Below, one piece after another: positions 1 through 64,000 of a DNA stretch of 64,000 nucleotides. A program made the translations under genes and the position numbers. How positions within the stretch are numbered: position 1 is the first letter of the stretch; each line of letters starts with the position of its first letter. The notes beneath the pieces were generated by a model, which was given only the letters and a program-made list of their open reading frames with translations, made no database searches and was not told the DNA's origin. Source of the stretch: an uncultured Chthonomonadaceae bacterium. GTDB taxonomy: Bacteria > Armatimonadota > Chthonomonadetes > Chthonomonadales > Chthonomonadaceae. The stretch is from assembly GCA_963817895.1 (NCBI GenBank), contig CAWFQB010000003.1:683651-747650 (forward strand). The letters run 5' to 3'.

Positions 1-322
1 CATATGCCGACGTGGTCTTGTCGTGACGTGCCAGAACGAGCGCTCGCAGCACAAGAACAAAGCGTTCGCCATGTCCGTGCTGCAAGCGCGTTTGCTGGAA
101 CGCGAACAGCGCGAAAGCGACGAGAAAATGAACGCCATGCGCGGCGAATCCAAAGCCAACGAATGGGGCAATCAGGACCGCTCGTATGTGTTTCAGCCGT
201 ATACAATGGTAAAAGACCACCGCACGGGACAGGAGACCGGCGACGTCATCGGCGTGATGAACGGCAACATTGATCCGTTCCTGCAAGCCTTTTTGCAATG
301 GCAGCAGGGAAAGGGTGAGTAG
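1..322 (+). CDS. prfB: Peptide chain release factor 2, C-terminal part (truncated by window start; apparent 1-nt frameshift near nt 13)
   Basis: HMPT-GLVVTCQNERSQHKNK and WGNQDRSYVFQPYTMVKDHRTG match the RF2 C-terminal signature. Confidence 0.9.
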   Translation, partial: ICRRGLVVTCQNERSQHKNKAFAMSVLQARLLEREQRESDEKMNAMRGESKANEWGNQDRSYVFQPYTMVKDHRTGQETGDVIGVMNGNIDPFLQAFLQWQQGKGE

Positions 323-419
323 GGAGTAGGAGTTGCGACAAACAAATTGTCATGTTGCGCAACCTGTATCAAAAAGGTCCTACTGCTCAATTCTACACTA
401 TATCTCCCGGAGTGAGAAC

Positions 420-1094
420 ATGAACACGCGACAAAACTATAAAACGCGGGCAGTTGGCGTGGCAATGGCGGCGTTGCTGGCGTTGGGGATGGGAACGGCG
501 CGGGCGCAAGGGTATCGCGCTGATGCCGATTTGACCAACAAAGAGATGGGCAGCAATCAGGTGTTGCTGGGCAGTCTGGTTGCGGACGCGCTGCGGGCTT
601 CGGCTAAAACCGATGCGGCCTTTGTTTCCGCGTCCGCGTTTACGGACACGCCTGTTACGGTTTCTCATAACGGCTTTGACCTGCCGGAGATCGTCAAAAC
701 GCTGGAATACAAAGGCGACGCGATTGCGATTGTAAAACTGACGGGGCGGCAAATTCACGACGCGCTGGAACAGAGTTTATACCAGTATCCCACTCGAAAC
801 GTCGGCTTTCTCCAAACTTCCGGGCTGACTGTCAGTTTCAATCCCGCCTCGCCGGGTCTGAAACGGATCGCAAGCATTAAAATCAACGGCAACGCGCTGG
901 ACACGGGGAAGACGTACCGGGTCGCCATGCCCGCGCCACTTGCCAACGGCGCACACGGCTATTTCAAGTTCTGGAAGAAAAGCGACATTGAGAAAACGAC
1001 GGATGTCACGCTGGAAGCCGCCCTGACCGCGTATCTCAACGACCACAAGACTGTTACGAAAGGTGAAGACCGACTTGTTGCCAGCGGCAAATAG
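420..1094 (+). CDS. Secreted 5'-nucleotidase C-terminal-domain protein
   Basis: Signal peptide (ALLALGMGTARA); LGSLVADALR, VKLTGRQIHDALEQS, FLQTSGL and GKTYRVA are typical of 5_nucleotid_C; no metallophosphoesterase domain. Confidence 0.75.
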   Translation: MNTRQNYKTRAVGVAMAALLALGMGTARAQGYRADADLTNKEMGSNQVLLGSLVADALRASAKTDAAFVSASAFTDTPVTVSHNGFDLPEIVKTLEYKGDAIAIVKLTGRQIHDALEQSLYQYPTRNVGFLQTSGLTVSFNPASPGLKRIASIKINGNALDTGKTYRVAMPAPLANGAHGYFKFWKKSDIEKTTDVTLEAALTAYLNDHKTVTKGEDRLVASGK

Positions 1095-1153
1095 GGCGGG
1101 GAAACAGGGGAAGCGCGGCACAGTATCGCGCTTTTCCCATCGGCGCAAGCCCG

Positions 1154-2337
1154 ATGCGCGGCAAGAATTTGCGCCGTGTAATGGGCGTGTTCGCCTGCTT
1201 GCTGTGGCCGCTTGGCGGCTGTCAGAATGGAGACGCAACCCCGGTCACAGCCGCGCATACCGTGACCACCTCGCTGCCGAGTAAACGTACGCCCTGCCGC
1301 CGCGCCCAGCATCAAGCGGTACGCACTGACTACAAATGCGTCGGGAACCTCCTCCGCTTCCGCGTCGTCTGATGGGATAACCAACAAGCCGAAAAAGCGT
1401 CCAACCTTTGATGGCGACGCGGCATATACACTGCTGAAAAAGCAGTGCGATTTCGGGCCGCGATCCACTGGGCAGCGACGCGCACGAGAAGTGCAAAACG
1501 CTGTTGCTGGAAGAGATGAAGAAATACGCGGACGTGACGATTGCCCAAACGTTCAACTATCGCGGCCTGCCCGTTACCAATGTAATCGGTGTCATTTATC
1601 CCGCCGGGTTAAACGCGCCCGCGCAAAATCCGGTACTGCTGATGACGCATTGGGACTCGCGCCCGGTTGCCGACGGCCCCAACTCTTCGGAAGCGTCGAA
1701 ATCCCCCATTTACCATTATGGGCCGAAGGGCTGGAACCGAACCAATCCTATTCCCGCCGCCAATGATGGCGCGTCCGGCGCGGGGGTTCTGCTGCAACTG
1801 GCGAAGATGTTCAAGGCAAAGAGGCCTCCCGTCGGCGTTCTGCTGATTCTTGACGATGGCGAGGATTATGGCGATTTCACGGCGAACAATGGCGAGGGCG
1901 AAGGCGTAGAACTCGGTTCGCGCTATTTCGCCAAACATTTTCAGGAAGACAAGCGGTTCGGCTATCCCGATTACGGTATCCTGCTGGACATGATCGGCGG
2001 CAAAAACCTGCTGCTGCCCCGCGAGGACAACTCCGTGAAAGCCGCGCCGGGAACCCTGACCAAAATCTACCAGGCGGCGCAATCGCTCGGATACAGCAAT
2101 GTGTTTCGTTCCGATTTGAGTTTCAATGTCAATGACGACCATATTGCCCTGATTGCCGCCGGTATCCGCACCGTAGACTTGATTCCATTTTTCGGCAACA
2201 GCGCGCCCGCAGGCGTCAGCTATTATCCCTACTGGCACACGCTGCAGGACACGCCCGACAAATGCTCCGCCGCGTCCCTGAAAATCGTCGGGGAAACCGT
2301 TGCCGAAGTAATTTACAGCGAAACGGCGTCGCCATAA
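1154..2337 (+). CDS. M28-family peptidase / glutaminyl cyclase-like lipoprotein (frameshifted in the 5' part, ~1280-1500)
   Basis: Lipobox LGGC in ORF 1154; PTFDGDAAY..LKKQCDFGPR in an intermediate frame; HWDSRP, ANDGASG, DDGEDYG, LLDMIG, DDH and YWHT in ORF 1504-2337. Confidence 0.8.
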
Positions 2338-2430
2338 GTAGGAAGTGGGGAGTAGGAAAATATGTTCATTAAAAGCATTATTCATGTACACAGAACCTAC
2401 TCCCTACTACCCACTCCCTACTGCCTACTT
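2336..2430. repeat. Inverted pair of degenerate AGTAGG(G/A)-type short tandem repeats around an AT-rich core
   Basis: aagtaggaagtggggagtagg ... cctactccctactacccactccctactgcctactt, starting at the M28 stop codon. Confidence 0.75.
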
Positions 2431-2572
2431 ATGAAACCTTTCACCCTTTGGATTCGTGGTATGTATAGAGATTGCGGCAATTATGCCACAATTTGTAGAA
2501 TAGAAGTGGCGAAAAGCGAAAGCAGAACTTGCAAATCGGGCGAATAAGAATGGCAGCGGAGGAGCGTAAGAG

Positions 2573-2887
2573 ATGTCCAGGGAGGCAGGGCCGCAGGGAC
2601 AGGGGCGCGTCAGCACTTTTCACGAATCGGAACTCAAGATTTGTGAACTGTGCGGCTGGCTGAATTTTGAATCGAATACGGACTGCTTTGTCTGTGGCTG
2701 GCATGGGCATTTCGAGCAGAATCCCGAAGTGGTCCGCGCCGCTGTAGAACTGGCCGTGCGCCGATACGGGCGTTTGGAACTTCAGCATCTGACCGACCCG
2801 CGCACCTACCGCAAACCCGCCCCGCCCACGTTCCGAACCCGCGCCCGCCTGTGGTTCCGCCGCATCTGGAACTGGCTGCGGGGCTGA
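2573..2887 (+). CDS. Hypothetical zinc-ribbon protein
   Basis: CxxC-x10-CxxC (CELC...CFVC); GGAG upstream. Confidence 0.6.
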   Translation: MSREAGPQGQGRVSTFHESELKICELCGWLNFESNTDCFVCGWHGHFEQNPEVVRAAVELAVRRYGRLELQHLTDPRTYRKPAPPTFRTRARLWFRRIWNWLRG

Positions 2888-2893
2888 TAAAAT

Positions 2894-2960
2894 AGGTAGA
2901 TAGTAGATGGGTAGGTAGGTAGGAACACAGTCTACTTATCTACCCATCTACTATCTACCT
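2894..2960. repeat. Hairpin built from GGTAGAT-type repeats between convergent genes (possible bidirectional terminator)
   Basis: 29-nt arms (2894-2922 and 2932-2960) with 2 mismatches. Confidence 0.8.
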
Positions 2961-5195
2961 TCACTATGCGTCAGCACCCAGTGCATATCGTCGCGGGCGA
3001 CTTCATTGATGGCGTGGGTGGATTCGGTATCGAGGCTTAGTGTCTGCTGTAGCAGGATGAGGTACGTCAGGGCAATGCAGATGGCGGCAGGCAGCAAGAC
3101 CCGGCGCATCCCGAGGGTTACAGCGGCAAGGACGGGAACACGCCGCCATAATGCCCACAGGCATAGCCCCGTCACGAGCATCAGAGGCATGGCGCAGGAC
3201 AAAAGCGCCACTTGAAACACGCGCCCGTATGAAATGACCGGTTCCATTCCCATCAGGCTCGTGAGCAGTTGCGCGACGGGATGCAGGCCGCTCAACAGGG
3301 GACGCAAAAACCATAATATCGCCAGATAGGGACTTAACAGGAAGAAGAGAAGCCGCCCCGTTGTACCCCGATGCCACCGTTGCTCCACGCGCCCTGGCTG
3401 CCATTCAGATGAAGTGGCTTCCTCTGACAGTTGAAAGTTCCCCTTCCCTTTTCGCCGCCATTGCCACCATCGGCTCTGAATATTTCCGGCGATAAGGGCA
3501 AACAGGCAGCCGCTCCCGATCAGAAACACAATGGCAAGGCGCGAGGAGAGAAGTCCTGTCAGCAGAAAGAAACCGCTGATAAGAACCATCGCGCTGACAA
3601 GAAACCACCCCGTCAAGCGCATTGCGCGTGGCAGGCGCGTTTGCTTTCGCGCGCTTTTGCGCAGGAGCCACGCCGCCACACCGCTGACCGCCAGCAGCAG
3701 CAGTTGCTGAACCAGACACACGCCCGTCATCCACGAACCGAACAGCGCGATCAGGGGAATACCGGGGGGAATACCCGGATACGAGGCATCGGCGCGGCGC
3801 CCCATCCACCTGCGCCCGCAATTTGCAGCTCTCCTCCACTTCGGTTGTCAGCAGGGTAATCTCGGATAGTTTGCCGTTTGTTCGCAGAAACTCCAGGTAG
3901 CCCTGCGCCTGCTGCTGCCACTGCGCTACGGTGCGGACAGTGGTTTGCCGGGGCGTAGCGTCGTTGTCGCTGGCGGCAATCAGAGTCAAATCCGTGCCGT
4001 AAAGCGCTTCATACGCCCAGGTCGCGGTGTCGCGCAGCAGAGCGCCCAAACGCAGCAGATGATGGCGAATCTGCAAAGCCTCGCGCACGTTGCCCCGACC
4101 GGCCTCCTGATCGGCATGCCAGCGCGCCATTTCGGTCATGCGCCGCAATTCGCGCAGGTGTGGAAACGCGATGATGGATAGCGGCCCGATTTTCTGCGTG
4201 GCCCCGTGATCGCCATAAGCCAGGGAGTACAACCGCCACTGGCCCAGTATCTCCTCGTAAATGTAAGAATCCCACCGTGTTTTCCTGTCACACCGGGCAA
4301 GGGCATCCAGCGCCTGCGTATCCCGTCCCGCCGCGAAATAGGTAGCCGCCAGCATCGCCGGCCAGAACACATTGTCGGGGTCAAGCCGCTCCCCGTTGCT
4401 CAACGCCATCCGCATCAGTTTGACATCGGTATAGCGGGCGGGAATAGTTGAGGAATTTTCGATTTTCGATTTTCGATTTTCGATTGAAGATGCGCTTGTA
4501 TCTTGTATCTTGTATCTTGTATCTACTGTCTCCTTTTCTCCTTTTCTCCTTTTCTCCTTTTCTTCCGCCTGTCCTGCCAGTTCCGCGCGCTGGATGCGGA
4601 CGCGGTCTACCATCATGTAACGGGCGAGATGGGCCTGCGCTCCGGCGGCGACGGGGAAATCATGCGCGACGCGGGTGAGGCGAATCAGCGTGTGGTCGGA
4701 AGTATCTACTGTGTTGTCGGGATGATCTATTTTGGGCGTGGGCGCGGCGCGGACGCCGCCCAATTCGACAAAGGCGGTGGCGCGGCCTACTTGCAGCAGA
4801 TAGTCGTCGGGGAGAGTAGCGGCGGTGGCGTCCAGGCGGGGCGCTTCGCGCAGAGTGCGTTCCGAATCCAGCGACAGCACCCAGGGCAGGCCGTCCTGCG
4901 CAAGGGCAAAGCGCAATTGTGAGCCAAGCGTATAGCGTACCGGCGGCAGCAGGCACAATCCGATGAGGACGCCAAGAGCCATGCCCACCAGCCAGCCGGA
5001 GGGTCTTCGGGCGGCTGTCATGGGAACTTCTGCAGTCGGGGCGTCAACTGCGGCTCGGACATTCGCGGCGTTATCGTCAAACACCCCGGCTGCGCTTTCG
5101 TCGCTCAGGGAAAGCGCGTCATACAGCGCGTTTTCCAGAGCATCGAAAGGAGCGTCCGGGGTGTTATTCTGATGTGGAGGCACGGAAGCGTTCAC
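2951..5195 (-). CDS. Large hypothetical integral membrane protein (frameshift near 3800 joins ORFs 3405-5195 and 2951-3805)
   Basis: N-terminal TM helix, helical soluble region and about 6 C-terminal hydrophobic helices; the two ORFs overlap at RAQVD-GRRADASY. Confidence 0.6.
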
Positions 5196-5248
5196 TATTG
5201 TCTTTCAGTGTGTTGCGGTTCCTGCCGCCAAGGCGTAGCGGGCGTTGT

Positions 5249-5941
5249 TTAGCCGAACGCCCGCGCGCTTGGTAACGCGGAACGGTGTAGATGTTCCGAT
5301 TTGTCAGGAGCCTCCAACTTAGATGGCGGAATTGGCGGCGTCGAACTCGGAAGCGCGGGAACGGTCCTATCCGGCCTTCTGGTTTTCAGAAGCGGGGGGC
5401 CGGGCTGCGGATTGGTCCATAGCAGGGCGGCGCGGGGCGTGGGCGTTTGCAGCAGAGATTCCATCGGAATGGCCGCGTCCGCGCGTTCCCTCTCCTGCGC
5501 CTGTGATTCGATAAACTGCGCGGTTCGGGCGCTTACCGGCGGATGCGAATGAAGGGCGGGCAACAGGAAAAGGGAGGTGAGGGCAACGGCGAGTACGGCC
5601 CCACTGCCAATCTGCGCCAGAAAACTAAATCGCAGCGCGCGGGTTTGCAGTTGCATCCGCTTCCATTGCCGAAATAGCCGGCCCGTTTGCGGCACGGAAT
5701 TCAGCCGGCCCGCCATAACGGTGGCAACCACGCGATTATCAAAGGCAGCAACGGATTCAGAGGTGAGCCGGGGCAGATGATGATCGAACGCGGCTTGCAG
5801 CGCGTTATCGGCTTCGGCGATTTTGCGGCAGGACGCGCAGCTTACGAGATGATCCTGAAGCGTTCCCCACTGGGAAGGAGTGATAGAGCCGTCGGAGCGG
5901 CGCGCGAACAGGACGCGCCAGCGCCAGCAACGGTTAAACAT
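5249..5941 (-). CDS. Zinc-binding anti-sigma factor (zf-HC2) with TM helix
   Basis: HLVSCASC (HxxxCxxC), central TM, overlaps the ECF sigma stop. Confidence 0.75.
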   Translation of the reverse strand: MFNRCWRWRVLFARRSDGSITPSQWGTLQDHLVSCASCRKIAEADNALQAAFDHHLPRLTSESVAAFDNRVVATVMAGRLNSVPQTGRLFRQWKRMQLQTRALRFSFLAQIGSGAVLAVALTSLFLLPALHSHPPVSARTAQFIESQAQERERADAAIPMESLLQTPTPRAALLWTNPQPGPPLLKTRRPDRTVPALPSSTPPIPPSKLEAPDKSEHLHRSALPSARAFG

Positions 5942-6555
5942 GATTGGCCTCCTCTTGAATGGCCGCCCAACGTTGTCGAAACTGTTCGCGGGCGGTATTC
6001 AGCCGCGACCGAACCGTTCCAACAGGAATATTCAATACGAGCGCGATTTCGGCGTATTCCAGCCCCTCCATTTCGCGCAAAACCAGCGCGGCCCGCATCG
6101 GGGCCGACAGCGAGTTCAGCACCTGCTCCACCACAATCCGCTTTTCCATATCGGGATGAGACGACTGCCTGCATGGGCAGTGTTCTCTCTTCCAGCGGCA
6201 GTTCGGCGGACATGCACTTACGGCGCATCCGGTCCAGACAGAGATTAACGACAATACGATACAGCCAGGCGTAAAATCCCGATTCGCCGCGAAATTGGTC
6301 TATTTGCCGAAACGCCTTGACGAACGCTTCCTGGGCAACATCTTCGGCCTCGCGGGAGTTGTGCAGAACATGGGCGGCAAGGCGTACCACGCGGTCACGG
6401 TAGCGATCCAGAATCCAACGAATCGCCCGCTCGTCGCCCAGGGCGCAGCGGTCCAGCCAGGCGCGCTCTTCCCGGCGGTCACTGTTTTCAACATCCGCCG
6501 CGCCCGCGCCCGGAGCCATGATCGATTCCGCTAATTTCCACACGCTGGTAGCCAT
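5934..6555 (-). CDS. ECF RNA polymerase sigma-70 factor (frameshift near 6160)
   Basis: Region 2 AEDVAQEAFVKAF..FYAWLYRIVVNLC; region 4 LREMEGLEYAEIALVLNIPVGTVRSRLNTAR. Confidence 0.9.
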
Positions 6556-6763
6556 GTATGCCTGATTCTCCTTACTCGTACAGACGCGCTGACGCGCTTG
6601 ATTAGTTCGCAGCCTCTCGATAGGTCAGGCTGTCACTATTACACAGCGGACGCTCCGTTACGTATGCCTGCTGACACGTTATTCGAGAATGTGCAGGAAG
6701 ATTCCTGCATGGCCTGTGTCTGTGTGTCTATGTATTTGTGTAGATGTGGGCAGAAGCTCAGTT

Positions 6764-8689
6764 TCAGTTTAGATGTATGCGGCGGTGGAACACATACCAC
6801 TCTATACACAGCAGCAGCAGGGCGGCAAACACCAGATAGGGGAGCCAGTCGCGTTTGGTGAGTACCGTATGGGTTGTAGTCGGCGTGGCGTTCTGGAGAA
6901 TGGTCAGGGTTTTGTGGGGCGTGGTGTCGGACTCGCTTGCGCTGGCAAGGTTGGCGGCAAACCGGGAGGCCGGAACGTTCGGTCCCTCCACTTTGTACAC
7001 GCCCGCCTGATCCGTGTTGTCGAACGCGCCCCCGCCCCGTTCGCCCACGACAATTTCGCGCTTGCTGCCGTCCGGTTTGGTGACGGTCAGGCGTCCCGCA
7101 TTGGGCGGCGCGGGAAGCAGCAGCGTTTCGCCCGTCCGTACCTGCCCCCGTTCGCTATCGTCCCCGCCCGTGCCGAGCCAGCGGACGCTGTTGGAAATAA
7201 AGATAGGGAACGGAACCGTGAGCAGGAAATGCACGGACTTTTCCAGCGAAAAGGCCACAAAGACCGCCCGCATTTTGTTCTTTTCGCCCGCCACAATCAG
7301 CGAACCGGATTCGCCAACCGCCAATTCTTTGCCCCACCCAAGCGGCGAGGCTTTGTACACGCCCAACAGATTCTCGCTGCCGAAGTCCACGTAGCGCAAA
7401 ACGGGATGGTCGCGCTCCACGTCCGCGAATCCCACCCCGTCCATTTCGCCCTCGGATTTGGCGGGGGATTGGTCACTGGCGCAGTGCAGAAACAGATAGT
7501 TGCCTTCGGGCAGATGGGCCGGCGCGGCCTCGTTGAACACAACCACGTCGTAGTCTCTGGCGTGGTCGGCAGGGTACGCCCCCGCTTTGCTCAGGGTGAC
7601 ACCCGGATCAACTTTTAGCGCGTTTTCCAGCCACAGGTTTTCCGTTCCCACCATCAGGACCTTCAGCAGTTTGCGCGGCTGCAAAATCAGCGACGCCTCG
7701 TTGTCTGAGGCCAAATCGTCCTTCACGTCCAGACGGACGCGCATCGCAACGGGCCTGTCCGGTTCCTGCACATCGAACGCTTCCGTGTTTTCGCCGTGCG
7801 CGGGCAGGGTCAATTCGTGCGCGTCGAACAGGTTGTCCTCAATATAAATCTCTTCATTGAACTTTTTGGGCGCGTCGGAAAAGTTGCGGGTGACGACGAG
7901 CAACTGCACGGACTTTTCCCCGCCGATGTTGCGCCGGAAATCCACTGCCGTAATGCCGACGTTATCATGCCCCGCGCCAATGGGATGGAACGAAACATGC
8001 GTTTTGCCAAGATTGAGGTTTGCCAGCGTGTACTGCGGTTCGCCCCCACTCCCGGAATTGCCGCCGGTCGCCTCAAAACCGCCATCGGATACCAGTTCAA
8101 TTTGTCCGGCTTCATTGCTGTTGTGGGCGGCAACCAGTTCCGCGCCGAGATTAAGCGCGTCGCGCATATTGGTGGGCGTGTCGTGGGACTGGAGGCTGTC
8201 TACCGCGCGGCGCAGTTCCGAACGCTCGTTGGTAAAGCCCGTAATCGCTTCCGGGCGCGAATACGCGGACACGACCATCATCAGGTCGCCCGCGCCCATG
8301 CGATTGATAATCTGCTGCGCTTCCCGTTTCGCCGCTTCCAATCGGGAGGGCGCGACATCCGAGGCCCGCATGGACGCGCTTGTATCCACAATCAGGACGA
8401 TGCTGCGCCCCCCGCTGCTCAGGCTGCGGTCGAAGGGACGGGCAAGCGCGAAAATCAGCAGAGTGGCAAGCAGCAGTTGCAGAAACAGGAGGAGGTTTTT
8501 ACGGAGTTTTTGAAAGGGCGCGTTGGCCTGCACGTCGCGGATCACCTGCCGCCATAAATACGTCGAGGAAACAACCACATCCTTGCGCCGCAGTTTCAGG
8601 ATGTACATCAGGACAATCAGGCCGCAGACAAGCGGCAGCCCAAGTGAAAGCGCCCAGCCGGCATTGGGATTGAGGAAGAAACGTTCCAT
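6764..8689 (-). CDS. BatA N-terminal / von Willebrand factor A domain membrane protein
   Basis: MYILKLRRKDVVVSSTYLW..LFLQLLLATLLIFALARP (BatA); MIDAS DTSASM; C-terminal TM LLLCIEW. Confidence 0.85.
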   Translation of the reverse strand: MERFFLNPNAGWALSLGLPLVCGLIVLMYILKLRRKDVVVSSTYLWRQVIRDVQANAPFQKLRKNLLLFLQLLLATLLIFALARPFDRSLSSGGRSIVLIVDTSASMRASDVAPSRLEAAKREAQQIINRMGAGDLMMVVSAYSRPEAITGFTNERSELRRAVDSLQSHDTPTNMRDALNLGAELVAAHNSNEAGQIELVSDGGFEATGGNSGSGGEPQYTLANLNLGKTHVSFHPIGAGHDNVGITAVDFRRNIGGEKSVQLLVVTRNFSDAPKKFNEEIYIEDNLFDAHELTLPAHGENTEAFDVQEPDRPVAMRVRLDVKDDLASDNEASLILQPRKLLKVLMVGTENLWLENALKVDPGVTLSKAGAYPADHARDYDVVVFNEAAPAHLPEGNYLFLHCASDQSPAKSEGEMDGVGFADVERDHPVLRYVDFGSENLLGVYKASPLGWGKELAVGESGSLIVAGEKNKMRAVFVAFSLEKSVHFLLTVPFPIFISNSVRWLGTGGDDSERGQVRTGETLLLPAPPNAGRLTVTKPDGSKREIVVGERGGGAFDNTDQAGVYKVEGPNVPASRFAANLASASESDTTPHKTLTILQNATPTTTHTVLTKRDWLPYLVFAALLLLCIEWYVFHRRIHLN

Positions 8690-8724
8690 CGAGCGTCGCG
8701 CTTTCTATATGTCGGACTTATTTT

Positions 8725-9060
8725 CTAGCGGGAATTGTACAGGTTTTGCGTGATGCCTGTGTCACTCGTTCGGGGAAACCGCGTCTGCTGTTCCAGTTGC
8801 GTCATGCGGCGTTCCAGATTGTGCAGGTTGGTGTCGAAACTCAAATCGTACTGCATGGTGGTGTCGCGCAGGGTTTTGATTTCCTGACGCACGGCGGCAA
8901 ATTCGGCGCGAATGTCTTCCGAAATCACCTGTTGCCGGCGCAGGGACATCTCCTCCATTTTGCGCCGGTGGTGCGTCCAGATCGCCAGCAGAGGAATTGA
9001 CAGGACACCCATTACCGGGATACCCACCACGATTAACAGCACAATCCACACAGGCGGCAT
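8725..9060 (-). CDS. Small membrane-anchored coiled-coil protein (paralog 1)
   Basis: N-terminal TM; LRDTTMQYDLSFD motif shared with the neighbour. Confidence 0.7.
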   Translation of the reverse strand: MPPVWIVLLIVVGIPVMGVLSIPLLAIWTHHRRKMEEMSLRRQQVISEDIRAEFAAVRQEIKTLRDTTMQYDLSFDTNLHNLERRMTQLEQQTRFPRTSDTGITQNLYNSR

Positions 9061-9095
9061 GTCTATACTGCCCTTTCTCAGAATGTGGAGAACAT

Positions 9096-9416
9096 TTAGC
9101 CACCGTTACGCATATTCAGAACGGCTTCTTCCGGCTTGATTGTGGGGCCGAAGGAGGAGTTTTGTTCCACGCGGGCGACGCGCTGCTCGACGCGCTGCAA
9201 GGCCGCGTCAAAACTCAGGTCGTACTGCATGGAGGTTTCGCGCAGCGCCTGTATCTCCTGCCGCAACGCTTCGATTTCTGTATTGGAGTTGCCATTCCCC
9301 TGCTGTAATTGCAAGCGCAATTGCAGCATTTCGCGCTGATGCTTGGTCCACAGGTTCATCAACGGGATGGACATGGGCAGGCCGAAGATACATATAAGGG
9401 CGATAATGGGTATCAT
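9096..9416 (-). CDS. Small membrane-anchored coiled-coil protein (paralog 2)
   Basis: N-terminal TM; LRETSMQYDLSFD motif. Confidence 0.7.
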   Translation of the reverse strand: MIPIIALICIFGLPMSIPLMNLWTKHQREMLQLRLQLQQGNGNSNTEIEALRQEIQALRETSMQYDLSFDAALQRVEQRVARVEQNSSFGPTIKPEEAVLNMRNGG

Positions 9417-9425
9417 AGGTTCTTC

Positions 9426-10169
9426 CTAACTCGTTCTTGCCAGCGCATCCGCCAGCGTTACCGTTCCCGCGTACAACGCCTTGCCGATAATTACGCCGTC
9501 TACATTGGGAGCCGACTGCGCTTGCAGCGTGTGCAGCGCGTCTACGTCCGCAATCGTCGCCACGCCGCCCGAAGCGATCACAGGGATGTTGGGAACCGCC
9601 TGCGCCACTTGCGCGAGGGCGGCGAGATTGACGCCCTTTAACATGCCATCCCGCGCAATATCCGTAAAGATAAACCGCCCCGCGCCCATGCCCGCCAATC
9701 GCTGCACAAAAGCGATGGCTGTTTCGCCGCTGTGTTCCTGCCAGCCATACACGGCCACAATACCGTCCCGCGCATCCACCCCGATAGCGATGTTGTTGCC
9801 GAACCGCGTCAGCAATTCATTCGTCAATTCCGGGTTCTGCGCCGCTGCCGTGCCGACAACCGCGCGAGCCACGCCCAGTTCCAGTATCCGCGTTGCGGCT
9901 TCCAGACTCCGTATGCCGCCGCCCACCTGCACGGGCAGGCCGGTCGCGTCCACGATGCCTTTGATAGCGGCAACATTTTCGTCGCTGGATTGCCCGGTTC
10001 GCGCGCCGTCCAAATCCACGACATGCAGCCAATGCGCCCCCTGATCCTGCCACTTCTGCGCCATCGCGACCGGGTCATCCCCATACGTCGTGACCTGCGC
10101 GAAATCGCCCTGTATCAGCCGAACGCACTTGCCGCCCTTTAAGTCTATCGCGGGGTAAATATCCATCAA
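9426..10169 (-). CDS. hisA: ProFAR isomerase
   Basis: IYPAIDLKGGKCVRL, HVVDLDGA, QVGGGIRS, TDIARDGML, IASGGV. Confidence 0.95.
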   Translation of the reverse strand: MMDIYPAIDLKGGKCVRLIQGDFAQVTTYGDDPVAMAQKWQDQGAHWLHVVDLDGARTGQSSDENVAAIKGIVDATGLPVQVGGGIRSLEAATRILELGVARAVVGTAAAQNPELTNELLTRFGNNIAIGVDARDGIVAVYGWQEHSGETAIAFVQRLAGMGAGRFIFTDIARDGMLKGVNLAALAQVAQAVPNIPVIASGGVATIADVDALHTLQAQSAPNVDGVIIGKALYAGTVTLADALARTS

Positions 10170-10182
10170 TTCCTACTACCTA

Positions 10183-10818
10183 TCACCATTCTATGAAGTT
10201 TCGTAAAATTTGCAGGCCGACTGCGCCGCTTTTTTCCGGGTGGAATTGGGTGGCGGCAACGTTGTCTTTTTCCACCGCGCAGCAGAAGTTGATGCCGTAG
10301 TCACTGGTAGCGGCGACAAGGGAAGCGTCTGCGGGTTCCGGGTAGTAGGAGTGGACGAAGTACACGCGGCTGTCTTCGGCAATGCCGCGCAACAGGCGCG
10401 ATTCGGGGTTGACATGCAGGCTGTTCCAGCCGATATGGGGAACTTTCAGGGCTTTCAACTCCGGGGTCAACTCTTCGAGGGGCGTATCTTCAAAGAATTT
10501 CACGACAGGTCCCGCGAACAGGCCAATACCGGGGGATATGCCCATTTCGGTACTGCTTTCAAACAGCATCTGCATGCCCACGCAAATGCCGAGAAAAGGC
10601 TTGCCGCTCGTGATGCTGCGGCATACGGCCTGCTGTAATCCGCTGTGTTCCAGATTGGTCATGCAGGCGCAGAACGCGCCCACGCCGGGCAGCACCACAT
10701 GATCGGCGCGGTCAATGATAGCCGAGTCACTGGTAATCACCGGTTCGCCCCCCACATACGCCAGCGCCTTTTCCACGCTGCGCAGATTCGCCATGCCGTA
10801 GTCTACGATTGCAATCAT
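10183..10818 (-). CDS. hisH: Imidazole glycerol phosphate synthase glutaminase subunit
   Basis: IAIVDYGMANLRSV, LPGVGAF, GICVGMQ, QFHPEKS. Confidence 0.95.
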   Translation of the reverse strand: MIAIVDYGMANLRSVEKALAYVGGEPVITSDSAIIDRADHVVLPGVGAFCACMTNLEHSGLQQAVCRSITSGKPFLGICVGMQMLFESSTEMGISPGIGLFAGPVVKFFEDTPLEELTPELKALKVPHIGWNSLHVNPESRLLRGIAEDSRVYFVHSYYPEPADASLVAATSDYGINFCCAVEKDNVAATQFHPEKSGAVGLQILRNFIEW

Positions 10819-10828
10819 AGTTTTATCC

Positions 10829-10899
10829 TGAGTGAGAGTGGAGAGTGCAAGAGTGAGAGTACTCGCATTGTCTCTCACTCTCACTCTTCACTCTCCACT
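10829..10899. repeat. Inverted pair of GAGAGT(G)-type tandem repeats
   Basis: gagtgagagtggagagtgcaagagtgagagt ... ctctcactctcactcttcactctccact. Confidence 0.8.
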
Positions 10900-10907
10900 T
10901 TTACTGC

Positions 10908-11207
10908 CTATTCCGGTTCCAATATCGGGCCGAGGATGGGACGTTTGGGCGCGGGGCTTTTGCCGCGTCGCGTGACCGGAATTTCCTGCTGTTCGTAATG
11001 ATCCTGTATATGCGTCAGGTTGGTGGAAATCTGGCGCGCGTTCGCGTTAGTGATGTTGAGCGCCCACCGCATCGCGCCCACCAGCGTCAGGCTCAGGACG
11101 ACGACCAGCATGGCGCGCGTCATCAGGCCGCTTTGAATAGCAGTTTCCCGCGCTTCCACGCGACCGGACGGTTCCGGCAACAACAAGGATTTTTTCGTTT
11201 GCTTCAT
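10908..11207 (-). CDS. Hypothetical single-TM protein between hisB and hisH
   Basis: 99-aa ORF with GGAG upstream and one hydrophobic helix. Confidence 0.55.
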   Translation of the reverse strand: MKQTKKSLLLPEPSGRVEARETAIQSGLMTRAMLVVVLSLTLVGAMRWALNITNANARQISTNLTHIQDHYEQQEIPVTRRGKSPAPKRPILGPILEPE

Positions 11208-11265
11208 GTGCGTTTCTCCGATGAAGAGGATGATTCGAGTCGCCTTCTGGAGAAATCAATATACA

Positions 11266-11333
11266 AGTGGAGAGTGAGAGTGAAGAGTGAGAGAACAAGC
11301 GTTCTCTCTCACTCTCACTCTCCACTCTCACTT
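11266..11333. repeat. Inverted pair of GAGAGT(G)-type tandem repeats
   Basis: aagtggagagtgagagtgaagagtgagagaac-aagc-gttctctctcactctcactctccactctcactt, abutting the hisB stop. Confidence 0.8.
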
Positions 11334-11923
11334 TAAAGAACGCCCTTCGTGGAGGGGATTCCCTGAACGCGGGGGTCATGCGCCATTGCCTGCGCTGCCG
11401 CCCGCCCGAACGCTTTGAACGCCGCTTCAATGATATGGTGCGTGTTCGTCCCCGCCATCTGGCGCAGGTGTACCGTCCAGCCTGCGTTGACGGCAACCGC
11501 CCGGAAAAACTCCGGCACTAATTCGGTTGTAAAATCGCCTAACTTCGGCGTCGGCAGGGCCAGGTCGCAGGCCAGAAAGCCGCGCCCGCTGATGTCAATG
11601 GCGCAAAACACGAGCGCCTCATCCATCGGCACGGCGCAGTTGCCCACCCGCGCGATGCCCGCCCGGTCGCCCAATGCTTCCGCAAACGCCTTGCCCAGCA
11701 CAATGCCCACATCCTCGACGGTATGGTGGTCGTCTATATGCAGATCGCCCGTCACCTGCACATCCAATTGCAGCAGGCCATGTTTGGCGATATGCGTGAG
11801 CATGTGGTCGAAAAACCCCACGCCTGTCGCAATCGCGCTTTCGCCGCCTTCTATAGACAGCATTAGTTTAATATCGGTTTCCGCAGTTTTGCGGTGTATG
11901 GTTGCTTCGCGGGGTTGGCTCAT
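11333..11923 (-). CDS. hisB: Imidazoleglycerol-phosphate dehydratase
   Basis: TGVGFFDHML, DDHHTVEDVGI, PMDEAL, NTHHIIEAAFKA, IPSTKGVL. Confidence 0.95.
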   Translation of the reverse strand: MSQPREATIHRKTAETDIKLMLSIEGGESAIATGVGFFDHMLTHIAKHGLLQLDVQVTGDLHIDDHHTVEDVGIVLGKAFAEALGDRAGIARVGNCAVPMDEALVFCAIDISGRGFLACDLALPTPKLGDFTTELVPEFFRAVAVNAGWTVHLRQMAGTNTHHIIEAAFKAFGRAAAQAMAHDPRVQGIPSTKGVL

Positions 11924-12151
11924 AATATTCAGACGAAATTCCAATCGCGCAAGTTTGCTTCCTTCAAAATTAGTGATAGTGAGTTTAGCATTTTTCCACT
12001 GCCGGACACAATGGACAAACGGCACGATGCGCCCCTTTTTGTCGTACATATCTTCGAGTAGAAAATAAGCCCTGCGCCAATACACGCAACGCTTTCAGAG
12101 GGACAAGTTCGCCAGTACATCATTTGCCACTATATCAGGAGAAAAAACACT

Positions 12152-12976
12152 ATGCTTGCGCCGGAAACAATTCGTTTGTGGCAGGGGGATGCGCCTCGTT
12201 CGCAGGGTACGGCGGATTCGGACATTCCCACGCTGACGATTTACCGCCCGCAGCCGGAGAAGGCGAACGGCGCGGCGGTTGTCGTGTGTCCCGGCGGCGG
12301 GTACGGCGGATTGGCGGCGCACGAGGGGCAGCCGATAGCCGAATGGCTGAACACGCTCGGCGTGACGAGTTTTGTTCTGAAATATCGGCTTGGGCCGCGC
12401 TACCGGCATCCGGTCGAGATGAGCGATGCGCAGCGCGCGTTGCGAACCGTTCGTTCCCGCGCCGGGGAATGGAAACTGGACGCGCATAAAATCGGTATCA
12501 TCGGTTTTTCCGCCGGGGGACATCTCGCTTCTACAGCCGCCACGCATTTCGATGAGGGGGACGCGAAAGCGGCTGATCCGATAGACCGCGTTTCGTGTCG
12601 CCCCGACCTTGCCATTCTCGCATATCCTGTGATTACCATGACCGACCCGTTCACGCACGGCGGCAGCCGAACCAATCTGCTTGGCGACAAGCCTGATCCC
12701 GAACTGGTTAACCTGCTTTCCAATGAGCGGCAAATTACAACCAAAACCCCGCCCGTTTTCCTGCTGCATACCGCCGACGACGCTGTTGTTCCGGTAGAAA
12801 ACAGCCTGTTGTTCGCCCTTGCCTGCCGCGCCGCCCGCGTCCCGTTTGAACTGCACATCTTTGAACACGGGCCGCACGGCATCGGGTTGGGCGGCAACGA
12901 TCCCGTTTTGAGTACGTGGCCGACAGCCTGCGCCGCATGGCTGAAGTCCCACAATTTTCTGTCCGCAGCAAAATAA
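12152..12976 (+). CDS. Alpha/beta hydrolase (acetylxylan/feruloyl esterase-like)
   Basis: VCPGGGY, GFSAGG nucleophile elbow, DDAVVP, GPHG. Confidence 0.85.
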   Translation: MLAPETIRLWQGDAPRSQGTADSDIPTLTIYRPQPEKANGAAVVVCPGGGYGGLAAHEGQPIAEWLNTLGVTSFVLKYRLGPRYRHPVEMSDAQRALRTVRSRAGEWKLDAHKIGIIGFSAGGHLASTAATHFDEGDAKAADPIDRVSCRPDLAILAYPVITMTDPFTHGGSRTNLLGDKPDPELVNLLSNERQITTKTPPVFLLHTADDAVVPVENSLLFALACRAARVPFELHIFEHGPHGIGLGGNDPVLSTWPTACAAWLKSHNFLSAAK

Positions 12977-12983
12977 ATGGTTG

Positions 12984-13053
12984 CAAAAACAACCCACGCG
13001 GCTGTCTTTGACCTTGCAAACACGGTCAAAGACAGCCGCGTGGGTTGTTTTTG
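12984..13053. terminator. Long perfect hairpin, probable intrinsic terminator
   Basis: caaaaacaacccacgcggctgtctttgacc-N10-ggtcaaagacagccgcgtgggttgtttttg just downstream of the hydrolase stop. Confidence 0.7.
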
Positions 13054-13116
13054 TTTCCCACTCTGCGCGTCCTGCCGGAGTTATACGCCATTCTCGCAAA
13101 TATTTTCTTTTGCGCC

Positions 13117-13147
13117 TTGACTTCGAGTTGACTCTAAGTTGTACACT
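13117..13147 (+). promoter_or_regulatory. MerR-type promoter with operator
   Basis: TTGACT-N19-TACACT; dyad ACTTCGAGT-TG-ACTCTAAGT (13120-13139) overlaps the spacer. Confidence 0.8.
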
Positions 13148-13153
13148 GCTTGT

Positions 13154-13729
13154 ATGGACAACTCCGAACCGCAAAACGCCATGCCTCACGCCTGCTTTTC
13201 CATACAGCAGGTGAGCGAACGCACCGGCCTGAGCGCGTATACCCTGCGCTATTATGAGCAGGAGGGCTTGCTCGATCCCATCCGGCGCGACGCGGGCGGG
13301 CGACGACGCTACACAATGGAGGATGTGGCGCGGGTTGCCCTGCTGATACTGATGCGCGACATGGGATTGACGCTCGCGCAGATACGGGCATTTACGGCCC
13401 TGATGCGGGAGGGGGACTCAGCGGCCCCGGAACGCCGCGCCCTGATTGAAGCGCATCAGGCGCAGGTGCAGGCGCAGGTGGAAGCCCTGTGCGCAAACCT
13501 GAAAATGATCGAGGAAAAGCTCGCTATGATGCGCCGCGTGGAAAGCGATCCGAATGAAAAGGCCGGATGGCAGGAACGTTGTCTGGAACTGCTGCAAAAG
13601 CGTAATGCAAGTCGGGCGCAGCCCGCGCTATCGGTCACAGACGCGGACGCGCAAACGCAAGCCAGGACAATAAAGAGACAGTGCAACAATCGCAAACGAA
13701 ACAACGACGAGAAGGAAACACAAACATGA
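13154..13729 (+). CDS. MerR-family transcriptional regulator (AdhR/NmlR-like)
   Basis: FSIQQVSERTGLSAYTLRYYEQEGLL..GGRRRY. Confidence 0.9.
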   Translation: MDNSEPQNAMPHACFSIQQVSERTGLSAYTLRYYEQEGLLDPIRRDAGGRRRYTMEDVARVALLILMRDMGLTLAQIRAFTALMREGDSAAPERRALIEAHQAQVQAQVEALCANLKMIEEKLAMMRRVESDPNEKAGWQERCLELLQKRNASRAQPALSVTDADAQTQARTIKRQCNNRKRNNDEKETQT

Positions 13730-14622
13730 AAGTATTTTTGACAGGCGCCACCGGCTTTATCGGTTCCGCCATTGTGCCGGAACTCATCAACGCGGGCCAT
13801 CAGGTACTCGGTTTGACGCGCTCGGAGACGGGGGCGCAGTCTCTGCGCGCTGCGGGAGCCGAAGCGCATCGCGGAGATTTGGAAGACTTGGAGAGTATCC
13901 GCGCCGGAGCCGCGATGTCGGATGGCGTCATCCACTGCGCTTTCAGCCACGACTTCTCAACCTTCTCGGCCTTCGTCGCGAGTTGCGAACAGGACCGGCG
14001 CGTCATTGAGACGATTGGGGACGCGCTGGTTGGCTCTGGCCGCCCTCTGCTCATCACCTCCGGGACGGGAATAGGCAGCGCTGTACCCGGACAGCCCGCG
14101 ACCGAAGATGTTGTCAACCTCAGCCACCCGAACCCGCGCATCGCTTCGGAACAGGCAGGGGCGGCCGTGGCGGAGCGCGGCGTCAACGTATCCATAGTAC
14201 GCCTTCCGCAAGTTCACGACCCTTACAAGCAGGGACTTATCACCCCCTTGATTCAGTTGGCCCGTGAGAAGGGCGTTTCGGCGTATGCCGGTGACGGCCT
14301 CAACCGCTGGCCCGCCGCGCATGTTCTCGATGTCGCGCGCCTCTACCGGCTGGCCCTAGAAAAGCAGGAAGCGGGCAGCAGATACCACGCGGTCGCTGAG
14401 GAGGGCATCCCGGTTCGGGACGTCGCGGAGATCATTGGCCGGGGCTTGAAGGTGGCGACGGTCAGCCTGTCTGCGGAGGAGGCGATCTCACATTTCGGGT
14501 GGTTCGGCGCGTTAGCATCTCTTGACATGCCCGCTTCCAGCGCGCAAACACAGGAACGGCTGGGATGGCATCCGACCGGCCCCGGATTGATGGCCGATCT
14601 CGAACAAATGCGCTGCTTCTGA
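13726..14622 (+). CDS. SDR / NAD-dependent epimerase-dehydratase family oxidoreductase
   Basis: VFLTGATGFIGS; ATGA overlap with the merR stop. Confidence 0.9.
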   Translation: MKVFLTGATGFIGSAIVPELINAGHQVLGLTRSETGAQSLRAAGAEAHRGDLEDLESIRAGAAMSDGVIHCAFSHDFSTFSAFVASCEQDRRVIETIGDALVGSGRPLLITSGTGIGSAVPGQPATEDVVNLSHPNPRIASEQAGAAVAERGVNVSIVRLPQVHDPYKQGLITPLIQLAREKGVSAYAGDGLNRWPAAHVLDVARLYRLALEKQEAGSRYHAVAEEGIPVRDVAEIIGRGLKVATVSLSAEEAISHFGWFGALASLDMPASSAQTQERLGWHPTGPGLMADLEQMRCF

Positions 14623-14799
14623 AGCTTATGGACAAATCACCTGAACATTGGACAATCGCGTTCATACCTGAGAAGGCTGATTGTCCAACTTCATTCTGAT
14701 TTGTCCATTACAAGTATGCTCAATCTGCATACTGAACGCGCCGAGCATCAAGCGGGTGACAATTGCGCGCGGTGGTGAACTCCTGATGCAGAGCAACAT

Positions 14800-16728
14800 T
14801 CACGGCCTGGCAGGCGTCTTTTTCTCACGGGAAAGAGAACCCCCTAACTGGAATACAGGCCCATTCTGCATTATATATTCGGTTCCGGGAGGTAAAAGGA
14901 CGGGGCGGGGCGTCGGTTGCGTTTCCAGCGTAAGGTTGATCGTTACGAGTTTCTCACCGTGTCGCGCAATGGCGACGACCTTTTGCCCCGCTTTCATCGG
15001 CAATATCACCGCCCGTACCTCGCTTGTGGTATGAACCTGCTTGCCGTTCAGGCTAACGAGAATATCTGACGGCTGAATTCCTAATTTGGACGCGGGCGAA
15101 TTGGCGTACACGCCCCTTACACGAACTTGCGAATTTAAGCGAATCGCGCCGTTATCCTCTTGCGCGTTGTCTATGTCGTCCAGAGCCACTCCGAGCCACG
15201 CATGAACAATGTCTTTGCCCGCTTTCAACTCCTCGATTACGTCCTTCATGGCGTTGATGGGAATGGCGAACCCGGTTCCGGGGCTGACGGTCAGCGGGCG
15301 TGGCGCATTTACGCCGGTATCCGGCACAAACACGGTGGTTTTGTTGCCGTTGCCGCCCTGCGCATACACGGTTCCTGTCTGAAAACCATCTGCGGAATAC
15401 CGTAAAACGCTTTTCCCGTTCCAAAAATATGTCGTTTCTGCCAGCAGTCGCGTCGCTGCATTGCCGGCAGCCGTTGTTCTGACGCTGGCAGCCGCGTTAT
15501 TTCCGAGTGTTTGATGCGTTGGGGCGGAAGGGGCAGAGTTATTGACCGGCGCGGACGGCGATATGGTTCCATTTCGGGTTTGAAAAGAGGCATCCACGTA
15601 CCCGCTGGACGCAGAGGGCGTAGGTTCGGGCGCGAGCGCGGCGGCGATCATGCCGATCACTTCGCCCCGCGCGTTCAGGATGGGGGCGCCGCTGGTTCCC
15701 GCGCCCACCGCGCTGTCCACCTGTAACAGCACAGGATAAAAATGCGCCCCGGAATAGAACCCCTGCGGGCGTATGCCGGAAACCAGTCCGAGCGCGACGG
15801 AATTGTACTGCCCCGCCTGATTGCCGATGGAAATGGCGAAATGTCCCGGCGCGACTTTGTCGCTGTCGCCGAGCGCGAGAGCGGGCAGGGTGACATTCGC
15901 CGCCAACCGCACCAGCCCGACATTACGTTCGCTGTCTACGGCAACCAGCATGGCGCGTATCCGGCGTCCATCATCCGAGGTGACAATGGGGCTGCTCATG
16001 CCCTGCGCGACATCCGCTGTGGTGACAATATAGCCATCCCCAACCGAAAATCCGCTGCCGGACTTGGGCGTAGCAGAGCGCAAACTCTCTGCGGTAACAA
16101 AGGGAGCGTACTGCGCGTTCGGTGTCCCGGCCTTGCGCTGCGCCTGCGCCGCTTTCAAATCCACTAAAACATGCGCCTGCTGCTGCTGCGAGGTTTGCAG
16201 GTCCGCGTTTGACACGACCCCGGCGTTTACCTGTTGCTGTAGCAGTTTGATCTGTTCGGCGTAGGATTTTCGGTCGCCTTCCAGTTCGGCAATACGGGCG
16301 TCCAGATCGCGTTGTTGCTGCGCGGCCAAACTTTCGCGCCCGAAACCGGCAATTTTCTGCTGCAAAAACGTCAGGCGCGTATCCAGCCGCGCCAGTTCTC
16401 GGCGGGGCTTTTCCACTTCCAGAGCGGGAATCACTCCGGCGCGATACCGTTGTTCTTCCTGCGCCGCTTTTACCGCCGCCGCTGCCCGGTCTATCCGCAA
16501 ATGCGCCAGTTGGTTCTCCAGGTCGGCTTTTTCCAGCGCGGAATTGTTGTAGCTGACCACAACGGCGCGGGCGTCCTCGATGGACACGATACAACTCCGC
16601 GCTTTGCTGGCAACCGTCGCCATCTCGTTCTGCATCTGTTCCAGAATGTTGTCCGCCCCTGCGGGATACGCGCTCAGGCTGCCGCCGATAAACGCGATTC
16701 CCAAAGTCAATGCGGCCTGTTTTACCAT
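14800..16728 (-). CDS. Exported HtrA-like trypsin/PDZ protein with helical insert and degenerate catalytic triad
   Basis: Signal peptide; SGSGFSVG, LGDSDKV, GTSGAPILNARGEVIG; C-terminal PDZ (WLGV..SPASKLGIQPSDIL). Confidence 0.8.
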   Translation of the reverse strand: MVKQAALTLGIAFIGGSLSAYPAGADNILEQMQNEMATVASKARSCIVSIEDARAVVVSYNNSALEKADLENQLAHLRIDRAAAAVKAAQEEQRYRAGVIPALEVEKPRRELARLDTRLTFLQQKIAGFGRESLAAQQQRDLDARIAELEGDRKSYAEQIKLLQQQVNAGVVSNADLQTSQQQQAHVLVDLKAAQAQRKAGTPNAQYAPFVTAESLRSATPKSGSGFSVGDGYIVTTADVAQGMSSPIVTSDDGRRIRAMLVAVDSERNVGLVRLAANVTLPALALGDSDKVAPGHFAISIGNQAGQYNSVALGLVSGIRPQGFYSGAHFYPVLLQVDSAVGAGTSGAPILNARGEVIGMIAAALAPEPTPSASSGYVDASFQTRNGTISPSAPVNNSAPSAPTHQTLGNNAAASVRTTAAGNAATRLLAETTYFWNGKSVLRYSADGFQTGTVYAQGGNGNKTTVFVPDTGVNAPRPLTVSPGTGFAIPINAMKDVIEELKAGKDIVHAWLGVALDDIDNAQEDNGAIRLNSQVRVRGVYANSPASKLGIQPSDILVSLNGKQVHTTSEVRAVILPMKAGQKVVAIARHGEKLVTINLTLETQPTPRPVLLPPGTEYIMQNGPVFQLGGSLSREKKTPARP

Positions 16729-17639
16729 GCTCGTTCCTCTCCATTCCGGCTTGATGCTTCGTTATTCTGGCTTTTGGCATCCGTAGACAAGCAATCCATG
16801 ACATAAGCGCGTGGGCGGCGCGGTTCCGCTTCCGTCTCCGCGCCTGTCAGAACATAATTCGGCGTTTCGGCAGTCAGGGTAACAACCATCGGCGTAAACC
16901 CTCCTGCCAACAAGCCGGGTGCAGTGGGGTTCTGCTGTGGCCGTACTGTCTCATTTCGCGCCACCAGCAAACCATGCGATTGCGCAAAATGGCGACTGCG
17001 AACGGATGTTCCGCTGCGCTCCGCGACTGAATTGGCGCGTGTAAATTTCTTATCTGCCACAAGAGAAAATCTGGAAAGCCGAGACGGAGGCGCAAATGGG
17101 CGCGTTAAATGAGGCATAGCGCCCAGACTGCTTTTCCGCAGAAACGACTTTTCAAAAGCGATACGTTCTTCCCCGTTTCCTGCGTTCTCTACCGGAATTT
17201 TCGCCACAGAGGGACGCGCTATACCCTGTTTCGCAGGCCGAGTTTGCGATGTTTCTGATATTAAAAATGCCCGCTCACTGCCGCGTGGAACAAGCGCGGC
17301 CCACAACAGCGCCATTGCCGCAACAGACCCGGCGCCCATCAGAACGCGATACGGAACTGCTTTTCTCATTGGCGCGGGTTGAGGCGTGACGGGTATGGCA
17401 GCCAAACGCGCCTGCGCGTCCGACCAATTGGTTTGCGTGGCCGGAACATGCGCATGCCGCAGCATTTCCAATCCCTGCCCGATACGGGCAATCGTTTGCA
17501 GTTGCGTTTGGCAGGCGGCGCAATGCGCTAAATGCGCGTTCACGCGCGCTTTCTGGTCCGGCTTTAATTGTTCGCCCGCATATTGCCACAGCAGCGGTTC
17601 TATGCGCTTGCAGTTGTGTATGAATATCTTGCGCAACAT
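16722..17639 (-). CDS. Zinc-binding anti-sigma factor (zf-HC2) with TM helix
   Basis: HLAHCAAC, TM segment, directly downstream of the ECF sigma. Confidence 0.8.
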   Translation of the reverse strand: MLRKIFIHNCKRIEPLLWQYAGEQLKPDQKARVNAHLAHCAACQTQLQTIARIGQGLEMLRHAHVPATQTNWSDAQARLAAIPVTPQPAPMRKAVPYRVLMGAGSVAAMALLWAALVPRGSERAFLISETSQTRPAKQGIARPSVAKIPVENAGNGEERIAFEKSFLRKSSLGAMPHLTRPFAPPSRLSRFSLVADKKFTRANSVAERSGTSVRSRHFAQSHGLLVARNETVRPQQNPTAPGLLAGGFTPMVVTLTAETPNYVLTGAETEAEPRRPRAYVMDCLSTDAKSQNNEASSRNGEERAW

Positions 17640-17643
17640 AATT

Positions 17644-18246
17644 TTATTTCTCCAATGCCTGTACCCGTTCGCGCAGGGAGCGACGGGCGCGGAAAACGCG
17701 GAGTTTTGCGCTCACGGCGGAGCAGCCTAAAATTGCCCCGATTTCCACATAATTCAGTTCTTCAATATCGTGCAGAACAATGATTTCCCGCTGCGCGACG
17801 GGCATGCCGCGCAGGGCGCACAACACCGTTGCCATCGTTTCGGCGCGTTCCACAAGGGCGTGAGGGTCGGAACCGTAGCCCTCATCGCGCCACTCTTCGG
17901 AGCGCAGCCCCGCATCATATTGTACTTTACGCTTTTCCCACGATTTCAGCCTGTCCCGGCACAAATTGCCGCAAATTTTGAACAGCCACGTTTGCAGGCT
18001 GGAATCGCTACGAAATTTCCCGATTGCCTGATATGCCCGCGCGAATGTTTCCTGCTTCACGTCGTCCGCATCCTCGCGGTGGCCGAGCAGATGGTAGGCG
18101 TAGCGAAACACCTGCCGCTCATAACAAGCGTAGATTTCACTGAACGCTTCCAAATCTCCGGCGCGGCAACGCGCTGCCAGTTGGTCTTCCTCTACAGGCA
18201 TTGCCACTCCACGCGTTGCGATTCTAACTTCCATCCGTCGTTCCAA
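17644..18246 (-). CDS. ECF RNA polymerase sigma-70 factor (start codon uncertain)
   Basis: DADDVKQETFARAY..LQTWLFKICGNLC; region 4 LNYVEIGAILGCSAVSAKLRVFRAR. Confidence 0.9.
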   Translation of the reverse strand: MERRMEVRIATRGVAMPVEEDQLAARCRAGDLEAFSEIYACYERQVFRYAYHLLGHREDADDVKQETFARAYQAIGKFRSDSSLQTWLFKICGNLCRDRLKSWEKRKVQYDAGLRSEEWRDEGYGSDPHALVERAETMATVLCALRGMPVAQREIIVLHDIEELNYVEIGAILGCSAVSAKLRVFRARRSLRERVQALEK

Positions 18247-18248
18247 TC

Positions 18249-18359
18249 GGTGTTCAGGTGTTCAGGTATTCAGGTGTGTCGCTGATAACATTGCCACAAG
18301 TAAAAAATGTTCTGTGCCACATTGTCCTGAATACCCGAACACCTGAACACCTGAACACC
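18249..18359. repeat. Inverted pair of GGTGTTCA octamer repeats
   Basis: ggtgttcaggtgttcaggtattcaggtgt ... aatacccgaacacctgaacacctgaacacc. Confidence 0.8.
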
Positions 18360-18512
18360 AAACTTCCTTGTTGCCATACCAGACGAAGCGCGTTCAGGAA
18401 CGTATCAACGATTTCGCAGACAATGCTTACGAGATTTTAATTGCGCTGCCCCTGTGTAGCCATCCGTTCAGGTTGACCATACTCACTCCCAAAGGCTATA
18501 CTATTGGAAAGA

Positions 18513-18623
18513 AGTCGGTAGTCAGTAGTCAGTAGAAACGCTCGTTTTCTACAAAAGATGCTATATACGCTACAACCTTGCAGTTTTGCCCTACCGACTA
18601 CCGACTACTGACTACCGACTACT
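18513..18623. repeat. Inverted pair of GTAGTC(A/G)-type heptamer repeats upstream of purL
   Basis: agtcggtagtcagtagtcagtag ... ctaccgactaccgactactgactaccgactact. Confidence 0.8.
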
Positions 18624-18636
18624 TCTGGAGCAACTC

Positions 18637-21232
18637 TTGATTACACCCGAGATGGTGCGCGAAATGGGCTTGAACGAGCGCGAGTATCAGCAGGTACTCG
18701 ACACGCTGGGGCGCGAACCGACGATTACGGAACTGGGCATGTTCAGCGTGATGTGGTCGGAACACTGCGGCTACAAGTATTCCCGCCCCGTCCTCGCCCT
18801 GTTCAAGAACTACAAGGAAGCGCAGGAGACAGGGCGCGCTGGAAAACGCGGGCGTGATTCCGCTGGATGACAAGCTCGGCATCTGCTTCAAGATCGAATC
18901 GCACAACCACCCGTCTGCCGTGGAGCCGTTTCAGGGCGCGGCAACGGGCGTGGGCGGCATTTTGCGCGACATTTTCACGATGGGCGCGCGTCCCATCGCC
19001 AACCTCAACTCCCTCCGCTTCGGCCCCCTCGACGATCCCCGCAACCGCTACCTGTTTGAACACGCCGTCGCCGGTATAGCCAATTATGGTAATTGCGTGG
19101 GCGTTCCCACGGTTGCGGGCGAAATCGCTTTTCATCCCTGCTACAGCGGCAATCCGCTTGTCAACGCCATGTCGGTCGGCGTCGTGGAACTGGGCAAGGT
19201 GGCGAGCGCGGCGGCAAAGGGCGTGGGCAACCCGGTCATTTATGTCGGCAGCAGCACGGGCAAGGACGGCATTCACGGCGCGACGTTCGCCAGCGTGGAA
19301 CTCGGCCCGGACAGCGAAAGCAAGCGCCCGAATGTGCAGATGGGCGATCCGTTCATGGAAAAACTGCTCATCGAAGCCACTCTGGAAGCCCTCGATACCG
19401 GCTTTGTGGTCGGCATTCAGGACATGGGCGCGGCGGGACTGACCTGCTCGACGTGCGAAACGGCCTCCAAAGCGGGCAACGGCATGGAAATAGACGTTCG
19501 CAAAGTTCCCCTGCGCGAAGCCGACATGACGCCGTATGAGATCATGCTGTCCGAGTCGCAGGAGCGCATGTTGTGCATCGCGCAGGCCGGAACCGAAAAC
19601 CGCGTGATGGACGTGTTCAAAAAGTGGGGATTGAACGCGGCTGTCATCGGCTTTGTGACCGATGACAAAATGGTTCGCGTGAAAGACAACGGCGAAGTGG
19701 TTGCGGAAGTTCCCGCCAAAGCCCTCACCAACGAATGTCCCACCTACTACCTCGAAACCGAAGAGCCGGACTACATCAAGCAGGTTCAGGCGTTTGATTT
19801 TTCCACCCTGCTGGAACCCGGTGTCGGACAGAATACGCAAACAAACGACGAGGAAAACGAGGAAGAAGTTTCTCCCGACACGTCCGACGCAGAATTGATA
19901 CAGTTGCTTCGGGAATGTGTTAGCGGTTTGCCGGACGAATACCAACGGGTCATAGAATTGCGATGGTTCGACGATCATACTTATAATCAAATCGCAGGTA
20001 TCACAGGTTTGGCAGTGCCGGAAGTCAAAACGCGACTGAAGCAGGCGCGTAATGCTTTGCGCCCGCGACTAGAAGCCCTTCCAGGGAAACAAATGGTCGC
20101 CGCACTTGCAGCGTTGCAAAGACAACAAAAACTACGCGATCAGAACGACATTCCCTCGGATGCCCCGTTCACCTACCAAGAGGCTTTGATGTGCCTGCTT
20201 GACGCGCCCAATATCGCCAGCAAAAACTATGTGACCGAACAGTACGACAGCATGGTACAAACCTTGACGGTCGCTATGCCGGGTTCGGACGCGGCGATTT
20301 TGCGGATACGGGGCAGTCAAAAAGGGATTGCGGTCAAGATTGACGGGAACGGGCGGTATGGCTACCTTGACCCGTTTGTTGGCGGGCAGATCGCGGTTGC
20401 CGAGGCCGCGCGCAATGTCGCCTGCGTGGGTGCGCGTCCCGCAGCCGTGACGGACAACCTCAATTTCGCCAATCCCGAAAAACCGACCGGCTTTTGGCAG
20501 TTCCGGCGCAGCGTGGAGGGGATTGCCAAAGCGACGGAAGCGTTCGGTACGCCCGTTGTGTCCGGCAACGTCAGCTTTTACAACGAAACGCCCGAATACG
20601 GCCCCATTTTCCCGACTCCTACGATTGGCATGTTGGGTATACTGGACGATGTGAACAAACGAACGCAGGCCGCGTTCCGCCCGGACGCCGAGGGCGACAC
20701 CATTGTACTGCTGACGGCCTACGACGATCCGAACGGCGGCATGGGCGGCAGCGAGTATTTAAACGTGATACATGGCGTGGAAGCGGGCATACCGCCGCAC
20801 ATTGATCTGGAAGGCGAGAAGCGGCTGCATACCCTGCTGTTGGAGTGCATCGGAGAGGGCATGTTCGCCAGTTGCCACGATATTTCCGATGGCGGGTTGG
20901 CGGTTTGCCTTGCCGAGAAGTGCATGTTGAGCAATCAGGGCGCGTTGGTGTTGCTGAAGAAAAACGAGGATGAAAACGCGCTGCCGCTTTCCGCCACGCT
21001 TTTTGGCGAAGCGCAGGGCCGCGTCGTCGTTTCCATCCGCACCGAAAAGCAGTTTTCCAAACTAAAATCACGGGCGGAGCAGCTGGGTATTCGCGCCGAT
21101 TGGATAGGCACAGTTGGCGGCGAAAACCTGCGTATCGCGCTTGGCCCAACCGACATCATTGACCTGCCCGTATCGCAACTAACCGCCGTATACCAGAACG
21201 CCATACCGCGCCGCATGACTACAACCGTCTAA
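18637..21232 (+). CDS. purL: Phosphoribosylformylglycinamidine synthase subunit PurL (small type; frameshift near 18830; in-frame ~118-aa insertion)
   Basis: [64 protein letters not shown] then TTG at 18637. Confidence 0.93.
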
Positions 21233-21416
21233 CTTTAGAAACTTTCTGTCATTGTACCGCGTAAGTTACAACCGTCACTGCTGTTTTCCTGTAGTCCTTT
21301 CGGAGTAGTTTTCCTATTCCCTATTAACAAGATGCGGCATGAGTCGCACACGCCTGCTGTTTGTGATCTAATGTGCGTGGAGAGTCCCCAGCGCATTGCG
21401 CGAAGGAGCATGTTCA

Positions 21417-23039
21417 ATGACACCCGTTTTGACCGCCCCACTCGAACGACCGTCCCTGCCACCGATGCAGGGGGAACCGGTACGCGCCCTTGCATCGCCT
21501 TTCGATCCCAGCAGCGCGGACAGCCTGCTTTCCAACTCCCAAAATGTCCCTGACGACGATTGGGAGCGCGACAATCCCAAAGAGGAGTGCGGCGTCTTCG
21601 GCATCTTCGCGCCGGGTGAGGAGGTGGCGCGCACTACCTTTTTCGGCCTGTTCGCCCTGCAGCACCGGGGGCAGGAGAGCGCGGGAATCGCGGTTTCCAA
21701 TGGTCGCCACATTGAGACGCATAAAAAGATGGGGCTGGTCACGCAGGTTTTTGAGGAAGAGGACATTCTGCGCCTGAAAGGGATCAGCGCCATCGGGCAT
21801 ACGCGCTATTCCACAACCGGGTCAAGCGTCCTGTGCAACGCGCAGCCGATTTCCGGCACGTCCAAAGTGGGTGAAATCGCCATCGCGCACAACGGCAATC
21901 TTGTCAACACGCAGGCGCTGCGCCAGGAACTCGAAGCGGAAGGCTGCAAGTTTGAAACCAGCAATGACAGCGAAGTGATCGCGCAACTGCTCGCGCATCT
22001 GCATCACGACTGCATTGAAGAGACGGTGAAAGCGGCCATGCTGCGCTTACAGGGCGCGTACTCGCTCGTGATTTTAACGCCGGACAAACTGATTGGCGTC
22101 CGCGACAGTTACGGCGTTCGCCCGCTGTGTCTGGGCATTATAGATGACAAGCATTACGTGCTGGCTTCTGAATCCTGCGCCCTGATTCCCGTCGGGGCGC
22201 AGTATGTGCGCGAAATCGAGCCGGGTGAAGTGGTTGTGATTGACCACGACGGCCTACACGAATTTCAGGCCATCCCAACCAAACAGCACGCCACCTGTCT
22301 GTTCGAGTTTATCTATTTCGCCCGTCCCGATAGCATGCTGTACGGACGTTCGCTGCATCAGGCGCGGCAGCGTATGGGGCAGGAACTCGCCCGCGAACAT
22401 CCCGTACCCGGCGCGCATGTCGTAATTCCCGTGCCGGATACCAGTATTCCCGCCGCCATCGGCTACGCTGAAGCCTCGCATATCCCCTACGGCGAAGGCG
22501 TGATTAAAAACCGCTATATTCAGCGCACGTTTATTCAGCCCTCGCAGCAGATGCGCGAAATGGGCGCGAAAATGAAGTATTCGCCCCTTAAAGAGACGCT
22601 GGCGGGCAAAAAAGTGGTTGTGGTGGACGACAGTATTGTGCGCGGCACGACGACCGGCAAACTCGTCAAAATGTTGTTTGATGCCGGGGCTGTCGAGGTG
22701 CATGTCCGCATTACGGCTCCGCCCGTCCGACATCCCTGCTACTACGGCATTGACATGGCAAACCAGAACGAGTTGGTTGCCGCCCGCCTGAGCGTGAAAC
22801 AAATCTGCGAACTCATCGGCGCGACCAGTCTGGGCTACCTTTCCCTTGACGGCGTGGTTCGCGCGGTCGGCATGCACAAGGATAAATTCTGCCGCGCCTG
22901 TTTCGACGGCAAGTACCCCATTCCCGTGCCGGAAGATGTGCGCAACAGCAAACTGATGCTGGAAGAGGAGCGCAACGCCACAGAACTCGAACACGCGGAG
23001 GGTGGTCCCGACGACGGCTCTCCCGACACGCATGAGTAG
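21417..23039 (+). CDS. purF: Amidophosphoribosyltransferase
   Basis: Propeptide then EECGVFG, LQHRGQES, VVVVDDSIVRGTT, CYYGIDM, FCRACFDG. Confidence 0.95.
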   Translation: MTPVLTAPLERPSLPPMQGEPVRALASPFDPSSADSLLSNSQNVPDDDWERDNPKEECGVFGIFAPGEEVARTTFFGLFALQHRGQESAGIAVSNGRHIETHKKMGLVTQVFEEEDILRLKGISAIGHTRYSTTGSSVLCNAQPISGTSKVGEIAIAHNGNLVNTQALRQELEAEGCKFETSNDSEVIAQLLAHLHHDCIEETVKAAMLRLQGAYSLVILTPDKLIGVRDSYGVRPLCLGIIDDKHYVLASESCALIPVGAQYVREIEPGEVVVIDHDGLHEFQAIPTKQHATCLFEFIYFARPDSMLYGRSLHQARQRMGQELAREHPVPGAHVVIPVPDTSIPAAIGYAEASHIPYGEGVIKNRYIQRTFIQPSQQMREMGAKMKYSPLKETLAGKKVVVVDDSIVRGTTTGKLVKMLFDAGAVEVHVRITAPPVRHPCYYGIDMANQNELVAARLSVKQICELIGATSLGYLSLDGVVRAVGMHKDKFCRACFDGKYPIPVPEDVRNSKLMLEEERNATELEHAEGGPDDGSPDTHE

Positions 23040-23044
23040 GAGAT

Positions 23045-23185
23045 TTTTCACCACCAAGACACCAAGAAAGAGAAAAGAAGAAAAGGAGAAGAGGAGTAGA
23101 CATCATTCGTTAATAGCGTATGTTTCTTTATTCAATTGTTGCTTTTCTACTTTAACTTGGTGTTCTTGGTGTCTTGTGGTGAAAT
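23045..23185. repeat. Palindromic element with CACCAAGA-type arms
   Basis: tttcaccaccaagacaccaagaa ... ttggtgttcttggtgtcttgtggtgaaa around an AT-rich core. Confidence 0.75.
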
Positions 23186-23243
23186 CATTTTCCTGAAGCC
23201 TGCTGTGGATTTGTAACGTCGAAGGGAGCAGGAGGACACAAAT

Positions 23244-24080
23244 ATGTTGGAAATGGTTGATCCCTTTGCGAAAAAGCCCACGCGGGGGCAGGTGGCCGCG
23301 CTGATTGTTTTGTCGGTGGCGGGGGTGGCGGGATTGCGGTTGTTGGGCGCGCGCAAAATCAATGGCGCGGAACGGCTGGCGGAAGCCCTGCTGGATACGG
23401 AAAAACTGAATGAGGCGCAGCGCAGTCTGCCGGAAGCGTCGGAAACTGTGCTGGCGAACTGCGCCGCGTATGTCGTGGGCGTCGCTTACCGCGCGGCGGA
23501 GGGGCAGGGTATTGGCGGCGTAGCGGAAGACCCCATCGGGCATAGCCGTACCCATAATCATCCCTATACCCATGCCGTAACGACCGTGCTTACCGAGTCT
23601 CATGCGCCCGATCATCTGCTGACGTATGCGGTGAATCTGCCCGAAATCGGCGAAGTGCGCGGAACGCGGCGTATCGGAAGCCTGCGCGTCACCGGACTTT
23701 CTCCCGCCCGTCCCGCCGCCGATACCGTTCAAATCACGCTCACGCACGACTACACGGCGCAGATGGAAACCGAGTTCGAGATCGCGGATTATCTTGTCAT
23801 GGGGCATACCCGCGTGTTCGGTTCGGCCACCCTGCGCGACAACAAAGGCAATGTGGGGCGCATTAACATCGGCTTCGACGGCACGGTGACGGGAACCATA
23901 ACTCGCGAAGCCCGCGTTGTCGGACGCTTCGAGGGCAAAGTCTCAACGGGCGTTACCTTCCGGCAATACGACCTGCCGCCTGCCGACGCCACCGGCAGCG
24001 ACACGCCCGCCGACACATCCACCGACAACGGCCCAACCGTTGATCCCAATCCTGCGCCCGATACGCCGCCTGTCGAGTAA
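23244..24080 (+). CDS. Hypothetical membrane-anchored protein with Pro/Asp/Thr-rich tail
   Basis: AGGAGG RBS, N-terminal TM, 278-aa ORF with host-like codon usage. Confidence 0.65.
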   Translation: MLEMVDPFAKKPTRGQVAALIVLSVAGVAGLRLLGARKINGAERLAEALLDTEKLNEAQRSLPEASETVLANCAAYVVGVAYRAAEGQGIGGVAEDPIGHSRTHNHPYTHAVTTVLTESHAPDHLLTYAVNLPEIGEVRGTRRIGSLRVTGLSPARPAADTVQITLTHDYTAQMETEFEIADYLVMGHTRVFGSATLRDNKGNVGRINIGFDGTVTGTITREARVVGRFEGKVSTGVTFRQYDLPPADATGSDTPADTSTDNGPTVDPNPAPDTPPVE

Positions 24081-24134
24081 GCGCAAAACTTGGTCAGACA
24101 CAGGCCAGATACTCAATAGCAAAAGAGGGTTCGT

Positions 24135-24404
24135 ATGCCAGTCATTTTTGATAGAGTCGTTCACCTCTCCGAAGAGCGAGCAACCCGCCTGGGACAACTT
24201 GCATCCGCCAGTGGAACAACGGAAGACGCGCTGATTGAAAAAGCGATTGATATTCTGCTTGAAATTAGCCAACGCGAAAGCGGCGCAGAGCGTCAGGCAT
24301 GGAGTGAGGCAAGCCTTCTCGCGTTGCAGCGCGTCTGGGATAATGACGCCGATAAGGTGTATGACAATTGGAGAGAACTTTACGGCGTTCAACTAACTTC
24401 CTAA
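24135..24404 (+). CDS. Putative ribbon-helix-helix antitoxin-like protein
   Basis: VVHLSEE..LA..SGTTEDALIEKAI; C-terminal LQRVWDNDADKVYDNW resembles antitoxins found upstream of PemK/MazF toxins. Confidence 0.5.
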   Translation: MPVIFDRVVHLSEERATRLGQLASASGTTEDALIEKAIDILLEISQRESGAERQAWSEASLLALQRVWDNDADKVYDNWRELYGVQLTS

Positions 24405-24410
24405 TCTCTT

Positions 24411-25454
24411 ATGACTGACCAACGAATAACCTATCGAGATGCGGGCGTAGATATTGACGCCGCCAATGACGCCATGCAACGCATCAAGGCGCATGTGCGC
24501 AGCACGTTTACGCCCGGAGTGTTGACCGACATCGGCAGTTTCAGCGGCATGTTTTCGCTTGCCGCCCTGCCGCAATACCAGCATCCTGTTCTGGTTTCGA
24601 GCATTGACGGCGTTGGCACGAAACTAAAAGTGGCTATCGCCGTCGGCAAGCACGATACTATAGGGCGCGATCTGGTAAACCATTGCGTCAACGACATTCT
24701 GGTACAGGGCGCGCGACCGCTCTTCTTTCTAGATTATTTCGCGACCGGAAAGTTGTCGCCTGCTGTTGTGGAAGATGTTGTCAAAGGATTGGCGGAGGGT
24801 TGTCGCGAAGCAGGGTGCGCCCTGATTGGCGGCGAAACGGCGGAAATGCCGGGTTTGTACGCGGATGGCGATTACGACCTTGCCGGGTGCATCGTGGGCA
24901 TTCTCGACCGTGACCGCATCATTGACGGTTCGCGAGTTCAGGTAGGGGATACGCTTGTCGGCATGGCGTCGAGCGGCCTGCACACGAATGGCTATTCGCT
25001 TGCTCGCCGCGTTCTGCTGGATAGTGACAATCCCCTGCCGCTGGACGAATTTTTTCCCGCTTTAGGGCGCACGCTCGGCGAGGAACTGCTTGCCACGCAT
25101 CGCTGTTATGCCCCTGCCGTGCTTGCCCTGCTTGATGAGTTCGATATACACGGCATGGCGCATCTCACGGGCGGCGGCTTTTATGAAAACATTCCGCGCA
25201 TCCTGCCCTCCGATTGCAGCGTCACCATCGAACGCCGCAACTGGCCCGTTCCCCCTATCTTTTCCTTGATTCAGGAGCGCGGCAACGTTCCCGAACCCGA
25301 AATGTACCGCACCTTCAACATGGGCATCGGCTTCGTCCTCGTCGTTCCCCCCGAACAAGCCCCTCTGCTCGCCCACCGCCTGAACGCCCTCAACGAATCC
25401 GCCTATATCATCGGCGACGTGATTCGCGGCGGGCATGAGGTGAGCATACCATGA
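24411..25454 (+). CDS. purM: Phosphoribosylformylglycinamidine cyclo-ligase
   Basis: TYRDAGVDI, DGVGTKL, LIGGETAEMPG, SSGLHTNGYSL, HLTGGG, TFNMGIG. Confidence 0.96.
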   Translation: MTDQRITYRDAGVDIDAANDAMQRIKAHVRSTFTPGVLTDIGSFSGMFSLAALPQYQHPVLVSSIDGVGTKLKVAIAVGKHDTIGRDLVNHCVNDILVQGARPLFFLDYFATGKLSPAVVEDVVKGLAEGCREAGCALIGGETAEMPGLYADGDYDLAGCIVGILDRDRIIDGSRVQVGDTLVGMASSGLHTNGYSLARRVLLDSDNPLPLDEFFPALGRTLGEELLATHRCYAPAVLALLDEFDIHGMAHLTGGGFYENIPRILPSDCSVTIERRNWPVPPIFSLIQERGNVPEPEMYRTFNMGIGFVLVVPPEQAPLLAHRLNALNESAYIIGDVIRGGHEVSIP

Positions 25455-26200
25455 CATACGAGGAAAAAGGAGAAAGGAAAAAGGAAAAAGTGGATTCTTT
25501 CAATACGGAGGCTTTCTCCTTTCTCCTTTCTCCTTTTTCCTGCCTGCTATGGGATATTGACGGCACACTTATTGACACCACGACGCTGATTGTGGATTCG
25601 CTGGACTTTGTGTATCGCCGCTATTTTGGGCGAACGCTGCCGCCGGATGACATTCGCGCTCTGATTGGCACACCGCTGTACAAGCAAATCCGCGTGTTTG
25701 GCGAACTGGAAACGTTGGGCGTGGACGAGCAGGCGATTATGGCGGATTTCATCGCGTATTATGAGGCGCATCGGGATCAGGAACGGATACTGGAAGAGGT
25801 GACGGCCATACTGATTGAGGGCAAGAAGCGGGGTTTTCCGACCGCGCTGATTACGTCTAAAAATCAGGAAGAACTCGACAATACCCTGCCGCGCCTGCAT
25901 ATCGCCGAGTATGTAGATTTCGCCATCACCGCCGATGATGTCACCCATCCCAAACCCGACCCGGAAGGTATGCGCCTTGCCCTTGCCCGCCTGAACATTC
26001 CCGCCGAACAAGCCCCCTCCGCCGTATACATCGGCGACACCATTCACGACATGCAGGCCGCAAAATCCGCAGGCGTTCAATCTGTCGGCGTGACATGGGG
26101 CGCGGCAGGACGCGACCGCCTTTCCGCCGAATCCCCCACCTACCTGTGCGACACCCCCGCCGCGTTGAAAGATTTATTATTTCACCACCCGCTGCGCTAG
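25451..26200 (+). CDS. HAD-family hydrolase (PpaX / phosphoglycolate phosphatase-like)
   Basis: WDIDGTLID, TSK, KPDP, YIGDTIHD; N-terminus encoded by a repeat hairpin. Confidence 0.85.
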   Translation: MTYEEKGERKKEKVDSFNTEAFSFLLSPFSCLLWDIDGTLIDTTTLIVDSLDFVYRRYFGRTLPPDDIRALIGTPLYKQIRVFGELETLGVDEQAIMADFIAYYEAHRDQERILEEVTAILIEGKKRGFPTALITSKNQEELDNTLPRLHIAEYVDFAITADDVTHPKPDPEGMRLALARLNIPAEQAPSAVYIGDTIHDMQAAKSAGVQSVGVTWGAAGRDRLSAESPTYLCDTPAALKDLLFHHPLR

Positions 26201-26250
26201 AGACACAGAGAGCCTCTCTGTGTCTCTGTGTCTCTAGCGTAGCGGGTGGT
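26186..26250. repeat. Palindromic element between convergent genes
   Basis: accacccgctgcgctagagacacagagag ... ctctgtgtctctgtgtctctagcgtagcgggtggt. Confidence 0.75.
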
Positions 26251-26255
26251 TAGTT

Positions 26256-29200
26256 TCATTCAATCGGCACGGTGCGGGTGGCGAAGTCGTATCCGGCAAT
26301 CGTCGGCTCGTTGGTCAGCAGCACGAAGTCGGCGCGAACGTCCTTGCCTTCGCGGGCTTTGAGGACAAGGGTATGCGAGTCTTTGGTCAAATTGACTGTG
26401 CCGACGAGCAGCGTTTGGCCTGCCCGCGTTTTCTCCGTTTCCGCGGAACCTACCGCTTCGCCATCAAGCAGAACGTCTACCGCTTCCGGTTTGCCGTTGC
26501 GCAGGCAGCGCGTGAACAGTTTGTAGCGTCCCGGCACCTCAACCTTGAACTTGGTGACAATCGCGGTTGCCGCTGTCAGCCGTACCGCGCTTGCGCCCTC
26601 GCCGGGACTGCAATCGGGGGCGGACAAACGGTTTGAGCGTTCCCAATCCGGTAAACGCCTCGCACTCAAACAGCAGTTCTTGCGGGGGCGGATTCAGATA
26701 AATCGCGCTGATGCCATGCGCTTCGATTTTCAATGTCCAGGCGTTTTCTAAGGGCGTCGCAACCTGATTTTTCCACTGCGCGAACAGGGCTGCGGGAATT
26801 TTGACGGTTTTGGTGACGGCCACATCTTTCGGATTGTAGTACAGGATTTTATCGGTAAACAGCGTGGCGTATACCCCATCCGCGCTGTCGTCAATGGGCA
26901 GGGCATCCCTGCGCGTCGGGTCAATCTGCGACAGGTGGTACATGGCCTGCCGAACCACCTCCAGATAGCCTTTCAGCAGCGATTTATTGGCGGGGAAGTA
27001 GATGGTCAGCCCTTTGCCGTACAATCGCGCCCAGGATTGTTCCGGCTTTTCGTACTTCGGGTTCAGGAAGCGCAAATCCAGTTCGCGGGCAAGGCGTCCG
27101 GGGGGAGGGAGGGCGGCAGGGTCTTCCGCTGTTCCCTGCTCCACAAGTTGAACGTACTGCACCCGGATGCCAAGCGGTTTGGTGTCTGCGCTGTCCGGCG
27201 CGATTTTGTTGTTGCGGCAGGGTATCGGATTGGATTGTCAGGGTCGCCAGCGAACGGCCCGTCAACACCCCTTCGGGAATGGGGAAGCGGTAGGTAACAT
27301 CGCCCGTCGAGGACATATCCCCAAGTTTGATGTTGTCGCGGCGCGCGCTGAGAAACACCTGATGTTTCAGCCCTTCGGCCTCCGGGGGCAGGGTTGCGCG
27401 AACAATCAGAGTATAGCGTTTGTCGGGCAGAACGGGCAGGCGCACAGTGGCTTTGTCGCCCGTCCAGCGGAACGTGTTGCCGTCCTCATCCTTTTCCGCG
27501 TCCTGCCACGTATCGCCCAGATAGTCGGCCTGTTCCGGCTTGCCGACGCTGATACGGTACTGCGGCGGCATATTGCCCGCATAGCGTTCGGTCACGCGGG
27601 CGGGCGCAAGTTCCTTGTAGTAGCCGAACAAGTCCTGAAACCAACTGTCGTCGCCCGCGAATGTCCGCACCTTGCCGAAGTCGTAGGCGAGCAGGACGCC
27701 GCCCTCTTCCACCCATGCTTTGATTTTCGCCAGCGTTTCCGGTTCGGCAAGCAGTCCCTCCCACAGCACGAGAACGCGATACCCGGACAGGCAGCCGTCG
27801 CGCACCATGCGGTCGTCTACGATGTCGAAATTGCCCACGTCGCGCAGATACGCGCAGGCGCGGGTAAAGGTCTGGGCGGTCGGCTGCGTGACGCGCAGAC
27901 GCTGCGCTTCGGCGGGATAGAACATCGCAACATCCACAACCGGCTTTTCCACGCGCAGAAACTTGCCGTAGCGATAATACACGTCGCGGTTGTTGACGGC
28001 ATTGCTGGCCCAATCGAAATAGCCCGTAGAACCCTGCGACACGGACTTCAAAAATCCGCTCCACCTCCTCATTGGGCGTCAAGGCTCCCGGCGGCTCCGT
28101 CCAGAAGGGCGCGCCATAAAACCGGGACGCGCTGCCCAATCGTCCGAGCATGGAAGCGGCATTGTCGGCAAACGGCTTGTACCGTCCGTGCGTGGAGCGC
28201 ACATCGGCTTTATATTTGGCGGCGAGTTTGGGGATCAGGCTGTTGTCGTTGCCGCCGCGCACGTCTTCATCCCCGAATCCGGCGGGCAGCATCAGGAGGG
28301 TATCGGGAAAGCGGGTTCGCGCCGCGCGCAGATTCAGTTCAATCGCCCGCCCCACGCCGCCCTGATACCACGCGACGAAATCCAGCCACGCCCGCCGGTT
28401 TTCCACGTTCGGCTCCGGGTTGGGGATGGGCGGATACACAATCTCTTCCGGCGATTGAAACTGCTTGTTCCAGGCCGCATTGACGCCCGACAACCGAGCC
28501 GTATTTTTGCAGCATCTGCGCCCGGAAGTCCTGCCGCGCAATCGGGTCGGCGCACCAGAACCCAGATGGTCGTGCAGATTGCCGAACCGATGCTGCCAGT
28601 CCTCTTTCTGCCCCGGCACCGCCACCCGCGCCCCCATCAGCATCCCCGCCTCGCCATAATCGCCGTGAACGCCGACATACAGCGCGGTACAGGCGTTGAG
28701 GCGTTGGGCGTTGAGGTGATTGGGTCTCCTCTTCTCCTCTTCTCCTCTTCTCCTTTTCTGAATTGCTTTGCCAGCGCGTCGTAGCCGTGTTCGATGAAGT
28801 CGGGCCATTTCGGGTCCCAGGGAGAGAAGGCGCGGACGGGCTGATTGTGTTCCAGGCATTGGATTTGCGTAAAGTCGCTGTACCACTTCGGCGGAAACGC
28901 TTCGTGCGGGAAATAGCACCAGTCCAAGCCGAGTTTATCAACGGCCTGCCGCGACGGTTTCGGCGCTGCGGAAATCCCACTGGCCGGGTTTGGTTTCTTC
29001 GGTGGAAAGGTGGTCGGAGTCGGTTTGAAACAGGGTGAAACCGGCGTTGTTGAGAATTTGCATGTCCGATTGCGTGGACACGCTGGACGCCAGCAGCATC
29101 CGGTCGCCGACATTGCGCTGCCGGGTATAGGGGTTTTCGTCCGGCTTGCCGCCCGCGCGAATGTCCCAGAGCCGCACAAGGCGCGTGTAATCGGGCGTGG

Positions 29201-30017
29201 GCGCTCCGCGCAGGGTTCCCCAGGGCGCGCCGCCTGCCGGGGCGATTTCCGTCGCCGTTTTCCAGGTTTTATCGTCCAGCGCAAGGCTGTTCCAGGCAAG
29301 GGGCGGATTGCGCAGGGTGCGGACGTGGCTGTTGGACACCAGCGTGACGGTTCGCGCCGCCGAGGTTTTGATGGTCAGTTTGTACAGCAGTCCGCCCACC
29401 CCGCCCGTGTTGCGGCAGGAAATGCCCAGCACGTTGTCGCCGGCTTTCAGCAGCCGCGTCACATCGTACTCGCGTACCGTGGTCCAGTCATTGGCTTCGG
29501 CAACGGGTTTCGCGCTTCCATTGATGTACGCCTGGTAGCTGTCATCGGCGGTAATCAGCAGCCGCGCCGAAATGGGCGTTCGGGCAAGCGTGAAGCGTTG
29601 CCGAAAATACACGGTTTCCGGCGGGCGCGTTCCATCCGCCGCCCATATCCACTTCCAGACTTCAATTGGAGATTGACGATTTTCGATTGACGATTGGGGA
29701 TTGACAGATGTTGGCTGCCCCTTGCCGACAGAGGGTTGGACTGGCTTTTTATCGCTTTTCGCGCCCGCCTTTTGAGAAGCGGCGTCAGTCGGCGGCTTAC
29801 CTGTTGATTTGCCTGCGTTCGCGCCGGAACCGGACGCCGATTTCCCGTTTGCCGTTGCCGCCTTTGTTTTCGGTATGGGCGGCGCGGCAGGGGCAGGCGC
29901 AGCCCTATCCTGCGCCAGAGCCTTTACAGGAAGCGCAATTCCAATCGGCAATCGGCAATCGGCAATCGAAAATATCACAAGCGCGAACAAAACGCAAAAG
30001 CGCGGCATACGGTACAT
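26256..30017 (-). CDS. Large secreted glycoside hydrolase (beta-galactosidase/GH42-like, family uncertain) with N-terminal carbohydrate-binding beta-sandwich; several frameshifts
   Basis: Signal peptide; WIW..VYFRQRF..ITADDSY..GDNVLGI; GQWDF, GVHGDYGEAG, FWTEPPG; trimerisation-like YRVLVLWEG; consecutive overlapping ORFs 28938-30068, 28339-28980, 27486-28919, 26984-28072, 26539-27162, 26256-26669. Confidence 0.6.
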
Positions 30018-30167
30018 CCTTGGCTGTGTTTTCAAAACTTCAAGCAGGCGATTTATTTTGTGTCCCAACGAGAACTATGAATCAGTATAGCAAATTCATG
30101 TGGTCTAATGTCGGGTACGCGCCTGAATTGTCGTTTGTTTCCGCAGCGAAGGATTCCTGCCTGATAG

Positions 30168-30258
30168 CCCTCAACCCCTGACCCCTTCTCCCAAGTTTGG
30201 GAGAAGGGGAACTTGCCCTCAACCCTGCCCCCTTCTCCCAGCTTTAGGAGAAGGGGAA
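30168..30258 (+). repeat. Two tandem REP-like palindromic units
   Basis: ccctcaaccc..ccccttctccca-loop-(g)gagaagggga occurs twice; third copy at 39154-39196. Confidence 0.8.
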
Positions 30259-30292
30259 CCTGTCGTAATCGCCCCCTGTAAGATACGACGGA

Positions 30293-30535
30293 TCAGGCGG
30301 CTACTTTTTCCGCCGCGCCCACAGCGGCATATTCCACCGACTCTTCCAGCAGCGCCACATTACAAACCCGGTCCAGCCGAATATCATCCACATCCGTTAC
30401 AAGATAACCGCCATACAGGGGTACAAAGGTCGCGTCATACACTTTAGAAACCGTGACCTGCTCCTTGCCGACGCGGTCTTTCCACACGATAGTACACTGT
30501 TTACCGATATAAGATTTCGCTTCATTAAGTAACAT
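30293..30535 (-). CDS. Hypothetical small beta-rich protein
   Basis: 80-aa ORF with AGGAG RBS. Confidence 0.6.
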   Translation of the reverse strand: MLLNEAKSYIGKQCTIVWKDRVGKEQVTVSKVYDATFVPLYGGYLVTDVDDIRLDRVCNVALLEESVEYAAVGAAEKVAA

Positions 30536-30671
30536 GATAGACTCTCCTGAAATGCCTTTCTCAGGCTGCCCATCGTTCGGACAGCGCGTTGACGCCTGAG
30601 ATTAACGGCAGATTTCAGTTCGGGTTCTATCAGTGTTACTACGGGAATTTAAGACGACTTCATGAACCTCG

Positions 30672-31340
30672 TTAAACGCGAGAGGACGCTTTGCGCCGCC
30701 GCAGACCCATTCCCAACCCCCAACACCCAACCCCCAACACTGCCACGCTGCCGGGTTCGGGAACGGCGGCAACCGGTGTCGAAAACGCGAGGAACAAGGG
30801 GCCGTTCAGTCCGCTGGCAAACGTCGTCTTGACACCGCCGGGCGTGAACTCATTGATGCTGTTGCTGATGGCGTCCACCTCAAACAGATTGCCGCTCGGA
30901 TCAAACGCCAAACCGAGAGGTTCGTTCAGGCCGGTGACGAAGGTAGACTGTACGCCGCCCGGCGTGAACTCCACGACGCTGTGATTGATAAGATCGGCGG
31001 CGAACAGGTTGCCACTGCTGTCGAAGCGTAGTCCGTTGAGGAAAAGATTGCCGGAAGCGAACGTAGACTTCGTTCCACCCGGCGTGATTTCCACGAGGCT
31101 GCCGGTGTTGCGGTTATTGACAAACACGTTGCCGCTGCTGTCTACGGCAATGCTTACAGGCCCGCTTCTTCCAAAACCCGACGCAAAGGTAGTCCTGACA
31201 CCGGCAGGCGTGAACGCATACACGTTGCCGCTGTTATTGTCGGTTTCGTACAGCGTTTACGCGGAAACGGCGGCAGGCAGCAGGGAAAGAGAAAACGCGG
31301 CAAGGGCAAAGCCGCAGCGCGCGGAAAGGCGGGTGAACAT
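30672..31340 (-). CDS. PEP-CTERM-anchored NHL/beta-propeller protein (in-frame TAA at 31257-31259)
   Basis: Signal peptide; four (F/I)TP(G/A)G..(S/T)TF..G repeats with DSSGN; C-terminal VPEPGS-TM-RRRK. Confidence 0.8.
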
Positions 31341-31504
31341 GAAACAGGTCTCCTTGAAAAGTGACAGACGTAGCGATACCGTACCAATAACCTTAGTGCA
31401 TAATCTATGCCAAACTACGCCAAAAGTGGGGCATACACCAACTATTTCTAAAATAAGCAGAGAACAGGCAGCGAATACGCGGTTGCAAGGAGGGAAGCCC
31501 TCAA

Positions 31505-34500
31505 TCACCTGTCCAGCATTCGCGCAAAGACGGCATCCACAGACGGCAACAGCGCAGCCGTTTCGCGCAGGGCGGCCAGCATTTTGCGGTAGTGGGTGAT
31601 CTCGGCTTCGGTCAGAACGCGGCCCGCGCGGTCATCCAGCCACTTGAACGCGGGCTGATACCCGCCCACGCGAAACTCCCACGCTTCGGGCGGCACGTTG
31701 TCGAAATACTCCACAGCATTGAGCCACACGCGGCCCGGCTTGCCGTCCGGCGTGGGCGGAACGTAGCGTTTGGCAACATTGCGCTTTTCCACAACATGAT
31801 CGCCGCCGACCGGGTACGCGATGCCGGTGGGCGTCAGGGCGGGCAATTCCAGCAGGTGCAGGGCCACGAGTTTCGCGCCGAGTGTGGCGAGTTCGTGGAA
31901 CGTGTCGGCGTCGGGCGGCAGAGGCAGGCGCGGAAAGTCAATTTTCAGGAACGGGGCGTAGCGCGTCCGGTACGTGGGCGCGTGGAACACGGCGTAGGCG
32001 TAATGAAACACGTCTTCGGGCGTCGGCGCGGTTCCAACCCGTTCCGCCAACGCCGCCACAAACGCCGGGTTCAGGTTCGCCCGTCGTTCCTCATGCGCTT
32101 CCAACGAACCCTCTTTTGGGTACAGCCATAGTGGAAACGCGAAATTTCCTTCTTTCATGGAAACTGTATGTAGTACAGATAATGTATCAGTACAGAATAC
32201 ATGGTCGAAATCTGCGTTTACTTCTACTCTACGAGCCGTAATCAAAGCCAAATTAGGTTTCAGCATGTGCTGCATTAACGGGTATCTATGGTCGCCTCTT
32301 TCAATCATAACCTTATCGTAGAACACATAACGTACATCGAATGGCCTGAACAGTACAGGTTTGACGGTGTTCTCAACATTGCCGAGTTTAGGCTTTGCCT
32401 GCGTGAAATTCCAATACGGCGACTGCTTGATTTCAGTACTTTACGATTGCATCCTCTGGTGACAAGCGCACTATGTCTTTGAATTTTTGCGTGAGCGCTT
32501 CTCGGTCTATATCAACCAACAAGTAGTCCTTACGAGTTGCTATACCCCAACCATTGACCGGAAATACATCCGTAATTGATTAGCCTTGCTCGTATTCTTC
32601 GCGGAGTTCTTGTTCCTGTGGGCGGAATAGGTAGAACGGCACATTGGGTACAAGCGGCTGCCAATCTACGTTGTTCAAGTTGGAAGCGCGGAGCAATTCA
32701 TATTTGCTTTTGCGCGTACCATACACATCGGCGTGATGAATTACGGCGTCCGGTGACGCGCCAACCCTTTCGGCGCGACGGATGAACACGGCAATAGCGA
32801 CACCCTGCATGATGTCGAACACGTTTTCGTCTTTGCCGCCGTCAAGGGCGCGTTCCTTCTTTTTGCTGTTGCCGTGCAGGTCGAGCAGGTAGATTTCATC
32901 GAACGTTCGCATCAGGCTGCGGCGCATCCCCCGGAACGTCGGATTGTCCAGATACGAGTTGTCCGTGATGAAGGCGACAATGCCCTGCCCGCTGCGCTCG
33001 ATCTCATACTGCGCGAACCGGAGGAACTTCACATAATCGTTTTGCAGCCACTTCGGGTTCTTTTCGCCAAGCGGCTGCCCGTCTACCGTATAGTAGTCCT
33101 GCATCAGATTGCCGATGAACGTGAATTTGCCGCTCGCGTCCTTGCTTGGGTTGTCGGACTTGCCGAAATACGGCGGATTGCCAAGCACGACGAGTATCTT
33201 TTCCTGATCGCGCACCTTCACGGCTTCGCGTATCTCCTTACTCAGCACGTCCGCGCCCGGCAGGTTGATCTGTTCGGGAGCCTTGTTTATCATCGTGTCG
33301 GCAAGATAGACGGGCAGGCGTTCGCCGTCGGGCAAACCCGCGTTCAGTTCCGACAGCAGTTGCCGCAATTTGATGTGCGCGAGGGTGTACGCGGTGGGCA
33401 GGCGCTCGAAACCGTAGAAGTGCTTTGCCAGATGGTTTTTGCGCTCTGTCCGGCCAGTACGCCGCGTTCTCGCCTTGCATCATCGTCTCATACGCCTGCC
33501 GGTACGCCCGCGCCAGAAACGTCGCCGTTCCCGTTGCCGGGTCGAGCAGGCGAACGCTGTCGTCCGCCAATCCCTCCGTTTTGCCGAAATCCCGTTTCAG
33601 CACATCGTCAACCGCCCGAACAATGAAGTCCACAACCGGGTCGGGCGTATAGTACACGCCCGCCCGTTCGCGCAGGCCGGGGTCATACGCGGCCAGAAAC
33701 GGCTCGTAAAAGTGGACAAGCGGATCGTCGAACGCGCTTTTATGCTTGGTCGCCGTTTCCCGCGTTGACGCTTCCAGGTCGGAGCAGATGCCGTCCACAA
33801 TCCAGTGGAATTCATCGGGCAGGCTGCCGAACTCGCTGAACTGCATCAGGGTACGGATGGGCGGCACGGCTTTGGGGATGGCGTGGAGGGCGGTTTCGCG
33901 GTCGAAAATCAGGCTTGTGGTATTGAGCCACGCGAGAAACAGGCCATACGTGAACGTCTGCGCGTACACGTCCGCGAACTTCTCTTTGTCAATGCCGTCG
34001 AAAAGCGTCTGCTTGTACAACTCCCAATACACATGCAGCGGCAACTCGTCCTGTGACAGCATGGCGTCGGCAGCCACGCGCAGGAAGCGGGCGCGGCGGG
34101 CAAGCTGCTCGGGCAATGTCTTCGGGCGAATTGGCGGCAGGGCGTACTCGCGTCGAGGAACTGTTCCAGCAGGTCGCGCAGTTCCTCCAATGCGGAAGCG
34201 GAAACCGTAATCGCGCCGTGTTCGGGCGGTTCGGGCAGGCGCGCGGTTTTCACAAGCTGCCCGTCCAGAAACAGGCGAAACTCAAAGTGGTTGGTCAGCA
34301 GGAAGTTGTGCAGGTTCAGCCGGAAACGCTCGTTCTGCTCTTTAGCGTGGCCTTTCAACTGCGTCAGCGGCGTATTGAGCGCTTCCGCTTCCACATACCC
34401 GATCACTCTTGCCCCGTTCGTCACCTCATAATCGGGACGCCCGAACGTAATTTTCTTCGCTTCGCCGGTAAACTCCGCCGTTTTGCCGAGCAGGTCTTTC

Positions 34501-34622
34501 GCGTCCCGCAAAAACGCGCCCAGAAAGTCCCGGTACGACAATTCTTCCGTGCTGTTGGACAAAGCGGCTTGTTTGCGAATGGCGGTCAAATAGGTAAGGG
34601 CAAGCGATTCGAGCGTGGACAT
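31505..34622 (-). pseudogene. Type IIG / Type ISP-like restriction-modification enzyme (nuclease-N6 MTase-specificity), disrupted by several frameshifts and an in-frame stop
   Basis: GRPDY..GYVEAE; GVYYTP; LLDPATGTATFL (motif I); GNPPY (motif IV); C-terminal FHYAYAVFHAPTYRTRY..DFPRLPL. Confidence 0.8.
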
Positions 34623-34751
34623 GCGGGCTTTCTCCGGCGGGTGTAGTACGGTCTATTTCTCCAGATATGGGTGGAATTCCTGCCGGGACGGGTGAATGAG
34701 GGTAGAAGCTGGCAAGGCTGCGTTCTTCCACAACATAATCGCCGCCCCAAA

Positions 34752-34785
34752 CTGAAAAACCGGCTCGTAAAAGCCGGTTTTTCAG
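34752..34785 (-). terminator. Hairpin downstream of gyrA
   Basis: ctgaaaaaccggct-cgtaaa-agccggtttttcag. Confidence 0.6.
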
Positions 34786-34813
34786 CACGTCGGTTCAGGA
34801 CAAAATCCCTCGC

Positions 34814-37800
34814 CTATTTTGTCTTCTTCCCGTTTTTGGGAGCGTCGTTGGAACCGTCTTTGCCGTTGTCGGTTTCAGCCGGTTCGATCAGGACTTGTTG
34901 CAGTTCATTGCCCGTTTGCGCGGCGGCAATCACTTCCTGTTCCACTTCGTCTGTGTCCACGAGCCGCTCAATGGTGACGACTTTATCGCCCGTGTTCAGG
35001 TTCATCAGGATCACGCCCTGCGTTTTACGGCTTTGCGTCTCCTTAATTTCGCGGATAGTGGTTTGAATGGTGACGCCCTTTTCGCTGATAATCATCAGTT
35101 TGTCATCTTCATGCACAATCGCCGCCGCAATCACCGGCCCCGTTTTGGTCGTTACATCCATCGTTTTCAGGCCGCGTCCGCCGCGTCCCTGACGGGTATA
35201 CTTGCTCAGGTCGGTGCGCTTGCCCAGCCCGTTTTCACTGACCACAAGCAACTGCTGCCGCGTGTCCGGGGCAATCACATCCATCGTGACCACATTATCG
35301 TCAAGGTCGCGTGTGCCGGGAGCGCGCATTTCAATGCCCCTGACGCCGCCCGCCGCCCGTCCCCGCGTGGGCGTGTCGGCTTCGGCGAAGCGAATGGACA
35401 TACCTTTTCGCGTGACCAGAACCACATCCTGCAAACCGTCCGTATGCTTCACCCAGTTGAGATTATCGCCGGTTTCCAGGTCGAAACAGTTCAGCCCGTT
35501 GGCGCGCAGGTTGGCGAACTCGGAAAGGGACGTGCGCTTGATTTCGCCGTATTCCGTCGCCATGAGCAGGAAGCCATCGCCCTGCATGTTCTTCATCGGC
35601 AGAATGGCCGTTATCTGATCGCCCGGCTCCAGTTGTATCAGGTTATTGATATGCTGTCCGCGCGCCTGTCGGCTTGTGGCCGCCACCTCGTAGGCTTTCA
35701 GGCGGTACACCCGTCCCCGATTGGTGAAGAACAGAATGTAGTGCGTCGTGGTCGCCACAAACAGGTGCGCGAGGCTGTCCTCGTCCTTCAGGTTGGCTGC
35801 CGCCACGCCCCTGCCGCCGCGCTTTTGAGTCCGGTAGGTGTCCATCGGCACGCGCTTGATATAGCCGTCGCGGGAAATGGTCACGAGCGTCTGCTCTTCG
35901 GGAACCAAATCCTCTTCGGTGATCTCGTCGGCTTCGAGGGGCAGGATGCGCGTCCGCCGCTCATCGCCGTACTTGTCGCGCAGCGCTTTCAGTTCGTCCT
36001 TGATGAGTTTGACCACGCGGGCCGGCGTCACGAGAATGTCTTCCAGTCGCGCGATCTCTTTGAGCAGGTTTTTGTACTCGTCTTCGATCTTCTGCGCTTC
36101 CAGTTGCGCGATCTGGCGCAACTGCATGTTCAGAATCGCTTCGGCCTGTATCTGCGTCAATCCGAACCGCGCCACCATTTCCGTACGCGCCGTTTCGCTG
36201 TTCGCCGCGCGCCGGATGAGGGCGATAATCTCGTCCAGAAAGTTGAGCGCGATTTGCAAGCCTTCGCGGATGTGCGCGGCCTGCTTCGCCCGCTGAAGTT
36301 CGTAGCGGGTTCGGCGGGCGATCACTTCCTTGCGGTGCGCGACATGCAGGTTGATGATTTGCGCCAGATTGAGCATCTTGGGCTGGCCGTTGACGAGGGC
36401 CAGCATGATGATGCCGAACGTCTGGCGCAGTGCCGTATGCTTGAGCAGGTAGTTGACGATGCGCTTGGGCAGCACGTCCCGGCGCAGCTCAATGACCATT
36501 CTCATGCCGTGCTTGTCGGAAAAGTCGTTGACATCCGTGATGCCGTCAATCTTCTTTTCTTTGGCAAGTCCGGCAATGGTTTTCACGAGCATCGCCTTGT
36601 TGACCTGATAGGGCAGTTCGGTCACGACAATGGCGTTTTTGCCCCCGTCCATCGGCTCGATCTGCAATTGCGCCTGCATGATAACGCGCCCGCGCCCGGT
36701 GCGATAGGCTTCCTTCGCGCCCTTCGTGCCTAAAATCAGAGCGGCAGTGGGGAAGTCGGGAGCCGGAATGAACTTCATCAGGTCGTCGGGCGTGGCCTCG
36801 GGATGATCCAGTAAATACAGGTGCGCATCCACCACTTCGCGCAGGTTGTGCGGCGGCATACTGGTGGACATTCCCACCGCGATGCCTTCGCCGCCGTTGC
36901 ACAAGAAGTTGGGGAACTTGCCCGGCAACACTATCGGCTCGCGCTTGGACTGGTCGTAGTTGGGCATGTAGTCTACCGTCTCGCGCTCGATGTCTTCCAG
37001 CATCTCGACGGCGAGCGGCGTCATGCGGCACTCCGTATAGCGGTAGGCCGCAGGCGGATCGCCATCAACACTGCCCCAATTCCCTTGAGGGTCAACAAGG
37101 GGATAGCGGAGGCTGAAATCCTGCGCCATGCGAACCATCGTGCCGTAAATCGCGCTGTCGCCGTGCGGGTGATACGAACCCATGCAGTTGTGTACCAACA
37201 TGCCGTTGGCGACAAACTCATGGTCGCGGGCCACCTGAATGTCATAGGTGACATCTTCTCCGGCGTCCCGTATCGCTTTCACCTGACTGAAGGTGATTCC
37301 GCTTTCCGTTAATTGCTGCACGAAATGCGCGTAGTCCGAACCGATGGCTTGCAGTTTATTGCGAATGTTCAGCTTCACCAGCGTGGAAAAATAAACCTCA
37401 AATGTTTGCGCCAAATCTTTGTGACAGCGCAGTTTGACGCCGTTCTCGTGCTTCAGTCCGGCGCGAACTTTCTGACCGGAAGCGCCCATGTACCAGCCGC
37501 CGCCGAGATGTTTGGCTTGGAACTCCGCGATAATCTTCTGTCCGAGATAGGGAATGTGCTGCCCGCGTTCCGCCGTGAAACGGTTTGTTGTCGCATGGGA
37601 ATGCAGACGCCTTCGCTTCTCCGCGTGTGCCAGATCGAGATGCTCTGCCGCCCGCTGGAACGATAAACTGTAAACTTCCAGAACGTGGTTTGCATAGCGG
37701 CCATACACCGGCTTATCGCCAACGCGTCCCTCAACCGGCGCATACGTATAAAGGTGGCTGTGGATGTTCAAGCTATGAAGCAGAACTTGCGTCTGGCGAA

Positions 37801-38800
37801 TGAACGTTTCGGAAATACTGGTGAAAACCAGCGTGTTATCTTCCTTGTTAATGGAACCGTCGCCATCCACAAAGCCCGACAGGAACGCCCACGCAACGCT
37901 TTTGGGCGAACGGAAGACGGCCTCGGGTATGGCGATGTTATGCGCGTACTTGCCCCGTATGCCGAAAGCGTTGAGCAATTGGTTATTAAGTTTCGAGTTG
38001 TTGATGCGCAGGCAATGCAAACCCGCTTTGTCGGTAATGTTCGACTTTTCGCCAAACTGTTCGAGCAGAATGGTTTGCAGTTTCTGAATGATTTCCAGAC
38101 TCCCGCAGGAAAAGCCGATGCGGTCATAACCCCGTCGCGCGTCACGGCAGACCCAGTCATCCGCAAGGAAAAAGCCGAGCAGATACGCGATGTCTTCGTT
38201 TAGCGTGACGCCATCCACATCAATGTAATCGGCAATTTGGGAGGCAGCGGAACGGGAAATGATGTACTCGCCGGGAGTCAGTTCATTCGCCTGTTTCCAC
38301 GCCACCTGTAATTCCGGCGTGAGAACCTTGAACTTCTGATCCACTGTGCAGACGTTCTTCATGCCGCTTGCCAGTTCCACTTCGAGCAGGGATTGACGCG
38401 GCATGATGTAGGTTTGCGTGATGGGACAAACGCCATTTTGGGTGTAAACCTCATCTCCGATTTGCAAATCTTCGATAGGCAGCAAGCCTTTGGGCGTGGA
38501 TACGAGCGTACCCTCGACGAAACATGTCCCGACGACCTGCGCCGACTTGACGCGGGCGCTTCCCGGCCCCAAACCTAAGTCGCGCATGGTGGCGAGGATG
38601 CGACGTTGCACGGGTTTGAAGCCGTCGCGCACATCGGGAAGGGCGCGCGAAATCAGCGTGGAAACGGCGTAGCCCAGATACGAGCGGCGCAGTTCCTGCT
38701 CTATGTCTATGAGCATGGAACCGCCCGCGCCATCGCTGCTGCCGTCGTCCGGGGAACGTTCCGCGCGGGGCGGTATGGGAGGAAGATTGGTATCTGCCAA
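34814..38800 (-). CDS. gyrA: DNA gyrase subunit A, intein-containing
   Basis: [31 protein letters not shown], GyrA-box QKRGGRG, C-terminal pinwheel repeats. Confidence 0.96.
37187..38524 (-). mobile_element. Intein (446 aa) with LAGLIDADG homing endonuclease domain
   Basis: Starts [18 protein letters not shown] and [10 protein letters not shown]; ends [18 protein letters not shown] followed by Cys; removal restores [18 protein letters not shown]. Confidence 0.95.
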
Positions 38801-39153
38801 CGGACTCTCCTGAAAATGTTGCGCAGGCGTGAAGCGGACGCTTTAATGTAAACGCTTATGCCTGCCGGGTGAAGAACCATCCGACGCGCTAAAGAATAGT
38901 GGTATGCGGAATGGCTAAAAAGGGTGTGTTGCCTCTCATTAATTGTTATATTGTACCATTTACGTACAATTTTGTCAACGTTCAAGAGGGACATAGCGGG
39001 CAGTCCACGGGGCTTTCAACCCCTTTAACCTGTTACTGCGAAAAGGTGGCGGAAACAGGAAACAGATGCGCAAACATTGCGGCGCGGCCTGCGTAAAATG
39101 GGAACGAAGACCACAAAACACAACAGCGGCAATAAGAGCCTATCCCAACAAAT

Positions 39154-39196
39154 TCTCCTTCCCCAAACTTGGGAGAAGGGGCATGGGTTGAGGGCT
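39154..39196 (-). repeat. REP-like palindromic unit (same family as 30168-30258)
   Basis: Reverse complement reads tagccctcaacccatgccccttctcccaagtttggggaaggag. Confidence 0.75.
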
Positions 39197-39227
39197 AATT
39201 GTATGGTCGCGCGCAGAGGAGATGTGA

Positions 39228-39738
39228 ATGGCAAAACGTTTGAAGCAGGCGAGCGAGGATAGCGACGTGAAAATTGTGATACGCGCCCTTGCGCTAGGTG
39301 GGGTGGCGGGACTGCGGGCGATGCTTGCGCCCGCCCTGTTCAGCAGCAAACTGGCGCAAAAGAACCCGGACAGCGCGGCGGGCAAAATCGCCGAGGCCCT
39401 TGCTGAGCCGAAAGTCGCAACCGCGCTGAAAGTATTATCGGCAGGCGAAATGATCGGGGACAAACTGCCCAAAACGCCGGATCGGATCGCGCCCCTGCCC
39501 CTGATTGCCCGCGCGTTTTCCGGCGCGCTGGTGGGCGGGGCCGTGTTCGGAACCGCCGAAACGCCCGACATGGATCGGGGCGGCATTGGGCGCGGGCGCG
39601 GCCATTGGGGCCGCTTACGGCGGCTATCATCTACGTAAATACCTTGACGAGAAACTCAACCTGCCCGATCCCGTTGTCGCGCTTGTCGAAGACGCCCTCG
39701 CGGTCAGCATCGGAACGAGCGTGCTGGCGACAAAATAA
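39228..39738 (+). CDS. DUF4126-like membrane protein (frameshift near 39565)
   Basis: LGGVAGLRAMLAPA, GEMIGDKLPKTPDRI, PDPVVALVEDALAV. Confidence 0.7.
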
Positions 39739-39743
39739 ATAGC

Positions 39744-40532
39744 ATGGACGAAGTACGCATTAACAACTGGAACGAACTCAACGAGCATCTGTATGCCGGG
39801 GCGTGGCAGGAGGCGATGGGACGGTTCCGGTCGCCGTTCGCGTTTCGGGGCATGTCGCATGTGGAGCGCGATCTGACTTCGAGCCTGATACGGCTGGGCG
39901 TCAGCTATGAGAAGCAGGAGGGACACATGCTGCGCAACTTCCGCAAATACGCCCATCCTGACAACCCCTTCACGGACTCGATCTGGAACTGGCTCGCCCT
40001 CGCGCAGCATCACGGCCTGCCGACACGCCTGCTGGATTGGACGTACTCGCCGTTTGTCGCTATGCACTTCGCCACGGACGAATTTACGAACGCGCAGGCG
40101 GACAGCGTGATCTGGCGTATTGATTTTGTGAGCGCGAACCGGCTTCTGCCCGACGGCCTCAAAGCGATTCTGGAAGAGGAGGGCGCGGACGTGTTCACGG
40201 CGGAGATGCTGGATAAAGCGTCCTCTACTCTGGGCGATTTCGACAAACTGGCGGACGAGCCGTTTTTAGTTTTCTTTGAGCCGCCCTCGTTCGACGGGCG
40301 CATTGTAAACCAATTCTCCCTTTTCTCGCTCATGTCCTCGCCAACAGCGAATTTGACGGATTGGGTAGCCGCGCATCCCGACCTGTGCGGCAAAACCATT
40401 GTGTCCGCTGCCGCAAAACTGGAAGTGCGCGACAAACTGGATCAGGCCAATATAACGGAGCGTGTTCTATTCCCTGGTCTGGATGGCTTCAGTCGGTGGC
40501 TGAAACGCTATTACACGCATATTAAGCCCTGA
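39744..40532 (+). CDS. FRG domain protein
   Basis: FAFRGMS, LAQHHGLPTRLLDWTYSPFVAMHFA, RIVNQ, LFPGLDG. Confidence 0.9.
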   Translation: MDEVRINNWNELNEHLYAGAWQEAMGRFRSPFAFRGMSHVERDLTSSLIRLGVSYEKQEGHMLRNFRKYAHPDNPFTDSIWNWLALAQHHGLPTRLLDWTYSPFVAMHFATDEFTNAQADSVIWRIDFVSANRLLPDGLKAILEEEGADVFTAEMLDKASSTLGDFDKLADEPFLVFFEPPSFDGRIVNQFSLFSLMSSPTANLTDWVAAHPDLCGKTIVSAAAKLEVRDKLDQANITERVLFPGLDGFSRWLKRYYTHIKP

Positions 40533-40749
40533 GTTATAGATTTATGGTAAGGCGGCTGGTTTCGACCCGACGACGCGCTTTTGGCGTAAACCCGGCAACA
40601 ATTTCAGGAACTAACAGGCAAGAAGCCCGTCCTGTCAGGCGTTGATGGAAATGCCGCAGAGAATGGCCGCTTCCATCGCCAATGCATAACTATTGCCCAC
40701 TCAGCGTGGAAGCGAAACGGGCTGTGTTTTGAAAATGGAGCAAACGATC

Positions 40750-41616
40750 ATGGGAATGACAGTGGTAGGCTTGTTTGAAACGGTTGCCGAAGCGGAAGCG
40801 TCCCGACAGGAATTGAAGCAGAACGGGTTTGCCGCCCACGAGATTGATCTGCGCGAACCCGTAGGCGCGCATCAGCGGGGCGGCGACATGAGCGAACTCA
40901 TGGAAGAACTGCGCGAGGATGGCGTTCCCGATGAGGACGCGCGTTTGTACGTCGCGGGTGTTCAGCAGGGGGACGCGCTGGAATTTCTACGCACAACAAA
41001 TGAAAAATCGCAGATCGCGCTGGACATTATGAACCGTCACGGCGCGCTCGACATTCACCACGCGCATGAAGTGCGGACACGAACGACCACAACCACCACC
41101 ACTCCGGGCGCGGTAGTGGGGACTGCCGTTGCTGCCGCTACGATGTCTACGGCCCCTGTCGTCGCCGCGCCCGTCACGCAAACTATAAACACCGCAGGCG
41201 AAACGGTTCTTCCGGTTGTGGAAGAGGAAATCGCGCTGGGTAAGCGCGAAATCAATCGCGGCGGCGTCCGCGTGTATACCCGCGTTACGGAAACACCGGT
41301 TGAGGAGAGCATCAATCTGCGCGAGGAGCATGTCACGATTGAGCGCCATGCGGTCAATCGCCCGGTTGACGCGGCCACGATGAGCAATCTACGCGAGGGT
41401 GTGATTGAAGTGACGGAAACCACAGAAGTGCCGGTCGTCGCCAAAGAAGCGCGTATTGTCGAGGAAGTGGTTGTCGGCAAGGAAGCAACGGAGCGCGTGG
41501 AAACCGTGCATGATACCGTTCGCCGCACAGACGTGGAAGTGGAGCAAATCGCCGGCACAACAACCACAACCGGAACGACTTTCGATACCGCCACAACCAC
41601 CGACCGCAAAATCTAA
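40750..41616 (+). CDS. YsnF/AvaK (DUF2382) general stress-type protein
   Basis: VVGLFE..AE; VLPVVEEEIALGKRE..GGVRV; VEEVVVGKE..VHDTVRRTDVEVE. Confidence 0.85.
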   Translation: MGMTVVGLFETVAEAEASRQELKQNGFAAHEIDLREPVGAHQRGGDMSELMEELREDGVPDEDARLYVAGVQQGDALEFLRTTNEKSQIALDIMNRHGALDIHHAHEVRTRTTTTTTTPGAVVGTAVAAATMSTAPVVAAPVTQTINTAGETVLPVVEEEIALGKREINRGGVRVYTRVTETPVEESINLREEHVTIERHAVNRPVDAATMSNLREGVIEVTETTEVPVVAKEARIVEEVVVGKEATERVETVHDTVRRTDVEVEQIAGTTTTTGTTFDTATTTDRKI

Positions 41617-41684
41617 GCGTATCGGGCATTCGCCAAGTCCATTTTGCCATTGCGCCGGTGTAGATTATGAAGGCATGTCGAATA

Positions 41685-41731
41685 CAGCGTCCCGCCTTTT
41701 CCTGATAAAAATAGGAAAAGGCGGGACGCTG
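41685..41731. terminator. Hairpin with 19-bp stem after the ysnF-like gene
   Basis: cagcgtcccgccttttcct-N9-aggaaaaggcgggacgctg. Confidence 0.6.
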
Positions 41732-41818
41732 CTGTATAATAGAATACAAATTCCAACCCGAAACATTCTATTCGCAACATCCGGCTCTCAAACCATTCGA
41801 TACTGAGGAAGCGCAAAC

Positions 41819-43081
41819 ATGATAGACGAAGCAATGGAACACGCGGGCGCGTTGAAGCGGCAACTGGTGCATTTTGGCGAGGCAAAAAGGTTCGCGAGTG
41901 ATCTGGTGGAAGCGCAATTCCACTATTTTGATTCGCCGGATCCAGTGAGCAACCCACAGCACGTCAGTTTTCTGGATTATTTCCTGCTTCAATACCGCCT
42001 TTCGGACGGCCTGACCGTTGTGGATCACTATGTCAACGACACGCCTTTATTGCCGCAAGCGGATAAGGACATTCTGCTCGGCTGGAAAAGCGTGGTGGAG
42101 GGCCTGTTCGAGATATTGCGTCATGAGGGCGATATTCTCGTGTTTGACAACCTGCTCAACGACGTTGTGTATCGCGTCCGTTCCAACATGGGGCGGGCGT
42201 ATTTCGACAAAATGCTGCCCGGCCACTATATCCGGGCGCGGATTGTCCCGATGGGCGCAGTCTGGATGCTGAGTGGCGCGATCACCATGTATCCGCCGTC
42301 CGGCAGAAACGAAGTCTTGCGCGCGTCCGCAGAAGCCGTTGTGAAGCAGCCATTTTTGCTGTATCGCAACCCTGATAAACGAGAACAGGCGATTAAGTTA
42401 CAAACAGCGGAAAAGCCGGACTTCGTTGCCTTCTTCGGTTCCAATCTGATTGTTGTGCCTGTGAGCGAATTGGCTGAAACCATGAGGGGCTACATGTCGC
42501 TTCGCGCGCAGATGGCGGAATTGGAGGCTCTCCCCATGCCGGGTTCCGCGTTGGGGCAGACAGGGACGCCTTTTCTGCTGCCGCTGCATCCCAATTTGCA
42601 GTACGAAAATAGAACATGGGCGAAGGACGTGGAAACGATTGGGATTACCTTTGATGACATTGAGGGAATGGAGTATCATCCCAACCTTGGCCTTGTCGTG
42701 GAAGCGTTCGCCGATCCTGAAAAGGTGAAAGAGGAACCCTATCGAAAAGCGGTAAGCGATTACGTTCAAAACCCGGATGTGTCTCTGCTTCCAATTCGTA
42801 TTCTGGCGGGCCGCGACCCGGAACGCGCCACGTGGGTAATACGCAATCTGCTGCCCCTGCCGGGTTTTGAATGGGGCAGGGACGGCGACAATCTGCTGCG
42901 CCAGTACAGACCGGACTACGAGCAAAAGATGCAACCTGGCGCGATCCCCCTGAGTGAACGCCTGATCGAAGCGCTGCAACTGCCGCTTCCGCCCGCTGCC
43001 CCGCCCGCCGGAAAGCAGGTAGGACGCAACGAACCCTGTCCCTGCGGCAGCGGCAAAAAATACAAACAGTGCTGCGGCTAA
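41819..43081 (+). CDS. SEC-C motif protein
   Basis: C-terminal [19 protein letters not shown]. Confidence 0.8.
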
Positions 43082-43146
43082 ACCGCGCCGTTGGAACTGG
43101 ACGCAGACACAAAGCGCAAGAAGAGCAGAAGGAGAAAGGCAACGAT

Positions 43147-43461
43147 ATGGCTGACGAGATGAGCAAGCGGGAAGAGATCGAGGAAATTCTGACGGACGCT
43201 TATGGCGAGTACGAGCAGATGAGCGCGTGGGAAAACACTTTTTTGGAGCAGGTAGAAACGCCATTCAAGGCCAATCTGATGGGCAGTCCGGTGGAGGTCC
43301 TCGGCTTTCAGGTCGGCGCAAGCGACACGCTGCAATGTGAGGTGAAAGCGAAAGGCAAACAGCGCTGGATTGCCGTAGAAGATTTGGACGAGGAGGGTCT
43401 GCCGGAAGATGCCGCGCATTATCTCGACCTGTATCAATCGTGGCTGGAAGGCGGCTACTGA
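43147..43461 (+). CDS. Acidic calcium-binding protein (CcbP-like)
   Basis: EEILTDAYGEYEQMSAW..ETPFKA..YQSW pattern; very acidic. Confidence 0.6.
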   Translation: MADEMSKREEIEEILTDAYGEYEQMSAWENTFLEQVETPFKANLMGSPVEVLGFQVGASDTLQCEVKAKGKQRWIAVEDLDEEGLPEDAAHYLDLYQSWLEGGY

Positions 43462-43516
43462 TCCTCTTGACGAATGCGCCGGAACTTGCTACGCGAAAAA
43501 GATGAAGGATGAAATC

Positions 43517-44023
43517 ATGGCAATCATACCTGAGATGCCCTTGACTCCTGAAAACGCTTATGAACATGCAATGAGAATTATAGAACAGAAATGGCTGGAC
43601 GCTGGAGTCACACAGGAAGAGATTGATCAAAGCGAAGAATTCACAGATATTTTTGATCGTCTGGTAGGATCAGGTTACGCGCGGGAGATTATCTATGCGG
43701 CATGGGACGCGGATTATACCGGGTATGATAATCCGGCCCTCGCCTTATACCTGCGCCTGCTTGCTATCGCCGAACGCGCCCTGCCCGCCACCGATCCCAT
43801 GCTGTCACAAATTCTGTTCAGCCTTGCGAAGCAGTATCAGGCAAGCGGCAATCCGGCGGCTGCCGAACCGCTCTATGCCCGCGCCCTGACCCTGCGAGAA
43901 CAAACGTTCGGCATACAACATCCCTTAACCATACAAGCGCGTGAGGCTTATACGGCCTTGCTGTGTGCCGCAAATAGATGCGACGAGGCTGATAAACTGC
44001 AAACCATGCTCGTGCCTGCCTGA
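43517..44023 (+). CDS. Tetratricopeptide repeat protein
   Basis: LAKQYQASGNPAAAEPLYARALTLREQTFGIQHP (kinesin-light-chain-type TPR). Confidence 0.75.
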   Translation: MAIIPEMPLTPENAYEHAMRIIEQKWLDAGVTQEEIDQSEEFTDIFDRLVGSGYAREIIYAAWDADYTGYDNPALALYLRLLAIAERALPATDPMLSQILFSLAKQYQASGNPAAAEPLYARALTLREQTFGIQHPLTIQAREAYTALLCAANRCDEADKLQTMLVPA

Positions 44024-44140
44024 CTATGAAAATTTTGCCTTCGTGGAAGGAAGTCGCTACTTGCAAAGCGAAGATTGTATTGTAGAAATGCAAAACCATC
44101 AACACACATCCACGCAGGAACGTCAGAAAGCGACCACACG

Positions 44141-46468
44141 ATGCAACCGGGCAGCAAACTGGGAAAATACGAAATCTTACAATGGTTAGGTGGTGGCGCG
44201 GCAGGCACAGTCTGGCTTGCTAAAGATACGACGCTGAACAAAAATGTTGCCCTGAAAACCATTGAAACGCACCCAGACAACCGCCAGGAAACGCTGAAAG
44301 AAGCGCAAATTCTGGATCGTCTGAATCATCCTGCTCCGCATCCTCACATTGTTCGCTTCCACACCGCTAGCATTGAACCTCCTTACGTTGTTCTTGATAT
44401 GGAGTACATCAAAGGACAAACGTTGAGCAGACTGCTGGAAGCGGAAGAGTCTCTTTCTCTTGAACGCTCCATAGAAATCGCTGCGCATGTTCTTGACGCG
44501 CTTGCCTTTGCCCGAACTAAGCACATTTGTCACCGAGATATCAAACCTGCGAACATTCTTATTGGAACTGATGGTTGCGTAATGCTGACGGATTTCGGTA
44601 TTGCTGACCACTTGGACACTAAATCTGTGATGGTTGGAGGCGGATCCCCGGCCTACATGGCGCCTGAAGTATTTGCGCCAACCCCGCAGATGGATTATCA
44701 GTCGGATGTTTGGTCAGTTGGAGTTGTGCTGTATGAGATGTTAAGCGGACAGCGACCCTTCAAACCATCAAAAGGCACACCTGAATGTACAACACAGGCA
44801 CGTTGGCAGGAGGCAATTACGACACAAACCCCAAGGCCGATTACGACATTCGTGCTGGACGCCCCGCCTGCTCTGCAAATCGTGCTGAACCGCGCTCTGG
44901 CTGTCAAGAAGAGTGAGCGATTTCCAAGTGCGCAGGAGTTCTATGACACGCTCGTTCGAACTCGTCTTTACAATCCGCCTCTGACAAAAGAGGAGATGGA
45001 ACGCGAACGGCATTTCCGTCAAGTGTTTGCGTCCATCGAGAAATGGATGGATAATGCCGTACAACCAGTGCAGGTAATAGGCTTTAAGGATGTCGTTCGT
45101 GAGTACGCGAGGCAAAATCCGGCTTGGTCTGATACAGATGAGCTGCTGCGACTTGCGAACATACGCAACCGCTTCTCTCACGAACTTACGCAGGAGAATG
45201 AGCGTCGCCTATTGCCCACACTTGCCGATATTGCTTTGATTGAGCGTATCAATACGGCTCTTGTTTCAACCTTGCCGGAACGCTCCCCGTCCACGACAAC
45301 TACGGTCAACCCCATTACCACCTGCAAGCCAAAACCGCTAGAAGTGAAAGCGAACCTTGTCAATGAGTCTGCACAGCAGCCTGTCGCCTCCGCCGCAACA
45401 CTGCCAGTTCAACCGGTGAACAACGATAACAGCGAGCCAGAGATAGCGAAAGTTGACCATGTGGCTGTTTCAGTACAAATAGCCGCTGAACAATCCAGCA
45501 GGAGCAAGCAAACATCTCAACGACAGGCGAAATCACCAGAAAGAGTAGAACAGACTGCCAAGCCACAGCCCGTTCGTGACCGCAAACCGTTGAGCCAACC
45601 GAAGGCTGTACGGACGAGATTACGACGCTTCCTGTTCAGTACGTCCATTCTCTGTACCTTCTGCGCACTTGTCTGGTTTACAATGTCTATGGTTGCATCA
45701 AAGCAGCGACAACATCGGTTCGACCAGATTCTTGCAGATGCGGTCAAACGCAATGATGTTAACGGTGTGCGAGATGCGCTTCATCAGGGAGCCAACCCCA
45801 ATGGTCTTGATAAAGAGGGCCAGTCCATCTTCGGAATCTCACAAGAAAGTTACGACATAAGTGTTGATCAGGCAAACTCTACTATGGAGGCCGCGGGAGA
45901 TACAAAAAGATATGAGTATTATAATTCTGCAATCATGCAAGCTATGCTTGATGCACGAGCCGATGTCAGCAAATCCACCTTCGACGGAACACTCCCGTTT
46001 ATAACCTCAGTACGTTTCGAATCTCCGGGAACAGTTCAATGCTTTCTGAATCATGGTTGTAGGATCAATTCAAGGGGCAATACTTCTTTCGTAAACTCCG
46101 ATGTAGACAAAGGGGAAATGATTTCCGGGCTAACTGCAGTACATGCGGCGACTGTACGCAAGGATACTGCCGTTCTCAAACTACTGCTTGAAAATAACGT
46201 ATATATCAATGTTCAGAATAAATTAGATAAAAATTATATAAAATTCCATTGTGGGTATAATGTTGAATACCAGAAGTTGCCAGATGGAGTGACCGCGCTT
46301 ATGCTAGCTGCCGGGAACAAAAGAAACACCGCCCTGAAAATGTTGCTTGGATATGGCGCGGATACTAACCTCGTGGACAACAAAGGCCGAACTGCACTGA
46401 CTTATGCCAAACTGGCCCATAACGACATTGGGGTTCAATTGCTAAAAAACGCGGGAGCAAGACTGTGA
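44141..46468 (+). CDS. Hanks-type Ser/Thr kinase fused to a putative HEPN domain, TM helix and ankyrin repeats
   Basis: GGGAAGTVW, VALK, HRDIKPANIL, DFG, YMAPE, SDVWSVG; RNRFSH; TM; GxTA(L/V) ankyrin repeats. Confidence 0.85.
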   Translation: MQPGSKLGKYEILQWLGGGAAGTVWLAKDTTLNKNVALKTIETHPDNRQETLKEAQILDRLNHPAPHPHIVRFHTASIEPPYVVLDMEYIKGQTLSRLLEAEESLSLERSIEIAAHVLDALAFARTKHICHRDIKPANILIGTDGCVMLTDFGIADHLDTKSVMVGGGSPAYMAPEVFAPTPQMDYQSDVWSVGVVLYEMLSGQRPFKPSKGTPECTTQARWQEAITTQTPRPITTFVLDAPPALQIVLNRALAVKKSERFPSAQEFYDTLVRTRLYNPPLTKEEMERERHFRQVFASIEKWMDNAVQPVQVIGFKDVVREYARQNPAWSDTDELLRLANIRNRFSHELTQENERRLLPTLADIALIERINTALVSTLPERSPSTTTTVNPITTCKPKPLEVKANLVNESAQQPVASAATLPVQPVNNDNSEPEIAKVDHVAVSVQIAAEQSSRSKQTSQRQAKSPERVEQTAKPQPVRDRKPLSQPKAVRTRLRRFLFSTSILCTFCALVWFTMSMVASKQRQHRFDQILADAVKRNDVNGVRDALHQGANPNGLDKEGQSIFGISQESYDISVDQANSTMEAAGDTKRYEYYNSAIMQAMLDARADVSKSTFDGTLPFITSVRFESPGTVQCFLNHGCRINSRGNTSFVNSDVDKGEMISGLTAVHAATVRKDTAVLKLLLENNVYINVQNKLDKNYIKFHCGYNVEYQKLPDGVTALMLAAGNKRNTALKMLLGYGADTNLVDNKGRTALTYAKLAHNDIGVQLLKNAGARL

Positions 46469-46782
46469 TTTCCGGTTCATCCGAAATGGAACCAACCATA
46501 TCAACCATACAGGCAACGCTTCTTGATTTGTTGCCGAGTAATCCGTCTGCATTGTTGTACGAGAAGCAGGCGCGCTACAAAGGTGGAAGCCGCTTGTTTA
46601 CGCAGAAGGTAAATGTACCGGATGAAAGTTTGTTTCAGCGTCTATGCCATGAAGCGAGCAAAGGCAGCGAGATCAAAATAACTGTCACAACGGAATGGCG
46701 CGAAGATCATAGTGTCGCTTACGTTTCAGATGCCGAACTACTGCAAACGGCTACTTGCGAAGCCCTTGTAAGCGCGGCGTAA
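46465..46782 (+). CDS. Hypothetical protein coupled to the kinase gene
   Basis: 105-aa ORF; GTGA overlap with the kinase stop. Confidence 0.55.
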   Translation: MISGSSEMEPTISTIQATLLDLLPSNPSALLYEKQARYKGGSRLFTQKVNVPDESLFQRLCHEASKGSEIKITVTTEWREDHSVAYVSDAELLQTATCEALVSAA

Positions 46783-46814
46783 GCAGGGAAGCAAACACCT
46801 GTCGGCAGATTTGT

Positions 46815-47150
46815 TCAGGTGACGGCAAATTCGGTGAACTTGCGTTTTGCGGGGTGATGAAATCCTAAGACGATCTGTTCCTGTGGGATGCCGGCTTCCA
46901 GCAGTTCATCTACAATCCCGTTTTTTGTGCCGTCGTGCTGCACCCATAGTTTGTTGTCCCGAAAGTCAATATGGATTACGCTGCCGTGTACGCGCCGCAC
47001 TCCGTCCCAACCGGTGTAGAACAGGATGTAGTGACCATGTTCGTCATCGAACACGGTTTCCGCAGTAACATTGGCATAGGCGGGAATGAAGTCCGCATAT
47101 TCTTGAATGATGCGCTTCACAACCGCGCGATAATTTTCTACTCGATCCAT
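46815..47150 (-). CDS. xisI: XisI family protein
   Basis: FDDEHGHY..GWDG.RRVHGSVIHID..WVQHDGT..IVDELLEAGIPQEQIVLGFH. Confidence 0.9.
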   Translation of the reverse strand: MDRVENYRAVVKRIIQEYADFIPAYANVTAETVFDDEHGHYILFYTGWDGVRRVHGSVIHIDFRDNKLWVQHDGTKNGIVDELLEAGIPQEQIVLGFHHPAKRKFTEFAVT

Positions 47151-47554
47151 CTTACGATGTTCTCTCCTTCGGCATCAAACAGCAGCAAGCGAATCATTGT
47201 TGCGGCAACCAGATCGCGCGCATCCGCCGTATTGAAAACGGCCTCGTAAGTGTCGGCGGAAACGCATAGAAACAGGGTACGTTCCGGCTCCTTGCGCTGA
47301 ATAAGAAAGCGGTACAGCGTGAATTGACCGAGCGCGCGTTCCAAATCCGTCATAGGAGATTTGCCGAGAAAACTTTTGATCTCGACAGCAATTTTGCGCC
47401 CCTCCTTCTCGGCCCCGATAGGCGCTTCTGCTCCCAAATCAACGTACAGGTCTTCCTCGCCGAATTTAAGTGGATAGGGGTCATGCGTAATTACCCACCC
47501 CTCGGCTTCCAGCGCTTGTCGGACGATAGCATGGTAGGTATCTTTACGCGGCAA
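47138..47554 (-). CDS. xisH: XisH family PD-(D/E)XK protein
   Basis: KDTYHAIVRQALEAEGWVITHDP, VDLGAE, IAVEIKSF, ALGQF. Confidence 0.9.
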   Translation of the reverse strand: MPRKDTYHAIVRQALEAEGWVITHDPYPLKFGEEDLYVDLGAEAPIGAEKEGRKIAVEIKSFLGKSPMTDLERALGQFTLYRFLIQRKEPERTLFLCVSADTYEAVFNTADARDLVAATMIRLLLFDAEGENIVRWIE

Positions 47555-47621
47555 CGTCTTCGCTCCTTATGGCGTTATTATATACCATACGCCTGATTAC
47601 AGCAAGAGGTAAGAAACGAAC

Positions 47622-47658
47622 AACGCCCCGCTTTCCAAAATATGGAAAGCGGGGCGTT
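47622..47658 (-). terminator. Intrinsic terminator of groESL
   Basis: aacgccccgctttcca-aaata-tggaaagcggggcgtt followed by a T-rich tract on the minus strand. Confidence 0.7.
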
Positions 47659-47725
47659 TAGTTTTGGACAAGAAGCGGAAGCAGGATTGACCTACTCCCT
47701 ACTTCCCACTCCCTACTGCCTGTTC

Positions 47726-49471
<1,746 letters not shown>

Positions 49472-49474
49472 TTA

Positions 49475-49765
49475 CTACCCTTCCAAAATCGCAAAAATCT
49501 GATCTTCGTCCAAAAGCACGTAGTCGGAACCGTCCATTTTAACGTCCGTGCCGCCGTACTTGGAATACACTACTTTGTCGCCAACGGTGACGGACAAGGG
49601 TTTGATTGTGCCGTCGTCCAGCAAACGCCCGGAGCCTACGGCGATGACCGTACCCTCCTGCGGTTTCTTTTTAGCGGCGTCGGGCAGAAAAATGCCTCCC
49701 GCGCTTTTATCGTCCGCATCACTGGGTTTCACAACAACCTTGTCGCGCAGTGGTCGCAATGCCAT
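49475..49765 (-). CDS. groES: Co-chaperonin GroES
   Basis: LRPLRDKVVVK, GGIFLPD, VGDKVVYSKYGGT. Confidence 0.97.
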   Translation of the reverse strand: MALRPLRDKVVVKPSDADDKSAGGIFLPDAAKKKPQEGTVIAVGSGRLLDDGTIKPLSVTVGDKVVYSKYGGTDVKMDGSDYVLLDEDQIFAILEG

Positions 49766-49813
49766 TCGCGTTCCTCCTGTCAGAATAGCTCGCCGAGCGA
49801 GCGCTTGGGATAA

Positions 49814-49840
49814 TTAGCGCTCTACGTGTGCGAGTGCTAA
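49814..49840 (-). promoter_or_regulatory. CIRCE element (HrcA operator)
   Basis: TTAGCGCTC-N9-GAGTGCTAA, one mismatch to the TTAGCACTC-N9-GAGTGCTAA consensus. Confidence 0.92.
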
Positions 49841-49843
49841 AAA

Positions 49844-49873
49844 AGGATACAACATTGCGCAGGGGATTGTCAA
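49844..49873 (-). promoter_or_regulatory. Sigma-A promoter of groESL
   Basis: TTGACA-N18-TATCCT directly upstream of CIRCE. Confidence 0.65.
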
Positions 49874-50006
49874 GTAGCCTGTAAAAATTATCATCCACAA
49901 TCAGGCCGAACTCCCCGCCCCGAATATTTGTTTCCAAATACAGGAACAACGTATAGAATAGCCGAATGATGGGAGCGTGAAGCGTAAGCATGGGCAGGAG
50001 GCTGCG

Positions 50007-50777
50007 GTGACGAACGAGGCAAAAACGGCGTTGTTGGTGATGTGCGACATCAGCGGCTATACACAGTTCATGGTGTCGCATCGGGAGTCGCTGGCGCACG
50101 GGCAAATTATCATTACGCAACTGATACAAACGCTGCTGCGCGAAGCCAAAATGCCGCTTGTCGTCGCCAAACTGGAAGGGGACGCGATTTTCCTGTACTG
50201 CGTCCTTGCGCCCGATATGCCCGCGCTTCAGGTTCGCGATGTGCTGGCAAAGATGAGCGGTTTCTTCGTCGCGTTCGACGCCAAGTTGTTGGAACTGGCG
50301 CAATCCAATATCTGCCCCTGCGAAGCGTGTCGCCATACGGAAGCCCTCCGCCTGAAAATTCTGCTGCATGTCGGAACCGCGCTGATGCACCGCATCGGGC
50401 GCTTCACCGAACTGGCGGGAACCGACGTGATTTTAATTCATCGCCTGCTGAAGAACTCTCTGGAAGCGAAGCAGTACCTGCTGCTGACCGAAACCGCCCG
50501 GAATGTGGCCGGACTGGAAGCCGCGCCCTGCGATTATGAGGGCGTGGAGGAGTACGACGCGCTGGGCGAAGTCAATATTTATGCGTACTTCCCACCCCTG
50601 AATTTCGCGCCACAAATGCAGCCACTCCCAAAGCGCAATTACGCCACGCTATGGTATAAAACAAAGAACATCCTCCTGAAAATACTGTATACGCGGCTGA
50701 CATTTTTGCATTTGAAACGCCGTCCCTTCTTCCGCAATCTGGCTTCGAAAGAAACGCGCAGCCAAACGAATTCCTAA
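50007..50777 (+). CDS. DUF2652 / class III nucleotide cyclase-fold protein
   Basis: CDISGYTQF, KLEGDAIF, CPCEAC, LKILLHVG, GTDVILIHRLLKN. Confidence 0.75.
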   Translation: MTNEAKTALLVMCDISGYTQFMVSHRESLAHGQIIITQLIQTLLREAKMPLVVAKLEGDAIFLYCVLAPDMPALQVRDVLAKMSGFFVAFDAKLLELAQSNICPCEACRHTEALRLKILLHVGTALMHRIGRFTELAGTDVILIHRLLKNSLEAKQYLLLTETARNVAGLEAAPCDYEGVEEYDALGEVNIYAYFPPLNFAPQMQPLPKRNYATLWYKTKNILLKILYTRLTFLHLKRRPFFRNLASKETRSQTNS

Positions 50778-50877
50778 ATGTATGTTGCTTCTAGTAGTCG
50801 GTCCGTCAAAAACCATTTTTCGGCTCAACAGGCAGGTACAATAGAGATAGTCTTTGCAGTAGAATTAGGAGGCTTCA

Positions 50878-51135
50878 ATGACGCAAATCGCTATCAAACA
50901 GGCGGAAACGCAACTGACTCAGCTGGTACAGGCGGCTCGGCGTGGTGAAGATATTGTTCTCATGGAGAACGATACACCGGTAGCCCGTCTGGTATCTATT
51001 GCCGAACCCGAATCCAAGCCCAAACCGCGCCCGCAGTTTGGCAGCGGCAAGGGATTGATTCTCTACATGGCTCCTGACTTCGATGCCCCAATTGGAGAAT
51101 GTGCCGTTGCGCCCACTTCCTGTGAAGCGGAATGA
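50878..51135 (+). CDS. Phd/YefM family antitoxin
   Basis: IKQAETQLTQLV..A.RGEDIVL..PVARLV..RPQFGSGKG..MAPDFDAP. Confidence 0.8.
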   Translation: MTQIAIKQAETQLTQLVQAARRGEDIVLMENDTPVARLVSIAEPESKPKPRPQFGSGKGLILYMAPDFDAPIGECAVAPTSCEAE

Positions 51136-51452
51136 GCTATACTGAGCAAAGGTTATGTGAAATGAACATAGATATAAAGTCAATTGTTGAGCAATGCTCA
51201 ATGCTCCGTTTGCAAATCAACAAAGGTGAGCGACACCGAATAATGCGTAATGGCGTGAGGCGAGGAAGCCTTTGGGTGACGCCTGGAACCAACTGCTACT
51301 GTGTTTGCGTCACTGGTGAAACTGAGGCAATTTTGTACGATTTTCTACGCAGCGATTTCGGGGCTGAAACTGGCGAAGATCAAGGAAAGAAGTATTGGAA
51401 TGTCATCAGCATCAAGGATGTTGATAAAATCATTCGGCAATTCGACAAATAG
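51132..51452 (+). CDS. Hypothetical protein (lower GC), translationally coupled to the antitoxin
   Basis: 106-aa ORF; ATGA overlap. Confidence 0.45.
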   Translation: MSYTEQRLCEMNIDIKSIVEQCSMLRLQINKGERHRIMRNGVRRGSLWVTPGTNCYCVCVTGETEAILYDFLRSDFGAETGEDQGKKYWNVISIKDVDKIIRQFDK

Positions 51453-51614
51453 ACGCGCAGTAACTATGCGCGACGGTCCCAATATACGATAAAGGAGAAC
51501 ACGGTTCTTTGCATCCCGGTTTTGGCAATAATGGTTTGTGCTGTCAGAGCAATGAGCGTGAAGGCGCGGCAGTGTGTGTTATACTATTCAGCATACACGC
51601 AGGAGGTACAAACA

Positions 51615-51911
51615 ATGAATGAGACGGCGTATCGGACATGGCAGGCGCTGCATGACCGATGGGCGCAGGGCGAAGCGCTGACCCCGGAAGAGCAAGAAGT
51701 GTATGAGGCGGGTTGCGCCGAACTGGACGCCGAAGAGGTTTTGCCAGGAAGCCTAAAGAACTTACAGGCTATTCATGCCAAAGCGAAGGAGTTGGACGCG
51801 CAGATTGCCCGCGCGCAGTCAGAATCCGTCGCGCTGCGGACGCAAATCGCGGAAACAGAAACCCGTTTAAGTGAAGCGACCCGCCGCAGGCTAGGCCTTT
51901 CCACCCACTGA
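51615..51911 (+). CDS. Hypothetical coiled-coil protein
   Basis: AGGAGG RBS; overlaps the HNH start (TGATG). Confidence 0.6.
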   Translation: MNETAYRTWQALHDRWAQGEALTPEEQEVYEAGCAELDAEEVLPGSLKNLQAIHAKAKELDAQIARAQSESVALRTQIAETETRLSEATRRRLGLSTH

Positions 51912-52411
51912 TGGCCCACCCAAAACATGAACAAGTACGGCAACGCTACAATTTTTGCTGCGGCTATTGCGGCGTGTCTGAGACAAGCAGCGGCGGTGAA
52001 CTGACGATTGACCATTTCGGCCCTGTGTCCAAAAACGGCGACGATAGTGACGCTAATCTTGTCTATGCCTGTAGCCGATGCAATCTGTTCAAGAGCGACT
52101 TCTTTCCTGACCCGGCAACTTCCGCGCCGGAACACCGCCTGCTGCATCCACTTTTGGACAATACGGAATTGCATTTTCGGGAGGATGATTATGGACGCCT
52201 TCAGTCTTTGAGCGTCACCGGTTTATTCCACATCCGAAAACTGCGATTGAACCGGCCTCAACTCGTGGATTACAGACTGATGAAGCAGGAAGAACGGCTA
52301 TGGCAGGAGCGTATTCAGCATCTTGAGCGAATGCTCGGCGATGTAAATGTTTCCATAGAAGAATTGCGAGAACTGTCAGAGCGTTTAAGGCAGGATATTG
52401 GCGATAAGTGA
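51911..52411 (+). CDS. HNH endonuclease
   Basis: CGYCG..LTIDHF.P..NLVYACSRCNLFK. Confidence 0.85.
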   Translation: MAHPKHEQVRQRYNFCCGYCGVSETSSGGELTIDHFGPVSKNGDDSDANLVYACSRCNLFKSDFFPDPATSAPEHRLLHPLLDNTELHFREDDYGRLQSLSVTGLFHIRKLRLNRPQLVDYRLMKQEERLWQERIQHLERMLGDVNVSIEELRELSERLRQDIGDK

Positions 52412-52508
52412 TGCGTATGGTTTGCGTGGAGCGGGTTCGGCAGTGGCAGGGGACTGATTTTGTACAGGTCCCCCGATTCCGGCGCGCCACTTGAAAATTT
52501 CAAACAGG

Positions 52509-53621
52509 TTATGCGCCCGTGCCGACGAGTTCGGAGATGTGTTTCACGCCGTCGCGTTCCATGAGTTTGAGCAGTCCCTGATTAATGCGTTTGGGCAGGA
52601 ACGGGCCTTCATAGACGAGTCCGGTATATAACTGTATCAGGGATGCGCCTGCCTGTAGGCGTTCGTAAGCGTCTTCCGCCGAGGAAATGCCACCCACGCC
52701 GATAAGGGGCAGTTTGCCTCCCGTGCAACGGTACAAAAACCGGATGACTTCTGTGGCGCGCGAACGCAGCGGTTTGCCGCTCAAGCCGCCGTTGCTTTCC
52801 ACGTTTGACAACGCGCCTTCGCGGGCAATCGTCGTGTTTGTAGCGATGATGCCCGCGAGTTGTTTTTCCAGCGCGACCTCTACGACATCCGCCATATCCC
52901 CGTCCGCCATATCCGGCGAGATTTTGACGAAAACCGGCAGGGGCGCAAGGGTACGCTTCTGCGCCAGCGACCGCGCCTCGTCCATCAATGCGCCAAGCAG
53001 CGCGCCGAGTTTATCTTTCTCCTGCCACTGCCGTAATCCCGGCGTATTGGGCGAAGACACGTTGACAACAATAAAGTCCGCGTGGCGCGACAGGCGGCGA
53101 AAACTCGCGCGATAATCCTCCAGTACAGCCTCATCCCCGGTCACGATTTTCGTTTTGCCGATATTGACGCCCAGCGGCACAGGCAGTTCGCGCTCTCTCC
53201 GCCGCAGCAATGCCAGCCGCCGCGCGACGGCTTCGGAACCTTCGCTGTTAAAGCCCAATCGGTTGACCAGAGCCTCATGCCGAGCGGCCCGGAACACGCG
53301 CGGTTTAGGATTGCCCCCCTGCGGTTGCGCCGTCACCGTCCCCACTTCCACAAATCCGAACCCGAACCGGGGCCATGTGGGAACCGCCCGCGCGTTTTTA
53401 TCGCACCCCGCCGCCAACCCGACAGGATTGGGAAACGACAGGCCTGCCACTTCTACCTGCAGGCGCGTATGCGTGAACACGTCCCTGCCGGGGGGCAGAG
53501 CCAGATGGCTGATTCGCGCCAGCATTTCCAGCGTATGCTCATGCGCGTTTTCCGCATCCTGCGCGAACAGCAGCGGGCGCGCGACTCGACGATAAATCAT
53601 GGATGGCTCCAGAGTAGACAT
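52509..53621 (-). CDS. pyrD: Dihydroorotate dehydrogenase (quinone, class 2)
   Basis: NPVGLAAGCDKN, GNPKPRVFR, NRLGFN, NVSSPNTPGLR, GGLSG, LIQLYTG. Confidence 0.95.
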   Translation of the reverse strand: MSTLEPSMIYRRVARPLLFAQDAENAHEHTLEMLARISHLALPPGRDVFTHTRLQVEVAGLSFPNPVGLAAGCDKNARAVPTWPRFGFGFVEVGTVTAQPQGGNPKPRVFRAARHEALVNRLGFNSEGSEAVARRLALLRRRERELPVPLGVNIGKTKIVTGDEAVLEDYRASFRRLSRHADFIVVNVSSPNTPGLRQWQEKDKLGALLGALMDEARSLAQKRTLAPLPVFVKISPDMADGDMADVVEVALEKQLAGIIATNTTIAREGALSNVESNGGLSGKPLRSRATEVIRFLYRCTGGKLPLIGVGGISSAEDAYERLQAGASLIQLYTGLVYEGPFLPKRINQGLLKLMERDGVKHISELVGTGA

Positions 53622-53845
53622 TAGAGAGTAGACGGTAGATGGTAGACAGTAGATAGTAGAAACAAGGAAATTTCCTGCTGCCCGTATTTCTTTGGATATA
53701 ATAACGATGCTCACCTGCCGATAAAAACGCCAGACCCCTGCAATGGTTGCCTGTGGAATAACAGACTACCGCAGACTAAAAACACTGGCATCCGGCTAAA
53801 TGACCCAACCTGACCTCAACGGCGAGGTGGTTACTAACGGCATCT

Positions 53846-56800
53846 ATGAGCAACACTATACCTGCATCACGGCCCATACTGCATACGCTTCTTACCGGCC
53901 TTATTGTGTCGTTTCTGTTAGGGAGGATGGCTCCAGCGCGGGCGCTGGACACCAATAAGGATTTGACGCAATGCCGTCTGGACAACTGGAACACGCGGGA
54001 TGGCCTGCCGCCCCGCGAAATTGAGGGACTGGCGCAAACGCCCGACGGCTATCTGTGGCTTGCCACCCGCGCCGGACTTGTCCGCTTTGATGGCGTCGCG
54101 TTTCGCGTTTTTGACGCCGCCAATACGCCCGGATGGACGCGCGGCATGGTTCGCGCCGTTACGGTCACCCCCGACAGGCAAGTATGGGTTGGCACGGACG
54201 GGGATGGGTTCGGCACTTTTGGGGAGGGCCGCTACACGCGCTATAATACCGAAGCCGGAACGCCAAAATGGAGTCAGACGACTGCCCTCTGCTCTGCCCG
54301 CGATGGCAGTTTGTGGGTGGGCGGGCAGGGCGAACATTCCGTGTTGCGCCTGCGTAACGGACACGTCGAAACTGTTTCCACCGCGCCCTGGACGGTATCC
54401 GGCATCGTGGAGGACAGGCAGGGCGCGATTTGCATTGCGACCGGCTCGGAGGGGCTGTATAAAATCGCTGAGAACGGCTTGCCCATGTCCTTTGAGCCGA
54501 AATTGCCCGTCAGCAATCTGACCGCCCTGTGCGCCACCGGGGACGGGAGTTTGTGGGCAGGGACGGAACATCAGGGGCTATGGCGGCTCCATGGCGGCAA
54601 ATGGCAAGAGTATGGGCGGCAGGAGGGGCTGAACGCTGAAGGTATCCGTTCCCTGTACGCGGACCGCGCGGGCAATTTGTGGGTCGGAACACGCAATGGC
54701 CTGCACCGCTGGCAGAACGGCGCGTTTCACGTTTTCAACAGCCGCGACAGCCTTATCGATTCCAGCGCCGGACCGCTTCTGGAAGACCGCGAAGGCAATT
54801 TATGGGTCAGCACAGGTACGGGATTAAGCCGCTTCAGCAATACCAAACTGACGCCTCTTGAACTGAGTTCAATGCCGGAATCAAGGGTTGCGGCTGATGT
54901 GGACGCGGGGTTTATGCGTGATACTCCGCGCGGGAGTTTGCGCGATACTTTAAGAGGCGCGGTTATCAACGGGGCGTGTCAAACCCGGAACGGCGATTGC
55001 TGGTTTGCCACCTCGGAAGGGATTGGCGCGTCTGGAAAACAATGCCGTCACCACCTATTCACTCGGCATCATGGGCTTCCCGACAGCGTGACGGGCAATG
55101 CCATAAGCAGCGTTTGGCCTGCAAAAGACGGCGGGCTGTGGCTGATTACGGACGGCGGCGGACTGCATCACTGGCGCGAGGAGCATTTTACCACGCTGCT
55201 GACAAAAAGCAGCATGGCGAAAGTGGCGGAAGATCGCGACGGTCTGCTTCTCGAGGACTGGAACACGCTGTCCCGCCTGCGCAACGGCAAACAGGTTTCG
55301 CTCTTCTGTGACAAACCCCTCGGCTATATTTTTACATTCTGCCTTGATCCGGCGGGTACGCTCTGGTTCGGCTGCGAACAGGGATTGGGGCGCGTGACAG
55401 GGCGATAAAATCGAACTGTTCCACGAGGGCCTGCCGCCGAATACGCATGTTCTCGCCGTCGCCTGCGCTTCCGAGGGAGAGCAGTGGCTCGGCACGGACA
55501 AAGGATTGGCGCGTTTTCGGAACGGCAAATTTACCCTGTTCAACAAGCGGGACGGCCTGCCGGACGAGAATTTGTATCAGGTTTTGATTGATGATGGCGG
55601 CGCGTTGTGGATCGGGGGCAACCGGAGCATCTTTGTGGTGTCCAAAAACAGCCGGGAATCCTACGAGAAAGGTTTTATTCACCAACTGTCATACCATCTG
55701 TATGAAGCATCGGATGGAATTCCGCCGATTTCCCCTGAGCCAAACTGCGCTGAAAACCGATGATGGCAGGCTCTGGTTCCGGGGCGATACGGGCATGACC
55801 ATTGTGGACCCGAAGCGGCTGCGCTGTAATACGCTTGCGCCCCATGTGATTGTCGAGCAGATTACAGTGGACGGCATGATAATTGACGCGAATAAGCCCG
55901 TTCGCGTACCGCCGGGAAAGGGTGAATTAGCAGTGCGCTATACTGCGCCCAGCCTGACCATGCCGGAACGGGTGCGGTTTCGCTACAAGTTGGAGGGCTA
56001 TGACCATGAATGGGTCGCGGCGGAAACGCGCCGCGCCGCCTATTACACCAACTTGCCGCCGGGAACGTACCGTTTTTGTGTGATGGCCTGCAACAATGAC
56101 GGCGTGTGGAACAATGAGGGAGTTGCCTTTACGTTTACGCTTACGCCGCGCTTTTATCAGACGAACTGGTTCCGGCTTGCCGCTGTTATCGGGCTTGCCG
56201 TAGTCGTGGCAGGACTGGCGCGCGTGAGGATGCGCGGGCTTAAACGCGCCAATCGCCTGCTGGAACAGCGCATTGCGGACCGGACGGCGCAACTGACGCG
56301 GGCCAACCACGAACTGAAAGCCTCGCATGAAGAGATGGAAGCGGCGAATGCGCGCCTGCTGGCGCTGGCGACAACCGACGGCATGACCATGCTTGCCAAT
56401 CATCGCGCCTTTCAGGATCGGCTGCGCGCGGCAGTGGGAGACGCGCAGGTATCCGGGCGGCCCATGACCATGCTGCTGGCGGACGTGGATCATTTCAAGC
56501 AGTACAACGACTCGTATGGACATCCTGCCGGGGATGAAGTTCTGCGCATCGTGGCTCGCCTGCTGCGGGAAAACACGCGCCCCGGCGACTGCGTGGCCCG
56601 TTATGGCGGCGAAGAGTTTGCCGTTCTGCTGCCGGATACGGATGTCGCAACCGCGCTGGAAATCGCGGAACGATTGCGGGCAAGCGTCAGCATGTATGAA
56701 TTTCCCTGCCGTCGTGTCACGCTCAGTATTGGCGTTGCCCTGCCCGATGCGGATGAACTGTGTCCCGCCGGACTGGTGGAAAGCGCGGACAAGGCGTTGT

Positions 56801-56952
56801 ATGGCGCGAAGCGGGCGGGCCGCAACCGTGTCCTGCTGGCGGCAGCGCAAGATACGAACTCGGAAAACCTACAGACTTCGGATTGGTATAGATTTGCGGA
56901 GTGTTTTGTCGCAGGCGGCATAGATGATTTCGCTGACTATCCTTTCGTTTGA
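53846..56952 (+). CDS. Membrane sensor diguanylate cyclase: periplasmic beta-propeller (Reg_prop), Y_Y_Y domain, TM, GGDEF (frameshifts near 55400 and 55725)
   Basis: DGLP..QTPDGYLWLAT repeats; YKLEGYD..YTNLPPGTYRF; DVDHFKQYND; RPGD I-site and RYGGEEF. Confidence 0.85.
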
Positions 56953-57057
56953 TTTGCCGATTGACGCGCGTTCAATTGACGCGCTTTCAATATTGGCGTA
57001 TACTGTGCGTAGCGAGGAGCATTGAGAAACGCTAATACGACGGGAGTAACGCAAGCG

Positions 57058-57720
57058 ATGGCAGCGGAAACATTAGTCAGGGAACCGGAACAGGCCGATC
57101 TAACGAGAGAGGAAGCCGTGATGCCGACGTATAAAGTTGACGCCCGCGTGTTGCCGCGCCGCCGCCTGCTGACGGTTGCGGAATTCGATTGCGCGTGGGC
57201 GCAGGGCGTGTACGGGCCGGAAGAGCGATTGGAATTGATAGAAGGGGAGGTGATCGAGAAGGTGAGTCCACAGAGAGTCCACATGCGACAATCAGCAAAT
57301 TTAAGTGGCAAGGCGGCAGAGCGGGCCTTCCGCGAAGAGTGCCATATTCGTACTCAATTGCCGCTCGTGTTCGGGCCGCACAACAAGCCCGAACCGGATG
57401 TCGCGGTTGTTGTGGGTTCCATACGCGATTATTCTCTGGCGCACCCGACGACTGCCGTTCTTATTATCGAAATTTCCGACAGTACGCTACGTTACGACCG
57501 TACCACAAAGGCGGGAATCTACGCGCGGGCGGGCATTGCAGACTACTGGATACTCAACGTCGTAGACCGTGTGCTGGAAGTGCATCGGCAGCCCGCCGCT
57601 ATGACGGACATGCCGCTCGGACACGGCTACCGCAGCATCACGCGCTATATCGAAACAGAAATCGTTTCTCCTCTTGTCGCGCCCGATTCCCTGATTACTG
57701 TCGCAGACTTGTTGCCCTGA
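57058..57720 (+). CDS. Uma2 family endonuclease
   Basis: RLELIEGEV, PEPDVAVV, IIEISDSTLRYDR..KAGIYARAGIADYWILN. Confidence 0.9.
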   Translation: MAAETLVREPEQADLTREEAVMPTYKVDARVLPRRRLLTVAEFDCAWAQGVYGPEERLELIEGEVIEKVSPQRVHMRQSANLSGKAAERAFREECHIRTQLPLVFGPHNKPEPDVAVVVGSIRDYSLAHPTTAVLIIEISDSTLRYDRTTKAGIYARAGIADYWILNVVDRVLEVHRQPAAMTDMPLGHGYRSITRYIETEIVSPLVAPDSLITVADLLP

Positions 57721-57894
57721 CCTTATCACCTGTTCAATCGGCATTGTCGCCATTCATATGACTATATTTGTTGTTATTGCCTTGTTGGGAACTTCAAGAT
57801 GTTCTTGAACACTCCCGATGGGGCTTACTTTTGCCTGTTTACTTCCAGAAGTATCCATCAATTTGCCATACTGTTGTTGGCCTTAGAAAATCAC

Positions 57895-57923
57895 TTGACA
57901 ATGGTACGCTAAAGGTGTATCAT
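57895..57923 (+). promoter_or_regulatory. Putative sigma-A promoter of clpB
   Basis: TTGACA-N17-TATCAT. Confidence 0.6.
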
Positions 57924-58042
57924 AATCATGTTGAAGCAGAACAACAGCAGGAGTTTCCATGTCCGTCGTAGAAAAGCGCGGGAAGCGGGCATGGCGCGAC
58001 TTTTATACGCGCAAATGCGCGTATGGGAGGGGATGAACACCT

Positions 58043-60662
58043 ATGCGAATGGACAAATTGACGATTAAGGCGCAGGAAGCGATTACGCAGGCGCAGCAGA
58101 TTGCGGAACAGAACCAGAATACGCAGGTGGATGTGGAGCATCTGCTGTCCGCGTTACTGGCGCAGAATGAGGGCGTGACCGGGCCGATTTTGCAGAAATT
58201 GGGCGTGAACATCGGCCTGCTGCAAACGCAGGTTCAGAGTGAAATCGCCAAACTGCCCCGCATTTCGGGTATGGCGGAGGTGGCGGCCAGCCTGACGCCT
58301 CGACTGCGACACGCGATGAACGCGGCCTTTGGCGAGGCCGAGCGCATGAAGGACGAGTACGTCAGCACGGAACACCTCCTGCTTGGCATCGTGGCCGATA
58401 ATCAGGGGCCGAGCGCGCGGTTGCTGAAAGCGCAGGGCGTCAATGGGGAAAAAGTGTTGACGGCGTTGCGCGACGTGAGGGGCAGCCAGCGCGTCACGGA
58501 CCAGAACCCGGAAGAAAAATATCAGGCGCTGGAAAAGTACGGGCGCGATTATACCGAACTGGCGCGGAAGCAGAAACTCGACCCGGTTATCGGGCGCGAT
58601 GAAGAAATCCGGCGCGTGATTCAGGTGTTGTCCCGGCGCACCAAGAACAACCCGGTTCTGATCGGCGAACCCGGCGTGGGCAAGACGGCCATTGTGGAGG
58701 GACTGGCGCAGCGCATCATTGAGGGCGACGTGCCTGAAGGCTTGAAAGATAAGCGCGTGATTTCCCTCGATTTGAGCGCATTAATCGCGGGCGCGAAGTT
58801 TCGGGGCGAGTTCGAGGAGCGATTAAAAGCGGTTCTTAAAGAAGTGGTTGACGCGCAGGGCGGCATCATTCTGTTTATAGACGAGATGCACACCCTTGTC
58901 GGCGCGGGCAAAGCCGAGGGCGCGATGGACGCGGGCAACATGCTCAAGCCGATGCTGGCGAGAGGCGAACTGCGCTGCGTGGGCGCGACGACGCTGGACG
59001 AGTACCGCAAGCACATTGAAAAAGATGCGGCTCTGGAACGGCGTTTCCAGCCAATTCTGGTGGGCGAACCGAGCGTGGACGATACCATCGGCATTTTGCG
59101 CGGCCTGAAAGAAAAGTACGAGGTGCATCACGGTATCCGCATTATGGACAGCGCCCTTGTCGCCGCCGCCGTGCTGTCGGATCGCTACATCGCGGATCGG
59201 TTTTTGCCCGACAAGGCCATTGACCTGATTGACGAGGCGGCCAGCCGCCTGCGCATTGAAATAGACTGAATGCCTGCCGAAATAGACGTTGTGGAACGTC
59301 GCATCCGGCAGTTGGAGATCGAGCGCGTTGCCCTGAAGAAAGAGACCGACCCGGCCAGTCAGGAGCGGCTCGCGAAACTGGAGCAGGAACTCGGCGATCT
59401 GCGCGAATCGTCCAGCCAACTGAAAGCGCGGTGGGACAACGAAAAGCGCGTGATCGAGAAAATCCGCAAAACCAAAGAGGAGATCGAAAATACGCGCATG
59501 CAGGCCGAGGCTGCGGAGCGCCGGGGCGATTTGAACAAAGCGGCGGAACTGCGCTACGGCGTGATGTTCGCCCTGAACCGGCAACTGCAAACCGAGCAGG
59601 CGGAATTCGACGCCCTGAACGAGAACGGGCAGGCCATGCTTCAGGAGGAAGTGACCGCGGATGACATTGCCGAAGTGGTCGGCAAGTGGACGGGCATCCC
59701 CGTATCGCGCCTGCTGGAAGGCGAGATGCAGAAACTATTGCGCATGGAGGATCGGCTTCATGCCCGCGTGGTCGGGCAGGAAGAAGCGGTTGTTGCCGTC
59801 GCCAATTCCGTGCGGCGTTCCCGTTCCGGCCTGAGCGATCCGAACCGTCCCATTGGCTCGTTTATTTTCTTAGGGCCAACGGGCGTGGGCAAAACCGAAC
59901 TGGCGCGGGCATTGGCGGAGTTTCTGTTCGACGATGAGCGGGCAATGTTGCGGCTTGACATGTCGGAGTACATGGAAAAGCACACGGTTGCGCGATTGAT
60001 TGGCGCTCCTCCCGGCTATGTTGGGTATGAGGAGGGCGGGCAACTGACGGAAGCGGTTCGCCGGCGCCCGTACAGCGTCCTGCTGCTGGACGAGATCGAA
60101 AAAGCGCACCCCGACGTGTTCAACGTGCTGCTGCAACTGCTCGACGACGGCAGATTGACGGACGGGCAGGGGCGCACGGTAGACTTCCGCAACACGGTCA
60201 TCATTATGACCAGCAACATCGGCAGCCAGTGGATACAGGAACTCGCGCTCACGGATACCGTCCTGATGCGAACGCGGGTCATGGAAGCGGTTCAGTCGCA
60301 CTTCCGCCCGGAGTTCCTCAACCGCGTAGACGAGATCATTCTGTTCCAGTCGTTGAGTCTAGCGCAGATCAAGAGCATCGTGGAGATACAGCTAGGGTTG
60401 CTGCGCAAGCGATTAGCCGAGCGCAAACTCACCATGACGCTCACGGATGCGGCTGGAAGAGGCGGTTGCGCTGGCGGGCTACGATCCGGTCTACGGCGCG
60501 CGTCCGCTCAAACGCGCCATTCAGAAGCAGATTGCCGACCCACTCGCGCAGCGTATCCTGGGCGGCGAGTTCCGCGAAGGCGACCACATCTTAGTGGACG
60601 CCGACCCGGAAGGCGTCCTCAACTTCCGCAAAGCCGAAGAACGTCAGCCTGTCATGGCATAG
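58043..60662 (+). CDS. clpB: ATP-dependent chaperone ClpB (in-frame TGA at 59267-59269 and frameshift near 60450)
   Basis: [15 protein letters not shown], coiled-coil M domain, [21 protein letters not shown]. Confidence 0.93.
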
Positions 60663-60773
60663 CCGACAGCGTAAGAACGACCCAAACCAGAACCGCAGAC
60701 CAAAACAGACAGGCAAGACGCAAAATGTCTTGGCTGTCTGTCTCTGTTTGTATTCTACGCCATTTTTAATCGG

Positions 60774-61085
60774 TTATGCCGCTTCGCTTTGCGCGGCTGT
60801 GGTTTCAGACAAAACACGCGCGTCCTCCAGAGCGCTGCTGTTCAGCATCCGCTGAAATGTACGCGCTGAAGCGACCCCGCTCGCTGTGATTGTTGACTGC
60901 GCCGCCACAAGATGCGCGGGACGCGCCACCTCCTGCGGTTGCGTGATGGGAAGCGCGAACAGCGCATTATACTCAGGATATTGAAAAACAATGTACTCGG
61001 AGGTATCGCGGCGCGAAAAACCGAGACTAATCAGTATCTCGCTTAAACGCCCATAGGTAATCGGCTGAACGAAAGCATTACTCAT
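60774..61085 (-). CDS. Hypothetical protein, weakly HicA-like
   Basis: ITYGRLSEILISLGFSR..IVFQY..LFALP helix-strand pattern; overlaps the upstream gene stop. Confidence 0.45.
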   Translation of the reverse strand: MSNAFVQPITYGRLSEILISLGFSRRDTSEYIVFQYPEYNALFALPITQPQEVARPAHLVAAQSTITASGVASARTFQRMLNSSALEDARVLSETTAAQSEAA

Positions 61086-61259
61086 GAGGATTGGTTCCTT
61101 TCGCAAACTGACGCAAAACTTCCAATTTGAATTGCCGAAACTGTTCAATGGCAGTTTCGTTCACGACAGCGCGCATAGACATTCTTATAGTAATCTCTTT
61201 TTGCGTCGAAGACCATACCGGGCGTGAGGCGCGTAGGTGTTGTTGTACGTACATCCAAT

Positions 61260-62323
61260 AGATACTCCGACAAATAGTATATAGGCTGTTTTGAGGCAGG
61301 CTAGCGCTCAGGTGGAGCAGACACACTCCACCCGTCGAAAACCCTTTTTCCGCGTTTACTTTTCCCGGCTTACGCGCCTTGCGGCTCGCGTGTCAGCGCG
61401 ATCAATTGCACCAGACCCACCACACAGAAGCAAGTGCGACGGAACAATCCCGTCGCCAGACGATATTCATCACGCACCATCCGAAACGCTTTGACGCGCC
61501 GGATACTATGTTCGACACGCACACGCCCTGAGGAAAAGGCGCGGTTCTCTTCTTTCTGCACAGCGCTCAACGCGCCTCCGCGTGGCTTCTTGTGCGGCAC
61601 TTCGCTGTGGGGTAAGCCTTGATAGGCCAGATCGCCTTTGACCGTCGCATGGGGAAACTGCTTGGCAACCGTACTCTGCTCATGCACTTTCTTGTCCGAC
61701 TTCGGGCCGCGATAGCCCGCATCCACATCAAGAATGTCGCCATTGCGGTTGGTGATGACCTCGGTCTTGAGCGTGTGGTCTTTCTTCTTGCCCGAGTAGA
61801 AGGCGCGTTGCTTGGGTTCAATCGAGGGACGCGGAACCGGCGTCTCGAAACTATCCACAATCACCTGATCCACCTCCTCGGGCTTCCAGGAGGGTTCTTT
61901 CTTGGTCCAGCGTTTCTCCGCTTCCCAGCGGTTGGCCGGACACACGTCTTTGAGGACGCCGACAATCTCATGGAAGGTGTTCTCCGCCACATCGGCGCTG
62001 ACGCCAAACAGCATGCCCACCACAGAGAAGGCGACGTTGTGGCGCAGGTACAGCAGCGTCAGCAACACTTCCTGGTAGGGCTTGAGCAGGCGTTTGCGGC
62101 CGCCTCCCACCTTGCGGCGGCGCGTGGGCTTGTTGGCCTGTTCTTGTTGGCGACGGCGCTCGATTTCGGGAAGCGCTGCCAGGAAGAGTTCAGCTAAGGC
62201 GGCGTGGGGTAGTCCGAAGAGCGAACGGACTTTGTTTTCGGGATAGCGGCCAAGTTCGTGAAGGTTCATACGTCTATTCTACCCGCGCCAAGAATAAATC
62301 CAAACTTATTTGTCGGAGTATCT
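61260..62323 (-). mobile_element. IS5-family insertion sequence (IS702/ISL2-like)
   Basis: Perfect 17-bp terminal inverted repeats AGATACTCCGACAAATA; 3-bp target duplication AAT (61257-61259 and 62324-62326). Confidence 0.9.
61370..62269 (-). CDS. DDE transposase (HTH plus DDE_Tnp_4 type)
   Basis: GGGRK..LLYLRH; IVDSFE; YSGKKKDHTLK; GDLAYQG; RVRVEHSI. Confidence 0.9.
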   Translation of the reverse strand: MNLHELGRYPENKVRSLFGLPHAALAELFLAALPEIERRRQQEQANKPTRRRKVGGGRKRLLKPYQEVLLTLLYLRHNVAFSVVGMLFGVSADVAENTFHEIVGVLKDVCPANRWEAEKRWTKKEPSWKPEEVDQVIVDSFETPVPRPSIEPKQRAFYSGKKKDHTLKTEVITNRNGDILDVDAGYRGPKSDKKVHEQSTVAKQFPHATVKGDLAYQGLPHSEVPHKKPRGGALSAVQKEENRAFSSGRVRVEHSIRRVKAFRMVRDEYRLATGLFRRTCFCVVGLVQLIALTREPQGA

Positions 62324-62772
62324 AATAAGTCTGCGCGGCCGTCGCATCATACAAAATCAAGATAACAGGCATTAGCTCATGACGCCATAGTTCCAGATGC
62401 TTCCGCGCCACGGGAAGCGCAGCCGTTATACCATCCTCCAGAACTCTAAGGTTTTCCGTCGCTTTGAATTGAAAATACACGTTGCCGCTTTCGTAAGTTC
62501 CTTGTTTTCGTCTTGTATCTCCCTCATAGTCAAACGTCTGCATGACCAGATCATAGCCATAGTCGAATTGAACGCGCTGTGCGCTATGGCCTTGCAGGAA
62601 AAATAAAGCGTTCGACATGGTTAATACTCAGGTCGGCAAGCCAATGTTCTCGTATTCGTGCCGGACGCTCCACCGCTCCTCCTGTTTCTGCCCCGCCATC
62701 GTGTCGCGTAAACGGTCATTATCAAGTATACCCTGTTCCTATCTTTAGAGGCGTTCGTCCTGCTAAACAGGC

Positions 62773-64000
62773 CAGGGCCGGCGCATCTTAACTGAGGAGA
62801 ATTTGCTCTAAATAGGCGTTGTCCCATCCGGCTTTCTTCTGCCGCGCCTTGATCCCACGCTCACAGGTCTTCTCCTGCCGGATCAGGTTGAGCGCAATGT
62901 GGCGCAGAACAGCCATATTCTCGGCTCCATGTTCTGTGCGGATGCGGCAGGCGTCTTCGTTAAGGCTGACATCCAGGACATAGTGCAGGCGGTTCTCAAT
63001 GCCCCAGTGCTGCCGCGCGGCTTTGAGAACTTTCTTTGCCTCGTGGGGTATGCTGCTAATGAAGTAACGCGCTTCCTCGCTGCTCTTGTCGCCGACTTGC
63101 CGGGTGCAGGTGATACGGGCGAGACTGCGTAAGCCTTTCCATCCTGCTGCGCGTCGCCCCAACACAGGTCGTCAAGGTCGAGGGTGAGCAGGTCACAACG
63201 CCGTATGTCTGCGCGCCCATGTCCGCGCCCGCTCGTGGTATGGCAACTATGGTTCATGTCGCGCCAGAGCTTCTCCTCGGCATAAGCGAAGCGGGCTTGT
63301 ATGTCGTGATGGAGGTTCTTCTGGTTGTCTTTGACGGCAATTACATAGTCGCCCTCCTGTTGAACAATCTGCGCCACCCTAGCGGTCTGACAACTCATCG
63401 CATCCGTAGTCACGATGCAGCCCGTGATGGCGAGAAGGCGCAGCAAGGCGGGAACCATCGGAATTGCGTTGTTTTGACCACGATTTGACTTGTCCTAACA
63501 CCAACACCGCGGCCCGCCCATGCGCTGATCAGGTGGATGGCACTCTGACCGCAGGCGAGATCGAAACTGTGCCGCAGCACTTTGCCGTCCAGAGAGATAA
63601 TTTCGCCTGCGGTGAGTTGATGCAGGGTTTGCGTCCATAGCCGGAAGCAGGTTTGCAGCGCGCTCGGTTGCAATCGGGCAAACACGCGCCGAAACGTGTC
63701 GGCGGAGGGAATGCCGTCGGGCAACTCCAGGCGTTCTGACAGCCAGTCGCGTTTCGCAACGCCAAAGGTCAGCATATCGTCCCAGCCTCCGGCTCCACAG
63801 GGATCGCCAAATGGCAATTACAAGGATGTCCATCAACGAGTGCAAACGGGTGCGCTCTACGCGCGGAATAGGCAAGTCTGACAGGCACTCCACAAGGGTG
63901 GGAAAAGCAGACGTAGACATTAGGCAGGCTCCTCAAAGGGAAATGCCACGTCATTCAACTTTGAGGCTCCAACTTCCTGTGTCAAACTATTTTAGATGCG
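62773..64000 (-). mobile_element. ISAs1-family IS with frameshifted transposase (62788-63920); right end cut by the window
   Basis: GIPSADTFRRVF, SLDGK, TTDAMSCQ, AVKDNQ, HWGIENRLHYVLDV; left IR CAGGGCCGGCGCATCT and matching AGATGCG at 63994-64000. Confidence 0.88.

Follow-up and report, generated by a model that had tools for sequence, protein, structure and literature searches.

The closest described counterparts of the protein reported here are Ire1 and RNase L, in which a protein kinase is followed directly by a domain of the HEPN superfamily. The sensor of Ire1 is N-terminal, and the ankyrin repeats of RNase L are cytosolic and also N-terminal. HEPN RNases are typically dimeric, building a metal-independent endoRNase site from two motifs. 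In the available part of a 2013 survey (PMC3710099), the HEPN RNase motif is given as Rx4-6H with a polar residue after the arginine, KEN is listed as eukaryotic (Table 1) with no specific prokaryotic relative, and HEPN-CBS fusions, membrane-linked HEPN proteins and non-catalytic HEPN domains are all noted. According to the available part of PMC13092281, which also describes a dimeric HEPN, DS-11 is an anti-phage protein made of CBS and HEPN whose defence depends on the ligand site of CBS as well as on the HEPN residues. The kinases met in the available part of PMC10542128 are separate TerY-P kinases. No description of a bacterial kinase-HEPN fusion was found in the literature searched, a scope outside which most subscription papers fell; none accompanies the 11 uses of "kinase" in the available text of PMC3710099, whose supplementary architecture lists could hold one.

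A gene with the kinase-then-HEPN layout occurs in the genome of an uncultured Chthonomonadaceae bacterium, within the 64,000-nt stretch of DNA analysed here (the window). Its product, P0001, and its immediate neighbours are laid out as follows (window coordinates):

43409..44023, + strand, upstream TPR gene (Pfam TPR_12)
44141..46468, + strand, gene for the kinase-HEPN-linker-membrane helix-ankyrin protein P0001, 775 aa (open reading frame and Pfam)
44141..44965, + strand, Hanks (PknB-type) Ser/Thr kinase domain, aa 1-275, RD type, catalytic motifs all intact
44987..45262, + strand, very probable HEPN domain, aa 283-374, four helices, with a short gap-free junction to the kinase C-lobe
45164..45181, + strand, RNRFSH, aa 342-347, closing helix 3 with the catalytic Rx4H signature (R342, N343, H347)
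45263..45610, + strand, Pro/Gln/Thr/Ser-rich linker, aa 375-490, not conserved (from the sequence; tails of the six members lack significant similarity)
45611..45697, + strand, basic patch RTRLRR and a single predicted membrane helix, aa 491-519 (hydropathy)
45707..46459, + strand, ankyrin region, aa 523-773, with about 5-6 repeats of which several are degenerate and carry inserts (Pfam Ank and likeness to paralogues)
46465..46782, + strand, downstream 105-aa ORF of a small dispersed family, no Pfam match

The P0001 frame runs uninterrupted for 2,328 nt from an ATG at 44141 to a stop at 46468, and in the alignment its start Met is that of its homologues. GC content by segment of the gene is 0.45-0.54, against about 0.57 for the genome. 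A promoter and terminator scan gave motif counts no higher than the shuffle level. In public sequencing runs, contigs lay mainly over the TPR gene and none crossed the fusion; two DNA runs with a small share, and no RNA run, were among the matches listed.

Pfam recognised Pkinase at aa 10-261 (E 2e-50) and ankyrin repeats at aa 704-773. The intact Hanks kinase reported in the preliminary description is borne out by a complete set of canonical Ser/Thr kinase residues, comprising GxGxxG 17-22, K39, E54, HRD 131-133, N138, DFG 151-153, APE 174-176, D189 and R260. Among the matches listed, the best by sequence and by structure are bacterial PknB, Stk1 and StkP, and the Stk1-type model NF033483 scored 196 against a cut-off of 450. 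Compared with receptor kinases of the PknB/Stk1 type, P0001 has an inserted HEPN domain, and ankyrin instead of PASTA repeats. In a 44-row kinase tree, with no Ire1 sequence in it, P0001 fell inside a lineage-specific bacterial subfamily (99/95), at a position that the tree does not fix exactly. The same subfamily includes a widespread lineage kinase that lacks HEPN and is 47-49% identical to the P0001 kinase. The host copy of this conserved kinase (L014:2-907, at the start of contig C5 of G000) is truncated where the contig begins and also carries a frameshift, which may be a sequencing error.

The helical domain that had been placed directly behind the kinase, at about residues 285-375, is present, with its limits corrected to about aa 283-374. 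Judged by its modelled fold and its sequence, it is very probably a HEPN domain. The model is an all-alpha bundle with the topology and approximate length (about 100-120 aa) of the superfamily, and its best six structural matches, among the best 50 listed, are all HEPN toxins. The closest solved folds among the matches listed are type VII toxins of the HepT/MntA kind (HEPN-T/HEPN-M: 1wwp, 1jog, 5yep, 7ae2 and 1ylm), in which Rx4H ends the same helix; they differ from P0001 in being only 10-20% identical, in alignments that start at residues 17-35 and leave the first helix unmatched, and in that no MNT partner lies beside P0001. The motif was found where it had been reported, with an asparagine as the polar residue after the arginine and at the end of the third helix (helix 57-72 in the model).

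The motif alone is weak evidence, since long six-frame stretches of the host genome contain a bare RxxxxH 0.28 times, and RNxxxH 0.01 times, per 105 aa; it is conservation together with fold that makes the case. RNxxxH is present in 66 of 69 distinct related domains, so that the arginine and histidine expected to be kept in homologues are kept, and the asparagine with them. An upstream acidic residue, E300, is likewise retained in 66/69 domains, and the Ex3[KR] spacing is absent from P0001. Curated HEPN profiles all stayed below cut-off among 13 members (the best being HEPN_RiboL-PSP at E 0.003, HepT-like at 0.06 and NTase_sub_bind at 0.13), and the domain would therefore represent an unmodelled HEPN subfamily. 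A PDB sequence search with the HEPN profile gave a single match at chance level, and the ESM Atlas gave weak leads in unnamed clusters, with DUF6548 on 11-18% of members.

By sequence comparison, the conserved unit of the protein is kinase-HEPN and not the tail. The pairing recurs in five further protein clusters, making six with an intact motif, and always with a gap-free junction; in this respect the architecture is not the one-off that it might have been. Eight residues are invariant over the six intact members (R273, Y277, P280, E285, R342, N343, H347 and E348). A two-domain model of kinase and HEPN (pLDDT 90.2, pTM 0.85) suggests that the packing of HEPN on the kinase C-lobe is fixed. A homodimer prediction for aa 1-375 scored 0.32 against a mark of 0.42, with three controls at 0.00, and counts neither for nor against a dimer. 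The C-terminal tails, on the other hand, differ in each of the six clusters and are unrelated except for a short weak repeat common to P0003 and P0004. Membrane helices are predicted in P0001, P0004 and P0006 and not in P0003, P0005 or P0013, and ankyrins occur in P0001 only.

A metagenome pattern search gave 49 matches and 4 confirmed loci, which carry two alleles of the P0003 type. Between these alleles dN/dS was 0.044/0.342 in HEPN and 0.033/0.352 in the kinase, so that both domains are under purifying selection in this one pair. One of the alleles has a frameshift in the N-lobe and a stop just past HEPN, and adjoins what by eye is transposase-like debris. Further fusions were not recovered by a word-indexed search with aa 276-385 (only the query itself among 159 candidates), by a kinase-HEPN profile search (mostly generic kinases, with 0/119 listed non-self proteins scoring on the HEPN profile) or by pattern scanning of GTDB genomes (0 of 26 stretches confirmed). 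Across 401 genomes of the phylum the HEPN domain was found in 24, and the intact kinase fusion in the host only; a second phylum scan with the kinase-fused profile returned largely the same genomes and no further fusion.

The closest kin of the P0001 HEPN domain, by sequence homology, is the N-terminal domain of stand-alone HEPN-CBS proteins of about 240 aa, and 26/27 matches in the HEPN homology search carry CBS. The 240-aa form occurs once per genome, in 20 of the 27 genomes of one family and in one genome besides; its 20 complete loci (L018-L037) form one BLAST cluster with RNxxxH intact in all 20, and a CBS-type tail was seen by eye in four translations. P0001 would resemble these proteins in having a nucleotide-binding module that gates HEPN, and differs in that a kinase stands where those have the CBS pair. 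In a HEPN tree of 37 rows, rooted at the midpoint only, nine kinase-fused domains and one long-branch CBS member share one side of a 96/92 branch, which makes a single origin of the fusion plausible. Two genomes of the host's family carry a motif-less relative:

L012:1272-3347, - strand, kinase, motif-less HEPN-like domain and FGE-sulfatase, in one genus of the host's family
L011:1099-3204, + strand, kinase, motif-less HEPN-like domain and FGE-sulfatase, in a second genus of that family

The kinases of these two fusions have HGD and HRN instead of HRD, and the proteins may therefore combine a pseudokinase with a pseudoRNase. Both genes sit behind the same conserved small gene.

The description of P0001 as RNase L/Ire1-like stands for its layout and fails, by sequence, for its parts. 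As in Ire1 and RNase L, a protein kinase runs directly into a domain of the HEPN superfamily whose Rx4H has a polar residue behind the arginine, and the chain combines a membrane helix, as in Ire1, with ankyrin repeats, as in RNase L. The kinase, however, is PknB-type, unlike that of Ire1 and RNase L, and the HEPN domain is kin to bacterial HEPN-CBS proteins. The KEN profile, which we take to be Pfam Ribonuc_2-5A, had no match in P0001, P0002 or the 13 aligned members in Pfam scans to E 1. The order also differs, with about 115 aa of flexible linker between enzyme and membrane and with the ankyrins across the membrane. Chains of Ire1, RNase L or KEN were not among the best 50 matches listed for either the HEPN or the kinase-HEPN model, and no chain listed for the latter spans both domains; a family outside such a listing may still match. 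Given the type of kinase and the family of the HEPN domain, the likeness is one of analogy and not of membership.

The reading that we favour, with a probability of about 0.5, is that kinase-HEPN is a kinase-gated HEPN endoRNase module whose tails can be exchanged and whose switch is the kinase, standing where HEPN-CBS proteins have a CBS pair. Its direct support comes from fold, motif conservation, the fixed junction, purifying selection in one pair and the variable tails; that P0001 cuts RNA, is gated, senses through its ankyrins and defends against phages is something that we infer.

It is conceivable, if unlikely, that the HEPN domain is a non-catalytic extension for dimerisation or RNA binding on an ordinary receptor kinase, whose output would be phosphorylation of other proteins. 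There is precedent for non-catalytic HEPN domains (PMC3710099, as far as the available text goes), the motif has been lost in two relatives that keep the domain, and the P0001 domain groups with these motif-less relatives at 95/84, though all of these are long branches. What is hard to explain without catalysis is that R, N, H and the next E are invariant in 6/6 kinase-fused clusters, although domain identity to the query is no more than 30-34%.

Another possibility, and quite an unlikely one, is the anti-phage or envelope-stress system of the preliminary description, in which an outer ankyrin sensor would act together with the TPR gene and the 105-aa ORF and bring about abortive infection. 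The topology is receptor-like, presence at a variable site beside groEL is patchy, DS-11 offers a precedent, and one homologue, the intact P0003-type allele, sits between a HEPN gene pair (Pfam HEPN) and a PIN-like pair (labelled by eye; Pfam none). The proposed partners, however, occur without the kinase gene. In the congener G002 the TPR gene and a homologue of the 105-aa ORF lie 72 bases apart, as against 2,493 bases with the kinase gene in the window. Homologues of the ORF occur in 9/68 genomes, with up to seven per genome, and 14 of their loci had no kinase, HEPN or ankyrin match within about 1.5 kb. On these grounds partnership is ruled out, and the two genes, as far as gene order tells, are neighbours and not dedicated partners. 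The overlap of the ORF with the kinase gene is real, at 4 nt, if the ORF starts at a GTG, and disappears if it starts at the in-frame ATG at 46486. Since the TPR copy of G002 is frameshifted, gain and loss of the kinase gene are not distinguishable.

The defence reading also sits poorly with other evidence. Ankyrins, its proposed sensor, occur in one of six clusters, and the sister HEPN-CBS family, found once each in 20/27 genomes, looks more like a resident gene. PADLOC matches on P0001 run through the generic kinase and none through the HEPN domain, and an HNH gene at a distance of 5 kb was the one match among the five neighbours scanned. The anti-phage kinase systems PD-T4-6, MADS6 and PglW were considered and set aside, with NCBIfam scores of 171/460 bits for MAD6 and 83/990 for PglW, kinase-driven PADLOC matches and neighbours without partner genes. 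DS-11 (NF053863) had no match in P0001, which has no CBS, or in the host genome; its match to the sister HEPN-CBS proteins is weak and runs through CBS, at 16-20 bits where the cut-off is 260 (19.7 bits at E 4e-4). Profile scores and PADLOC thus reject membership of DS-11, PD-T4-6, MADS and BREX.

Judged by gene content, the site is a variable slot beside groEL and not a recognisable defence island. The congener G001 lacks the whole block between a DUF2382 gene and xisI-xisH-groEL. The xisH-xisI pair itself (46815-47554, - strand), downstream of groES-groEL, is syntenic in G001. The slot beside xisI in G002 holds another signalling fusion, an adenylate-cyclase-like domain joined to FGE-sulfatase (L045:7468-8847). 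A perfect 16-bp hairpin after groEL (47622-47658) is a probable bidirectional terminator, and the stretch between groES and a pyrD-like gene (50878-52411) carries a Phd/YefM-like antitoxin gene, a 106-aa ORF and an HNH endonuclease gene. Elsewhere in the window, gyrA (34814-38800, - strand) has an intein bearing LAGLIDADG endonuclease domains, and two dispersed intergenic repeats (39126-39210 and 49361-49420) have 49 and 65 blastn matches in the genome at E <= 1e-4, the second being a low-complexity GTAG/GTAGG run.

A further and improbable arrangement reverses the polarity, as a one-gene toxin-antitoxin in which phosphorylation by the kinase holds the HEPN toxin off, much like AMPylation by MNT, and loss of ATP or inhibition of the kinase frees it. 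The closest folds among the matches listed are indeed HepT-type toxins under covalent-modification control, and no separate antitoxin is conserved beside the gene; against it, no Ser, Thr or Tyr adjacent to the motif is conserved across the six members, and the CBS pairs of the sister proteins suggest allosteric control.

The tail is the most local part of the protein. The one membrane helix expected behind RTRLRR was found as a single hydrophobic segment at aa ~497-519 (Kyte-Doolittle 19-mer peak 1.86). The positive-inside rule, and the fact that no N-terminal signal is present, point to an N-in/C-out topology, in which the ankyrin region is probably extracytoplasmic. About five ankyrin repeats had been counted, and the region does accommodate about 5-6; only two stretches pass the Pfam threshold, and the others, from about aa 523, are degenerate and seen by likeness to paralogues. 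In the host genome 36 other frames match the tail at E <= 0.001, and in 22 of these the ankyrins are preceded by a hydrophobic segment; the nearest paralogue is a stand-alone membrane-anchored ankyrin protein, 29% identical over 259 columns. The host genome (G000, for example at L015:2577-3386) encodes an expanded family of at least 36 ankyrin proteins, most with an N-terminal membrane anchor or signal. Because the tail resembles this expanded family, the ectodomain is best read as a local acquisition. The earlier idea of an ankyrin sensor as the input of the system as a whole falls away, since ankyrins are absent from the five other clusters, and in three of these no membrane helix is predicted. 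It is scarcely credible that the form with the ankyrin tail arose by recent neutral shuffling or is a chimera of the assembly, its halves without a working link: it is known from one contig only, its tail is from an expanded family and GC is lower in the ankyrin part (0.45 against 0.50), yet the frame is uninterrupted, two other kinase-HEPN members also end in a linker and membrane helices, and a nearest ankyrin paralogue only 29% identical leaves no repeat to misjoin.

In the kinase-gated module that we favour, a HEPN domain of the bacterial HEPN-CBS family would have been fused onto a lineage-specific PknB-type kinase, which would take the place of the CBS pair as nucleotide-binding switch. 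Two copies would meet and trans-autophosphorylate or bind adenine nucleotide, and their two RNxxxH motifs would thereby be aligned, as other HEPN enzymes align theirs, to form a single endoRNase site that needs no metal. Cleavage of cellular RNA would then slow translation and growth, as a stress or conflict response. The C-terminal tail would be exchangeable and set location or input, and in the host a membrane helix and ankyrins from the locally expanded family would make of the module a type II receptor kinase-RNase. Ankyrin sensing is the weakest step of this proposal: the linker of about 115 aa is flexible, so clustering by the outer ankyrins could only raise local concentration, with no rigid change passed on. 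The bolder idea, that bacteria invented the Ire1/RNase L design independently, with a receptor kinase that has an outer ankyrin ectodomain, turns on a HEPN RNase fused to its C-lobe and so converts a signal from outside into RNA cleavage inside, is put forward tentatively, as doubtful but possible.

Kinase-HEPN apparently constitutes a rare and undescribed bacterial module, known from six clusters with an intact motif, that converges on the design of Ire1 and RNase L. The ankyrin tail is confined to the host genome, and the kinase-HEPN pairing is wider. Kinase-coupled HEPN RNases are described as eukaryotic in the available part of PMC3710099, and a separate bacterial origin, if true, would make the design convergent. 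The pairing also connects a widespread and uncharacterised family, that of the HEPN-CBS proteins, with another type of switch and, if the proposed mechanism holds, would offer a test system of 375 residues for the gating of a HEPN site by a kinase. It would then amount to a natural experiment in the swap of a CBS switch for a kinase and in the exchange of sensor tails, and thus to a model for the rise of KEN-kinases.
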